Under the pieces are notes generated by a model, which did not search any database, had not been told where the DNA came from, and was given only the letters and a program-made list of their open reading frames with translations. DNA of 64,000 bases from Epithemia pelagica (taxonomy: Eukaryota > Protista > Bacillariophyta), in the NCBI GenBank assembly GCA_946965045.2, contig OX337230.1, positions 2,356,001-2,420,000 of the forward strand, given 5' to 3'. The translations under genes were made by a program, and so were the position numbers. Positions 1 through 64,000 of this stretch are shown piece by piece; position 1 is the first letter of the stretch; every line of letters begins with the position of its first letter.

Positions 1-368
1 GGAACAAACCTGTCATGACCGGACAGGTGGGTGTCCGCTGCAAGCATTGTAAACATCTTCCAGTGCTCCAACGTCAGAAAGGGTCAACCTATTTCCCGAA
101 TTCCTTAATGGGAATCTATCAGGCTGCACAGAACATGAACACGGTGCACATGCAGTGTGGACTGTGTACGGAAATGCCGGATGAAGTGAAGTGTCAGCTC
201 ATCTATAGCATGTGCAACACCAAGGTTCACCAGTCTGGAGCTGGCCGTCATTATTGGGCGCGTTCTGCCAAGAAATAAGGTTTGGTCGATACGGATAAGG
301 ATGGTATACGCTTCATTCGCAATTTGCCACAAACAGCAAAGGTGGTGGAGACTCCCCCGCCGTCCTAA
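1..368 (+). pseudogene. 3' end of a gene encoding a diatom-type Cys/His domain (GQVGxRCxHC family), interrupted by one in-frame TAA; 5' end outside the window
   Basis: ORF 15-278 has GQVGVRCKHC...STYFP...IYQAAQNM...H...C...GAGRHYW. After TAA (276-278) the same frame continues GLVDTDKDGIRF, the usual end of this domain, to TAA at 366-368. Confidence 0.6.
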
Positions 369-759
369 CAACGTCAGGAAGATTTTCTTTTCATTCCTTT
401 GGGTTTTTCGCTGCTTCCAGGTTGTTTTGACAAATACAGGTGTCATCGTAGTCATCTATATTCACTCTTCTATCTATGACTACTCCTCTATAGTCCACCT
501 AACATTTGGAGTTGGACAGGGTCGTTTCTATTTTGGTTCATGGTAGACTGGAACCATCATGGTTTTGGTCGATGCATACCAGGAACCAGGACAGACGACC
601 GTCCCAGTCCCTTCGCTACGAGTAGGGTACTCGTAGTCCAGCTAGGCTCCAGACTCCAGACTCCAGACCCCCACGAACAGCTGAAACGGTTTGTTCTGTG
701 TCGAGTTCTCGCCACCACATACCACATCCCACAAACCGCCTCTCAATCTCACGCACTGT

Positions 760-2161
760 TCCCTCGGTATCAGTGTCCACTGCTTAGCTGTTTTTTGTCT
801 GTGCCACCTTCATAGGTTCCCAGGTGGACACAGACAGAAAATTTCCTTTTTGACGCAAATGGAAATGACTAAATTGCAAATTGGCACGCATACCCAGCTG
901 GAGTTTTCGCAGTTCATGAAGCTGACGCATGCCCAGCAAGCGGCCCTGCGTGTATGACGGTTACAGAATGCGCCATCCAAATTCCAAATCCCCCATAAAA
1001 TCACACAAAGGCCATCACCCACAATGGCATGGCATGAGTTGTCGCCTTTCATGCAGTTGAGGTAAGTTTGAACGTACAAAAATGTCTCCATGACAACATC
1101 AGCTTTTGAACTGTCATTCTAACTTCTCCCTCACACTTGTATTCGTTTTTCTCTTCTGATATTCAACATTCGACAACTGTCTCTCTCTCTGTCCACTTCA
1201 TTGAGAGTGAATGTTTGTGCCTATGGAATGTCAATTCTCCATTCGAGCCTCGGCTTAAAATTGGAGACCACATAGAGCTTCTTTCTTTGTATACTACTCC
1301 TAGGAGTTTCTATCAGAAGTTTATTTCCTATCTTATTGATTTTGTAAGATCGTGCGTGTTATTGCCGTGCTTTCAACCACCATGACACTCTGGTGAAGGT
1401 TTGGGGCCATCTTGAAGCAACTGATCGACTCTGTGATCTACGAAGACTAGTTTGAGTAGGCCTAGTGGCAACAAGCTGCCTTAGTTTGTTGTCATCTCTA
1501 GGTCTATGTACTTGAGTATCCGACACACAAAGAAAGGTTCTTGATCTGTGATTGACATGGTGATGGACTAAGCGAAGCACAATGATGAGAGTAAAAATCC
1601 ATGCTACAACGATAAGAACACAACCAACATTCAAGGAGCACTACGATTAGAGCAAGGAAAAGTTGTGGCAAACGGCCTACAATGACTTGTCCTCCGTTTG
1701 ATTGCGACAAAATCAAAGGAGCACCAACCATCAGCATTAACAGGGACAAAGATTAATGAGATAACGTGTGAGAAAACTACGCAGGACATGAAAGAAGCTA
1801 AGAGACAAACAACAAGCAACAAGAGAGAAAAACCAACCAAAATACTGCTTCAGGTCGCAAGGCTTCATAAAGAGCTCGCTTCATGGTCAATGTCAAATGT
1901 CGATGCTTTTGACACCGCGTGAGATTTTTGTGACGAGACGAGAGTCGTGTGAAAGGATTCCAAATTTGAATCGTGGTCACGGTCACAGGAAGATGCTAAC
2001 CGCCAACTGTCACTTGCACGCCGGCATTTCCACCAGGACGAGGAACTATATTGGTGAAAAGGACAGACGAAAAGTGAAATTTTCTGTCTGTGTCCACTTG
2101 GGAACCTATGAAGGTGGCCCAGACAAAAAATAGCTAAGCAGTGGACACTGATACCGAGGGA
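760..2161. mobile_element. Non-autonomous TIR DNA transposon, about 1.4 kb
   Basis: About 86-bp terminal inverted repeats: 760-845 (TCCCTCGGTATCAGTGTCCACTGCTTAGC...) and 2076-2161, 3 mismatches by eye. No intact internal ORF and no clear TSD. Confidence 0.8.
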
Positions 2162-2684
2162 TTGTACGAGGACGAATTCATATTCATGAGGATTATTATT
2201 TTTTATTAATGTATTCGTCGCCTCCTGTTCCCTGTTCGCCTTGGTGTGTTGTGTGTTTGGCTCAACCCGAACTCCAGCCAGTTGAAGTTGACGCCAAAAA
2301 AAGCTGCAGAAAGCAGAAAGGCCAGACAGATCGGACTTCTATCAGTCATATGCGATCAAGGTGCGTGTCCTTTAATGACATTTCACAACCGCGATACTTC
2401 CGCGACTAGATTCGCCGGAATGAGTTGTCGTGCGGTGTGATCGCGGTTACACCGTCTGAATTCTTGAGCGGTACTTGTTGTATAAGGAAAAGATGTATTT
2501 CAATTAAAGTGAACCTGGAGGACGTACGACACCATGTTGTCTGACGTGTTCCAACGACATCTGTCGAGTGTGGTGTTTTGGGTGGGGAATCTTTGATGTC
2601 ACCAAGAAGATCGTGAGGTACACGGCGCCGTCATTCCCTCCGAGAAAAGCAAATATCGTACAACACACAACGCAATTGAGAACC

Positions 2685-3662
2685 ATGACGAAGAGACTCT
2701 GCAACTTCCTTTCGTGGTGCCTTTTGGCTGCCTTTTCTAGCTCTTGCGTTGCGCTGAGCATTGCTCCCCCTCCTATGAAAGTTTTGGTGACGGGCGCAAG
2801 TGGTAAGACAGGACGTCTCGTATTCGAAGCTCTGTTGGAAGATCCAAGCAAGTTCGAAGCTCGTGCCTTGGTCCGAAGCGTGAAGAGCGCCAAAGCTTTG
2901 AGGAAGCTTGTACCAGGAACAGGTTTGGATCAGATTGTAATATCAGATGTGACTCAGTTGGCTTCGAATGAAGACGACGTTCCATCTGGCATGGATGGCT
3001 GCGAAGCCATGATTATTTGTACCTCGGCCATGCCAGTCATCAACAAGATTTCCTTGGCCAAGGCATTCTTGACGGCGCCATTCAATATGATTCGTGGGAG
3101 GAAAGCCATGGACTTTCGTTCACTGAAGTTTGGATGGAAGGGACGTCAATGTCCCGAAAAAGTTGACTTTGAAGGGCAAAAGGCGCAAGCGGATCTTGCA
3201 AAGAAAATGGGCATGAAACACGTTGTCGTGGTTGGATCCATGGGTGGAACCGACCCGTCAAACTTTCTCAATCAAATTGGAAAAAATAAGGACGGATCAG
3301 GAGACGGGGACATTTTGCTGTGGAAGCGCAAAGCAGAAAAATACCTGGTAGAATCCGGCCTGGACTATACCATTCTTCATCCTGGGGGTCTTGTCGATGA
3401 CCCGGCTGGTGACAAGAAATTTCTCATTGACGTTGATGACAAACTGTTGGATCGTCAACAGCGATCTATCTGTCGAGGAGACGTCGCAAGTCTCGCTGTG
3501 GCGTCGTTGACAGTTGGCAAGGGGCGAAAAGTCGCCTTGGATGTCATTACGGCGGATCGAACGAGCGAAGAGGCCCCTGACAGTACGGCCGTTGAAGGAC
3601 CTACGGCTGAAGAAGCATTGGAGAAATTTCTGGCAAAAGAAAGGGTTTATCAATATTCCTGA
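2685..3662 (+). CDS. Atypical SDR / NAD(P)-binding Rossmann-fold protein (NmrA/Tic62-like), probably plastid-targeted
   Basis: VLVTGASGKTG nucleotide-binding motif, VVVGSMG, YTILHPGGLVD, SICRGDVA. ATG at 2685 gives a signal peptide ending CVA-LSIAP. Confidence 0.85.
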   Translation: MTKRLCNFLSWCLLAAFSSSCVALSIAPPPMKVLVTGASGKTGRLVFEALLEDPSKFEARALVRSVKSAKALRKLVPGTGLDQIVISDVTQLASNEDDVPSGMDGCEAMIICTSAMPVINKISLAKAFLTAPFNMIRGRKAMDFRSLKFGWKGRQCPEKVDFEGQKAQADLAKKMGMKHVVVVGSMGGTDPSNFLNQIGKNKDGSGDGDILLWKRKAEKYLVESGLDYTILHPGGLVDDPAGDKKFLIDVDDKLLDRQQRSICRGDVASLAVASLTVGKGRKVALDVITADRTSEEAPDSTAVEGPTAEEALEKFLAKERVYQYS

Positions 3663-3987
3663 TTGGGGAGCTCTGTCCTTTTCTCAGTTTCTACCATTTG
3701 ACAACATTGTATATTGTGTTTAGCCGTAACAGTAAAATTGTTCCAGATCCAAACTGGCCAAAACACCCTTTCAAACAACAATTGCGGGGTGAATGTTGAA
3801 TCAACCCAAGGAAAATCATCATGATGTTCCATAAAATAACGAACAACACCTTTACATAGCAGCAGAAGTACTTCCTTGCTGTACCTAACTCGACGACTTC
3901 ACCAACATGTCTCCAAGCACAATGTACGACTAGTTCCGGATCTATCCCAGTGCCTGCATGGATCATCATACTTGCTTTCACCTTTCC

Positions 3988-5421
3988 TCAAAAGCCAGGG
4001 TCACCCGAAGCCGGAGTAGCCTCTGTGCCGAGAAGAAACGTGTGCGGAATATGTGCAAAGTTTAAAACCTGTCGGACAAGAGAGTATAAATACCTGGTGA
4101 AAACTCGGTAGATGGCCCGATGACCGCGATTGCCATGATAATATTTGGCGTACAAGAAACAGGGATACTTTTCCCCGTCAATATCGTAGTAATCAGGGAT
4201 TTCCTGAACTCGGTAAAAGCCCAACTTTTCATACAATCGAATGGCTCCTTGATTGTGGGTAATGACATGGAGATACAAGGCACCACAACGGGGATCTTGC
4301 TCTACCTGATCCATACATTGTTGGACCAAATGAGAACCCAGCCCGGCCATGCGATATTCCGACGCGGTACCCAATGTCATTATGTAAAAGAGTTTGCCAT
4401 GTCTCTGCGGATTGGAAATGAGTAGATTTTGCACCAGATCTGGCAAGCGAGTCAAGGGCATGAAAGAACCAACCACACAGCCTGCAATGACTTCTTGGTC
4501 TTCACCTCCTTGGTCTTCGACATCAAATGATGCGCAAGGGAAAACATGCTCATGATTGTTCGTATCATCAACAAAAGATATTGGTTCAATGTCGATGTCA
4601 CCATTCAAGATTTGATTGTCCATGCTAGTTGGGTCTCCAGTGAAATCATTGGTGTGGTCATCCGTAATACCTAGCTCTTCATCCATTCCAAAAGTAGACG
4701 CATACAAATCACTTTTCCCTATGGGCTCCAGATCTGAGGCAGGAACATTTGAAGAAGGAGATATCAAAGTGCTGACAGGAATGTTCATGGACAAAGGTTG
4801 CGCACCATTGAGTTGCTCTGTTGTCCGAGTCTCTTTCCTGTGGATTGCCAAACATGTGAACAAGGTGTTCCCGGCCAAATGACCTCGTGCCAGATCATCG
4901 TAAAATTCACTTTGACTTCCAGTCATCAATGCACAAAGACAGGGGTACGTTGATTGGTACGGAACATCCAACAAAAGAACGCCACAAGAGGAGTCAGAAA
5001 GCTGTACTTTGTCCAAAGAACGATAGAGTCGCGAAAGAACGGAAAGGAACAACACTCACTATGTCACCGGAAACCATTCTTCATGCAACTGTTGGATTCG
5101 ATCACGATCACCCAATTGTATGGAGCGATACGTGAAATTGCTTGGGTCCAACAACCGTTGTTCTTTCCCCTGAGTTCTCGGTGTTTCATCGACGTAATTC
5201 TTCGTTCTGTCCAAAGAAGTTGCTGTCGTTGCGGCCATGTCCTGTGATAATGAGCGATCGATCTGGAAGGACAAAGAGAAAGTGGACAATGTTTCCTCTT
5301 CTTCTCTTCCTTCTTCACTTGCCGAAGGAGACAATGGTCTTGTTGCCAAAGTCGAAGACGAGGAAGAAGAGAACGACGTAGAGTGCAAAGTCTCCGTGGT
5401 ATTCGGTTGTGTTCTCTTCAT
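3988..5421 (-). CDS. NAA60: N-alpha-acetyltransferase 60-like GNAT; two exons (5421-5060, 4915-3988)
   Basis: Splicing a GTGAGT...AG intron (5059-4916) restores LHEEWFPVTYQSEFY. Also YIMTLG, RMAGLGSHL, LYLHVITHNQGAIRLYEKLGF, YYDIDG. Confidence 0.85.
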
Positions 5422-7048
5422 CCAGTCAATGACCTTGTTGGTTCACTGTAAGATATCGTTGTTCTTGCTTGTTATTGGCTCCTGGCCTCTTCTGATCACA
5501 TGCGCGTTCAACTTTCAACCCAGACAAAGACGATGAGGACGACCGAATCAGGAAAACACGGGCCAAGGACATTGACATCGACGCACCGCCCTTGCCTCTA
5601 TTATTTTGGCTCTGTTTGCGGTGATTTTCTGTTGGGGGTCTTCTTGTTTGGGGGTGACACGCACGTAAGTTGGGGGTGAAAACAGTTGGATAAGTTGGAT
5701 GTGATGGCCCGCCATCGCATATCGCAACATCTATTCCTATCTGCATGCCAATTTCCAATCTCGTTGCATTGTCTTTGTTCCGCAGTGAACAGCGAAGCGT
5801 GAATACATAGCTATAGCCGCTGCGTCCAACAAAAAGACCATCGTCGGGATTCGTTGTTCGTTATAAAAACTACCGGTAGCAGAGGCTGGGTTGTTAGCAC
5901 TAAGTTGTTAATCCAACCAATGGGCGTCACAGCGACGATCTGGATTAGAGAAACTGTAGAAATGAATGATTTCATGAGGCCATCGGTGGAAGAGACGTCC
6001 CCGTAGCCATTTGTACAGAGAGAAGAAACACCTATTCTTGCATCGGCAGTTACGTGTACTGTAACTCTTGCTTCCCATACAGTGTTCTCGCAAGGTCGTC
6101 TCGGTTCCTGTCTCGACAAGGAGCACTAACTTGCGATCTACTCCTATGAGTTATGAAAACCTGAAACTCAAAGCGCCTTGGTCCTTGGTCCGTCGGACTT
6201 CGGACATACTTTGAACATCATTTATCTGTATCTATTCGGTCGGCCAGAGAACGGAGACCTGAAAAAATGAGGACAGTTTTCTTTGCCAGGTTTGTCTGTG
6301 TCCGTGGCAAAGACCACCAGATTAAATCTCAGCGTTAGACAAGCATAGTTGTTTTAACTTCATTCTAATTAGGATGAATGTAGCTCTGGGATTTGCTACT
6401 GAGAGCGTGCCCGCGCGGGTCACTTCAGTTTCGGAAATTTGACCATCACGGAGTCGTACAACGGATACCCACTGATAGAAGGAACTCATGTGAGGGCTTA
6501 TCAGGAGTCCCGAACAGAAATTTGCAGCGGTCGCGCCGGGTGGCCCCATGGCCAATTTTGGCTTGGCCGCACCTGGCTCACCAAATTTTCGTCCAGACGA
6601 GAGGCAGTGAATAGGAATAGTGAGGACATGCACATGCAAATAGATCTGCGGTGTTTGCAGGGTCTCGCCTAGGTAGCCCCGTTCATGGCAATTCTCTGGG
6701 GGATAACCGACCAAGGCTTCTTCTCGATATCAATTGCTGCCACCCGCACACCTTTTTCGCAAATTGAATCGACCAGTTCAGTTGAGGTTTTGCTGTATTG
6801 CGACAACCAAGAGTCAAAGGCAGCTCCGTTATTCTTTTGGTCTGGTGAGCGGAAAGATCCAGTGTTGTGGAGAGGAAACCCCGGATCGGCGCTAAAAATT
6901 CCCTTGTTCGAAACAACAATATTCATTTCATTGATCTCGTGGAGAATTTCTTCACGAAAGGACAACGAGAGAATATTTCGGCTTGTGCTTCGATGGCCAA
7001 AGATCTTTGTGACACTCGCTGATAAGTTTATCTGGATCTCTCAGTAGA

Positions 7049-9271
7049 ATGCAATCATCTCCGTCCTTGAGTCGGAGCAGTATGGACATGGGGACGAGCA
7101 ATCGCTCGGGATCCACTTCGAGCTTGAAGCATTTGACAGTGAAAATTGTCAGAAACGGTCAGCCAAGCGCTTCGTTTGATGTTTCAATGACGGATCTTAG
7201 ACAGAGAGAGGATGAAATGAAGCAGACTGCCCACAAATTCAAAATACCGATATCTCGGTGGAAAGCCAGCAAATTGTATCAGGCTTCAAAACGGAGCAGC
7301 AACGGAATTGTACAGATCGATCCAGAGAAGGACATTATGCTTCAAAACTATTCCGTTAAAATGGAATGGCACCCATGGCTTACGGTACTGTTTGAAGAGT
7401 TTTTCCGAACCGGGCAACTTCGTGTTCCGGACGAGTGCAAAGGAAGCGACTTGTTGCTAGCTTTGGAGTATTTTGGCATCTTGTACGCTCCTGGCCAGTT
7501 GGTCTTTGCTTCTTTTTTGGTGTATCAACGAGTTCGATGTTGGTCGGATTATCTTTCACATCGAACAGCCTTGGGGGACTGGGTTGCGGGAAGAATTCAG
7601 GAAACACAGGCAGCTGTATCCGAACCAGGAGAACTGAATGGAGAAGTACTGTTTTTTGCCACCATGCTGAACAAAGATGAGCGGGCCACAGCAGGGGATC
7701 TCCACATACCAGGGTTGGGATACGACGCAGACAACGATGCTGCCTCTTTTTCCCTAATTTATCGCTTGTTCAATACAAGCAACGATAACCACGTCGCGAA
7801 AAGTCTGCAGGATGATTTTTGTGTGTACCTTCAAAGTTTATTCGTGGACGAAATCCGAGCAACATTTGCAGTGAAGATGATTGAAATATCGTCCAACAGG
7901 GCCACAAATCGGTCGCTTCGAGCTATTCTAAAGATAGAATTCGTGTCCTCTCCTGACTTGGATGGGGACCGCTCGGGACATTCCTGGAATGAACAAGAGG
8001 AAAGCACCTTGCAATCCACACAACGCAACATAAGAAAGCGTGACGAAGGAAGTCCCTCGCAAAGGAAAGTGTTCACGTCAAAGAGTGAAAGCAGCCCAGA
8101 CGAAGTTACCAACGACATCTACGACTGCGGAAAATCTGAGAAGAAGGACCCGCTTATGATCTTGCCTCCTAATTTACCGAAACACCCCAGCCCTCGAGGA
8201 CCCGATATGGATGAACGAGACGATTTCTACAAGGCAGCAACAAGAAAGAAGCCTTACTCCGGGAGACCTCCAGAAATGGATCTGAGCACCCCTTTGTTCG
8301 GTCCCACGCGTCCTCGAAGTGTGAATCCTGCCTTCGCTACTGGGGCAAGTGGATGGAATGCCCCATTTGACATTGTGGATCCCGAAAGACTGGAAAGCCA
8401 AACAGTGACAAGTGCGTTGACTGGGCCACATTTTCCTTCAGACGATTCCCATACGATAGACACCGCTGTCGTTCGGGCAGAAGCCTTGAGACATGACTGG
8501 GTACAAGGAAATCTATTGACACGCGACATCAGTAAGCAAATGCGCGAACTTCTTGAAGTTCCCGAGACAGATGAAGCAGACACTCAAGAAGGACTTGTTG
8601 GTTCGACAAGTGAAAAGCTTATTGAGCCACGGCAAGTCCTTAACTTCAATTACGCGGCATGTCAAACATGGGATTGGATCAGTACCGTCTGTCAGGGAAG
8701 TCCTTCTGCATGGGAGGACGGATCAGTTGGATATGAAGTTCCCTCCTCTAGTGTGTTGTCGAAACCAACTAAAGATGAAGATCAAAAGTTCCCATTGGAA
8801 GCAATTCCTGACACTCCCAAGCCATTGCCCCCTAATTTCCAGAGATCCAGAACTCAACCACATGCACTCGTGTCTCCAACAGCGTTAAGTGTCCAAAAAT
8901 CAAGAACCCAACCTCTTTCCATGAAGCTTGATAGACCCATGAAAGATTCTCCGCTAATACTTGAAGGTACACACAAGAACCGGATGCTAGTAAAGGAGCG
9001 TTTGAAAAAGATTGAGAAATATGACTGGAAGGTGGAGCCAAAACGCCGAGAACCAATGCCTGCAATGGAAGAAGAAGAAGATGTTGAGGAAAAAGAGGAG
9101 AAAGTAAGTCCCTCAAGACCCGAGGTATCCTTTGATACATCGCTCCAAATAGTCTCGACCAAAAGCGATGTTTTCGATTCCACACTCAAAGTGGGAAAAG
9201 AGAGCAGTCGCGTTTGCCTGGGGGCATTGTTCTGTCGACGAAAAGTTCCAGGGGATGCCGATAACGAATGA
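7049..9271 (+). CDS. 740-aa protein with an N-terminal BTB/POZ-like region and a long disordered C-terminus
   Basis: Long ORF. LFEEFFRTGQLRVP...LLLALEYFGI resembles the end of KCTD-type BTB domains. Confidence 0.6.
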   Translation: MQSSPSLSRSSMDMGTSNRSGSTSSLKHLTVKIVRNGQPSASFDVSMTDLRQREDEMKQTAHKFKIPISRWKASKLYQASKRSSNGIVQIDPEKDIMLQNYSVKMEWHPWLTVLFEEFFRTGQLRVPDECKGSDLLLALEYFGILYAPGQLVFASFLVYQRVRCWSDYLSHRTALGDWVAGRIQETQAAVSEPGELNGEVLFFATMLNKDERATAGDLHIPGLGYDADNDAASFSLIYRLFNTSNDNHVAKSLQDDFCVYLQSLFVDEIRATFAVKMIEISSNRATNRSLRAILKIEFVSSPDLDGDRSGHSWNEQEESTLQSTQRNIRKRDEGSPSQRKVFTSKSESSPDEVTNDIYDCGKSEKKDPLMILPPNLPKHPSPRGPDMDERDDFYKAATRKKPYSGRPPEMDLSTPLFGPTRPRSVNPAFATGASGWNAPFDIVDPERLESQTVTSALTGPHFPSDDSHTIDTAVVRAEALRHDWVQGNLLTRDISKQMRELLEVPETDEADTQEGLVGSTSEKLIEPRQVLNFNYAACQTWDWISTVCQGSPSAWEDGSVGYEVPSSSVLSKPTKDEDQKFPLEAIPDTPKPLPPNFQRSRTQPHALVSPTALSVQKSRTQPLSMKLDRPMKDSPLILEGTHKNRMLVKERLKKIEKYDWKVEPKRREPMPAMEEEEDVEEKEEKVSPSRPEVSFDTSLQIVSTKSDVFDSTLKVGKESSRVCLGALFCRRKVPGDADNE

Positions 9272-9578
9272 TTTCACCTTGTACCTATCCCAAGCATCAT
9301 ACCCGTAAAAGCCGTGTATTCTTTCCCGTTTCTTTGTATTGTTATACTACCGGCAAGTACGCAACAATTGGGGAAAAGGACAATGGGGAACAGTTTCGAG
9401 TCCACTTGTAGTCACATGTCGCAATCATTATCAAGTATAGGGTTCTCTATGTATAGATCATATATCTCAAATCTCTAACGAACGTACTAGTAAGTGTGTT
9501 TCGCTGAACTAATCAACAAGTTTCCCCTCAAGTATTACAAAAATCAGTCGTAGCAGTAGCAGTTGTATACAAGGTTCG

Positions 9579-10313
9579 TCATTGCTTGTCAAACTTGGAC
9601 AAGGCTTGTGCCTTTTCGAGCGCAAACAAGCGGTTCGGACGGGTGATGGGTTCCATGTTACGGTGGATCAAGACGGGCCTGAATTGACAAGGAAGACTTG
9701 CAGCCTCACGTTGAACTTCCAATAGCCGTCGAAGCAGGACCTTACGTCGCCGGAATCTATCCTCGCACAGGGCATCCACAATCAAATGTTCCAAGCCAAG
9801 TCGGCTGTTCGAGTTTGAGATGGATCGCTCGAGGTCCTGGCGATCTTTTGGACTGAGATCCGAAACTGTTCTTGTGGTAGAGGAAAGGTCCATTTCAGAA
9901 ATTTCAGCGTTGCAACAGGTATGAAACACTGTGTACATTACTCTTTGGTAGCTGCAGTTCGCCTCGGATTGATTTTGAGTAATCTGTTTGACAGTTGTCG
10001 CGACAGAGGCTTTGAACTGAAGATAATCTTGGACATCATACCAACAAGTACGCTTATGACGCGCATTAGCAGCAGACTTGTGGTACTTGTTTTGACTTTC
10101 GTCAAAGACAACTGTCTTGGTGGTCTTGTTATTGCCTTTGGATGGGCGGGGAGATCCGGGTAAGGAGGAACATTCGGAAGAGCCGCTAGCTGTTCGGTCG
10201 GTGCGCATGGTAGCATCGTCTGAATCATTAACGGAACATTCCAAATCAACACAAGAAAGCTCTTCCTGTTGCTCCTTTCTCAAACCTTTGGATTTCTTGA
10301 TTGACCAACGCAT
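9579..10313 (-). CDS. Member of an expanded diatom family of unknown function (VxF...WY...GLE...VLxxQ pattern)
   Basis: KTVVFDE, WYDVQDYLQFK, LGLEHL, VLLRRLLEVQ, LFALEKAQAL in the characteristic spacing. First ATG at 10313. Confidence 0.7.
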   Translation of the reverse strand: MRWSIKKSKGLRKEQQEELSCVDLECSVNDSDDATMRTDRTASGSSECSSLPGSPRPSKGNNKTTKTVVFDESQNKYHKSAANARHKRTCWYDVQDYLQFKASVATTVKQITQNQSEANCSYQRVMYTVFHTCCNAEISEMDLSSTTRTVSDLSPKDRQDLERSISNSNSRLGLEHLIVDALCEDRFRRRKVLLRRLLEVQREAASLPCQFRPVLIHRNMEPITRPNRLFALEKAQALSKFDKQ

Positions 10314-11287
10314 GACAATGTCGACAACTGGAAAATATTTTATGTTACTCAACAATTGTCGCTCGTTTCAAATTTGATGGTGCAAGTTTTGTGGCAACAA
10401 ACCTCGGGTTGCCGATTTGACCCAAATCAATGTGTTCCCGTTGAAGGATTGATGCCTGAAGCAATGACCAGATGATGATAAGGATGATATCTCGCAACAA
10501 GTTATTGCATGAGCCCACCATGAACCTCTCACATTCCGGCACTTTCACGGGTCGTAATTATGTTGGTTTCAGTTTCATTACATATGCCAAAGCAGATGCT
10601 GTCCAAGTTGGTTCTTGATGGGCTTGAGAAAAAGTTGAGCGATCAATAGACAAAAAAGGAACGATTGAATCATCGCGGTAGGTTAGCCACAGGCATATCA
10701 AACTCTGTAAAAAGGGTCGTGCACAGTGAAAGAGGTTTCACACTGCGAACAATTGAGAACAAACTTATTTCTTGTTTTCGGTCTTGGACAATTTGAGGAG
10801 TTCTGATCTTCGTATCCGCAACCCTTAATTGGTTCTTCGGTCCAACATTCGGCAATCGGACGCTCCGTGACGGTCCCAAGGGTCAGGTTCAGGTAGCCCA
10901 AAGGCTACCCTACCCTGGCCCTGTGGTTGTTCTTCTTCATGCCTCACAATAATCTCTGGGCTATACCTTCCTTGGCCCTCAGTTACTCATGTTGAGTCTG
11001 GGTTGATATTTTTTATGAAAGCCAGTCGGCCGAACTATAGTCCCTTGTTTTGCATTTTGGGAAAGCAAGAGGGAGATGCCCTGTGCGATGTGATCGCCCC
11101 CCAATCCCCCAAGGCATGAGAAGGGCTTAATTTGAAATGACTCGAGTCACAGTCCGTCAGGTAGAGAGATTCTCAAGGGGAAAGATAGAGAACCCGGATA
11201 AACAAATTTTGGTTGTGACCTGTGACGCAATCTTTTGTGTGTCGATCTTTATGGAGAGGAGGCTTGAATCAATCGAGAATCGAGACA

Positions 11288-13171
11288 ATGCAAGGCAACA
11301 AGGAACATGTGTCCGAGTTAGCTTCATCCTTTCACCGATCAAGCTCTAGGTTCGATATATCAGCGAGCGAAGAGACTGAGCTAGCTGTTTTTGATGGTGG
11401 AGGTGTTTGGAACAACCTGCGACGACGCAAGGCGGGCAACCATTCCAAAGGAAGTCAAGACAATGAGGAGGATGAGAACAACAAAATATCCCGCGTCGCC
11501 TACGTAGATATGCCCTTGCAGTTTCGCATGGAAGAGCAGCAACTAGGATTTTCATCCAACTCGAGATTGGGTGTCAATTCGACCATGGTTCTATCACCTC
11601 AATGGACGGGAACGCTGGCCTCGTTTGCTGATATTCGTGGCGACAAGTCGGGGTATACTCAAGCCAAGGTGGAGTTGGACTACGAAATTCCTCCCTCCTC
11701 ATTGTCAAAAGTAGTGTCATGGTGTGAAAAGGCCAGTTTGAATGTTGGTGTACAAGCAAGAGGATGCCACCAAGTTCATGTAGAAGGAAAAGTGGCCCTC
11801 CATGCCGACCAGACAACGCCCTATTTCTTGAGAAAACGAATAGGTCCGACAGGTGATCTCAACCTGTCAGCACGTTATACACAATGGCTGAATCACCCAA
11901 TTGGAAATGCTACTGAACCGAGCATTGGTGAAACCACCCTTTCGGCAAGTCAAAAATATGGAATTTTCAAGGTTCAGTCGACTTACACCATACCCAACAA
12001 TTGGTGGTCGGCCGTACCAACACTAGACCTTTCCATATCTTCCCTTCCATCCTACCATCCGTGGATCATTAAAGCAGGATGGAGACTGAAGCAAAAAGAT
12101 GATAGCATTCTTCCTTATGGAAGCATTAGCCTCACGCCGAAACTCTCCGATATCTTGAGTCTTCATTTCAATGCCGCCTGGACCTGGTCACGTGGTCTGA
12201 CCACTACATGTATGTGGAAGCAAGATTTAAGTGGAAAGCCCTCTTCTGCTGCTTCGTTGGACCCATTGCCAGCGTCGAAACCATCACGAGAAAAGTCTTT
12301 ACAGTTGGGTGTCCAAACCAATTGGATGATTCAACGAACGGCCGCTCTATTCGTATGGACGGACAGCGATTTTCGACTTCGTATTCCTATCGGCATTGTT
12401 CCCTCCTCAAATACGTTGCTCGATAGCTGGTCATTTTCCCTTCAAACCATGTTTCTCACCATTTTGACAAGGGTAATTCAAGATGGCCTTGCCGACATGT
12501 TTCATTTGCGCATGGTCCAAATTCAAGCACAGGAAACGGAGCAACAACAATCTCTGTTGCGACGCCAAAAAGCACGGGAGGATGCTATTAAACAGCAACA
12601 TTTGATGAATCGGCAAGCACAAAACCGTATTGAAGAAGAAGGAGAAATTGGTCTTGTCATTCAAAAAGCGCTTTACGGAATCCACTTGCACGAAAATGAC
12701 GAGTCAATTCACCGGCCGGAGACCGAGGGTGAAAATCCCAATTCTAGTGGCGCCCTGGCACAATCTAGCACAGCTACGGAAATTGCTCAAACGCAAGATC
12801 ACTGTTTGGATGTCACGGTTCCTCTGCAATTTTGGGTACAACAAGGTCAATTGGATCTACCGGCCATGTCTAAGCGCAATTTACTGGGCTTCTGCGATCC
12901 TCGTCCACTGTCCTCCAATAAAAATCAACCACCAGAACTGGAAGGTTCAGGGGAGCGTTCCACACAGACTTGGACAACATGGTGGAAGGGCTTTGTAACG
13001 CACAAAAAGGATCATCCTTGCCGAGGAACGAACGAACAAAGTCATCACTTGCAGCTATTTGTTCGATACCGTTGTGGAGGGTTCTTGTATGAAATAACCA
13101 TTGAAGATGAAGAAGGAATGACCTTACCTCATCCCCATGCAGTGCAAGTCACAGAGACGGTGGCACAATAG
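11288..13171 (+). CDS. DNAJC11-like protein with the C-terminal DUF3395 domain; no J-domain visible
   Basis: Coiled coil, then GLVIQKALYG, LDVTVPLQFWV, SKRNLLGFCDP, LFVRY. First in-frame ATG at 11288. Confidence 0.75.
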   Translation: MQGNKEHVSELASSFHRSSSRFDISASEETELAVFDGGGVWNNLRRRKAGNHSKGSQDNEEDENNKISRVAYVDMPLQFRMEEQQLGFSSNSRLGVNSTMVLSPQWTGTLASFADIRGDKSGYTQAKVELDYEIPPSSLSKVVSWCEKASLNVGVQARGCHQVHVEGKVALHADQTTPYFLRKRIGPTGDLNLSARYTQWLNHPIGNATEPSIGETTLSASQKYGIFKVQSTYTIPNNWWSAVPTLDLSISSLPSYHPWIIKAGWRLKQKDDSILPYGSISLTPKLSDILSLHFNAAWTWSRGLTTTCMWKQDLSGKPSSAASLDPLPASKPSREKSLQLGVQTNWMIQRTAALFVWTDSDFRLRIPIGIVPSSNTLLDSWSFSLQTMFLTILTRVIQDGLADMFHLRMVQIQAQETEQQQSLLRRQKAREDAIKQQHLMNRQAQNRIEEEGEIGLVIQKALYGIHLHENDESIHRPETEGENPNSSGALAQSSTATEIAQTQDHCLDVTVPLQFWVQQGQLDLPAMSKRNLLGFCDPRPLSSNKNQPPELEGSGERSTQTWTTWWKGFVTHKKDHPCRGTNEQSHHLQLFVRYRCGGFLYEITIEDEEGMTLPHPHAVQVTETVAQ

Positions 13172-13229
13172 CGACTAGCTTTGAAGTTTTGCCACATGGG
13201 CAGGTGCTAGCTTACTAGACTCGGTATTT

Positions 13230-13662
13230 CTATCTCCGATAGCCTTGGCGTGGTGGTTGCATGGAACGGTTACCTCCCTGACTTCTCTGTCGGTATTGTT
13301 GCTGCTGCTGTTGTAGTCGTCCTCCTCCTCGTCGTCGATGGTTGTGCGAGGAGTTTTGCTGTGTAGACCATCCTTGACTCTTGTCACCGCGACGTCCCCA
13401 TGCGGATCTATCGTCTTTGTGTTGTTTCTTCGCTTGATCAAACAACGTATGTGGATCTACCGCTGTTGAGTCGTCGTCCGCTATCAAAAATCCATTGTCA
13501 TCGTCGTCGTTGTTGTTGATGGGTTGCGGAATTACCAACTCATGTCCCTTTTGTGATGTTATTTTAGTTCGTTTGTCGTCCCTGGTGAATGCCATGTCTT
13601 CCGCCAGTTCTTTCCGTTTTGACCCTTCGTTGGAATGTGTGGTAGTTTGCTTCCTTGTGTTT

Positions 13663-13694
<32 letters not shown>

Positions 13695-15122
13695 ACTGCT
13701 GCTGCTGCTGTCACTACTACTACTGTCCTCTTCGGCATCTATCTGAGGTTGAAGCTTTGTTTGTTGCTTCTGATGGGGGGTCTGTGGTTGTCCCAGTGAG
13801 GTACCATCCTCATCACTCGAAGAGCTGGAATCGTCGCTGGAGCTCGAGTCCATTTCTTCCGAGTCTCTTCTTGCATCAGCGGTGTTTGGCATCGCGTCTT
13901 TCCTCCTGTCATTGCTTTTGTCGCTTCCATTCTGATGTCGTCGACGACGGAGAGGATCAGCCTTGTCCTCATCGTCATGACTGCTATTGGTGCTGTCATC
14001 CTCATTAGAGCTGCCAATTCCCTCCAGTGCTGACCATGCTGCCGGTGGAGTCGTTTGGTCGTTTTCTTCATCGTTTTGTTCTTCTTGTTCTTGACGATCG
14101 AGTTCGGCATTGACCAAATCGGCCGCTTGCAACACTTGATCCAGGGCTGATTGGTTGCTTTTCATGGAAAACCGAGGATCGTCCGAGGGTGATGATGATG
14201 GTATATTGTCAGTGTCTACAGTGGAAGACGGATCATTGGTTGTTTGGACCGTATCCGTGCTGTTGGCATCTGTACCAAAGGTGGCGCGTTCCAAGCTGGT
14301 GGACCAATCGGATGGATAAAGGGGCAGCAAGTGCTCGTACACATAGGAAGGAATCCAAGCGGCTCGTTGTGGTGGCGTTTCCACACCAACCAAAGTGGGC
14401 AAAATGTGCTGTCGAACACTGACTAATTTGGCCAAGGCGCGGCCGCGACGGGGAGTTTGACGTTGCTTGTTGGAAACAAATAGGGGTTGATAGGTCAAGG
14501 AGGACAAGGGATAATACGCGACATACAACATGTCCAATCCCAGTCCATACAACATGGACGAATTCGCGTCTTTGTTATTGTTGCTGTTACCGATGGACTT
14601 TTCGCTATGCTTTGAATTGTTGAGATCTCCTGGTATTTTTGGTGATGATTCCTTCTTGCTGTTGTAATGTTGTTGCCATAGTCGTAGCAATCGTTGTCGA
14701 TCCAAAAATCGGCATTTGTGTGATTTTCGCGCATTGGTCCGTTCGACCTCTTTTGTTTGACGGATCTTTTGTTCCTTCTTCAGTTGTTCAATGGTGTCTT
14801 CCAGTTCTTGAATGCGCTTTGCGTTATGGTCGTTGCTGGTCGTCTTCCCATCGGTTGGCTCTTCACCTGGAGTAGAAGTGGGGTCTCGTTTGGATGGCGG
14901 CGAGGATGTGTTTTGAAGACTTTTGGTCTTGGCCAACAAACGTTCCAAGCCACGCAACTGATGTTTTAACGACGACGATTTGGATTTGCCCGTTCCTTTG
15001 GCAGTCTTGGGGTCCTCGTCGTTTTTCTTGTGTTTGGCAGATTTTCCTCGTCGCCATGGCTTGAATTTGGCGGCATAATGGCTGCTGCCCTTGGCAGAGG
15101 CGGTGGTAGGAGCATTTACCAT
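13230..15122 (-). CDS. EFG1: rRNA-processing protein Efg1 homolog with a long acidic low-complexity tail
   Basis: SLKHQLRGLERLL, ERTNARKSHKCRFLDRQRLLR, LDMLYVAYYP...YQPLF match the Efg1 pattern. Confidence 0.75.
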
Positions 15123-15333
15123 ACTCTTTCGTTATTATGGAAAAGAGAGCCGGGGGGAGAAAGCAAGAGAATGGACGAATACAGCGTCCTCACTTGTCGT
15201 CGTTTCTTTCTTCTCACAAATCGAATGGTCCAGTGGAGACGACCCACCCGCGACCACTTTTCGGCCCCCTTTTCAACGCGGGGGGACACAAAATTCAGTG
15301 CCCAACACATTTTTTTGTCTCTCGTCGACGACG

Positions 15334-16734
15334 ATGGCAAATCGGAATAGAAACGGAAAAATGATGACGGTAACGGTTCGTTTGGTGTTCCTGTTGGAGG
15401 CGGTCGCTTCTTTGGTTGGCAGGAGGACAATAATATGGTCATTTTGCTCAACCCCATTGGTGGTGGAAGCTTGGGTATTGTCGTCCAGAACCTTTTCACA
15501 TCGTACTTCGAATTGCATGCTCACGATGAGTCACTGCAGGATAAAAAGCCGTCCCACCACCATGTTATCGCTTGGACCATACGATCAAGGGAACGATAAT
15601 CTTTCCACAATCACGGCGACAAGAACCAACGAAATTCCATCAGGTTCGTTTTTGTCGTCGTCTTCTTCTCAACAAGTTCCACCACAAGCCTTGGCAGATT
15701 TATTCTCTCCACCAGATTCCTCCTCGCATTCGTCTGTCTCCCTGCCCTATCGATGTGACCTCACAAAAAACTTGACCTCAACGAAAACAAGTTCACACAA
15801 CCCAGCAATTTCCTCCTTTATGGAATTGCGTCTGTTGCAACTGTCAGATATCCCGCAAGTTGCAAATCTCTGTTACCAAGAATATGGCAAGTTTGGATCT
15901 GGCTCCACTGCAGCCAAGTCTTCCAGTACTGGTGGTAGTCTTTCGTCTCTTGGGAATGGGCAACCACCAAATCAACAGTCTCCTCTAAAACGGTTCCAAT
16001 CGCTGTGGAATGAAATGATGAATGTTTTGGAAGATGTTTGTTTGATACCCCTCTTGTACCTGGCATTGACAAGCAAATGGTTCTTATGCACCATGAGTAT
16101 GGCAACAAACAATCCTCCATTTCCCAAGGATCATGTTGTACTGGTTCTCGAGTTGGGGCATGAATCGACATTGGATTCAACGGATCAAGTCCAACACAAC
16201 AAAAACCGCGAGGACAACAAGAACCTCCCCAGTCTTGTGGGTGTCGTGGATTTGTCTCTTCACGAGGTACGACCGGATCGACGAACACCCTTTTTTCCGC
16301 AACTTTTTCTTTTTGGTTCGAATCCTCGTGAACCGTGGGTAACCAATGTCTTGATTGCTCCCACGCATCGTGGTCAGGGATGGTCCAAAGTCTTGTTGGG
16401 TGGATGCGAGTGGGTGGCGCGCAACTGGTTGTCCTCCTACCAAAATCATCATCAACAACAAACCATGGAGGGGAAAGCACCATCTGTTTCTTGGAGCATG
16501 CATTTGCATTGCGATGCTCATCCCAAAACGGGACGGATTGCCCAACAACTGTACCTGTCGTTGGGATATCAACCCACTAGCCCCACAGTATGGGTACCTC
16601 CAGGAGTGGACCATTCGGAAACTGCTACCATGTTTCATCCTCCGCAATTGTTTGAGACTAGTATCCATATCATTGACGACGTTCCTCTCTTGTACATGAG
16701 CAAACCCTTGGTCGAGGAGCGTGAGCACAACTGA
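15334..16734 (+). CDS. GNAT-family N-acetyltransferase, possibly plastid-targeted
   Basis: VGVVDLS, PWVTNVLIAPTHRGQGWSKVLL (acetyl-CoA motif A), LHCD...AQQLYLSLGY. Hydrophobic N-terminus with VEA-WV. Confidence 0.8.
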   Translation: MANRNRNGKMMTVTVRLVFLLEAVASLVGRRTIIWSFCSTPLVVEAWVLSSRTFSHRTSNCMLTMSHCRIKSRPTTMLSLGPYDQGNDNLSTITATRTNEIPSGSFLSSSSSQQVPPQALADLFSPPDSSSHSSVSLPYRCDLTKNLTSTKTSSHNPAISSFMELRLLQLSDIPQVANLCYQEYGKFGSGSTAAKSSSTGGSLSSLGNGQPPNQQSPLKRFQSLWNEMMNVLEDVCLIPLLYLALTSKWFLCTMSMATNNPPFPKDHVVLVLELGHESTLDSTDQVQHNKNREDNKNLPSLVGVVDLSLHEVRPDRRTPFFPQLFLFGSNPREPWVTNVLIAPTHRGQGWSKVLLGGCEWVARNWLSSYQNHHQQQTMEGKAPSVSWSMHLHCDAHPKTGRIAQQLYLSLGYQPTSPTVWVPPGVDHSETATMFHPPQLFETSIHIIDDVPLLYMSKPLVEEREHN

Positions 16735-17849
16735 CTGTTGTGAGTGATGCTGCTTATCTACACACCAAGACAAACTTGTGCATGTGGTTGGTCAATGAGG
16801 TCATGGCCATACCAAGAAAGACACCAAGAAAAGAAGAGTACAAAACTCTCATTCTTCGACGCTTTATCGCGTTTCTCCCAGCATGCGCTCGTTTGTGCCG
16901 TACTAACGGCAATTCACCAAAGTGTCCACTGCCGAGAGACAACCCTATTTCATCATGTAAGACCCGCCCTGTCCATGTCTCATGTGATATCACAGAACCA
17001 AGGATTGGATCAATCACCAGTTGAAGCGCAAAGCTTCAGTTTCTTTCTTTTTCTTGATGTCGTCAGGAGCTTGGCCGCATGTTGCGTCTCAGGTGCAAAA
17101 GAAGTCTTGGGTGGTACAGGTCTCTTGGGTGCTATGCACTCATCTTGGAGGACAAACTCGGGTGCGTTGCTCAAGCTTGTCCCCAAGCCGCAGACTACAG
17201 TGAAAAAGTATATAAGAACGAGGGGCAGAGGAGCAAATTGTTTGAGGACAGCCATTGCAAAAAGAGCGAACGATGCCTCTCATTTGACTTAAGACTATCT
17301 ACAAAATGTTGAAAGTAGCATTTTTATCAGCGCTCGCAACTACTTTTCGAATCACCAGCAACTGGTGAACGGATACAAATAGGACAAATGAATACATGAC
17401 CAATGACCAATCAGTGCAGCTGTATTTAGACAGAGTTCCGAATTCTGACGACAAGTGTATAACACCCACTGACCTGTGTCCACCATTCGTGATATATCTG
17501 TATGGTTCGTCACATTTCATGTAACGCGTTCCTATTTGCGTCGAGAGCCAAGAAACGCATCTTCGAACTGTGTGCATCGGAGCACCAACTATGTGTGCAT
17601 CATAAAAGATTGTGCACGACGGCTGCTAAGCGTACACATGTGACCTTATTTCCAATGGTCTTTTCATACATCCATCGATGAAGGCTTTATATGAGACCTT
17701 GACAGTGTTAATGACCAAGGAAGGCTTCAACCTCACAGGGTGATGCCCGTTCGTCGACGCTTGCCAAGGAAACAAGCTCTCAAGCCATGTGGTGTATCCA
17801 AAAATCCCACTCTAGGAAACCAGATTTTGCCATCCGATGTTTGAGTCTT

Positions 17850-19454
17850 TCATACTGAATCACTTTTGCTTCGTAACAGATGTCGCGTCTTGGCAAGAAT
17901 GCGCAAAACAGGATAGGCGCGTCGTTTCAGGTCTAGCTCATTGCTGGAATCAAACTCCACTAAACTCTTGTTTGTTGCTATTGTGGCATTTTTCTTCTTC
18001 TGAACGGCATCGTCAGTTTCGTCATCGTCATCTTCTTCCTCCTCATCATCATCATCTTCCGTGTCCTCTTCGTCTTGTTCCAAACTGCTTTCGCGTCGTC
18101 GCCGGGCAGCCTTTCGCAACGCTTTGCGCAAGGCCTTGCGCCGTTCCTTTTCCAATTTCTTTTCGAGCTTTCGTTCTTCCTTGTCCGCCTTTTCCTCTTG
18201 TTGCCGGGCCGCCTTGGCTTGTTTCAATTCCAATTTACGACGTTTGGCTTGGGCCTTTTCGGCAATCCTGCTCGCCTTTTTCGCATCTTTGCGATTGAGC
18301 AGAATTTCTCGAACATCGTCTTCCAATCGCTTGGAAATGAGCATTAAATCGTCCAAGTCCTCGTCGTCGTCCTCTTGCTGCTGCTGTTGTTGTTGTTTGT
18401 CCATGTCATTGGAGAGTGCCACAACCATTTTATTCGGATTGTTCTTGTGGTGGTGCATGTTGTCTTGTTGTTGTGTCCTGGTCTTTTTGAGCAACATTTT
18501 GTCAAAGGCTTGATTGGTGGCACAGCTACGTTCCAAGATGCGCACATAGATGCGATCCGCCAAGGCTCGTTCATTGACGCGGCAAGTCAAGCATCCCGTT
18601 TGAATTTCGCGGACACATTCTTCGGCGACAATTTCGGCCTCATACTTGTCCCACAATTGTTCCCAACTCAAGCCCTTGGTTTGAAAGGTCCCATGGCGGA
18701 CAAAGCTCCGGTACCCATCAAAGACTTGGGCGGCCCACCGGGCGGGCAAACTGCATCGTTCGCGGGCATATTCCTTGGCCGCCTTGCGGGCCTGATAGGC
18801 CAAGGGGGCCAATTCGTCGGGTCGCATGAGACCGGCTTCGTACAGACCCAACAAGGATCGGGGCAAGAGTGTATGGTACAATTGTCGCGTCGTTTCCGGA
18901 TCCAAATCGCCCCATACGGGCGACGGCGAACGACCAAAGGTCCGTCGTAAGGCTTGGACGGACCCATAGCGTTGTTCCCAGACAGCCCGTCGAGCTTCGT
19001 AATCTTGGCGCTGGAATTCGTAACGTTTGTTCTTGGTAGTCGTCGTCGGCGACGACGGCGGCAGACCCATGCTGGAATCATATTCCAGCCTTGTGGATCG
19101 GGCCGTCCTGTTTTGATTGAGAGCTAAATTGGAAGCATTGACGAGATTCTTGAAAGCCACGTTTGGAGCTTGCTGTTGTTGTTGTTGGGATGCCTCTCCA
19201 TTCTTGTTCGGTGTACAAGTCAGGGCTGATGAGGACCCAACAGACAGACAAGGTCTTTTGTGTTTCGGAGAATGGCTGTACTGTGGCGTGGAAACTCCTC
19301 CACCCTGCCCAATGTTGTTGTGGTTGTGGTTATGAGTCAAGAGTGGTGATACAGCTTGAAAGGCATTGGACGAAATGACACGGGAGGGAGCACCACAACT
19401 CCAAAGCAAAATCAAGGAATACCACAGCAGCATCCCCCTGCAAAAGAGTTTCAT
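17850..19454 (-). CDS. Conserved hypothetical protein with a probable bipartite plastid-targeting leader
   Basis: Long ORF. ATG 19454 gives a signal peptide and SNA-FQAVSP, a globular core (LYHTLLP...ARERCSLPARW...WEQLWDKYE...ILERSCATN) and a charged tail. Confidence 0.7.
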   Translation of the reverse strand: MKLFCRGMLLWYSLILLWSCGAPSRVISSNAFQAVSPLLTHNHNHNNIGQGGGVSTPQYSHSPKHKRPCLSVGSSSALTCTPNKNGEASQQQQQQAPNVAFKNLVNASNLALNQNRTARSTRLEYDSSMGLPPSSPTTTTKNKRYEFQRQDYEARRAVWEQRYGSVQALRRTFGRSPSPVWGDLDPETTRQLYHTLLPRSLLGLYEAGLMRPDELAPLAYQARKAAKEYARERCSLPARWAAQVFDGYRSFVRHGTFQTKGLSWEQLWDKYEAEIVAEECVREIQTGCLTCRVNERALADRIYVRILERSCATNQAFDKMLLKKTRTQQQDNMHHHKNNPNKMVVALSNDMDKQQQQQQQEDDDEDLDDLMLISKRLEDDVREILLNRKDAKKASRIAEKAQAKRRKLELKQAKAARQQEEKADKEERKLEKKLEKERRKALRKALRKAARRRRESSLEQDEEDTEDDDDEEEEDDDDETDDAVQKKKNATIATNKSLVEFDSSNELDLKRRAYPVLRILAKTRHLLRSKSDSV

Positions 19455-19851
19455 ATCGCTCTGTCTTTTTTGTGGTGAGACGACGTTTGCCAATGGTTTG
19501 TCTGGAACTGGAAGGGAAACTGGAAAGGCTCTGATGTTGTGTGTGTTGGGGATGAGATCAGTTGTCTGTGTTGGGCCACGTCGTTCGGCCGTGTTCACAG
19601 CCGTCGTGCGCGGTGACCATTTTGTCAACGAGTCGCACCCGTAATCATGTGCGGCATTTGCGTTTTGTGTGGGACAGTCGCATTGCGACTGATGGCATGC
19701 ATGCGCGCAGAGGGGCGCGCATTCTACTTGCCCTGCGTCGGGAAATGTGACGAAAAATGAATTTTATACTTTTTTACAAAACAGAAAAAAGACATACTAA
19801 AAAAAGATACAAGATACCAAAGAACAGCGAACGGAACCACCTCTTCCCACC

Positions 19852-21315
19852 ATGGCGACCATACTCCGATGTCCATTCCGAATAGTTCATCATCATGACA
19901 CGAGCCAGTACTGGAAGAACCATGTCGTCATTCCGGTCACACGTGGAGGCGCCAGCAGCAGCAGGACGTCTGTTGGTAGAGTATTCTTTTCCTCCGAGCC
20001 TCATCGTCGCCGTCCCCAACCACCGCACGACGACGACAACGACAATGAGTCGATCTATGATGGGAATGGCGCCGCCCGGGGCGAATGGAAATTTGGTCGA
20101 TCCGAAGAACTGTTGCAAAAGCAAAAGGAACGATACAAGATTCGCAAACGATTAGATGTGGCCATTGTAGGCCTTCCCAATGCCGGAAAGAGTCAAGTCT
20201 TGAATATCTTGACCGACGCCACAGTATCGGCCGTCTCCCGAAAACGTCATACGACACGACAAGGCTTTTTGGGGGCCCGGACCATTGTTCAAGATATCAA
20301 GAGCAAGCTCAAGACTGGAAACGACGAGCAACAAGGCACGCAGCTGGTCTTTGTCGATACACCTGGATTTCTCAAACTGGACGAAACGCCCAACGAGGGT
20401 GATAATTGGATCTACACGGCGCAGGAAGCCATGAAGCAGGTAGATTATACACTCTTGGTGGTGGATGCGGCTCGATCCATGACGTCCTCGGAGTATATGG
20501 AAACCTTGGCCGCCCTCATGATGCAAGCCTTTCGATCGGAAGGACGACACGAATGGTCCGAAAGTGACAATGAAATGGTCTCCATTCCTCCCAATCCGGC
20601 CTTTCCTTCCAAACTCGGTCTGGTCTTGAACAAGGTGGATTTGGTGGAACCAAAATCACAATTGCTCGAAAAGGCGCATAAACTCAATACCATGGCGGAA
20701 CATTGTCTGGAACATGTACTGACGCAAGAGTATGGTATCACGGTGGAACCCAAATCTACAACCGAAGAAAATACCCAAACGACCAGCCCACCAGCAGACG
20801 CATCGTCGTCGTCACAAGATCCCTCCGATGCTCCTCCTCCAATGAGTCGAGGCGATTTGGAAGATCTCATGCCCATGTGCTTTTACACCGATGCCAAAAA
20901 GAAGGAAGGTACCGACGATATTCTCAAGGTGCTGTTGCTCATGGCCACCACTACCGAGAATGAATGGCCGGTACAAGAACACAAGTCATCCAACATGACA
21001 CACCTCGAACAAGTGGAGGAAATTATTCGAGAAAAAATTTATCGATGTTTGCATCGCGAACTCCCGTATGCCGTGGAACAAAGCAATCAAGTCTTTCGCT
21101 TGGTGGATCGCCACAGCAACAACAACAACAAGATGTGCCTGATTCATCAAGACTTGATTGTCCATACCAAAAGTCATGCCCAATTGGTCCGAGGAACGGC
21201 GGGTCGGACCTTGGCCAGGATTCATGAAACGGCCCAAAAAGACTTGGAAAAACTCTTTGAGTGTCCGGTCAATCTTCATTTAAATGTCAAACTGGACCTG
21301 GCCCGCAATCGCTAA
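19852..21315 (+). CDS. era: Era-family GTPase (organellar ribosome assembly)
   Basis: G1 GLPNAGKS, G2 HTTR, G3 DTPG, G4 NKVD. C-terminal KH domain (EEIIREKIY...ELPYAVEQ...VNLHLNVK). Confidence 0.92.
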   Translation: MATILRCPFRIVHHHDTSQYWKNHVVIPVTRGGASSSRTSVGRVFFSSEPHRRRPQPPHDDDNDNESIYDGNGAARGEWKFGRSEELLQKQKERYKIRKRLDVAIVGLPNAGKSQVLNILTDATVSAVSRKRHTTRQGFLGARTIVQDIKSKLKTGNDEQQGTQLVFVDTPGFLKLDETPNEGDNWIYTAQEAMKQVDYTLLVVDAARSMTSSEYMETLAALMMQAFRSEGRHEWSESDNEMVSIPPNPAFPSKLGLVLNKVDLVEPKSQLLEKAHKLNTMAEHCLEHVLTQEYGITVEPKSTTEENTQTTSPPADASSSSQDPSDAPPPMSRGDLEDLMPMCFYTDAKKKEGTDDILKVLLLMATTTENEWPVQEHKSSNMTHLEQVEEIIREKIYRCLHRELPYAVEQSNQVFRLVDRHSNNNNKMCLIHQDLIVHTKSHAQLVRGTAGRTLARIHETAQKDLEKLFECPVNLHLNVKLDLARNR

Positions 21316-21681
21316 AGCCTGGAGCGACACAGAACCGCGTGTGTGGGACAGTGTGTCGGACTGTCGTCGACAGGCACGACGAACAACAAGAGGTAGAATC
21401 ATAGACAAGACCCTCCTCGGTTCGGTGGTGGCGGAACGGGCTTCTTTCCGACATGATTAGGAATCCTGGAAGCATCCTGAGACAGACCTTATCCTCGTTT
21501 CAGTCTATACGATTGCAAGTTGTCGTTTTGCTGTCATGCGGTGGAGGACAAGACCTGTTCTATAGACTAGGTAGGTGTGTCTCACGGCATTTACAACGTC
21601 TATTGGGTGTCGACTGTCGACTGTCGACTGTATGTTCATCCACTAGTTGTCGGGTACATCCCTATTGGAAAATCGTTGTTA

Positions 21682-23298
21682 TTAGTCGACACTTTGATAA
21701 CCTCGGCGTCTCCCATCTTGATTTCCCACAACAAAACCCATTCCACACGCCACCACAAAGGTCAACAGAACAACTGCCCAGCTGCTTCCATATTGATTCA
21801 AGGACAGCTCCATCATCTCACTGTCGTCGTCTTGCTCGACATGAGGCATTTTTCCATATGCAGTCGTCATAACCTTGATGGGTTCAAAGAATTGATTTGC
21901 CGCATGAGAAGATTCCACGCGTCGTAGAAAATCGGCCATATCCCGGTTGGTCTCTTGGGGATTTTCCAACTGATTGTTGTGAGAACAATCGGGGTACAGA
22001 ATTCGTTCCGACAAGGCCCAAACATGGTGCATTGCCTGGACCGTTGCCGGACTCACAATATCGTGTCCTCCCGACAAGAGGAAAATGGGCAGATTCCCAA
22101 GTTCCGGTAACCGATCCAAAACGGACCAGCCCTTGAGCGTTCCAGTACCGGGCATGAAATCCATGGGCCCCCACATACCCATGGAAATGTCTTCGTTCGT
22201 CGTAGCCAAGGTTTCCAAGTCACAATCGGGGAAAATACCATTGCGATAATAAAACTTGCCATACACACTGAGAACCATTTCTTGGACTTCGTCAGGGTTG
22301 GATCCTTCAAGATCATCCATGATCGCCTTAAACCGGCTCTTGATAAAAGTGGGAAGACCTCCCAAGCTACCAGTTTCTGAATTCCACATTTCCTCAAGGT
22401 GGTGATCCGAGCTGGGAATGGGACTCGAAAGAACGACCGAGGCCAACTTGCTTTCATGTTCCTTCCCAATCACGTAGTCCAAAACATATTGGAGCGTGAG
22501 TTACGTTCCCCACGAATGAGCGACAATGTGGTACTCGTCTAGTTCCAAAGCTTGAATGAGCATGAAAAGTTCTTGGGCAAAGTAGTTAATGTCCAGCAAA
22601 AAGTCATAATCTGGATCCGAGGCAGAGGCATTGTTGGGAATAGATGATGCTCCTGAGCCACCTTGATCATAAAGAATGATGCGACGACCTGGATCCAGAC
22701 ATGCCAAGGCTTGGCGAGGAAGGTCTAGGTTGTGAGGCATACCTGGCCCGCCACTGACATGGACAATCGGTAGAGGAGGAGCGAACGACGAGTTATTTTT
22801 TTTGATTGGCCTTGAAAAGATCCAATATGCAACTTGCAAACCATTATCCGAGGCAGAGGCATTGTTGGGAATAGATGATGCTCCTGAGCCACCTTGATCA
22901 TAAAGAATGATGCGACGACCTGGATCCAGACATGCCAAGGCTTGGCGAGGAAGGTCTAGGTTGTGAGGCATACCTGGCCCGCCACTGACATGGACAATCG
23001 GTAGAGGAGGAGCGAACGACGAGTTATTTTTTTTGATTGGCCTTGAAAAGATCCAATATGCAACTTGCAAACCATTCCATGTTTCAAAGAAACCACGCTC
23101 CTCGATCAAATCGTCACATAAATCCGGTGTCATGTCCTTGCATGACCAAACGTAAGACAGAGTCTCGGGTTCATCCTCCAAACTGTCATTGGTGGCCATG
23201 TTCTCATCATTATTTGAAGCAGCAAGCGCTACTACAACCAGAGCTCCAAATATAAGGAGTGTAATTCTCCATGACATTAGAAGCATCTTCGAACGCAT
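21682..23298 (-). pseudogene. Proline iminopeptidase-like (S33) alpha/beta hydrolase with signal peptide and C-terminal TM; internal 77-aa duplication and an in-frame TAA
   Basis: SGGPG, ILYDQGGSGAS, AHSWGT*LTLQY (TAA at 22503-22501, frame continues), LSGGHD, CSHNNQLENP, terminal hydrophobic helix. Confidence 0.8.
22615..23076. repeat. Perfect 2 x 231-bp tandem duplication inside the peptidase gene
   Basis: 22615-22845 matches 22846-23076. The 77-aa segment NGLQVAYW...NNASASD appears twice. Confidence 0.95.
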
Positions 23299-23638
23299 CC
23301 TGGAGTATCGATGGAAATGGGAGAGCACGGCGATGAACAATTGAGGAATGTGAGTTGCGAGGCAGTAACCACAGACAATGATGGATAAGACTCGTCAGTC
23401 AAACATACACGAGGCAAACACTTATCTTACCAGAGCTCTCGAGACACTACAAAAGCATTTCACCTACTATATGGATTGCCAGTTCGACAGCAATCTTGGC
23501 TTGAAGAATGAGGAAAGATACGTCAATAGAGAAACACTTCATGCAATGTGTTACGATGATTCTGTGAGAATTTTATCATTTTTCACTGTCTTTTTTCGGG
23601 ATTTTCGGGAATATGGTAGTTTTTGCTATCCCTAGCTA

Positions 23639-24072
23639 CCGTAATTTGCGCATTCCTGTCCCCCCTATAGTCCTGTCCCCCCCACTCCCCTATAACGTAC
23701 ATGGCCCCCTAACTTTTTATCTGTAGGTTCTTTCTGGGCTTATGGGTTACCCCCACATTCCTCACGTTCCGAGCTTTCTATCGCACTGCCTGACATTACA
23801 TGGGAGTGAATCAAAGAGGAGAAACAAGAGATAAAGCATGATGGGTATTTTGATTAGGGTTAAGGCTACGCATTGAAGCACGGTCTTTCCCCTGACTGGA
23901 ATTGTGCGACCAAACCTTATCTACAACCCCGAGGTTGAAAATTAATTTACTAAGAAATTAATTGTATTGTGTGAATGGAATCTTAAGAAAAATTATCAAA
24001 AATTGCGTAGTCCTGTCCCCCTCCTCTTAATTTTTGTACATTCCGGGGGGACAGGAATCCGCAAATTACGGG
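23639..24072. mobile_element. MITE, Tc1/mariner (pogo/Stowaway-like), about 434 bp
   Basis: About 27-bp TIRs CCGTAATTTGCG(C/G)ATTCCTGTCCCCC. TA on both flanks (23637-38, 24073-74; one extra G at the right end). AT-rich interior with internal GTCCTGTCCCCC copies. Confidence 0.85.
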
Positions 24073-24797
24073 TATCCAAAGGAGTAACCTTAACCTTCTA
24101 GGAGTATGAGTACTCTATCTTTTTTGCTAGGAGTACTACGGTGATGGTTGCTATGGTTGCTATCCCCTGTTGACAAATGTGAACTCGGAGCACCAACCAT
24201 GGGAACAAGACGCGCTGCCACCATTAACCATTGTATATTCGGTTGTTTCACACTGTCTAAAGGATACCCTCAGTTTCTCTGTGATCTCTCCACACAGATG
24301 TGGAGCAATTCCGAGGTAGGACAAAGCGGAAAGCAGGATTGTCTCTTAACGCAGTTTGCAAGGTTGTACTGTCTACATTGGTATTGTGAATCTTTTTGGC
24401 TCCATCCAAAACAAACTTACGAGAATTATGAATATTTCCAGTCACGTAGAATCTCTCTTCCAAAAACAGTCTGTCTTAAAGGTAGGAGTGCCTACAACGA
24501 CATAATGCTACGAAGTCACCTGCCGCAATCAGCTCGCATACCAATGCCATGGACGAGTCCTTTATCATGACCTCACCTAGGGAATCAGATAGAGTGCAGC
24601 ACAGATACTCTACCACATTGAAACCACTCACACCTACTCTACACTCTACTTTAGTGGAAAAGAAACTTTACGAATACATGTTGAATGTGGTCAAGCGCCA
24701 AAATGCTATATATGCCTTGTTCCTTGACTCCCTACTCGTAGATGTCGATGGATACGAGAAGATAAAAAATGTAGTTGAGCCAGTTCTTGCGATTATT

Positions 24798-25668
24798 CTA
24801 CTTTGCATTTGGGAAGTAGGTGGCAAGGAGCGAACTGTGCAAGAAGAAATCGTACCAGACGTGCCCTCCGAGCTTGTTGAAGAGAGAAGGCTTTGTTTCC
24901 CCGCCGCTGCAGCAGAACATGAGCTCGATGATGCTTACAAGGCAAGGGAGGACAAACAAGTCTCCCATGAGCTGGTTCGGAGTGGCACTCACGAGGCTGA
25001 CGAAGGAAACGAGCAGCTGCGTGTACATGAAGATGGGAGAGATCCCGTATGGAAGAGTCGGCTGCGACAGCCAAACTGTTGCCAGAGTTCCAACAATGGT
25101 GAAAATGGCAATAACCAAAGGCGGCAAGTTGGCCATGGCCAGCGAGAGGTAGGAAATCAATGCAATGAAAGCACCATAAAGAAGGTTCGCGATCACAGTG
25201 CTTCCCGAGTTGGTAGGTAACGAGCAACTGTTGGTGTCAAAGTAGCGATGAAGCAACCCGTGGAAGAGAACGGCAGCAACGAGGCCTCCAATTGTTGACT
25301 TGGTAGCACTGGTCTTGATTCCAAGGACAATTACCGCTACAGTGAAGATAGCATCAACTTGCCAAGCCCACCAATGTGAGTTGTCATGAGAGGGGCAGGA
25401 AATGGTTTTGCCTACTTTCTGCAAGTTCGTGACACAGAAACCGTCCTGGCTAAAGTCGCAAGAGGGACCGGCCTGCTTGAGAAGGAGAACAAGGTAGATG
25501 ACAGACAACCCGAAAGATATGGCCCATCCGAGCTGAGCTCGTGAGATGCTGAACTTGGACTCCGCTCCTCCACGAGTGGAAACATTCGAAGAGACTCTTT
25601 CTTTGTTCTTGACACGTGGAGATAGAGACGAAGGTACTACTTTCTCTGCTGGTTTCGTAGCAGTGAAC
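24798..25668 (-). pseudogene. 3' part of a multi-pass membrane protein gene split by the copia insertion
   Basis: About 7 hydrophobic segments. Joins in frame to 32135-31996 when the element and one TSD copy are removed (...TIPRGGG-FTATKP...), giving 336 aa. Confidence 0.85.
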
Positions 25669-25673
25669 CCCCC

Positions 25674-25968
25674 TGTTGTACGATGCAAGGATGCCGTCAG
25701 CTTCGTCGCTATCGTCGTAGATGTAAAAACGTAATTTTACTTTATTTTCTTGATTATCTCCAAAGAATGAGCACTCGTCTTTTTCGCCTCGCTCGTCTTT
25801 GGTTTCCCGTATTTTACCACGTCAGCGAACGTAACGCGCTTACCTTCTCGCTCGCGTAATTGTTCGTGACTGCCTCGATAAGTAGTTCTCGTCATTGTCT
25901 CAATTTGATCGCCGGGTGGCTCTGAGGACTCGTGGATCATTTTTTCGTCTTCGTCATTATTTCCAACA
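25674..25968 (-). repeat. 3' LTR
   Basis: Sense strand TGTTGG...TACAACA. Identical to 31701-31995 except at 25745/31772. Confidence 0.97.
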
Positions 25969-28900
25969 CGCTCCTCATGAGTCGAGGAGTCGCACGGGGA
26001 GCCTTGCAGGGAATCGATGGGCTTGTGTCCGAGTAATACGTCTCTGAACTTGATGAAAAGACTCCCTTGTAGTGGTTTTGTGTAAAAATCCGCTAACATT
26101 TCCTCCGTTGGACAGTAATGGATGTCGATATTTTCTTGTTTGATTCGGTCTTTTATGAAAAAATATCTGATATCCACATGGCGCGACTGCTTCCCCGCTG
26201 AAGCTCTTCCGTTTTTCTCTAGTTTGATAGCGCTCTGGTTATCCTGGGCGAATTTCGTGCTTGCTATTTCGTATCCTTGGGCCTCGAGGAATCGTTTGGC
26301 CCATATTGTGTTTGGGAGGTAGTCACTTGCACCCACAACCTCGGCCTCAGTCGAGCTCTTGGTGTTGAGCTTCTGCTTTCTTGATTTTGCGATGATAGCA
26401 CCTCGCCCAAGGGACATTACACCGCCTGTGTGGCTGCGCATGTCGTCATGTACGGCGAATGATGCGTCGACCCATGTCTTGAGATGGGGTACATCGTCTG
26501 CTCCAACAATGTATTCCAATTCTTTGGTAGCATACAGATATTGGAGCACTCGTTTCAATTTGGCCCAATCGTCGACGGTGCATTTGGCAACTCGGGTGCA
26601 CAGGAACGCGATGGCCGTTTGGATGTCTATACGGGCACGTTGTGACAGATAGAGTAATTTTGCCACGATACTGTGAAATTTGTCCTTCTTTTCTTTGCTG
26701 AGTATCGGTGAATTCTTCTTGATTGTAAAAAGTCCTTTCCTCGCAGGCGTTGATGCTCCTTGTGTGACATTCTCGCCGAACATGTCGATTGCTTCGTCGA
26801 TGTATTGTGGCATGATAATGCTGACCGTGCCGTTGTCGTTGATTGTAATTTTCATTCCCAAATAGGTGTGTTCTTTTCCTCTACACACCGACATCTTCCC
26901 GAATTTTGCTTCGATTGCTGCCACGACATCTTCGATTACCTTCTCTTCCACGTGCGATGCTTTTAGATCGTCCACGTACCAGGTTACAGTGCATTGACGT
27001 CCGTTGATCATTTTGTTGGCCACACATGGGTCGTACGGGTTTAGTTCGAAACCCATCTCTTTCAGTGTTGTGGAAAACAACTCGTACCACAGTAATGCAG
27101 ATTGAACGCATCCATACAGTGCTTTGTTGAGTCGTACGTAGAGTACCTTGGTCTTTCCTTCCATAACGACGAACTTTTTGTATTTCTCGTCGATCTGGCA
27201 GAAGATGTCCACTACATCACCGGTGAGCTTCATTAACACGTAATCGCGCATAAAAGCATTAAGGTATGCCCCAGCGATGTCAGCGGTGATGACTTTCCGT
27301 CGTTCAATCGCGTCGATGATCAGTGACATGATCAGGGTGTCTGTTGACAGGGCTGGCGAAGCAGTCTCACTTTTATCGTAGTGTGGTCGCTGGGACCGTC
27401 CGTCCGCGCAGGATCGTCCCTTGATCTTGCCACAGCGTTTCTCTTTGATCACGTTGACTGATCTGAGGGCTGCTTTCTTCTGTTGTGCCGTAAGCTTTGA
27501 TGCGTCCTGGGGGTCGAATGTATCTTGATTATCTAATTGTGTGAATTCTTTGAGAAGTGCGTCTATGGCTTTTTGACCATGTTTCTTGATGCCTGCTTGG
27601 GCAGACATTTGGGTGAATATGAAGTGAGCTACCAAAGAATGGATCGGTTTCCGTTCATTCACGTTGGTTGTTGCGTGACGGATCGCACGTTGGAGAAATT
27701 GCATGTGCATGTATGATGTGCTACCGTCCGCGGTGTCCATTTGGTGGTCAAGTCTGTGGCTGTAGGAGCGTGTCCGGTCGCTCCTCAAATTGTACTCGTG
27801 TTGGGGCATATCGTCCTCGGACATGGCGGTTGCTTCACCATCGCCGTCTTCATCACTATGCTCGTCATACTCGTTCGCTCCTTCATCTTCATCCTGATCC
27901 TCTTGTGTATGATGCGCTCCTTCATCTTCGTCGGGTCCATTCGCTCCTTCATCTTCATCCATTTCATTGTGCGCTCCTTCTTCCTCTTCAATTTCCCCGT
28001 GATCGTCGTCGTCGTCATTATCATCGTCGTTGTCTTCATCGTCTGTTGTTGAAACCATTGGTGGCTCGTCGTCATCATCTTCATCTGATGCCGGTGGTTC
28101 GTCACTGCTTGACTCGACATCGTTTTCGTTGGGATCAGAGTCGTCGCTGTTCCCGTCGTTGGTTTCTTCTTCCGCTTCTTCGTCCGATTCGTCGTTATTC
28201 AAAAGGTCATCGTTGTCGTTGGGTACCTCATTGTTGTCGTCAATGATGGGGATGTTCGGGGCCCATTCAAAAAACAGCTCACCATCAATGAGTGGTTGAT
28301 CTTGCTGTTCAGCCAATTCTTCGACACGGTCGATTACCGCTTGTGTAATGGGGAGCTCTGTCCACTGTTGGCGTGTGACGCGAGCACCCGTGTCTAAAGA
28401 TAGGAAGTAGTAACTCCCTTGAGTGTTGCCAGTGGGGTTGAGTGCAATGGCGCCAATGGTTCGCGGGGCGGTCGTGTTCGTTCTTCGTCTTTCTTCGAAT
28501 ATTTGGGCATAATGCCTGAATTCGATGCGCATGTTGTTGAAATCCGGGTCAGGTAGGCCCGTCACTATTTTCCGTGGGCTCATGGTGGTGGACACGCCCT
28601 TTCTGCTTGGTAGTTGGTTGAGAGTGCGGACGGCATGCGCCACGATTTCTCGCACTAATAGGGACGGGTAGCGTCGATACGGTAGGCCGTGAACTAGGGC
28701 TCGGACCCTCTCCTTGATGGTCCTGATGGATCTCTCAACTTGTCCGACATGGTCGTCAGCGGCAACGATGTTTGATAGGACGGGGAGAATTCTCTGTTGG
28801 ATTGGTGCAAATTCGTTATCTGCGTGGAGATCCGTGACTTCGAAACCTCTGGCATGATACATGTTGATGACGTCCTTAATTTCCTTCTCGAGAGTTGCTT

Positions 28901-30965
28901 TGCGTCGATTGGAGATTGCTGCAACGGTGCGGAAATGGAGGTGCTTGGAAATAGTGTGACAAAAAATGTGACCTTGGACGTAGAAATTGTCCGCGCATAT
29001 CGTCACGCGTCGGTGTTCGTTCTTGATTTTGGTAGGGATATCCGTTGGGACTACTTGTGGTGCAGCGGGTGTCGGTCGCTTTACGGTTTTGCCTTTGATG
29101 GTGGCGGGGTCTGGACCGTAAATTTTTAGGGCGCGTTTGGCATCTTCGGGGGTGACGGGACAGTTTTGGACGACATTGTTTGCCAGTGCGTCGAGGAAAT
29201 CGCGTTGGGAGGGTCGACCGAGTTGCCTGTAAAGAGTACGGGCACGATCCGCTCCTTCGACCTCACGGGGGGAGTACCCAGTCGCACTATTGAGAAAAAG
29301 GTAAGGGGCAGAAGGAGAATTAATAGAGTTAGTGGGATCGTTCACATCAAAATAATAGAGACCCATGGGACTCTCTTTGAAAAGCATTACCGAACCATCC
29401 TTCCGGTGCACAGCAATGGCGGAGGCACCAGCAGTGTCCATGGTCACACGGCACCGCTGACGGACAGCAGCAAGGGATAGGATGTTGGCCAGAGATTGTG
29501 GGTTGAACCATACTTCGCCAAAATTGGGGATGTCCCCAACAAGGCGAGAGATTTGGGAACCGCCATTGGTGTAGACCGTGAGGGGGGAAGCGGCAGGGCG
29601 GATGTTTTGGAGCAAGGTGGCATTTCGGAAGACGGATACTGTGGACTGGCTGTCCAACAAAACCCAAGAATCGGGTATAGCAACATGGCGTGATTGCGAG
29701 AAACAACAATCAAAATGCAGAAAGGTGAAGTTGTGGACGGGACCATGGCTTTGGAGCATGGTAACCCCAGTGGCTGCCTCGTTGTTATCGGTCCGATGCG
29801 GACACTGGCTTGCATAATGACCAGGACCCTGGCAATGGAAGCAGATGATGGCTTCATGCAGAATGCCGTCGAGGCCAGGGACGGGAGCGGTTGTTGTTTG
29901 GGCAAACTGGAGCCCATTACTGGTTGAAGATTGTCCTTGTTGCTGATTCTGCGGTTGGCGGGGTCCGCGATAACTCACCAACATACCATATGCCGCCGTG
30001 ACGTCGACGGGGTACTGATCCGTCCCACGGGTGAATTGGTTCTCCAATTCGATGAGAAGATTTCCAAACCGTTTCTTATCCGCTCCCTTCAGGAACTGGA
30101 TAGCCAGGGCACGATCACGACTCATGCGTTTCTTCGTTTCGGAGGTTGTAATGACGTCGGGATCCAAATATTTGACAATGAGATCCTGTGATCCTTTGTC
30201 TACTCCAACTGAGCCTCCATAATGTTCAAGGACATCGATGTTTTCCTTGAATTGATGCAGGTAATCCGAGAGAGGTTCATCGGGTTGTTGTCGGTGGAGG
30301 TAAAAATTGGTGTACGCGTCGTTCAGGGACGCATACCCATATCGTTTTTCTTCAAATTTGTGCCTGATCCCTTTGATTTGGGTCAGCAACCAAGCACAAT
30401 CGCAAGCTAGTCGGGAGGTATCATACTTTTCTAATCCTTGTAGTTTGGCTTTCATAGCCTCACTGCACTGCCCCCAAATTATGGCATAGGCTGCTTGCAA
30501 ATTACTTTTGAGTATTTCGCATCGAGTAACATAGGCGGCGACTTGTTTCTCGAAGATTGCAATCTTCAAACGACTCGTCTCTTCGTCTGGGAGATTGGCT
30601 GGCTCTTGAACGGACGGATTCTTCAAATCTCGGGTAAGGACCACCATGTCGCCCGCATGCTTGAACGTCTTCGCGAAGTGTTCCTCTAATGCTTCAAGTG
30701 TTCGGGTGAACTGTCGCTTGTCATTGCATTCATGGAACACTTGAAACACGTGGCCGTTCATGCCTTCCGTGTTGCCCTTGAATGCATTACTACTCGTGTG
30801 GCCTCCTCTGCCTCCACGACCTCCGCGTCCACCACGTCCTCTTCCTCGTCCACGGCCTCTTCCTCCTCGGCCTGGACCACCAGTACCACGTCCTTCAGGC
30901 GTGGTACCTGGCAAACTGGGGGCGCCGTCCTGGCTGGACGGGTTGGACGCGCTCGAACTGCTCAT
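25737..30965 (-). CDS. Copia Gag-Pol polyprotein
   Basis: RGG-rich N-terminus; zinc knuckle CFHCQGPGHYASQC; protease LLDSQST; integrase CADNFY/HADNEF/VERSIRTIKER; RT ADIAGAYLNA, LYGCVQSALLWY, YVDD; RNase H VDASFA, STEAE, QDNQSAI, ADFYTKPL. First ATG at 30965; frame open from 31037. Confidence 0.95.
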   Translation of the reverse strand: MSSSSASNPSSQDGAPSLPGTTPEGRGTGGPGRGGRGRGRGRGRGGRGGRGGRGGHTSSNAFKGNTEGMNGHVFQVFHECNDKRQFTRTLEALEEHFAKTFKHAGDMVVLTRDLKNPSVQEPANLPDEETSRLKIAIFEKQVAAYVTRCEILKSNLQAAYAIIWGQCSEAMKAKLQGLEKYDTSRLACDCAWLLTQIKGIRHKFEEKRYGYASLNDAYTNFYLHRQQPDEPLSDYLHQFKENIDVLEHYGGSVGVDKGSQDLIVKYLDPDVITTSETKKRMSRDRALAIQFLKGADKKRFGNLLIELENQFTRGTDQYPVDVTAAYGMLVSYRGPRQPQNQQQGQSSTSNGLQFAQTTTAPVPGLDGILHEAIICFHCQGPGHYASQCPHRTDNNEAATGVTMLQSHGPVHNFTFLHFDCCFSQSRHVAIPDSWVLLDSQSTVSVFRNATLLQNIRPAASPLTVYTNGGSQISRLVGDIPNFGEVWFNPQSLANILSLAAVRQRCRVTMDTAGASAIAVHRKDGSVMLFKESPMGLYYFDVNDPTNSINSPSAPYLFLNSATGYSPREVEGADRARTLYRQLGRPSQRDFLDALANNVVQNCPVTPEDAKRALKIYGPDPATIKGKTVKRPTPAAPQVVPTDIPTKIKNEHRRVTICADNFYVQGHIFCHTISKHLHFRTVAAISNRRKATLEKEIKDVINMYHARGFEVTDLHADNEFAPIQQRILPVLSNIVAADDHVGQVERSIRTIKERVRALVHGLPYRRYPSLLVREIVAHAVRTLNQLPSRKGVSTTMSPRKIVTGLPDPDFNNMRIEFRHYAQIFEERRRTNTTAPRTIGAIALNPTGNTQGSYYFLSLDTGARVTRQQWTELPITQAVIDRVEELAEQQDQPLIDGELFFEWAPNIPIIDDNNEVPNDNDDLLNNDESDEEAEEETNDGNSDDSDPNENDVESSSDEPPASDEDDDDEPPMVSTTDDEDNDDDNDDDDDHGEIEEEEGAHNEMDEDEGANGPDEDEGAHHTQEDQDEDEGANEYDEHSDEDGDGEATAMSEDDMPQHEYNLRSDRTRSYSHRLDHQMDTADGSTSYMHMQFLQRAIRHATTNVNERKPIHSLVAHFIFTQMSAQAGIKKHGQKAIDALLKEFTQLDNQDTFDPQDASKLTAQQKKAALRSVNVIKEKRCGKIKGRSCADGRSQRPHYDKSETASPALSTDTLIMSLIIDAIERRKVITADIAGAYLNAFMRDYVLMKLTGDVVDIFCQIDEKYKKFVVMEGKTKVLYVRLNKALYGCVQSALLWYELFSTTLKEMGFELNPYDPCVANKMINGRQCTVTWYVDDLKASHVEEKVIEDVVAAIEAKFGKMSVCRGKEHTYLGMKITINDNGTVSIIMPQYIDEAIDMFGENVTQGASTPARKGLFTIKKNSPILSKEKKDKFHSIVAKLLYLSQRARIDIQTAIAFLCTRVAKCTVDDWAKLKRVLQYLYATKELEYIVGADDVPHLKTWVDASFAVHDDMRSHTGGVMSLGRGAIIAKSRKQKLNTKSSTEAEVVGASDYLPNTIWAKRFLEAQGYEIASTKFAQDNQSAIKLEKNGRASAGKQSRHVDIRYFFIKDRIKQENIDIHYCPTEEMLADFYTKPLQGSLFIKFRDVLLGHKPIDSLQGSPCDSSTHEERVGNNDEDEKMIHESSEPPGDQIETMTRTTYRGSHEQLREREGKRVTFADVVKYGKPKTSEAKKTSAHSLEIIKKIK
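25969..25978 (-). other. Polypurine tract (ATGAGGAGCG) adjacent to the 3' LTR
   Basis: Purine-rich stretch directly abutting the TG of the 3' LTR. Confidence 0.7.
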
Positions 30966-31638
30966 CCTTCTCTGCGGAGAGATATCGGATGTTGTTCTTA
31001 CCTCGTCGAACGTCCTGGCCACTATCAGTGTGGACGATTACTTGATATGCGGTGACTCGGGCAACAACACCCGTGCCGTCACGAATGGTTGGCACTTCTC
31101 CGACGTGGAGCGAAGCGGGGTTGACAATTCGAACTATGTCTCCCACTCGGAAAGCTCTCCTTTTCTTGTGGATGATGTACCGCTTCCCTGAAACCGCTGA
31201 TGTCCACAAGGTGCAGCCACTTTTCAATGCCGAGAGTTCCGCTGTTGTGTACGTGATTGGTTCTCTTTCAGCTCCTTCGTTCTCCGAATAAAGAGTGGTA
31301 TCGCCGTCCGACTCTTGTCCTCGAGATTGTTGGTGACGAATGACTCCAACGACTTCCACGCTTGAACTGGCCACACTGGATGCAGTGGGCGATGATCGTT
31401 GATACTTGTTTCTTCTCTGCGCGGCCGCCGGCTTCTTTTCCGACTGGCTGCCTTCTTCACTGTCGCCTCTCTCGTACCCTCCGGGCTGGGACTTTGCCCC
31501 AGTGGCAACCTGTGTCGCTTCAACGATGGGAACTTCCCGGATGCTCTTGATTCGGGCAAGCACTTCTCTCTGTCGAGTTGTGAGTTCTTCGAGTTCTTGG
31601 ATAAGTTCGTCGATCTCTTGTTTGTTTGGGCTGGACAT
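30895..31638 (-). CDS. Additional upstream ORF1 of the copia element (coiled coil plus KOW/SH3-like motif)
   Basis: 247-aa intact ORF starting at the first ATG after the 5' LTR. N-terminal heptads and FRVGDIVRIVNP...GVVARVT...VIVHTDSG. Confidence 0.75.
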   Translation of the reverse strand: MSSPNKQEIDELIQELEELTTRQREVLARIKSIREVPIVEATQVATGAKSQPGGYERGDSEEGSQSEKKPAAAQRRNKYQRSSPTASSVASSSVEVVGVIRHQQSRGQESDGDTTLYSENEGAEREPITYTTAELSALKSGCTLWTSAVSGKRYIIHKKRRAFRVGDIVRIVNPASLHVGEVPTIRDGTGVVARVTAYQVIVHTDSGQDVRRGKNNIRYLSAEKDEQFERVQPVQPGRRPQFARYHA

Positions 31639-31686
31639 GGAAATTGCGTTGATGCGCTGAAGAGACGGTTTGTAGGATTTCGTGTT

Positions 31687-31700
31687 TTCTTTGGAGATAA
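31687..31700 (-). other. Non-tRNA primer-binding site complementary to the element's own LTR
   Basis: Sense TTATCTCCAAAGAA abuts the 5' LTR and is the exact complement of sense TTCTTTGGAGATAA at 31794-31781. Confidence 0.75.
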
Positions 31701-31995
31701 TGTTGTACGATGCAAGGATGCCGTCAGCTTCGTCGCTATCGTCGTAGATGTAAAAACGTAATTTTACTTTACTTTCTTGATTATCTCCAAAGAATGAGCA
31801 CTCGTCTTTTTCGCCTCGCTCGTCTTTGGTTTCCCGTATTTTACCACGTCAGCGAACGTAACGCGCTTACCTTCTCGCTCGCGTAATTGTTCGTGACTGC
31901 CTCGATAAGTAGTTCTCGTCATTGTCTCAATTTGATCGCCGGGTGGCTCTGAGGACTCGTGGATCATTTTTTCGTCTTCGTCATTATTTCCAACA
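31701..31995 (-). repeat. 5' LTR
   Basis: 295 bp, TG...CA, 294/295 identical to the 3' LTR. Confidence 0.97.
31793..31797 (-). promoter_or_regulatory. Initiator-like motif TCAT(+1)T, putative transcription start of the copia element
   Basis: Sense TCATT matches the TCAH(+1)W initiator-like consensus I recall for diatom promoters. Predicted +1 (31794) is the first base of the self-primer. The motif is short, so support comes mainly from this coincidence. Confidence 0.45.
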
Positions 31996-32135
31996 CCCCC
32001 TCCCCTTGGGATCGTACTCGCGATACTGTCCGCTGTCAGTGGGGCACGACGGACGAAGGGGCTTCCTGAGCGGAAATGAGCTTCCGCTGAAGTCCCAATG
32101 AGGATCAAGGCAAACGAGAGTACTCCAAATTTCAT
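31996..32135 (-). pseudogene. 5' part (signal peptide, ...IPRGG) of the gene split by the copia insertion
   Basis: MKFGVLSFALILIGTSAEA signal peptide. The reading frame runs into the LTR at the TSD. Confidence 0.85.
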
Positions 32136-32346
32136 CCTTGTTCTTCAGATAATGATACGGCAGTCTGAACCCTCTAAACTCAAAGAGCAATTTGTTGCCA
32201 ACTATGAAGCTGCCGATCCATCGTGTGATGGATAGTTGAATGTGTGATGGCAAAAAGTGGTTGCGATCTTTCAGGGTCAACTGGCCAATGAAAACTAATC
32301 ACGATTTTTCATTTAAATGAGTCTCAAGATACTTTCTGGAATCTAA

Positions 32347-32510
32347 CAGTATTCGGTATCCGTATTCGTATTCGGTATCAGCATTCGGTAGTCGTACTGG
32401 TAATGGTACCAGTACGAGTACGAGGCAGTATCTATCAGTATTCGGTATCCGTATTCGTATTCGGTATCCGTACTCGGTACTCGTACGATTACGAGGTAAG
32501 TACGAGTATG
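32347..32510. repeat. Low-complexity array of TATTCG/TATCCG/TACGAG-type units
   Basis: CAGTATTCGGTATCCGTATTCGTATTCGGTATC occurs twice (about 32347 and about 32436), plus degenerate 6-7-mers. Confidence 0.7.
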
Positions 32511-32608
32511 GGTTTTTCATGTTTTTGCTAGGTATAGGGTTGCGCTATCCAGAACAAAGCAGCAAGCAGCATTGTATCTTAAAGTAGTTCCATCAGATGA
32601 TCGATTTA

Positions 32609-35600
32609 TCATGAGGGCATCCATCGGCCGTTTTCTAACTTTGCCACTGACTTGAGGAGTTGTCGAAATATGGCAATATCATTGCTTGAAATGTCTGAAA
32701 ACGCTTTTAGGATGTCGTCCGTCGACGGTCGTCGTTTTCGGACGTACTCTTTGATACGCAGCAAAAGCTGTGTATAGTCATTCCTGTTTTCCACTGGTTT
32801 GTCGGAGGCTCGTACGGTTGCAGTCCGTTGCCTTAGGGATGCCAACAACCCCTGGGAAGAACCGGGTACGTTAGATCCTTGCGATAATGGTCCACCTGGT
32901 ACTCCAAACCGCTGTGCTTCACCTAAACCTTGATGGCCATTTGAGGAAACACTCTCTCGAAGGGCTTTTGCTGCTTCACGGGCAACTCGTTTCGCTTCAT
33001 GTTCCATTTCGGCCGAAGTTGCTTTGCCGGATGACGAATTTTCCACAACATTGTGGTCAAAGATTGCAGCAAGTCCTTTGCTTCTCATCACGTCTCGCAG
33101 GTTAGTCTCCTGTTCTTGTTGATTTTCTACATCAATGACACCAGCCCCTCTGGTCTTTTCTCCAGTTTCTGTCACGCCATGCCCACCAGCCTGTATACTG
33201 CCACTGTCATGTTTCAAAGTGAACAGATCTCGTAGATCGCTAGCCGAGAAAAGTCGTCTTTGTCTTGGATCCTGAAGGACGCGGTTCGAAAGCGCTGTTT
33301 TGAAAATTTGACGCTGATAAATTTTTTCTTCAACTGTTCCTGCTGTGATGAGCCGATAGACAGTAACCTCTTTCTTCTGCCCAAATCTCCAAGCCCGTTC
33401 GCGAGCTTGTGCATCGATTTGAGGGTTCCAATCAGGAGAATACAGACACACACGGCTAGCGCCTATACAAAGGAAATTTAGACAATATCAAGTAGTCCCG
33501 CAAACAACACCATACTAAGAAATCACGTACCGGTAAGATTCAGCCCGACACCACCTTACAAAGGCGAGACAAAAAGTGAGAATCATGCCATGTCCAACCA
33601 TGTCAACTTTCAGTCCTTACCAGTCCTAGTTGTGCAAAGCATCGCGAAGTACGATTCGTCAGAATTGAATGTGTCGACCAGGCGTTGACGAGCGGCAACG
33701 TTCGTATTTCCATCCAATCTCGCAAATTTATACCCTCGCATCATCATGAACTGCTGAACAATGTTTAGCATCTTGCGCCATTGGCAAAAGATCAAGACCC
33801 GGTGACCTTGTTTCTTCCAAAGAGGAAGAATTTTCGAAAGAACCTCAAGTTTGCCCGAGCGTTCCATCAGCGTCTCCTCTTCTTGAATATCGTCCTCACA
33901 ATCTTCATCGTCATCTGATTCAACGTAGTCATTGGAAAAGCCATTCTTAACAAATCGCTCCAACGAGCCTTCGTTTGGATCGCACACGAGATCAGGGTGA
34001 TTGCAAATTTTCCGAAGCATTGTAATTGCTCCTAGAAGATTACTTGTTCCCCTCATAACCTTGGCAACCGCATCCGATCGTAGATACGATTCATATAAAG
34101 TCCTCTGTCTGTCACTCAACCGACAGAAAAGAACGTGCTCTGTTTTCGATGGCATCCGGCTTACTTCTTTAACGTCCTTTTTAAGCCTTCGCAAAAGATA
34201 TGGTTCAATAAGATCTCTTAAAACGAGCGCACATCGGTAGGCTAATTGCGCTTGCATCGGAGACGCATTCGAGTAGCCTCCCTTTTTAATCGGATCCGCG
34301 AACTCCTGTTCAAACGCGGGTAATGTTCCGAGTCTTCCAGGAAAACAAAAATCAACAATGCTCCACAATTCTCTCAAATCATTCATGATTGGGGTTCCTG
34401 ACATGGCAATACGATGAGGCGTGCTAAATCGTTTGCATGCGAGGGTAATGTCTGCATCGGGATTGCGAATCTTTTGAGCTTCATCCAAAACAATGTAGGA
34501 GAAATTGTGGCCCACATAGATGCTCGAGTTGCGCCGAACATTCTCATAAGTGGTCACGATTGCATACCCTGTCCCGCAAAATGAGTGCGCAGGAAGAGTA
34601 TCCAAATCTTCTTCATCGATGCACTCGTTGATGCGATTTGATCGACATCTGCGCAACCACTTATCCAACATGGCCAACATTTTTGGAGTCAAGGTACGAG
34701 GAATTTGATCTACTTCGCCAGAAGGGTGAATTAATATTCGACGGAGTCCAGGAGCCCATATTGCCAGCTCTGCGAGCCAATGGTTCAACATGGTGGCAGG
34801 GACCACAATCAGACAGGATCTCATTTTTCGACAGGAAGCCAAACTCCCCAAAAACGCTGAGACGGACACTGTTTTCCCCAATCCCTGTAAAGACAAACAT
34901 GTTTGTCAAACGATTGATCAAAAAGGGAAACGTGAGATCAATGAATCGCGACACTGGGAGTACGACGTTTTTCGTGTAGCTACCATTTCGTCTGGAATTC
35001 ATATCAGCCACAACACAAGAAACATAGAAAACCAAGATCAGCATGAAACAGCAACGTCATCCGTAACAAAGAAAGAACAGTTTACATGAGTAAGTCCTCT
35101 CAAACTGCAGATATTCGCGAGAGACCAGAATGGAACACTTGCCTCCCAAGATACCTCCCGCTTCTTCCTTGTGCCAATTCCACATGAATTCCAAACCGTC
35201 GCGTTGGTATCCAAACAATCGGTCATTAATCCAGGCCGGAACTAACAAACCGTGTCCATAATCGCGCGCACCTCCAGCACCGAGAGTGCCATCCGGGTCG
35301 TCTCGTTCTGCCATTTCCCTCATTCTTCCAATACCATGCTCCACCCAATCATCTACCCGATCTTCGTAGTCAATCTCATTCATGTCGTCCAACGGATCCC
35401 TTGATTGTTTGGTAACAGGTTCTGCTACTGATATTTTCGCATTTCGCTTTCGTTTCCTGGTGCTCTTCGGCCGATTATATGAATCGTCCAGAATGTCTTG
35501 AGCCTCTTCTTTGACCTCGTGACGAAAAGACACATTGTTGTTTCCACCAAGCCGTTTGCTCCGTCTCGTTGTTCGTCCTTGATGTTGGCAAGACTCCATG

Positions 35601-36577
35601 TGAGCAGCGAGTGCAGAGTCCTTTTGAGACTCATTTTCATATTCAACCGACATGTTGCAAATTGGACAAATCAATGGCTCACGAAGAGACTTGGTATCCC
35701 CTTTATTGTCGTCGTTTTCTTTGACATTTTCGTCATTACTGGCTGTACCTTTGTCATCTGTGTTTTCGGGTTCTTCAAATTCTCGTTCTCCTTCTTCTTC
35801 CTCCTCCGACGATGATGATTGTTGCGCTTCCCATCGTTTGTTTCGTGATTGACGACGAGCCTCGAGCAATTGACGACGTTCATTCCGAAGCCGTTTCAAC
35901 TCCTCTCGTTGACTGGCAGTCTTGTTATCCGTGAACTCCACCGACTCTTCCTTGACACGAAGTTTCCGTGGCTGCTCGTCGTCCAAAACTTCGGGTGCTT
36001 CTTCTTGTCGCTTGTGCACCATCATGGGCACACGAGTCTTGCCACGACGACGACCCGCTCCAGACAAGGACTGTACGGATGGCACAGCCGCTGCATCGTG
36101 TCTGCGCGCTTCCGACTGTGATGGTGCACTCTCCAGTGATGGTGGTTGTGACAGAGCGACTTGTCGTCGTTTTCGCAATCGTTGTTCTTCATTGGGTCGT
36201 ACTGGCAAGTCCTCCATTGGCACTTGAGCTACTCGATGCATATATTCCAACAAAATCTGCTCCTTGAGATGCAACAGATCGCAATTTGTGGTGGTGGCAT
36301 TGTGGTCAAACTGCTGTTGTCCTTCCTGCTGCTGCAACGCCTTGCGAGTTTTGCTCAGGACGCCATGAAGGTGTGGTAAGTTGGACGAGTGGGATCCTCC
36401 ATTGCCCTTGGAGGAATGATGAATCAACGTGTCCAAGGCCGGAAAGCCAATCCCTGTCAATGTCGGAGCAAGTTGATGGGTGGCCTCACGAATCACCTGT
36501 TCTTCGTAGACCGTTTGATCGTGACGCGTCGCTTGAAGGGATTGCAACAAGGCATCTTCGTCTTCTTCATTGCTCAT
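32609..36577 (-). CDS. ERCC6: CSB/Rad26-like SNF2 helicase; exons 36577-35143, 34991-34984, 34884-33621, 33554-33531, 33462-32609
   Basis: Spliced product restores [89 protein letters not shown] and a CSB-like C-terminus. Confidence 0.9.
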
Positions 36578-36921
36578 AATGTTGTAATAGCAATGAGAGA
36601 CTAGAGCCTGCTTTGGTCCTTTCTCAATACCAACACGATGACAAACAACAGAGGTCTGCGCGTATCTGACATCAGCTTTGTTCATTCATCGTCGTTCGGT
36701 ATGTGCTCGCGTTTCGTAAAACCGCGACCTACTTGAGGCAAAATTCATCTTGATTTTATCCATTTGGATGTCATTTTTCTTCGTTTTTACTAAAATGCAT
36801 CTATTTTATTACCGTATCCAGTCGCGGATCTAAGAAGCACCCTCCATCTCAACTTATTCTCCATCCCTCCGCCTGTTCCACTCTTGACCAAGCACCCTGT
36901 CACCTTACTTTAAACAGGATC

Positions 36922-39900
36922 ATGACGGAGCCTCGCTTGTTGCAGTTGTTCCGACTAGCCAATGCCACCTTGTATTCGTTGCCGATACCTCCTGAAGCTA
37001 CAGCAGCCCTGGAGGGAGATGAGACCACCCGAGTCGCTGCCGCCAATGAGTTCTTGGTGGAACTTCAATCACGCAATGTTCGTCGAAAGATTCTCTCCCT
37101 TCAACAAAGATATCGAGATCAACAACACCTAGAACAACAACAAACGAGTATAGGACACGAAGGGATCTCAAATCGGAACAGCCGTCGAAGAAGAAAGCCA
37201 GGAGAAGTGAATCATGAGGCGAGTGGTGTATCATCGGAAACGGGTGTTCAGATTGAAATGGGTTCGTCGTGGCTTGCCTTTTTGGCGGTCTTGTGTCAAA
37301 TGCAGCCAGATGGTTCCTCGTTTATATCTTTTCCACCGGAACGGTTGTTTGCGGCTCAATCGGTGTTGCATCGAGCGCGACGTAACAAGCTGGTAGACGC
37401 GGTAGATCTCGAGGTGGAATCAGAGTCTCAGTGGTTGGACGAATCCACCGCTCTGGGAATGTATCGCGATACACAGTTTGTGACTCCCATGCTTCATGCC
37501 TACCAACAATGCATGACAGTGTGGAATCCCTTCGTCGCGGACGTCCTCCACCATTGCTACTTTCAGAATCGTAGAAATACCGAAACACGGGAGGAAGACG
37601 ACGAAGAACAAGTCAAGGGAGAAATCATGCTCTTGACCCTCGCCTCCTGCTCATACATTACTGCGTGTCAACCTGCTGAAGCAGCCCAACGAACGGCCAT
37701 TCTCGAAGCGTTGGGGTCGGCCATTGCTACCATATCGTTGCGTATCCGTTACTTGAAGAACAGTCACAACAACCAGCCGCCACCCTCCTCTCCCTTGGCC
37801 GCTGGTTCCACGCCTTCTTCCGATACAGCGCAAAATTTGTCCAGTTCTGATCATTCTAGTCTCGTCTGGATGATAAGCGAAGCGTTTCATCATGTCTTTG
37901 ACCGTGCGCAAGCATTCCACTTGGATCCTTTGGCCTTGAGTACCTCCTTGACCTTGACCTTGGGTGCCTTACCGGATACCATTCTCAGCAGTCCAGGTGG
38001 TGCCCGTGGACGACTCTCGGTAGATCCTCGTTCGCTCGAAGCAGCCGTGACGGAATTACGTGGTCGGGGATTCCATGATCTTTGGACTGCCTTGCAACAC
38101 GTTGGATCCTTGTTATCCTTGAACAACAGCAACAACAACCACACGGCCCATCCCTTTTTGGTCTTGACGACTCTGGAGAAATGGGCCCGGTTTCTATGTG
38201 TACCCCAAGAAAAAGTGAATGAGATTTCGAGTCTTCTTAGTCAGTTCCTTTCATCCAATGAACCCAAGGATCATGCGGCCGCCCTCTTGTTTTTGACATC
38301 GGTGTTTGAGGGAGGGAGATGGACCGAAGAACAAGTACTCTCGTTTGGTCTGGGCCTGTCTGGACATCAACTGGTACTCGGAAAAAAGAAACAATCCAGC
38401 CGATCAAGGCGACGGCACAAGGAAATGGTTTCCAATAAGACTAGCAACAACAATGTGGAACAAGCCCAGCGTGAGGTGGTAGAGCGAGGGGCTGTCGCAT
38501 GTCAGGTCGCCGTGGCAATCTGGTCTCCGTTAAATACCTTGTTTCGATCCGTTTTGGATGCAACATTGGAGCCTGGTGAAGTGGATGGTGAAGGACCCAT
38601 TGGATGTGTCGCAACTGCCACCCACACCTGTTTGCCCTTTCTCTTGTTACTCAAGCAGCAAGAGATGCCACGAGGACATGAATTGTTTCAACAGCTCGCC
38701 CATGCTCTGGTTCAACTCTGTAGCTCGTCGAACCAAACAGTTCGATCCTTGGCTTTTCCACCAATCTATGCCTTATACAGGGCCGCCGTATCCAAATGTC
38801 GAGAACAACAAGAACAGAGTGCTTCCAACAGTCACCAAGATGACTTTGTTCTGGATATATTGCCTCAGGTGAGTACCTCCCGATTGGAAACGTACCAACT
38901 TTTTGAATATGTGCTCACAAATATTACAACAAAGTGTTTGACAAAACTGGCCGCGGCCTGCTTCTATCCGACCGACTACTTTGTTGATTTACGAGCCGAA
39001 TCAGATGAAGAGCTGGAGATTCATCGCAATGAAGTTCGTGATTTGTTCCGTGCCTTGACGGGAGGCGAAGATGAGGAAGGACATGAGGTTCCCCTGCCGT
39101 CGTTGCAATTGCTTCATCGAACAACCAAATCGTTATGGCAAGAAATGCAAAAGACACAACATCATCCTCCAGAAACCTATGTTCACACGCTTTCTGCACT
39201 GGCCAAACCTCTTGGACGCCTGGTACGACAGTGGCTGAGTACAGGACGGACCGAACCTCAGGACAGTCGCCTTTTTGTGCTCCAAGAGTCCTCGGAGCAA
39301 TGCTTGGTTCAGGTTCTTGAAATTCTGGCAACCTCTCTGTTGAGAATAAGCACTCTCTTCCACGATTCGCCAAATATGCAGGTAGTTCTCCCACTTTCTC
39401 GCACTCTCAACATTGCCGTGGCGTCGATGGCTCCAGTCTTGGGTGCATTGGCATCGTCCTCCGTGACACAAAGTAGTGTGGCCAAAGTTCTTCCATTAGC
39501 AACGAGGCTTGCGTTGCTGTCACTTCGCTTCTTGCCAGAACTGGCAACCTCTGAAAAGCTTGTCTATGAGATTCGAGGGACGATGCGAGGTCCCGGTGGC
39601 GAAGATCACGTGGGAAGTTTGTCCTTAATGAGACTAACAACGGAAAATGAAGCCTTGACTTCCCTCCTGGTGCAATCTGTCGCACCGGACATGAAGGACA
39701 TTTGTGCTACACACGAGTACTTGAAATCAGTGGAACAGTGTTGGGACGAATCTAGTCAAAACCCCAGAACCGTGCCCAAATCAAGACGGAACTTACTCGG
39801 AGTTATTTGCAGGCTGGAAGTTTCTTCGAGAGGTCAAGCTGGGGCTTCTGAAATGCTGACGAGTCTTGTGCATTCCTCGGTTTCGTTGATACTGTCGGTC

Positions 39901-41297
39901 GACACCAACAGACTCTCTGAACAATCCTTCTTCATGCTATGTGAAACATGTCATGATCTTGCTGCTTTAGCCCCTCTTTTTGCGCCTTCATTCTTCGATC
40001 AAGGAGAGAACAAGAAGTCTCTTGAAACTCTTCGACTAGCAGCAGTTCAACAATACATGACTTTAATTCATGACCTGGAAATTGATGGGACCATCCAACA
40101 GGTGAGACCAGTTGTGCGCAAATGCATCTATCAGCGTCGAACTCGTTATCTCACCTCTGTTCATAGTGGAACCGCCTTCGTGGTGCTCTGTTTTGCCTCT
40201 TTGTCACGTCAGGTAATTCAGATTGGGGAGAAACAACAGCCGTTGTCGCCCGTGATCTCATTTTGGCAGAGTGTCAGTCTGTTTCTCAGTTCTTCCAGAC
40301 TGGAGGCTCGCAGACGAGCGCAGTATTTGAGGATTCGGTCATTTCTCCTGACGTTGTCCCCGCAGGTCTCTTTGTGATGAGTATTGGTCAACGTTTCATC
40401 AATCAACCCAGTACAGAACCTTTACCCACTCCACATTGTATTAATGTACTGCTCGACGTCTCTTCGACAGTCATTGAAAGTTTGTTACTTCCTATGCCAG
40501 CCACAACAGAGGGCACTTTCTGTGATCCTCGGTGTTCCATTGCAGAAGCCTGGTTTGCCACTCTCGCCGGACTAGCCCGATCTCGTCAGGTTGTTTCCTC
40601 GAAAAATGACCCCGTCAGGCTGAACCAACTGTTAACGGATTCTGTCGTTGCGGCAGTTGCTCTTATCTTCTCTCCTAGACTCGGAAAAGATGAGATTGGC
40701 AGCAATGGCGACGCCCTCGGTGGAATGAGTATGGACGGACCACAGAGTCTCGCAATGATGGATTTCTTGTCAGCTTTTCTTGCTCTCGGTTCCGACAGCC
40801 TTGCTCGTTCCGTGGAGGAACTTGGAAAAAGGTTTCCATCACACGTACATGGTCAACCGATAACAGATGGAACGTTAGGCCTTGCAGTTCTTCTCAGCGC
40901 TCTGTTTCGGGCAATCCAGGGTGCATTGCCTCCATGGGTTGTGGAGAGCGTCCCGCTTGTGTTCTCCAACCTGTTTTGTTGCGGACTGGGACGAAATCTC
41001 ACCGTATTTGGAAATGTCATGCGAGCATCCATTGAACTAAGAGTTCCCGTTTCTTTCCCTTCTCCAATGAGGGGAGTACAACCGGGTCAATTACTGTCGG
41101 GTTACGCCTTTGACGGAATTCAGGAAAGCACCAAGTTAACCTTTGTGCAACAAGTCCTGGAGCTTGCCGAAGCGGACAATCACACGAGTTGGAAGAGACT
41201 GAAACACTGCATCAAGGCAGCTTGTGGAGGAAAGAAGAAAGACACGGACTTCCGACAAAAGCCATCTCTCACGAGATGGGAATTCGAACGGATATAA
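36922..41297 (+). CDS. Large HEAT/ARM-repeat protein, importin-beta-like (transportin-3/importin-13-like); probable introns 38869-38934 and 40102-40166
   Basis: AANEFLVELQ and LFAAQSVL near the N-terminus; YPTDYF...ELEIHRNEVRDLF. The GTGAG...AG intron 40102-40166 joins ORF 36922 to ORF 40263 in frame. Confidence 0.6.
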
Positions 41298-41480
41298 CAA
41301 GAGTTCTGGTCACTACAGATCACGTCAAAAGTCTTTTCGACAAAACGGGAAGTATGTAGAAGGACGTATGGATACGGCATCGCGTAATGAATTATAGATT
41401 CTTATCTATCTTTCTAAGAAGTATGAAGACTGCTGTGCTGAAAATAGTAAGAGCACGTGACAGAATAGTCAACACACCCT

Positions 41481-42425
41481 CTAGATCACTGTGTTGAAGC
41501 GTTCCTTCCACATGTTGACGAGGTCCTCGTCGGTTGTGGACGGCTTACGCTGATAGGCACAAATCTTGCTTCCGGAACTTTGCAGGTGGTAGAACAAGTG
41601 ATCATGGGAATGATAATCTTCCCGCTGACAATCATGCACCAAGACAATGGTATGAGCTGCAGGAGCACCACGAGCGCTGGCATGCAAAAAGGAGACCGCC
41701 AAACATGCCTGACGCCATCGACCATCCACCATGTAGACATCAAAGGGTTCTGGTTCGGAGATCAAAGGAGCCAACTGGTAGTTGAGAGGATTTTTGGGCA
41801 TGTCGGTACGGGAAGGAAAGCCCCAAGCCTTGGTGGAACCAACATCGGCGAAGTAAAAGCGAAAGTACGAGTTCTTAAGCTTGGCACGGGTATCACTGAC
41901 ATAAACAGAATCGGAATCAATTCCAGCATAGCGAGGAACACCAACATGACCTGCGATAAGGGTGGATTCCCCCAGACCGTACTCAAAGACCGAGGAAGCA
42001 TTGCCGTAAATCTGCGCCAACTTGACACGGTCTTCATCGTTCAGACCACCGTTCGATTTGTTCTGCCAGTTTCGAATGTCAAAATGACGACGCAAGGGAG
42101 GGTCTTTCTGTTCTTTCGCGACAGACATTTGAAACGCCTCGTGAACAATCTTGTGGAAGCCTTCCTTGGACTGGGTTTCCCCAAGAGATGAGGCACGAGA
42201 CAGTTCCTCGACCGTCATCATGTTAAGGTCTGGGTTGTTAAGCATGATGGAAGAGGCATTGGAACCAACGCCATACGCTAAAGCACCTGATTGACGGGGG
42301 CTTCCCATCGGACCAAAGTCTTGAGGGGTATACAACACCAAACCGACCAGCAACACTACCGCTACAATGGCAATCGTGGATGGTCCCTTACGGCGACGAG
42401 ACAAAGAGTTTGCGGCGAGATTCAT
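41481..42425 (-). CDS. Type II membrane protein with a SAM-methyltransferase-like fold (possibly glycan-modifying)
   Basis: N-terminal anchor, VFEYGLGEST, GIDSD, FDVYMVDGRWRQAC, VLVHD. Confidence 0.6.
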   Translation of the reverse strand: MNLAANSLSRRRKGPSTIAIVAVVLLVGLVLYTPQDFGPMGSPRQSGALAYGVGSNASSIMLNNPDLNMMTVEELSRASSLGETQSKEGFHKIVHEAFQMSVAKEQKDPPLRRHFDIRNWQNKSNGGLNDEDRVKLAQIYGNASSVFEYGLGESTLIAGHVGVPRYAGIDSDSVYVSDTRAKLKNSYFRFYFADVGSTKAWGFPSRTDMPKNPLNYQLAPLISEPEPFDVYMVDGRWRQACLAVSFLHASARGAPAAHTIVLVHDCQREDYHSHDHLFYHLQSSGSKICAYQRKPSTTDEDLVNMWKERFNTVI

Positions 42426-43640
42426 GGTAGAAGGAGAATGCTTTGGCTAGAAAGAAGACCCGAGGATTCAATGATACATGGGATGTAGATCGGAGGCAGA
42501 CCTTTGTGGTGGTGACAGGTTGTCACAACATGGATTCTGGAAGAAAGTCTCTTCCTAAAAGGCGTTGGATTGTGTCACATTTCCATCCAGAAAATACTCG
42601 CACGTAGTTCCGAGTCGAAGAAAGAAAGGTCGATCTCGACTATGGTCTTCTTTCCCCTAGTCTAGCTACAGAGGTATTGTTTGTTGCTGATGTTGCGTCC
42701 TAGGAGTATCCATATTCCAAAGACATAGACTCCTGCTTCTACGGTAGATGAGATAAAACACAAATAATGCAACCGATCATTATTTATCGTCCAGCTCCGA
42801 CTGGAGACGATTGCTTTTGCTGGTGAGAGAGTTGGGTAGACAACAATACAAAACAACCCTTATTTTCCTTGGCCATGGACTGTGCATATCGGTTGTTGCG
42901 TTTCTGTCTCTTGAGAAATCGATGCATGTCCCATTCCATTCTCTAGACCTTGAAGGGTAGCACAAAGCACAAGCACTGTAATGCATCTACTCTACCCTCT
43001 ACTCCAGTAGAACTGCTACTACTACAATAGCTATCTTCCAATAGATATAGCTACAATAGGATGATTTGCTTTGAGACATCCACTCTGCAACTAAGAACCA
43101 ACTATACGATACTTTACCGTATAGATTACCACTCGCTTCAAAGGGAATGGATAGGAGGAGATGGATATGACCCAGTGGTAATTCGTGTGCAGTCCGTGAG
43201 TTATCTTGATGCTCATCTGCGCGACTCCTTCCTCCTTCAGTCCATCACCATTACGCTCTAGCGCGTTAATGGAGTATAGGGGGTCTCAGTCATACTACCA
43301 CAGAAAAGCTACATTCATTCCCGCATTTACAATTAAAATAGCCGCTAGAGAGTGTAATACCGACCCCCAAAACTGAGCAATCAACGCAAGAGTAACAACA
43401 CAAGACGAGAAGCACAGATCACTATTAAGCCTCAAGATCTTGCCTGTCAATCAAACATAGGGTCTTCCACCAAAAAAAACACTAGCAGCGCGATTGAAAG
43501 ATTCATTCAGAGGAGAGAGAACGGACGATTCCTCTCTGACGACCACCGCCGCACAACCAGAAGAGAAAGAAACTGCCCTCGAATAGAACATTCCAACGCG
43601 CACATAAATCAAAAAATTACACACGTCTCCTCTTTCAACC

Positions 43641-45599
43641 ATGTTTCACATTCAATTTGAACGCAACATTGAGCTGCCTGGAAGCTTTGTGGTATTGCAG
43701 GGAATGGATGGCGATGGCCTCATCAATACAGTCGATACGTCTCCCAATTTGAATGAGCAATGCGCCATGATTCCCGCTGTGGACAATCCTTCTTCTCCGA
43801 ATGAAGGCGTACCTCGTCCGGTCACTCCACCCTCTTTCTCTCCACAACAATCACAACCCAATTCTGCGCTACAACAGGCACTGGACCAATGGCATACGGA
43901 AACCTGCGTTCAAAATGCCACAGAAGAAGCTACGGAATGGTTACAACTGGTTCGACACAAGTTTGCAACACCTTCGGGAAATAACGGCAACAGTCCCAGC
44001 AGTCCGAGTCGTTCCCCCAAACCAGCCTCTCCGGTACCTATTTTAACCTCCTGTTCGCATCGGTTTTGGTTGCGCCAAGCACAATTGTTAGTCTTTCAAA
44101 ATTTGCCCCAGCCCGAGACGTGCTTGCGAGAAGTGGGTCCAGAGGATACCAGTTGTACGAACGATTGCTCGACGACGGTCTTGTTTCCTGGATCTATTGT
44201 CATGGGAGTGGCCTTGCATACCTTTGAATTTTCGACTAGCAGCAATTGCAGTCAAGAACCCTCATCGTCGTGGAAATACAAGGGCCAATGCAATCAGTGT
44301 CGTTGTCATGGTACACTCACCGCCGGTCGAATCCATTCGGGTTTGAGCAACGACGATCCTCCAGCGGAATTGCCCTTGGCCCATTGGCCCAAAGCAGGTC
44401 GATTGCAATTTCTGGAAATTCAAGCGTCTCCCCCCGTCGTCCCTCATTCAGGCTTTGTATTGTTTAGTGTCGATGGATATTCCGTTTTCGCCCCTGGATT
44501 GCCCACTTCTTCGCTCTTTACGGGGTTGTCGTCGTTAGAGAGTAGCAGCAGCGACTCGTCCACAACCCATTGGTGGTGGAAAGTCTCCTACGCCGCCGGT
44601 GCGGTAGTACGAGAAACAGTGGATTTGAAATCCAATGCAGTCGGAACCTTGCCCTATGGGACCTACGTACAAGTGACGCAAAAAGTCATTAATGCAGCAG
44701 GATTGTCGCGACTGCGGATTCGGGCCGCCCTCCAGCCCACCGACCCGAGTCAGACGAGCTGCCGCGTGTTGGAAGGATGGTGTTCGGAATTGCTCAATCC
44801 GCTTTCGGGAGAACGAGGGCCCATTGTGCAACCTCTTCCACTGCCCATTCCGACCCTGTTTCGAGTCGTACCGGCTCCACCAACATCCGCCACGAGATTA
44901 TCATCGTCCACTTCGGGTGTCGCCGTAGTTCGAGAACGAGTCGATTTGGCCAGTCCCGTGGTACGGCACATGAGAACGACCAATGACAGTAGTGGAGGAT
45001 GCTCCCCCATTCCAGTTCTGGGGCGACGGTATACGCAAGTACCACCCACGGATTGTTTGCCGCGAGTCCGATTGGGACCACAGGCCTTTGCCAGTCTGTA
45101 CTTGAATACGACACCACCTCGACGATATCCCATTATGCAACCTACCGGCCGTGTCGACGATCGCTTTGATCCCACCAAAGCTGGACTTTATCATTTTCAA
45201 GTCATTTACCAAGATTATCATGGCGCCAACACCAATGATGGTGCTATGACCGACATTAACACTTCAAGTCCTACAGCCTCGTGTGGAACAAATCCACGAA
45301 CCAGCAGTTGCACTAGTACAGCCACGACCTCGTCTTCCTCCTCTTGCGAAGTGTCCCCGGCCTCTCCCCAGAGTACCAGCCCACTTGTCGCTCCTTCGTC
45401 GTTGTGTGCCAATGCTGGTCATCGCAATCCCATTTGTGTCTGTTGTTTGGCCAAGGAGGCCGATGCGACCTTGATTCATGGAGATACCGGACACATTTGC
45501 TGTTGCTTGGAATGTGCTCGAATTTGCAAGGCACAAAGCCTCGGTTGTCCTCTCTGTCGCAAACCAATTACGGCCGTAATTCAACATTACTATTCGTAG
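43641..45599 (+). CDS. RING E3 ligase with a C-terminal MDM2-type RING and two short beta-rich (SH3b-like) repeats
   Basis: CVCC...LIHGDTGHICCCLECARICK...CPLCRKPI; repeated AVVRETVDLKS / AVVRERVDLAS. Confidence 0.75.
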   Translation: MFHIQFERNIELPGSFVVLQGMDGDGLINTVDTSPNLNEQCAMIPAVDNPSSPNEGVPRPVTPPSFSPQQSQPNSALQQALDQWHTETCVQNATEEATEWLQLVRHKFATPSGNNGNSPSSPSRSPKPASPVPILTSCSHRFWLRQAQLLVFQNLPQPETCLREVGPEDTSCTNDCSTTVLFPGSIVMGVALHTFEFSTSSNCSQEPSSSWKYKGQCNQCRCHGTLTAGRIHSGLSNDDPPAELPLAHWPKAGRLQFLEIQASPPVVPHSGFVLFSVDGYSVFAPGLPTSSLFTGLSSLESSSSDSSTTHWWWKVSYAAGAVVRETVDLKSNAVGTLPYGTYVQVTQKVINAAGLSRLRIRAALQPTDPSQTSCRVLEGWCSELLNPLSGERGPIVQPLPLPIPTLFRVVPAPPTSATRLSSSTSGVAVVRERVDLASPVVRHMRTTNDSSGGCSPIPVLGRRYTQVPPTDCLPRVRLGPQAFASLYLNTTPPRRYPIMQPTGRVDDRFDPTKAGLYHFQVIYQDYHGANTNDGAMTDINTSSPTASCGTNPRTSSCTSTATTSSSSSCEVSPASPQSTSPLVAPSSLCANAGHRNPICVCCLAKEADATLIHGDTGHICCCLECARICKAQSLGCPLCRKPITAVIQHYYS

Positions 45600-46032
45600 C
45601 AACAACAACAAACTACTACTAATCCAATGGAACTAGAAACAAGAAGAAAATGTTTTCGGCAAACAATCAAGGCCGTTACATTCTTCAAACCAAAGTCATT
45701 GAACTACATTAAATGGTACCTTATGTTGGTACTTACTATTATGGCCAAGGTGTAACCAAGTATAATTTCATGAAACGAGAAGAAACACAACGCATGCTAG
45801 TCCATTGGACTGGTTGAAAAACTTCAGGTTTCTCAATGATTTGGAAATGAAGGGTGACAAAACCAACAGACTACTGCGCGTCACCGCGAACGCGCATGTA
45901 CGTATCATCCTTGGACTTGGACGATCAAGTAGAATTGACGACAGACACAGTATTCTCTATGCTCCTGTCTTCCAAACAGAGCTTCCCTCAATATTCACAC
46001 ATGAGTCATTTCCTGTGCACTTGTACGTTCTC

Positions 46033-48117
46033 TTAGTCCTCTTTGCTGTCCGCGGACTTTGGGTCGTCGTCAGTGTCCTCTTTTTCTTCTTCTTGAGTCT
46101 TGACCCAAAAGGCCATCATTTTGGAACTTCCCACAGTGGCCACCGTACTTTCCTTGTCTTCAACATTGTTCCACGAAAAGCTTTGTTTACCGTTCAGGGT
46201 CGTTAGAATTACAGTTTCTCGTTCCAGTTCCAATACCACGTCTGCCCAATCAAATATCGTCGCCAAAGGTGTATCCGAGGAGAACCGTCGCTTCAAACGT
46301 TCTGGTGCTGGAGTCTCTCCTTGCGTAGTATTCGCGGTCAACGAGGCTGAGAGACGCAGAGCAATCGTCTTGACATCGGCCGATGGTTCGGGTTCATCGG
46401 GCAAATCTTGTTCCAACCTTTTTCGTCGTTCCAGTAGGGCTGCTTGTCGTTGCTCTTCTTGCAATTGTCGTTCCTTCTCCAAGGCCTCTTCTTTTTCTTG
46501 TCTTTCTTGTTCTTCGCGATCCGTCTTCGCACTGGAATGATACCCTGCTTTCCGTTCTTGGAACCATTCTATTTCTTGCAATTCCTTTTGCATTTGGACA
46601 TAACGTGCAGCATGTCGTTTCCGCAAGGCATTCATCCACGCGGCCATGATATCGGGTGAAGGTGGTGGGCTGGCATGATGCTGGGCCAAGAGTTTGGGTA
46701 CCAGTCCCCGTCCTCCTCCCGACGTGGGCCGAGCAGCATAGACAGCTGCCAAAATGGGACGTTTCGTCCCTTGACTGTTGGTGATGGAGAGTTTCAAACG
46801 TTTCATGGCGGCCGTGGCTTCGGGAGAACCAGGTAAAGCACTCCATAGGACAAAGGAACCCGTCTGGCCACCCTTGGGTCCACTTTTGCGTGCTTTGCGA
46901 TTGGCCATTCGCGACACGTCCTTACTCAAAAAGGCCGTCAATGCCGCAACGTCGGCAGAAATATGATTGTTGGCTTTCTTGCTGGCCCGTTTGGCTGCTG
47001 GGTGACTAGGGATCAACACCAGCAACAGCCGTGCTTGCGATCGGGCCAGAGCCAAGGCGTCGGACAATGATCCAGAATGTACTATACAGGGTGGCGTTTC
47101 CATGGATTTGCGTGAGACGGCAGAATCCTCCAGCTGGTACGCCTTTTGCAGGTAATCGCCAAAGTCCACCTGTTCTTTGGGTGCTGGAGCCGAGGATGAC
47201 ACTTGCTTGTCGCCAGTTTCGTCGTCATCATTGCTCTCTTCGCTATCTCCCTCCTCCACATCCTGCGGTTTGCCTCGTTTGTGGTTACTGCTCTTGAGTT
47301 GCTTTTTTGTAGTGGATTGCATCTTTATTTTTCGCTCCGGCAAAGGAACTGCAGTAGCCTTGTCCTTTGGTTCATCATCCTCACTGGTTGCCTCTGTTGG
47401 CGAAAAGTCCAAAAGGGCAATGACCATTCGTTCCAGGCCTTTGCCAATTCGACCCAATGTGGGCAAGTCGGCATCCTGTTCGGGCTCTTCCATGAGTGCC
47501 GCATGCAAACATCGTTGCAAGGCTTGACTGGTGACACGAATCACCTGTGTCATGAATTGGACCGTGGACACGGCCGCTTTTTGACTCACCACCAGAATCT
47601 CTTCAATCATGACCTGTGTCGCATCTGTACTGGTCAAGGCCAAGGGAGATTCCTCGTCCTCGTCATCATCTTCTTCTTCGTCGTCGTCTTCCTCCTCGTC
47701 TTCTTCTTCCTCGTCTTCATCATCTTCTTCCTCGTCATCATCGTCTTCCGACCCACCTCTTGGCAACTCCAGTACCGAAAGTATCGGAGGATGCGTGGTG
47801 AACGACTGCATAGCAGTAGATCCATGGGGTGGCATGGGTGGTCGTTGTCGTTGTTGATTCACCCACCCATCCAGCAGTGGTTGCCTTCCTCTCGGAATCG
47901 TGTTGCTTGTCACACTTGTCACTGTGAGCATCATGAGGATGATGGTGGTTGTCAATCGGGAAATGCTGCACCACAGTCGCGGAGCTGCCACCATGTCCCG
48001 ACGATTCGGCACGCCTCCCGATTGTGTGGTTCGCCGCCATGTCGATGAGGTGGAAGCAGCACGAAGGGTTGTTGTCGTTGTCATGGTCGATGTATCATTC
48101 GCTGCTCGCATACTCAT
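46033..48117 (-). CDS. UBX-domain protein (FAF1/FAF2-like: UAS, coiled coil, UBX) with a hydrophobic leader
   Basis: SLSDALALARSQARLLLVLI (UAS-like), long coiled coil, PDEPEP...IALRL...RRFSSDTPLATIFDW (UBX). N-terminal hydrophobic stretch, LPRGG and an acidic tract. Confidence 0.75.
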   Translation of the reverse strand: MSMRAANDTSTMTTTTTLRAASTSSTWRRTTQSGGVPNRRDMVAAPRLWCSISRLTTTIILMMLTVTSVTSNTIPRGRQPLLDGWVNQQRQRPPMPPHGSTAMQSFTTHPPILSVLELPRGGSEDDDDEEEDDEDEEEEDEEEDDDEEEDDDEDEESPLALTSTDATQVMIEEILVVSQKAAVSTVQFMTQVIRVTSQALQRCLHAALMEEPEQDADLPTLGRIGKGLERMVIALLDFSPTEATSEDDEPKDKATAVPLPERKIKMQSTTKKQLKSSNHKRGKPQDVEEGDSEESNDDDETGDKQVSSSAPAPKEQVDFGDYLQKAYQLEDSAVSRKSMETPPCIVHSGSLSDALALARSQARLLLVLIPSHPAAKRASKKANNHISADVAALTAFLSKDVSRMANRKARKSGPKGGQTGSFVLWSALPGSPEATAAMKRLKLSITNSQGTKRPILAAVYAARPTSGGGRGLVPKLLAQHHASPPPSPDIMAAWMNALRKRHAARYVQMQKELQEIEWFQERKAGYHSSAKTDREEQERQEKEEALEKERQLQEEQRQAALLERRKRLEQDLPDEPEPSADVKTIALRLSASLTANTTQGETPAPERLKRRFSSDTPLATIFDWADVVLELERETVILTTLNGKQSFSWNNVEDKESTVATVGSSKMMAFWVKTQEEEKEDTDDDPKSADSKED

Positions 48118-48367
48118 TGTCAACACAAATGTGACAGTCAGTCTCTGATTTCAACAGGATCTCTCCAAGCAAGCAAGATGTTGATTACCTTGCTCTGTCT
48201 TCTTCTTGATGCATATCCATATGATGCGAATGATGGTGTAGTGGCCGATCATACCACATTCCACGTGGCGGATGGAAGATCTCCCCATTCGCGACTGAAT
48301 AAATTTTAGTCGCATTAGGATGGTCAGGAGACGCTTTTCGATCGCATAGAATGAAACTTTCAAAAAA

Positions 48368-50263
48368 ATGACAATGAGAGATGAGAGAGCGTCGAACGAT
48401 CCAGTTTTGTCCTTGACATCATCCTCTTCTTTCTCATCGTCCTTGGTGCAGCATAGAAGACCGCACAATGATGGTGGTTCGAGAAAGAGAGTGGATTCGT
48501 CGGTACGATTCACTTCCGAACCAAAGAACAACAAGCCACTGAGGGATGGGTTCCACACGACAAAGACGACGACCAACACCAAAAAGAATCCAAGACCAAG
48601 GGGACGTAGATGGCGAATGGGACATGTATTCTTTGTGACCCTTTTATTGGTCGTGGGTGGTGTTTTCTTGATTGTCTCGTGGTCTCTGGATCTGAAACAA
48701 CCAGAACCACCTCGTCCTCCCGAGTCGGTCAAGGACATGGTGGACCGAATGATTCGTTTGGCGTCGTCGTCGTCCTCCTTCCCTTTGAACCATGAAGAAC
48801 CACCATCCGCCGACAAAACCAACAATGCATCCTGTGCTCTTTTATTTTATGGCTTGCCTCGAGCCTTTCGACGCATTGTCTTGCCCTCCATTGTTCGAAA
48901 TATTCTCCTCCCCAACGCACGCTACCAGTGTGATGTCTATGTGTATTTCCATGCCTTGACGCAAGAAGACAGTGGTCGATCGGGACAGGGTGGATGTCTG
49001 GACCTCAATGCCGTTTATAGATTGCGATCGGCCGTTTCGTACGTCATGGCACACCACCACCAACAATCTCCACCACCCAAGGGCGATCCATGGCCTCCCT
49101 CCAACAAGGACCAGAACATCACCGTGCCTCCCTCTTCGCCACGAGTGGTGATTGCCAACTTTACCAATGCAGACTTTGCCCAACAACAAGCAGCCGTCTT
49201 GCACAAGATTCGGTCTACAGTAGATCCCACCACCAATTTGAGTCGTTATGTGCCTTGGACGGCTGGATTCACCTTGGAGACGGTGGACAATGTGATTCGT
49301 ATGTACCATGCCATTCAAGGAGTCTGGGAGTTGATGATGAAAAGCACCAACTCCATGACCACAACAACGCCAATAACATCGGCAGACCAAGAATCACGAC
49401 AAGCAAGGGCGAGGACAAGGGCACAGAGCCCCTACGATCGTGTGGCCATTTTTCGTATTGATGTCTTTTATGCGACACCCATTGATATTTTTTACTATGT
49501 GAACCTGTCCTTGTCAACTAATGAAACCACATCAACACCACAACAATACGAAAAAGAGGAGCACCTGATCACAGAGGCTCCAGACTCCAATGCGACAAGC
49601 CCAGGCGTGACAAGGAAACGAATTTATGATGCGGACAATCGCGTGGCTGTGGTACCGGGCTTTGCTCGATATCCGGTGAATGATCGAATGATGTATGGAC
49701 CCTACGAGGCGGTGGAAATTTATTCCAGTCGCCGATTTGACTTGTTGGATCGATTTGTCCAGGAACATGGGCAAGGATTGCATCCCGAAATCTTTTTGGC
49801 CCAAGTCATTTTCCCCGAAATTCGTCGTCGCACCGTATCCTTAGGAGCAAACTTGTCAGTGTCCAGTGGAGGGCCTCAAACCATATCTTCTTCCACATCT
49901 GATAATAACCATCACCTGAATGTCACCGACACTCCCTCTTCTCTTCGACCACAAGAAGGAGCGAGTACTTTTCTCGTTCATGAAGACGCGAGTATTTGCT
50001 TTGTTCGAGCACGTGCCGATGAGTCTGTATGGATCAACGATTGCAAACGCGGGAAACGGTTGCCGGGACTGCCTCGTCCAACAGGCCCCAACATTGTGCA
50101 AGAAACTTTGGATCACTTGCAACAAACCCTCGGTGCGAGCCATTGTACCACGGAAAAATTCAAAAAACGGCTCTCGGCCAATGTAACATACGGTGGTGTT
50201 CTTCAGGCAACCTGCCAAACCAACGATAAGACAAGTGTAGAGTCCTCCTGTTCTCCTCCTTGA
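48368..50263 (+). CDS. Type II membrane protein, glycosyltransferase-like family of unknown function
   Basis: TM anchor, then CALLFYGLPR, CDVYVYFH, YHAIQGVWELM, YDRVAIFRIDV, PVNDRMMYG, ICFVRARAD. Confidence 0.6.
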   Translation: MTMRDERASNDPVLSLTSSSSFSSSLVQHRRPHNDGGSRKRVDSSVRFTSEPKNNKPLRDGFHTTKTTTNTKKNPRPRGRRWRMGHVFFVTLLLVVGGVFLIVSWSLDLKQPEPPRPPESVKDMVDRMIRLASSSSSFPLNHEEPPSADKTNNASCALLFYGLPRAFRRIVLPSIVRNILLPNARYQCDVYVYFHALTQEDSGRSGQGGCLDLNAVYRLRSAVSYVMAHHHQQSPPPKGDPWPPSNKDQNITVPPSSPRVVIANFTNADFAQQQAAVLHKIRSTVDPTTNLSRYVPWTAGFTLETVDNVIRMYHAIQGVWELMMKSTNSMTTTTPITSADQESRQARARTRAQSPYDRVAIFRIDVFYATPIDIFYYVNLSLSTNETTSTPQQYEKEEHLITEAPDSNATSPGVTRKRIYDADNRVAVVPGFARYPVNDRMMYGPYEAVEIYSSRRFDLLDRFVQEHGQGLHPEIFLAQVIFPEIRRRTVSLGANLSVSSGGPQTISSSTSDNNHHLNVTDTPSSLRPQEGASTFLVHEDASICFVRARADESVWINDCKRGKRLPGLPRPTGPNIVQETLDHLQQTLGASHCTTEKFKKRLSANVTYGGVLQATCQTNDKTSVESSCSPP

Positions 50264-50589
50264 CGAGTACTGCACTGAACGAGTAAGCGCACTGTCTCTG
50301 CAACTCGCTGGTACACCTTGTTCAAGAATAAATGCATATCTTGCCTGCTCTGCGCCAGCTAAGGACGTTCTACCAGAGTGAGTGGACAATTTGAAACAAA
50401 ACTTGGAATTCTAGATGGCGTATATGTTACCCGTGCCGAAATAATTCCAAAGGCTGCAGCGTATTGCTCCCCCTGGGACACCAATGAAATTTGTAGCCAA
50501 GGAACAAATTTGTTGCTGACCCTAGTAGGCAACATCGTCTTGGACCTTTTCGATGATGAGGTATTAGAGCGGGTTAAGGTCTTTACTAG

Positions 50590-52035
50590 GTATCGCATTT
50601 TTGGTCAGCTCGAAGCATTCGACGCTTGATAGAATCGCCACAGAAACCATCGTTATCTCCAGATGTGCCACCAATAAACTCCCCGTTCTACCAATCCGCG
50701 GGAATATTCCTATTGCAGTGGACGATTCTCAAGACCCTAGAATTCAATGGCAAACTTTTCTGTCTGGTGGTTCTATTGTATCTCGTGGAAGCCTACACCT
50801 GCAGTACTCGAAGATACTTGACCAATGCCATTCAGAGCCCCAATGAAGTGGAAGAATACCTCGAGCAGCTTCGCCAAGAACCGCCTGTTGTAACTTGGAA
50901 AGTGCGATGTTTTCACTATGCGAGACCCTACTGGTTAGCATTCATATCCACTGCTCGGTCCATCTTCAAAACGATGTTCAGAAGGAAACCAGCACCTGAC
51001 AACAATACACAATTGCTACTACCCAAATCAACCTCCAAACCAAAAGACGACGGAGCCATTGTTGAACGACCGGACGTCTCGGGACCCTTTAAGAGAAAAG
51101 TTGTTAGTCACGAGGCATCTGTCAACTATACGTTTGGAAGTTTTGCCGATGCCACCATTGCTGGTGTTTGGAGGCGGCAACGTTCCGTCCAAAAGGAAGC
51201 CGCTCCCTTTATGAAGCTACTCCTCTCCAAGATTCTCATACTGGCCAACGAAGAGGCCAAGAATGACTATTTCAAGCAGCAGTCCAAGTTTGTTTCGGCC
51301 GAGGGAATGCGAGATCAGTATGCCGAGTATTCGACCAACATTGAAGGTATGCAAGAGACAAGGGTCAATCCGGTGCAGGTGGAGGTGCATGGATGCTGAC
51401 TCTGACCGAATTCAATTGCTTGTGTATGTTCAACCATAGTCCCGGGTTTCAAACGTCGCATGTTGGCCAATCGCCCTGTCGAAGGTGTTGTTTCTGCGAA
51501 AGTCTTTCGACTGAGTACCTTTTGGATATTTACATTCCTCGGACTGAGTCTGCCCTAAAGAATATGGTTTTCAAGGCACTGCGACGCCCTGAGAGTGACA
51601 GTCGTGAAAGAAACATATGCTGCAGAAAAGTCGTCTTCCTTTACCAGTTGGTTTGTTTCTTCCAAAAATAACAACAATTCCCCACCAGTGGCCTTGCCAC
51701 CGACCAGTAGTAAGAGCGCTGAAATGTTTCGTCAGCAGATGCAGACCATGTCACTGTACTCTAGAACCACCATCGGGCAACAATCTACCCCAGTTCCTCT
51801 TGGAGAAACCATGGCTAAAGCCGTGTCACTGGCCGAGACAGCAGTGCCGCCGCCACCGCCGCCAGAGTCCAAGGAGGCAAAGCCTCAAGTTGGTCAACCG
51901 AATGAGCCTACTAATGGGTTGAACGACAATGGGAGTACTGACGGGGCGAATGAAACAGCCACGAAAACGAAGCCTGATGCTGCTCCTCTTCCGGAAGCGG
52001 AAAATGCGGCAAAAGACGACTCAAATCAAGCATAA
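50590..52035 (+). pseudogene. TMEM151-like membrane protein gene; intron 51347-51439, in-frame TAA at 51556-51558, 5' end unresolved
   Basis: LYLVEAY, PPVVTWKVRCFHY, KVVSHEASVNY, ANEEAKNDY, FWIFTFLGLSLP*RIWF...VTVVKE. Confidence 0.65.
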
Positions 52036-52088
52036 TAGCAGATCTCGTCATCGCCGCTACTGCGAAATCTCTCATTCTGCAGTGTTTG

Positions 52089-54770
52089 CTAGCGCTTATT
52101 CGTTCGTTTCCGTTTTGCCGGGGGAGCCTTCTTGGCTGCCAAACTGGTAGCGGCAGCCGAGCGCTTTCCCGTTGTACTCCCCTTCTTGGCTGCAACCGTT
52201 GACATCGAACGCTTCCCTGGTGCACTCCCCTTCTTGCTTGTCCCTGTCGAGTACGAGCGCTTGCCTGTTGCACCTTTCAAATTGATCTTCTCGTGCGGAG
52301 GGTCAGGATCCAGGTTTAGACCATTCAGTGCCACTGACACACGACCGTTGTCGGCGACACTGAGAATATCAACACCAATCTCTTGCCCCACTAGGAGCGA
52401 GGACAAAGACAATCGCCCAAGCTTTGAGCGATGAAGAAGGCCATCGTTCTCACCACCAAAGTCGACAAACGCTCCGAAGTCCACAACATTTCGAATTGTC
52501 GCCACGATGCCGCGCAGGGGACAAGCCTTTCGGAGGGCATCGATGGAGGTACTCACGTTGGAAGGCAGCAGCGAACAAGCGTCGACACTGCCAACGTCCG
52601 TTCCTGGTGACGATGAGGACGAGGAAAGCGCGGACGAGCCAACAATGGACATGTTGCCCCCCAACCGAGGGTCAGGATCGGTGATGGACACAATCAAATG
52701 AGCAATAACCGAATCGACTCGGTCTTTGGACATGCCGTACTTGGAGGCAGCTGCGTCGATAATGTCGCCCCACTGCTCGGACCGAGCTTCTCTAGTCTTT
52801 GGCAGATTGGATTTGCGAATGGACGCTTTGTCGTTGAGATCCCATTTGAACTTTTTGAGGAGATAACGACCCAGGCGGTAGGCCTCGGGATGCACCAATG
52901 TTTCATCCAATGGTTCAACCCCGACCACCTTGATAAAGGCCGCACAATTCTCAAAAGTCTTGGGGCCTAGCCCCGAAACTCGGTCTAGCAAGTCCTTGCG
53001 TGTCTGGAGAGGCCGCGATTCAATGATGCGTTGCGCCAATTTCGAGGTCAACCCAGGAATCTTCTCCAATATCTCTAGGCTGCAAGAATTCCCGTCTACG
53101 CCCACCTCTGCAACGGCGTGGATGGAAGTTATGCGCAGCTTCTCATCCAAGTCAGAGTCCTTGAGATCATGTTGGTACATACCCAAACCCAGGCTTCGAG
53201 GTGGTATCTTGACCAATTCTGGGAGCGGATTCTGGTAGCGCCGTCCAATCGAGACGGCCGCCACAGCAGCGGGTTGTTGCGACGGGAATTCACGGGTCGC
53301 TCCTTCTGTGACACTCCATACACTGGCACCTGCTTCGTTAACGAGCTGAATATCAATGGGAATCCCAGACTTGTCAGATGCTTCTCGAACCAGCTCTCGT
53401 GCTTCTTGACTTCCATGTCCATTTCCCAAGGCCACTGTCACGACCGGCGACTTCATGCCCTTGACCTTCTTTGGCTCGCTTTCTTCTTCTTCTTCTTGAG
53501 CGCTGTAGAGCATTTCCAAGAGGGTAGTGAGAGTTTGGACTCCTGTTTGACGGTTTTGTAGAAACTTGACCGTCACAAGCGAGGCATGTTCATCCTCAAC
53601 AAGCAATTGACCTTGACTGTTCAAGAGACACGCTTTGATCCCAGCTTGGAATCCCGGATCCAAGGCTAGAATAGGGACCGGTTTCTTGAGTGGTGGTGCT
53701 AGCAACGCCTTTTGAAGATTGTCACAAAAGACCACAATACTCTGTTGCTCCGCCTGCGCACACTTGTCTTTCCACAGACGGCTCGTGATTCTCTTTCGGA
53801 GTAGACGTGTCCAGGCCTCCTTGATGGCATCCTTCCAAAGACTTCCGTGATGATGATTGCCGTCTTGTTTTTGTATTCCTTCCTCCAACAGGGACGTTCG
53901 TATTCTGTGTCCCGTTCGGTCATTGTCAATGTCGTACGATAGTTTGAGCGCCTTGTTGTTGACGCCCCTCCGAATGGCCAGAATTTGATGATTTCGAATG
54001 TGCGAAAAGGAAGTCGAGAAATCGTAGTAGGTACTGTACTTTTTGTCATTGTCAGCCTTGTCCTTGTCGGTAGCATCATTGGCGGGACTTGCCTTTGTTG
54101 TTTGGATTCTAGCATGACGGTGGGTGTATTCCAACAAGGCATCGGTGGTTGGAGTGTGGCTGGCGATTTTGTTTGCCAGTAACGTAATGGCAGCCTCCCG
54201 CGGTTTTAACTTGTTTATAACGTCGCCACCGTGTTGCCAGAAGGCTTCGACATGTGCCTTGAGTTGTGGATGTTCTTGCTGAATTCGATCTTCCAGTGAC
54301 CCCTTGGACGGTGGCTTGAAGGGTGCATAAATATCTTCTAGCTCGCTCTTGGAGATGGAGCATTCGATACGCTGCTTGAGGTGGACAGTTGACGTTGTAT
54401 CCTTATCATCATGATCCGTAGTAGCAGCAGTGGTGGGCAACTTGTCGAGTATCTTTGTACGCAGAGACTGTAGGCCATTCCACGCAGTAATCATATCCGA
54501 GAGTTTGTGAACATCTTGAGTGGATAATGGTTGAATGACATCGGCTCGGTACCGACAGACAAAGGGAACCGAAGCCGCGTCTTCCAGCAAAGGCAAGGTC
54601 CTCTTCAGTGCGCTTGTTTTGCTGCTGCCAAACCCATGTTCCCTGGACCACACGGTGGCCAGCTGATTCCAGTTGGGTGGCATTTTCTTCTTGGTCAATG
54701 TCGATTTGGATTTCACGTTGTTGGTGGCAGAGGTAGCAAGGCTGGAAAGGAGGAACCAAGTCTTTCTCAT
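52089..54770 (-). CDS. Tex/YhgF-family (SRBD1-like) protein with HhH and S1 domains
   Basis: SVPFVCRYR, LEDIYAPFKP, LALDPGFQAGIK, VNEAGASVWS, SIGRRYQNPLPELVKI, LGMYQHD, RNVVDFGAFVD. Confidence 0.9.
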   Translation of the reverse strand: MRKTWFLLSSLATSATNNVKSKSTLTKKKMPPNWNQLATVWSREHGFGSSKTSALKRTLPLLEDAASVPFVCRYRADVIQPLSTQDVHKLSDMITAWNGLQSLRTKILDKLPTTAATTDHDDKDTTSTVHLKQRIECSISKSELEDIYAPFKPPSKGSLEDRIQQEHPQLKAHVEAFWQHGGDVINKLKPREAAITLLANKIASHTPTTDALLEYTHRHARIQTTKASPANDATDKDKADNDKKYSTYYDFSTSFSHIRNHQILAIRRGVNNKALKLSYDIDNDRTGHRIRTSLLEEGIQKQDGNHHHGSLWKDAIKEAWTRLLRKRITSRLWKDKCAQAEQQSIVVFCDNLQKALLAPPLKKPVPILALDPGFQAGIKACLLNSQGQLLVEDEHASLVTVKFLQNRQTGVQTLTTLLEMLYSAQEEEEESEPKKVKGMKSPVVTVALGNGHGSQEARELVREASDKSGIPIDIQLVNEAGASVWSVTEGATREFPSQQPAAVAAVSIGRRYQNPLPELVKIPPRSLGLGMYQHDLKDSDLDEKLRITSIHAVAEVGVDGNSCSLEILEKIPGLTSKLAQRIIESRPLQTRKDLLDRVSGLGPKTFENCAAFIKVVGVEPLDETLVHPEAYRLGRYLLKKFKWDLNDKASIRKSNLPKTREARSEQWGDIIDAAASKYGMSKDRVDSVIAHLIVSITDPDPRLGGNMSIVGSSALSSSSSSPGTDVGSVDACSLLPSNVSTSIDALRKACPLRGIVATIRNVVDFGAFVDFGGENDGLLHRSKLGRLSLSSLLVGQEIGVDILSVADNGRVSVALNGLNLDPDPPHEKINLKGATGKRSYSTGTSKKGSAPGKRSMSTVAAKKGSTTGKRSAAATSLAAKKAPPAKRKRTNKR

Positions 54771-55273
54771 CTCATTCTTCTTATTATTGCTATTGTTCTC
54801 GTTATGGACATCTACCTTGTGATCTTCATTGTGGTTGGTGTTTTTTTTTGTGAGAATGACAATCAAAAAGGTAAGTCACGAATACGAATAGGCTCATGAC
54901 TCCTTGCATCAACCGACACAACCGATAACCGATCAATTGTCAATTGTCAGATGGGGCGCGAGGGCCCACTCGGGAACTTAACTTGACGCCGACACACTTT
55001 TCACCCGCCAGAACCTACGGGCACCCACCGAACCCGACCTTACCCAGCGCATAGCAGCCGGTCACGACATTAACGCGGGGCTCCCGCCCCTCGATGCCGC
55101 GGTCATGCTAGACTAAAGTCATAATTCGTCTGAACGTCATGCGATTTGGTGATTTCTGATCGGTTAAAAAAAGGATTTTGGGATTTTGGGATTAACCGTT
55201 TTCCTCCAGTGAGAAAACAACACCCTTCCACTGCGCTGTTACAGTTTATACGTTGTCACTACGATAATCCACC

Positions 55274-56560
55274 ATGGCCACTCACTTCGCCCTTTCTCCC
55301 GCTCACGCCAATGCAAATCAAGTGATCAATTTCACCACAGCAGGAGGAACAAAGTTCTACAAACAGGCAAGGCAACCCATGGATTATATGACAGTGGCAC
55401 CCTCTACGACCTTGACTACGACGGATTGAAGATGTTCCTTTACATTCTCCGAGATCAAATCGTCAAGCAGAACTGGAACTCGGTCTTCCCGATTCCCGAA
55501 GCAATTTCTGCACCAGCTGCCAACCTTCGAATGTTTACTTCTGAAAAGGACGAGTCTCCCTTCAACAAGTCCAAGCCTTTGTTGATCACTATAATGAAGC
55601 AAATTGTCAGAACCAGAACTCATACATGGCTTAGACCTGCATTATGGGATCACTTACCAAAGATGCAAAGGCACAAGTTAACATTCGACGTGAAGATTTT
55701 ATGATTGATGGACACAGTTCCGGTAGTTCTGGTCCTCTGTTTCTTCTTAAGGTCTTCATCTCGCTCGCCCATGTGGATACCAAGGCAACAGTCATGGTAC
55801 TCCGACAACATCTTGCCGACCTCCATATCTATATTATGGACGTGAACACTGACATCGCCAAGTTCAATTTCTATGTGGACGAGACGCTCTATGCCCTCAA
55901 CACACATGGCAAACAAACCCTTGATTACTTCCGAATTTGTTTAAGGCTTACGACACCATCAATGACAATGATTTTCTCGAGTTTATTCGCGGCAAGAAGA
56001 ATACATACGAAGAGGGTGACAATCTGGGATTGACACCGTGCCAACTCATGAGTTTGGCACACACCAAGCACCATGCGTTGGTCGAACAGAAAAAGTGGCA
56101 GGTGCTCTCCGCACGCAACCAGCAGTTACTTGTACTAGAAGCATCCATGAACAAACTCAAGGAAGGCAAACATAAGGCCAGCCAGACTGACCAGAAGAAA
56201 CCGACTACGAAAGGAAAAATGGACAAGTCATTGGACAATGATAAGGCCTCGCTTACAATCGGACTGAAGAACAGACAGCCTGAAACAAAAGACATCAATG
56301 ATAAAACACGGTACTGGTGCAAATGGCACGGAAAGTGGTCTACTAACGACCATATATGTCCAACGGCAATGGGTTTCGTCACCATTGACTATCCATTATC
56401 CAAGTGGAGAGAGAAGAAGTCGTTGAGCACCTGCTTGGCGAACGACATCAAGGAGCTTATTCGATTGGGACCAGGCATCAGGGCTGGGCTGGTCTTGATA
56501 CAGGATGAGGCCATGATGTGTGGAGAAGGCATCATGGTGTCGTTTGGTCGCAAACAGTGA
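55274..56560 (+). mobile_element. Degenerate gag of a second copia (CoDi-type) family, several frameshifts
   Basis: Fragments FALSPAHA, GSLTKDAK, SGPLFLLKV...VDTKAT, DIAKFNFYV, FKAY...FLEFIRGKKNTYEEG, YWCKWHGKW in three frames. No pol or paired LTR recognised. Confidence 0.75.
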
Positions 56561-57249
56561 AAGCTTAGTGCCATTGGGAGTTGAGAGTCACACCCAAGTA
56601 TATTCAACAGGCATTCAAGATCTTAACCCTTTCAGGACTGCCGCTCATTTTTTACAATATTGTCAGTCATTTCCTCTTTTTAATGACTATGCGAGTTACT
56701 TAACTAAAATATTAAACATCTCTCTGGGAGTGTCAATCCAGCTCATACCATATTAGCAAAGTCCATAGGGACCATTCACCAAGGACTCGCACCTCTTTAC
56801 GTTCAAATGGCTTTGCTAGTGCATGATTGTCAACCATGGCATCTTCGCAAGAAACCTCCAAAAACATACAATACAAACACAACACTCTTCTTTCTGAAGC
56901 CAAGTGTCTTTTCATTGATGACGACGACGAGAAGGTATACAAGAAAGTTTGCAAGGCCTCAAGCTCACCGCTTTTTTTAAGCCCTCGGTACACAGTTCGC
57001 CAAAGAGAAGGGACAGCCGATTGATCTCGAAGACATTAACCAGAAGGTAGTGGATCATGATGTGAAAGAAATGATCAAGTCGGACGAGAAGTTGATGAAA
57101 GAATCTTTCCAACCCTCCCAACATGAAGAGTTGGACGGATCAAATACAAAATCTGCCAAGAAGAAAACAATGGATACCAAAAAACTACCTCCACCTTCAC
57201 AGCCTTTCATTCCTCACAACGGTGATGACACCTATGAAGACTGTAGACT

Positions 57250-58560
57250 CAGTCCTTGCAAGTCTGTGAATAGCAAACTGAGAGACCCGTACTCCACGAA
57301 AGCATCCTTGCAAGTGGTGGGGTTATGCAGGATGAGGTCAGACAAAGCAACTTGATTATTGATGTAATTGTTTTAAGTACAGTTTTGCTTGAGGCGATTC
57401 AAACTGATACGGAATTCAGATTCGAAACCACCGGTTACTTGAACTTCAGGAGGTTCTTGTTGACCATAATGAAGCTCTCTGGCGACAGTTGGAGGTTCTT
57501 CCATAGTGATGACAAGGAATGAAGAGCGATGGCAACAAAAATGAGGCTCGTGAATTTTCAAAGAAAAAGATTGTAACTAAACAGTCGATGGTCAGAACAT
57601 GCACCTCTGACCACCATTCGAAAGAACACAGTAAGACGCTTCTACGATAACAAACAGTAGGCCTATAACATACTAAAAGTCATTGACATGATATGATCGT
57701 TGCAAAGTCTCAATTTTGGCAATTGATGATATTATTGTCTATCATTTTTTATTCATGAGTGGATATTGCTCACCTGGTATTTTATTAAGTAAGATTGCAT
57801 ATTTGTTGTTAAATACACTGGGTAACAATATTGTCAATGACTGGGCAAAAACGTGGCAGTGCTGATAGGGTTAAGTTCGGTAGAGGTAAATTGAGTGGAC
57901 TCTAGTCGATGAGAAATTGGTTGTTGATTCTTTTTGGAAGGAACTGACATTCTAAGTTGTGGTGTGAAGTGTGAAGAAAGGTGCAGACTTGGGGTATCCA
58001 TTGCGAAGGAGCTAGGTGGGGAAGAGGAGTCGCAAGGTCTTCAAAGATGGATACACTTTTGCCGGCAAGGAATTGTGCCCATGAGATGGCAATGTTGGCT
58101 AACTTGGCAGGGCCACCTGGAGATCTAAGGCATGCCATAAATAGATAAGTCTTCGAGACATCCATCCAGAACATAGGGTCTAGTGCCTTCACGGGTGATA
58201 CGGCCAGACCCTGCATTTTAGCGGCCAAATGACCATGGTGGTCTTTAACGATTACTAGCTCAATATAGCACCTCCATAGAAATGGGATGATAGAAATCAT
58301 CTTCATACAATGCTTTAGGTCCCCACCGGGCACTTTTTCCATATCTGCCATCGTCATCGAGTTCTCTCTCATCATTGTAGGGTCATTTTTTTTTTGCGAT
58401 TTGGCTGCTAGATTGCCCGTTGGCCGGTACATTCACCATGCGCTTTCTCCACCAATACTTGACCAATTGCCATGAAGTTAAAATATGTTATCGACCTTAG
58501 TGTAAATGAGAACACTATTGACCCATATAGGCTATCCCCAAGCATAGGATGCAAACGAGC
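57250..58560 (-). mobile_element. Degenerate non-LTR (LINE) retrotransposon ORF2 fragment; boundaries approximate
   Basis: LRSPGGPAKLANIAISWAQFLAG...IFE...PLPHL...WIPQVCTFL...PKRINNQFLID resembles the post-RT region of stramenopile LINEs. Many stops around it. Confidence 0.6.
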
Positions 58561-58631
58561 TTCCACACCATTGCGTCAATTTTTCGACGTGGCACGGACC
58601 ACATGAGATTAGCCTACTCATTCGTCGAAGT

Positions 58632-59617
58632 CAGCTCCATGAATACGGCCGCTCCAGACGTCCTACTTAGTAGTCTTTTATGTTAGGCTCTACTTTAGCG
58701 ATCTGAGGTATCAGATCGATCATCGGTGATATGGCCATTGAGAAAAGGCCATCCATCGATGGACGCTTCTTTTCGACGCATCACACACAACACGAGTTTT
58801 CGACCAAAGGATGACGAGACCCGGCTCCATGGATATGGCCGCTCCAGACGTCCTACTTAGTAGTCTTTTATGTTAGGCTCTACTTTAGCGATCTGAGGTA
58901 TCAGATTGATCATCGGTGATATGGCCATTGAGAAAAGGCCATCCATCGATGGACGCTTCTTTTCGACGCATCACACACAACACGAGTTTTCGACCAAAGG
59001 ATGACGAGACCCGGCTCCATGGATATGGCCGCTCCAGACGTCCTACTTAGTAGTCTTTTATGTTAGGCTCTACTTTAGCGATCTGAGGTATCAGATCGAT
59101 CATCGGTGATATGGCCATTGAGAAAAGGCCATCCATCGATGGACGCTTCTTATCGACGCATCACACACAACACGAGTTTTCGACCAAAGGATGACGAGAC
59201 CCGGCTCCATGGATATGGCCGCTCCAGACGTCCTACTTAGTAGTCTTTTATGTTAGGCTCTACTTTAGCGATCTGAGGTATCACATTGATCATCGGTGAT
59301 ATGGCCATTGAGAAAGGCCATCCATCGATGGACGCTTCTTTTCGACGCATCACACACAACACGAGTTTTCGACCAAAGGATGACGAGACCCTGCTCCATG
59401 GATATGGCCGCTCCAGACGTCCTACTTAGTAGTCTTTTATGTTAGGCTCTACTTTAGCGATCTGAGGTATCAGATTGATCATCGGTGATATGGCCATTGA
59501 GAAAGGGCCATCCATCGATGGACGCTTCTTTTCGACGCATCACACACAACACGAGTTTTCGACCAAAGGATGACAAGACCCAGCTCCATGAATATGGCCG
59601 CTCCAGACGTCCTACTT
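58632..59617 (+). repeat. Tandem array of a 190-bp unit, about 5.2 copies (left arm)
   Basis: GCTCCAGACG recurs at 58651, 58841, 59031, 59221, 59410 and 59600. The unit contains the palindrome TCCATCGATGGA. Confidence 0.97.
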
Positions 59618-60508
59618 CTTTGACCGTTACTATGGAGTGCACGGCACCTGAGACGGGAGTAAAGCTTGTTGGAATCGGATACAAGTACAACTCACGGAAG
59701 GTCCTCCTCTTTGTTATGACTAAAAATGCGGGGAAAACGATCCCGGGATCTCCGTACATTGCTCGATTTACCGATGAGTTCGGCAATGTCAAAAGCCGGA
59801 GAGTCGAACGGCCTGACTGTATTTCCCAGTACTTCAAGTGTGCAAATAAAATTGACCGTCACAATCATCTGCGTCAGGGCATCCTCCGTCTCGAGCAGTA
59901 CTGGAGAACAGTTGATCCATGGTTTTGCATTGCGACAACGGTGTTCGGAATGACAGTGTCTGATTGTTACCTTGGCATGCGTTTTCATCTGCAAGCGGAA
60001 CCATTCTCAAGCTTTACGATCGAAGACTTCGCGGATATGCTCGCAAACGACCTTTTGAGAAACAACTTTTCCGATGATCGCAGCAAACATCCCAGTGACA
60101 CGTCGTCCGCCGCTTTCGGTACACACTGTTGGGCCCTCAGCTTCTGTGCCATCGAGCGTGCACAATGTGGGGGGGGGGGGGGGGGGGGGGAATGCGTCTC
60201 CTAACTCCATGGTGTCTGATCTGACCAATGATTCACTGGTTTGTCATGAGGTTGTGGAACAGGCAGAAAAGTCTTTATCTGACCAGCGGCCCGTGAAGCG
60301 CAAATGTGTTATTTGTAAAAATGACACGAGATCAATGTGCGGGCATCCAACATGCTGCAATATAATCAAGATGTTTCGTGGGGAAGCCAAAGTTGGAGTT
60401 CCTTTGTGTAAGCCCTCCATGGGTATTCGTCGCGGGCAAGTGCGGACTTGCCTTGAAGAGCACATGTGCCGTGTTATTGCGGCAAGCCAAAAGGAAAACC
60501 ACAACTGA
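59485..60508 (+). pseudogene. 5'-truncated piggyBac-like transposase, frameshifted before the Cys-rich C-terminal domain
   Basis: GIGYKYNSRKV, GSPYIARFTDEFGNV, RP...YFKCANKIDRHNHLRQG...LEQYW...WF; in the next frame CVIC...C...C...LC...CLEEH. Confidence 0.8.
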
Positions 60509-60639
60509 TTTGTCCCGAACATGAGAACCGGGTCGACTCTACATTGTTTCATGTCTTTGCATATTAATAAATTATGATTAGGAGCTTAGTAACATCGAAA
60601 TCTTAGTACTCAAGTGTAATATGCTATGGGATCCTACGA

Positions 60640-61176
60640 CTAATAGGTTCGAACGCTCTCCTGATGGGGCCACGTCTCTGTCGCTTTATCAAAAAGTGAC
60701 ATGAATGTAGCCATCCCAACAACACTCATCCGCACAGTAATGACCATGGGCCCCATGGCCATCTTGGTATCCAAAGAATGAGCCGTTTCAATCGTGAGCT
60801 CTCCTTTGACAAGGGAACCGCTCTTGGAACGGAACTTCTTGGAGCGTATTTTCTTGTAGATCGATCCGACTGGGATGACGACACCAGGCATCGAATCATC
60901 CATCTTCTCCCGACCAAATGCGCTAATTGATAGCATCCCACCGTTGCTCCCGTACTTGGAGCGCTGTAAAAGAACGACACCTCGATCCACCACAAGCGTC
61001 CCCTTTCCACCTTTCCCATCACGAGCGGCGTCTTGGACGTACACATTCACGCCCACTTCGCCATAGATCGTTGCTCGGCTACCATGGAGCTGAATCTCGC
61101 TCTCGTCATCTTGCATCACGTTGAACCCATTTGCAAGGAGAAGTCTATTGCGCGATTCGTGCTCGTATTCCGACAT
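60640..61176 (-). CDS. Hypothetical 178-aa beta-rich protein inside the inverted-repeat structure
   Basis: Intact ATG-initiated ORF with globular composition; no family recognised. Confidence 0.5.
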   Translation of the reverse strand: MSEYEHESRNRLLLANGFNVMQDDESEIQLHGSRATIYGEVGVNVYVQDAARDGKGGKGTLVVDRGVVLLQRSKYGSNGGMLSISAFGREKMDDSMPGVVIPVGSIYKKIRSKKFRSKSGSLVKGELTIETAHSLDTKMAMGPMVITVRMSVVGMATFMSLFDKATETWPHQESVRTY

Positions 61177-61665
61177 CGTCCTTCGTCCATCGTAAATGTA
61201 GAAAATATGAAGGGTGAGACGCGATGAGTCGCACAGTGCAAAACAAGTTTGAGATAGGCACTTACCTCTTTTCCTACTCCTTATTGGATTGTCAAATGAA
61301 AAGTCTTTAGTTAGAGGAGCTTGCCACTCAGATGGCCGATCAATTCTCTCCTCTCTGCACGAAAGGACGAACACGTCCGTGGTATCCAGTCGGCATGCAT
61401 AAAAATGCAGTTGTGGTTTGGGGGAAACGGTGGGGACTTTCTACAATTGCCACTCGGGATTAATTAAAACAACGTGACGATATGCTTAAGAAAAGTTCCA
61501 TCCGTTGAAGCGCGTGCCCTCCACAATTTACAGCGCGACAAGATTTTAATGTGAGACGACTGGTCGATCATCAATCAAATAACAAGAGCAACCTTCCCAT
61601 AAAGGCATAAAGGACAGCAAGGAAAAGAAAACAGACGACAAAAGCAAGGACAAAGAAAGAAAGAC

Positions 61666-62178
61666 ATGTCGCTCTACATCGACAAGCGCCGTGTTAGTGC
61701 GAGGCTCCAAGGCCGTACGACCAAAAGTGTTGTCACAACTGGTGCATCCAAACCCACTATGCGCCCAACCCAAAAAGGTGCCCACAAGAACAACAAGAAC
61801 AACAACAACGACGACAATGCAAAAGCCGTAGATACGGAGAAGAAGAAGGAGATCTTGCTCGGGTGTGATGCAATTGGTGTGGAAATGAGTCGATCATCAA
61901 TCCTCAAGATGAGAGACGATTTCCTGGAACATGGATCGAACGGAGGGAGCAACACTCCAGTGCGCCATTCCAAGATCAAGTTTGCTGATGAGATCAGCCC
62001 CATCCCTGAAGACAATCAGAAGCCTTCGTCCCGTTTATCCACCCTGAGCGCCGCCTCCATACGTAGCCTCAAGAGTGCATCTTCCCGTGGAACTGCTGTA
62101 GACAGCGATCTTTCGTTCGACTTTGCCGAGACTCAACAAGATGACGGTGAGTTCCTCTTCAACACCTATGGAAAATAA
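61666..62178 (+). CDS. Hypothetical 170-aa protein inside the inverted-repeat structure
   Basis: Intact ATG-initiated ORF, divergent from the preceding one; basic N-terminus and acidic C-terminus. Confidence 0.45.
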   Translation: MSLYIDKRRVSARLQGRTTKSVVTTGASKPTMRPTQKGAHKNNKNNNNDDNAKAVDTEKKKEILLGCDAIGVEMSRSSILKMRDDFLEHGSNGGSNTPVRHSKIKFADEISPIPEDNQKPSSRLSTLSAASIRSLKSASSRGTAVDSDLSFDFAETQQDDGEFLFNTYGK

Positions 62179-62258
62179 ATGATAGTTAAGCCTGTCAAGT
62201 ATAGTAATGACGATAAATATGGAAACATAAGCTTTAGAGTTGGATCATAGCGCGGCTT

Positions 62259-62755
62259 CGTCCATTGGTCCAAAATCCTTGTGCTCCGTGGCACGACGAA
62301 TGATTGTCCATGGATGATCGCCTCGATCATGAGGACCATGGCCCCTAAGCCGGATCTAAGACTTGTGTAACCTAACTTAGTCTCTATAGTAACGGGCAAA
62401 AAAGTAGGACGTCCAGAGGGACCATTGTCGAATATTGGCATGGCATCGTCCATTGGTCCAAAATCCTTGTGCTCCGTGGCACGACAAATGATTGTCCATG
62501 GATGATCGCCTCGATCATGAGGACCATGGCCCCTACGCCGGATCTGAGACTTGTATAACCTAACTTAATCTCTATAGTAACGGGCAAAAAAGTAGGACGT
62601 CCGGAGGGACCATTGTCGAATATTGGCATGGCATCGTCCATTGGTCCAAAATCCTTGCGCTCCGTGGCACGACAAATGATTGTGTATGGATGATCGCCTC
62701 GATCATGAGGACCATGGCCCCTACGCCGGATCTGAGACTTGTATAACCTAACTTA
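62259..62755. repeat. Tandem array of a 188-bp unit, about 2.6 copies; the third copy resumes after the MITE at 63576
   Basis: CGTCCATTGGTCCAAAATCC at 62259, 62447 and 62635. Confidence 0.95.
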
Positions 62756-63572
62756 GGCTATCTCCACCCGAGCGCCGCTATGCTGACGTATTGGGGCTTT
62801 CTGATTGGCCTCGCTATCCGGATAGCGGATTAGCGGAGCCAAAGGGAAATAAACTCCACGATCTCCGTTAAAAGAACGCCGCTATCTCGCGCTGCGCGTA
62901 CGCATTGCGCATATGCCCTCTCTTGTTTCGGTTAAAAATTAAAAAGGGGTGCGACCGCGGAAGTTGCGGAATTCAAACAAGACAATCAACGAGAGCACAA
63001 AGCATAAACCAAAGATGGAGGACTCGTTGTTCTCCCTCTTCATTGTTGACTGTCATGGTGAATCATGTTGTTGTTCATGGCCAATGTAGATGTAGGCTGT
63101 AGGTTGTAGGTTGCAGTCCAATCTTCCTATTCCCTGTCCGATTTCCGATTGATTGTCTGATAATTGATAATCGAACTCATCAATAGTTTGAATGATGCAT
63201 TTGTTTGATTGTTGCATTCCTTCCGATCCGTGATCCTCGAATCATCTTGCTGTGCATGTGCATGGTTCTTGTCCCATTGTAGGAAGTAGGGAACACAACA
63301 ATGGAAAAAGAGATGGTAAGCAATCGTCACAATCAATACGTGCCATTGCCATGTTTTCGACATGAGAGATTCAAAGTTTCACTGTTGGCAACAGATATTA
63401 ATTTATTTATGCCGACGGTTATATTTTGCTCCGCTATCCGCTATTTTCCCCGCTATTCGGGGCCCCCAATAGCGGCAAAAATAGCGGATAGTGGAGCTGG
63501 TTAGCGGTTAGAGGAGATGGTGGAGTTCGATAGCGGTTTTGGGGCCTTTAGCGGGCCCGGGTGGAGATAGCC
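62756..63572. mobile_element. PIF/Harbinger (Tourist-like) MITE, 817 bp
   Basis: 18-bp TIR GGCTATCTCCACCCG(A/G)GC; TTA TSD at 62753-55 and 63573-75. Removing it restores the 188-bp unit. Confidence 0.92.
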
Positions 63573-63597
63573 TTAGTCTCTATAGTAACGGGCAAAA

Positions 63598-64000
63598 AAG
63601 TAGGACGTCTGGAGCGGCCATATCCATGGAGCCGGGTCTCGTCATCCTTTGGTCGAAAACTTGTGTTGTGTGTGATGCGTCGATAAGAAGCGTCCATCGA
63701 TGGATGGCCTTTTCTCAATGGCCATATCACCGATGATCGATCTGATACCTCAGATCGCTAAAGTAGAGCCTAACATAAAAGACTACTAAGTAGGACGTCT
63801 GGAGCGGCCATATCCATGGAGCCGGGTCTCGTCATCCTTTGGTCGAAAACTCGTGTTGTGTGTGATGCGTCGAAAAGAAGCGTCCATCGATGGATGGCCT
63901 TTTCTCAATGGCCATATCACCGATGATCGATCTGATACCTCAGATCGCTAAAGTAGAGCCTAACATAAAAGACTACTAAGTAGGACGTCTGGAGCGGCCG
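63598..64000 (-). repeat. Inverted copy of the 190-bp array (right arm), at least 2 copies, runs off the window
   Basis: TAGGACGTCT at 63601, 63791 and 63981; reverse complement of the 58632-59617 unit. Confidence 0.97.

What the first reader, a model, noticed from the sequence alone, without database searches (positions are those of the whole stretch)
58632..64000. Foldback-like composite element: inverted 190-bp tandem arrays enclosing a piggyBac-like transposase and cargo
Seen: about 5.2 forward copies (58632-59617) and at least 2 inverted copies (63598-end) of the same 190-bp unit. Both arms leave the array at the same base (...GACGTCCTACTT) and stay 17/20 identical for 20 more bp (59618-59637 vs 63578-63597). 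Between them lie a truncated transposase, two orphan ORFs, a 188-bp array and a MITE. Established: Drosophila FB and Galileo have long TIRs built of tandem repeats, associated with other transposase superfamilies. Inference: this may be a foldback element linked to a piggyBac-like transposase, or an inverted duplication created by repair. It is a candidate rearrangement hotspot either way.
Basis: partly seen in the sequence, partly recalled or inferred. Interest (0 to 1): 0.8.

Follow-up and report, generated by a model that had tools for sequence, protein, structure and literature searches.

The report
Deleted piggyBac-type transposon with repeat-built ends
This is a broken, 6.3-kb copy of a 14-kb piggyBac-type jumping gene of a diatom; its family has kilobase-long inverted ends built from about 190-bp repeats, carries three extra conserved genes and inserts at CTAG rather than piggyBac's usual TTAA.

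Summary
In detail: 5.2 forward and 2.2 inverted copies of one 190-bp unit, 97-100% alike. The arrays are not the ends. The inverted repeat runs 450 bp further out on each side. The element spans window 58184-64463 (the last 463 bp lie past the window) and is flanked by CTAG on both sides.

Four other copies of 13.8-22 kb share the same termini and CTAG flanks, and a diverged sister family has CTAG, CTAT or ATAG direct duplications. This is therefore a transposon with a 4-bp target duplication, not a repair-made palindrome.

Full-length copies encode a spliced piggyBac-type transposase (Pfam PF13843; piggyBat structure E 3.7e-7), a SET-domain protein with a probable iron/2-oxoglutarate oxygenase-like tail, and two small genes. 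All four are under purifying selection (dN/dS 0.19-0.37).

The window copy lost about 7.7 kb by a microhomology deletion. It keeps only the transposase tail, which is further broken, plus both small genes intact. An 817-bp Harbinger-like MITE (TTA duplication) sits in its right arm.

Other agents of this scan described the same family elsewhere in this genome. I found no paper describing it.

The parts
58180..58183 (.). Left target-site duplication, CTAG
   Evidence: The same CTAG follows the right end at window-equivalent 64464-64467 (read from L031). It is present at both ends of 4 family-A copies.
58184..58633 (+). Outer unique part of the left terminal inverted repeat (450 bp), starting TGCCTTCACGGG
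   Evidence: It differs at 4 of 450 sites from the right outer segment (L031 7013-7463) and by 1.3-3.8% from other copies.
58634..59617 (+). 190-bp tandem array, 5.2 copies (middle part of the left TIR)
   Evidence: TRF score 1884, 97% matches. In the genome the unit occurs only in +/- pairs inside elements, apart from one 76-bp fragment on C10.
59618..59640 (+). First ~20 bp of the inner 188-bp array, then the internal-deletion junction
   Evidence: Compared with copy C18, the left TIR joins transposase codons at an imperfect 6-bp microhomology (ATAGAG / ATGGAG).
59632..60508 (+). 3' remnant of the piggyBac-type transposase gene (third catalytic-Asp region and Cys-rich tail only)
   Evidence: 97.5% identical to C18 6252->5371 and lacks the LDE and DSWF motifs. 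It has a 23-bp frameshift deletion at 60083/60084 and a G7->G22 expansion starting at 60168.
60643..61176 (-). Accessory gene p178 (178 aa), intact
   Evidence: 98% identical to C18 and 74-75% to family B, with dN/dS 0.19. No Pfam or Atlas hit; the AF2 model is poor.
61666..62178 (+). Accessory gene p170 (170 aa), intact
   Evidence: Conserved in family B at 50-55% amino-acid identity, with dN/dS 0.37.
62254..62755 (-). 188-bp tandem array, 2.7 copies (inner part of the right TIR)
   Evidence: TRF. The unit is homologous to the 190-bp unit over its whole length (62%).
62756..63572 (.). Nested 817-bp MITE with TIR GGCTATCTCCACCCG and TTA target duplication (PIF/Harbinger-like)
   Evidence: It interrupts a sequence that is continuous in C18. 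About 40 near full-length copies at 88-97% identity occur in the genome.
63573..63597 (-). Rest of the last 188-bp unit, at the junction with the 190-bp array
   Evidence: Continuous with 62755 once the MITE is removed; identical arrangement in C18 14215-14300.
63598..64000 (-). Inverted 190-bp array (2.2 copies, runs to 64012), followed beyond the window by the 451-bp outer TIR segment to 64463

Best explanation
The locus is one internally deleted, non-autonomous copy (6,280 bp, window 58184-64463) of a roughly 14-kb cut-and-paste DNA transposon family of the piggyBac superfamily. A full-length element has terminal inverted repeats of 1.5-2.4 kb. Each repeat is built of a 450-bp unique tip, a 190-bp tandem array and a related 188-bp tandem array. 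Between the repeats lie four genes: p170, p178, a spliced transposase of roughly 1,000 aa or more, and a SET-domain protein with a probable Fe/2-oxoglutarate-oxygenase-like C-terminal domain. Shown: the element inserted at a CTAG site and duplicated those 4 bp. Shown: this copy lost about 7.7 kb, comprising the left 188-bp array, the SET gene and the 5' two-thirds or more of the transposase. The deletion joined at a short microhomology, which is typical of interrupted gap repair after excision or of replication slippage. Shown: the copy later gained a Harbinger-like MITE in its right arm, a 23-bp frameshift and a poly-G expansion. Inferred: it can move only if transposase is supplied in trans by copies whose main transposase exon is still open (C18, C2a, C5). 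Inferred: the arrays provide many extra transposase-binding sites that help synapsis of the ends, and their copy number drifts by unequal exchange or slippage (2.2-6.2 copies per arm in this family, 2.6-13.8 in the sister family).
For: Same termini at five loci with different flanks, four of them with CTAG on both sides. The sister family has CTAG/CTAG twice, CTAT/CTAT and ATAG/ATAG as direct repeats. This fixes a 4-bp duplication with the element starting at TGCC. The window interior is collinear with full-length copies at 97.5% over 3.15 kb, and the deletion junction and MITE insertion site are resolved to the base. Transposase: Pfam PF13843 E 5e-8, 33.1 bits against a cut-off of 22.4. There are 90 homologues, many carrying PF13843. 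Conserved LDE, DSWF and ID.HN motifs and a Cys-rich tail are present. A family profile hits the piggyBat transposase 9c0f at E 3.7e-7 with LDE aligned. Two canonical GT..AG introns restore the conserved reading. The main transposase exon is open in C18, C5 and C2a. Gene order and all four proteins are conserved between families, with dN/dS of 0.19, 0.19, 0.37 and 0.37. Array lengths vary between arms and copies. Chen et al. 2020 (PMC7351741) report that adding transposase-binding sites to piggyBac ends stimulates activity.
Against: No empty site was found for this copy, and no second copy of the deleted form exists. Movement after the deletion is therefore unproven. The binding-site role of the arrays is untested: the terminal motif recurs in the 190-bp unit only marginally (12/14, reached by 5 of 200 shuffles) and not in the 188-bp or sister-family units. 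The second and third catalytic Asp were placed by family motifs only, not by alignment to a solved piggyBac. Reads were not available to exclude assembly error in the arrays or the poly-G run.
Confidence: 0.88

Rival explanations
1. The arrays have no role in transposition. They are neutral satellite-like expansions inside the subterminal regions, tolerated because only the outer tip is needed by the transposase.
For: Copy number varies freely, from 2.2 to 13.8 per arm. The window copy lacks a whole left 188-bp array. Canonical piggyBac needs only tens of bp at each end (PMC7351741). There is no clear recurrence of the terminal motif in the units.
Against: An array of a homologous ~190-bp unit is kept on both arms in every copy of both families, although the units have diverged to 62-70% identity. 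Short blocks such as TCCTACTT are conserved in all three unit types.
Confidence: 0.4
2. The structure is an inverted duplication or palindrome produced by break repair, not by transposition.
For: Long near-identical inverted arms with an internal deletion junction at a microhomology.
Against: Four further loci carry the same termini with different flanks, all with a CTAG next to the terminus and four with it on both sides. The sister family shows non-palindromic direct 4-bp duplications. The interior is collinear with full-length elements.
Confidence: 0.02
3. The inverted arrays are an assembly artefact, with reads of one array folded back or collapsed.
For: Repeats and a 22-nt poly-G run are error-prone, and no reads were available.
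Against: The same architecture is assembled independently at 9 or more loci on 8 contigs. The arms carry private differences (4 of 450 sites) and there is a unique nested MITE.
Confidence: 0.03
4. It is a member of the Drosophila Foldback/Galileo kind of element.
For: Long inverted ends built of tandem repeats.
Against: The transposase is piggyBac-type and the duplication is 4 bp. From my own knowledge, Galileo uses a P-type transposase with 7-bp duplications and FB has 9-bp duplications.
Confidence: 0.01

Closest known systems
piggyBac superfamily elements (T. ni piggyBac, piggyBat; Pfam PF13843)
   Same: Homologous transposase core with the LDE first-Asp motif aligned to piggyBat, a C-terminal Cys-rich tail, and a 4-bp target duplication with central TA.
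   Different: The target is CTAG (variants CTAT, ATAG) instead of TTAA. The TIRs are 1.5-3.3 kb rather than 12-19 bp and begin with T, not the conserved C. Elements are 14 kb with three additional conserved genes, and the transposase gene is spliced. Bouallegue et al. 2017 (PMC5381638) found TTAA in 157 elements, with other duplications only in single, probably mutated copies.
Drosophila Foldback and Galileo elements
   Same: Long inverted termini containing tandem repeats whose number varies between arms and copies.
   Different: Different transposase superfamily and duplication length. Here a 450-bp unique tip lies outside the arrays.
Pokey of Daphnia (piggyBac family with internal ~200-bp repeats; my own knowledge, not checked here)
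   Same: A piggyBac-type element carrying tandem repeats of about 200 bp.
   Different: From memory, Pokey inserts at TTAA in 28S rDNA, has short TIRs and carries its repeats on one side only.
Fungal KDZ transposons associated with TET/JBP dioxygenases (my own knowledge; Iyer et al. 2014, not read here)
   Same: DNA transposons that carry an Fe/2-oxoglutarate-type oxygenase gene.
   Different: Other transposase superfamily. Here the oxygenase-like domain is fused to a SET domain, has no Pfam match, and is absent from the window copy.

Membership tests
piggyBac superfamily | Transposase with the DDE_Tnp_1_7 (PF13843) core | tested here: met
   Exon ORF L041:3650-4297:- scores E 5e-8, 33.1 bits (cut-off 22.4). 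Homologues of the next exon carry PF13843. A family profile hits the piggyBat transposase 9c0f at E 3.7e-7. The window copy keeps only the C-terminal third.
piggyBac superfamily | DDD catalytic triad | tested here: inconclusive
   The first Asp (LDE) aligns to piggyBat. The second (DSWF) and third (ID.HN) are at least 90% conserved in the family alignment, but I did not align them to a solved piggyBac.
piggyBac superfamily | C-terminal cysteine-rich DNA-binding domain | tested here: met
   A conserved C..C...C.H..C...C...C..H pattern in alignment A1. There is a weak local match to the piggyBat tail (domain 2).
piggyBac superfamily | TTAA target-site duplication | tested here: not met
   All 8 elements with both tips intact have identical 4-mers on both sides: CTAG in six, CTAT in one, ATAG in one.
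piggyBac superfamily | Short (12-19 bp) TIRs starting with C (PMC5381638) | tested here: not met
   The TIRs are 0.9-1.5 kb in the window copy and up to 3.3 kb in the sister family, and they start TGCC.
Foldback / Galileo | Long TIRs made largely of tandem repeats | tested here: met
Foldback / Galileo | P-type (Galileo) transposase and 7- or 9-bp duplications (my own knowledge) | tested here: not met
   piggyBac-type transposase and a 4-bp duplication.
PIF/Harbinger MITE (nested element 62756-63572) | 3-bp TWA target duplication and short TIRs | tested here: met
   A TTA duplication is created in the otherwise continuous 188-bp unit, and the TIR is GGCTATCTCCACCCG. A partner transposase was not sought.
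Fe(II)/2-oxoglutarate dioxygenase (C-terminal domain of the SET-ORF; absent from the window copy) | HxD...H iron triad plus a basic 2-oxoglutarate-binding residue on a double-stranded beta-helix | tested here: inconclusive
   H142, D144, H235 and H250 are invariant and R248 nearly so in 44 relatives. The best solved match, FtmOx1, aligns its distal His205, but at E 0.15. No Pfam hit in any member. The AF2 model is unusable, pLDDT 32.
SET-domain methyltransferase (N-terminal half of the same ORF; absent from the window copy) | SET domain, PF00856 | tested here: met
   E 1e-5 to 3.5e-5, 24.6-26.3 bits against a cut-off of 22.4. This is marginal, and catalytic residues were not examined.

The most novel reading that the evidence does not exclude
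A natural piggyBac lineage whose transposase has changed its target from TTAA to CTAG. Its kilobase-long arrays of ~190-bp units act as multi-site landing platforms for the transposase. It also carries its own chromatin- or DNA-modifying enzyme (a SET-oxygenase fusion) plus two small partner proteins needed for its life cycle. The window copy would then be a natural 'mini-element' that keeps the ends and the two small genes only.
Probability: 0.25. Interest if true: 0.75.

Novelty: new variant of a known kind. Interest (0 to 1): 0.55.

Why it matters
Insertion at TTAA is treated as the hallmark of the whole piggyBac superfamily, and its structural basis is known (PMC7351741). A family that consistently duplicates CTAG offers a natural comparison for how the target is read, and that bears on piggyBac-based gene-delivery tools. 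The kilobase-long repeat-built ends and the three selected accessory genes show that piggyBac elements can be much more complex than the textbook 2.5-kb form. For the diatom genome, the copies mark places where deletions, array length changes and nested insertions have occurred. The window copy itself is the ordinary fate of such an element: a decayed deletion derivative.

Tried and rejected
Empty-site search: the flanks joined through one CTAG gave no match at up to 3 mismatches. The left flank is itself old repeat DNA.

Function of p178, p170 and the SET-ORF tail: no Pfam hits. The Atlas gave no usable hit for p178. Word searches found only 4 relatives of p178 and 2 of the tail.

Structure prediction: the AF2 models of the tail and of p178 were too poor (pLDDT 32 and 42) to justify a fold search, so none was run.

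Single-sequence PDB searches of the transposase exons found nothing; only the family profile did.

Terminal motif recurring in the array units: marginal in one unit type, absent in the others.

Literature: no paper in the held library links piggyBac-like elements with CTAG duplications, with foldback-type ends or with diatom SET cargo. Maumus et al. 2009 mention only a transposase 'weakly related to piggyBac' in two diatoms.

Left out: the transposase exons were searched one by one by reference. The joined, spliced protein was not built or searched.
Full report
OBSERVATION. Tandem Repeats Finder reports a 190-bp array at 58634-59617 (5.2 copies, 97% matches). It reports the same unit inverted at 63598-63999 and a 188-bp array at 62254-62755. 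The inverted-repeat scan gives arms of 403 nt at 99% and, at the inner edge, 59313-59637 against 63578-63902. This confirms that both arms continue about 20 bp past the last 190-bp unit. Those 20 bp also match the 188-bp array in inverted orientation (I9/I10), so they are the start of a 188-bp unit.

TRUE BOUNDARIES. The window is C3:2356001-2420000 of a 60.5-Mb, 23-contig assembly. Reading past the window end (L005, L031) shows that the right array stops at 64012. The inverted repeat then continues outward through 451 unique bp, mirrored by 450 bp at 58184-58633 on the left. The element is 6,280 bp, from 58184 to 64463. It begins TGCCTTCACGGG and has CTAG immediately outside both ends.

A DISPERSED FAMILY. 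The 190-bp unit occurs elsewhere only as plus/minus pairs of arrays (apart from one 76-bp fragment on C10). Four further loci at 96-100% unit identity are C2 3.83 Mb, C18 1.26 Mb, C2 1.49 Mb and C5 1.63 Mb. Weaker matches occur in a cluster on C1 (about 84%) and at loci on C1, C8, C9, C11 and C13 (about 75%).
- The four close copies measure 13.8, 14.0, 14.0 and 22 kb. They have the same termini and unrelated flanks. Three have CTAG on both sides; the C5 copy lacks its left tip.
- The diverged 'family B' copies are 11-14.3 kb with a 193-bp unit. Two have CTAG/CTAG, one CTAT/CTAT and one ATAG/ATAG.
- The two non-palindromic cases show a direct 4-bp duplication and fix the element's first base at T of TGCC. 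All 8 elements with both tips intact have matching 4-mers on both sides.
- The outer 450-bp segments differ by 0.4-2.2% between the arms of one copy and by 1.3-3.8% between copies, so the family is young.

WHAT THE WINDOW COPY IS. Window 59632-62759 is 97.5% identical and collinear with the 3.15 kb that lie next to one TIR in the full-length copies.
- The left 190-bp array plus 20 bp of the first 188-bp unit is joined directly to transposase codons. In C18 the two parental sequences read ...GTTACTAT/AGAG... and ...GTCAT/GGAG.... The window reads ...GTTACTATGGAG..., an imperfect 6-bp microhomology.
- About 7.7 kb is missing: the left 188-bp array, the SET-domain gene and most of the transposase.
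- On the right, the 188-bp and 190-bp arrays are contiguous in C18. In the window they are separated by an 817-bp insert (62756-63572) with TIR GGCTATCTCCACCCG and a TTA duplication. This MITE has about 40 near full-length copies at 88-97% identity in the genome.
- The transposase remnant also has a 23-bp frameshift deletion and a G7 to G22 expansion.

GENES OF THE FAMILY. In C18 (L041) the minus strand carries four consecutive open frames.
- One frame hits Pfam PF13843 (piggyBac transposase) at E 5e-8, above the curated cut-off.
- The next, of 440 aa, has 90 homologues, many carrying PF13843.
- The alignment shows conserved LDE, DSWF and ID.HN motifs and a Cys-rich tail.
- A profile of that alignment finds the solved piggyBat transposase (9c0f) at E 3.7e-7, with LDE aligned.
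- Two frame changes are canonical introns, AAG|GTGAGT...ACAG| (67 nt) and G|GTAAGT...TACAG|. Removing them restores the conserved LGTEFK-VTADT and HFWPG-NWRDQ readings.
- I searched the exons separately by reference and did not build the joined protein.

The plus strand carries an 897-aa ORF with a marginal SET domain (E 1e-5 to 3.5e-5).
- Its C-terminal 300 aa have 218 relatives in the large library.
- These relatives show invariant Q..HxD, H.G and H residues and a nearly invariant R.
- No member has a Pfam hit.
- The best solved match is FtmOx1, an Fe/2-oxoglutarate oxygenase. Its distal iron-binding His205 aligns, but only at E 0.15.
- I regard an oxygenase fold as probable, not shown. This gene is absent from the window copy.

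The two 'orphan ORFs' are p178 (61176->60643, minus strand) and p170 (61666-62178, plus strand). Both are intact in the window.

All four proteins occur in the same order in family B. Between families, dN/dS is 0.19 for the transposase exon, 0.19 for p178, 0.37 for p170 and 0.37 for the SET-ORF. They are therefore selected genes of the element, not captured cargo. The functions of p178 and p170 remain unknown.

THE ARRAYS. The 190-bp, 188-bp and family-B 193-bp units are homologous over their whole length (62-70% identity). They share short blocks such as TCCTACTT. Copy numbers per arm range from 2.2 to 6.2 in family A and from 2.6 to 13.8 in family B, and they differ between the two arms of one element.

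Retention of arrays on both arms through this much divergence suggests a role. The most likely role is extra transposase-binding sites, and added binding sites are reported to stimulate piggyBac (PMC7351741). My test for recurrence of the terminal motif in the units was only marginal. I give this role about 0.4-0.5 against neutral expansion.

MECHANISM.
- Shown: insertion with a 4-bp CTAG duplication, then an internal microhomology deletion, then a nested MITE.
- Inferred from the family: cut-and-paste by a DDD transposase making 4-nt staggered cuts, as in piggyBac.
- Inferred: the window copy depends on transposase from copies whose main exon is open (C18, C5, C2a).
- Not shown: whether the copy moved after its deletion, because it is the only deleted copy and no empty site exists in the assembly.

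COMPARISON WITH WHAT IS KNOWN. Bouallegue et al. 2017 define the superfamily by TTAA duplications and 12-19-bp TIRs with a conserved first C. Among 157 elements they saw other duplications only in single, probably mutated copies, and no diatom is mentioned (PMC5381638). This family meets the protein criteria and fails the TTAA and short-TIR criteria. It works like piggyBac and belongs to the superfamily by transposase homology, but as a distinct variant. It resembles Foldback and Galileo only in architecture. I found no paper describing it.

EARLIER NOTES OF THIS SCAN. Other agents described the same family at other loci of this genome, with the same main conclusions. I had reached the CTAG duplication and the four-gene conclusion before reading those notes. 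Their oxygenase claim I tested only partly.

LIMITS. No reads were available.

VERDICT. It is a decayed deletion derivative of an unusual piggyBac-type family. The family is a new variant of a known kind. The window copy adds the anatomy of its decay.

Noticed in passing
window 48358-49740 and L031:7612-9000 (C3:2420612-2422000): A 1.39-kb stretch starting 144 bp right of the right-hand CTAG (148 bp from the element's last base) is 95% identical, in direct orientation, to window 48358-49740. It begins just upstream of an ATG-initiated ORF, so this looks like a gene duplicate 16 kb apart with TE-filled DNA between the copies.
   Followed up: partly
window 62756-63572: An 817-bp MITE family with TIR GGCTATCTCCACCCG, a TTA duplication and an internal 35-nt palindrome at 63428-63497. 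About 40 near full-length copies at 88-97% identity across many contigs suggest recent activity.
   Followed up: partly
G000 C2:2757161-2759758, C9:3292080-3294674, C16:2471058-2473652, C1:5118548-5121142, C5:1337251-1339845 and others: More than 20 further ORFs of ~971 aa, 42-45% identical to the SET-oxygenase-like protein and many near-identical to each other. They are not next to any detected piggyBac-type transposase, so another mobile family may carry the same fusion gene.
   Followed up: no
G000 C1:643913-713336: A 70-kb cluster holds several arrays of an 84%-identity subfamily in both orientations. It has three transposase fragments and two SET-ORF fragments, plus a second type of piggyBac transposase. 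It is a better candidate for a rearrangement hotspot than the window locus. The DNA could not be fetched.
   Followed up: no
L038-L040 (C5:1625683-1647714): The C5 copy is 22 kb, lacks 15 bp of its left tip and has an extra 188-bp array in its interior (element position 11535-12262). This suggests an internal duplication or a nested second copy.
   Followed up: no
window 60168-60189: A run of 22 G where other copies have 7. This is either a real homopolymer expansion or a sequencing artefact.
   Followed up: partly
window 57700-58178: The left flank of the element consists of pieces that recur at about 75% identity at 10 other loci, so the element landed in older repeat DNA.
   Followed up: partly
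G000 C11:1825211, C6:26473, C2:5110480, C7:3271741, C8:180015 and others: At least 20 further piggyBac-type transposase genes (52-57% identical, open frames of 511-599 aa) belong to other families in this genome.
   Followed up: no
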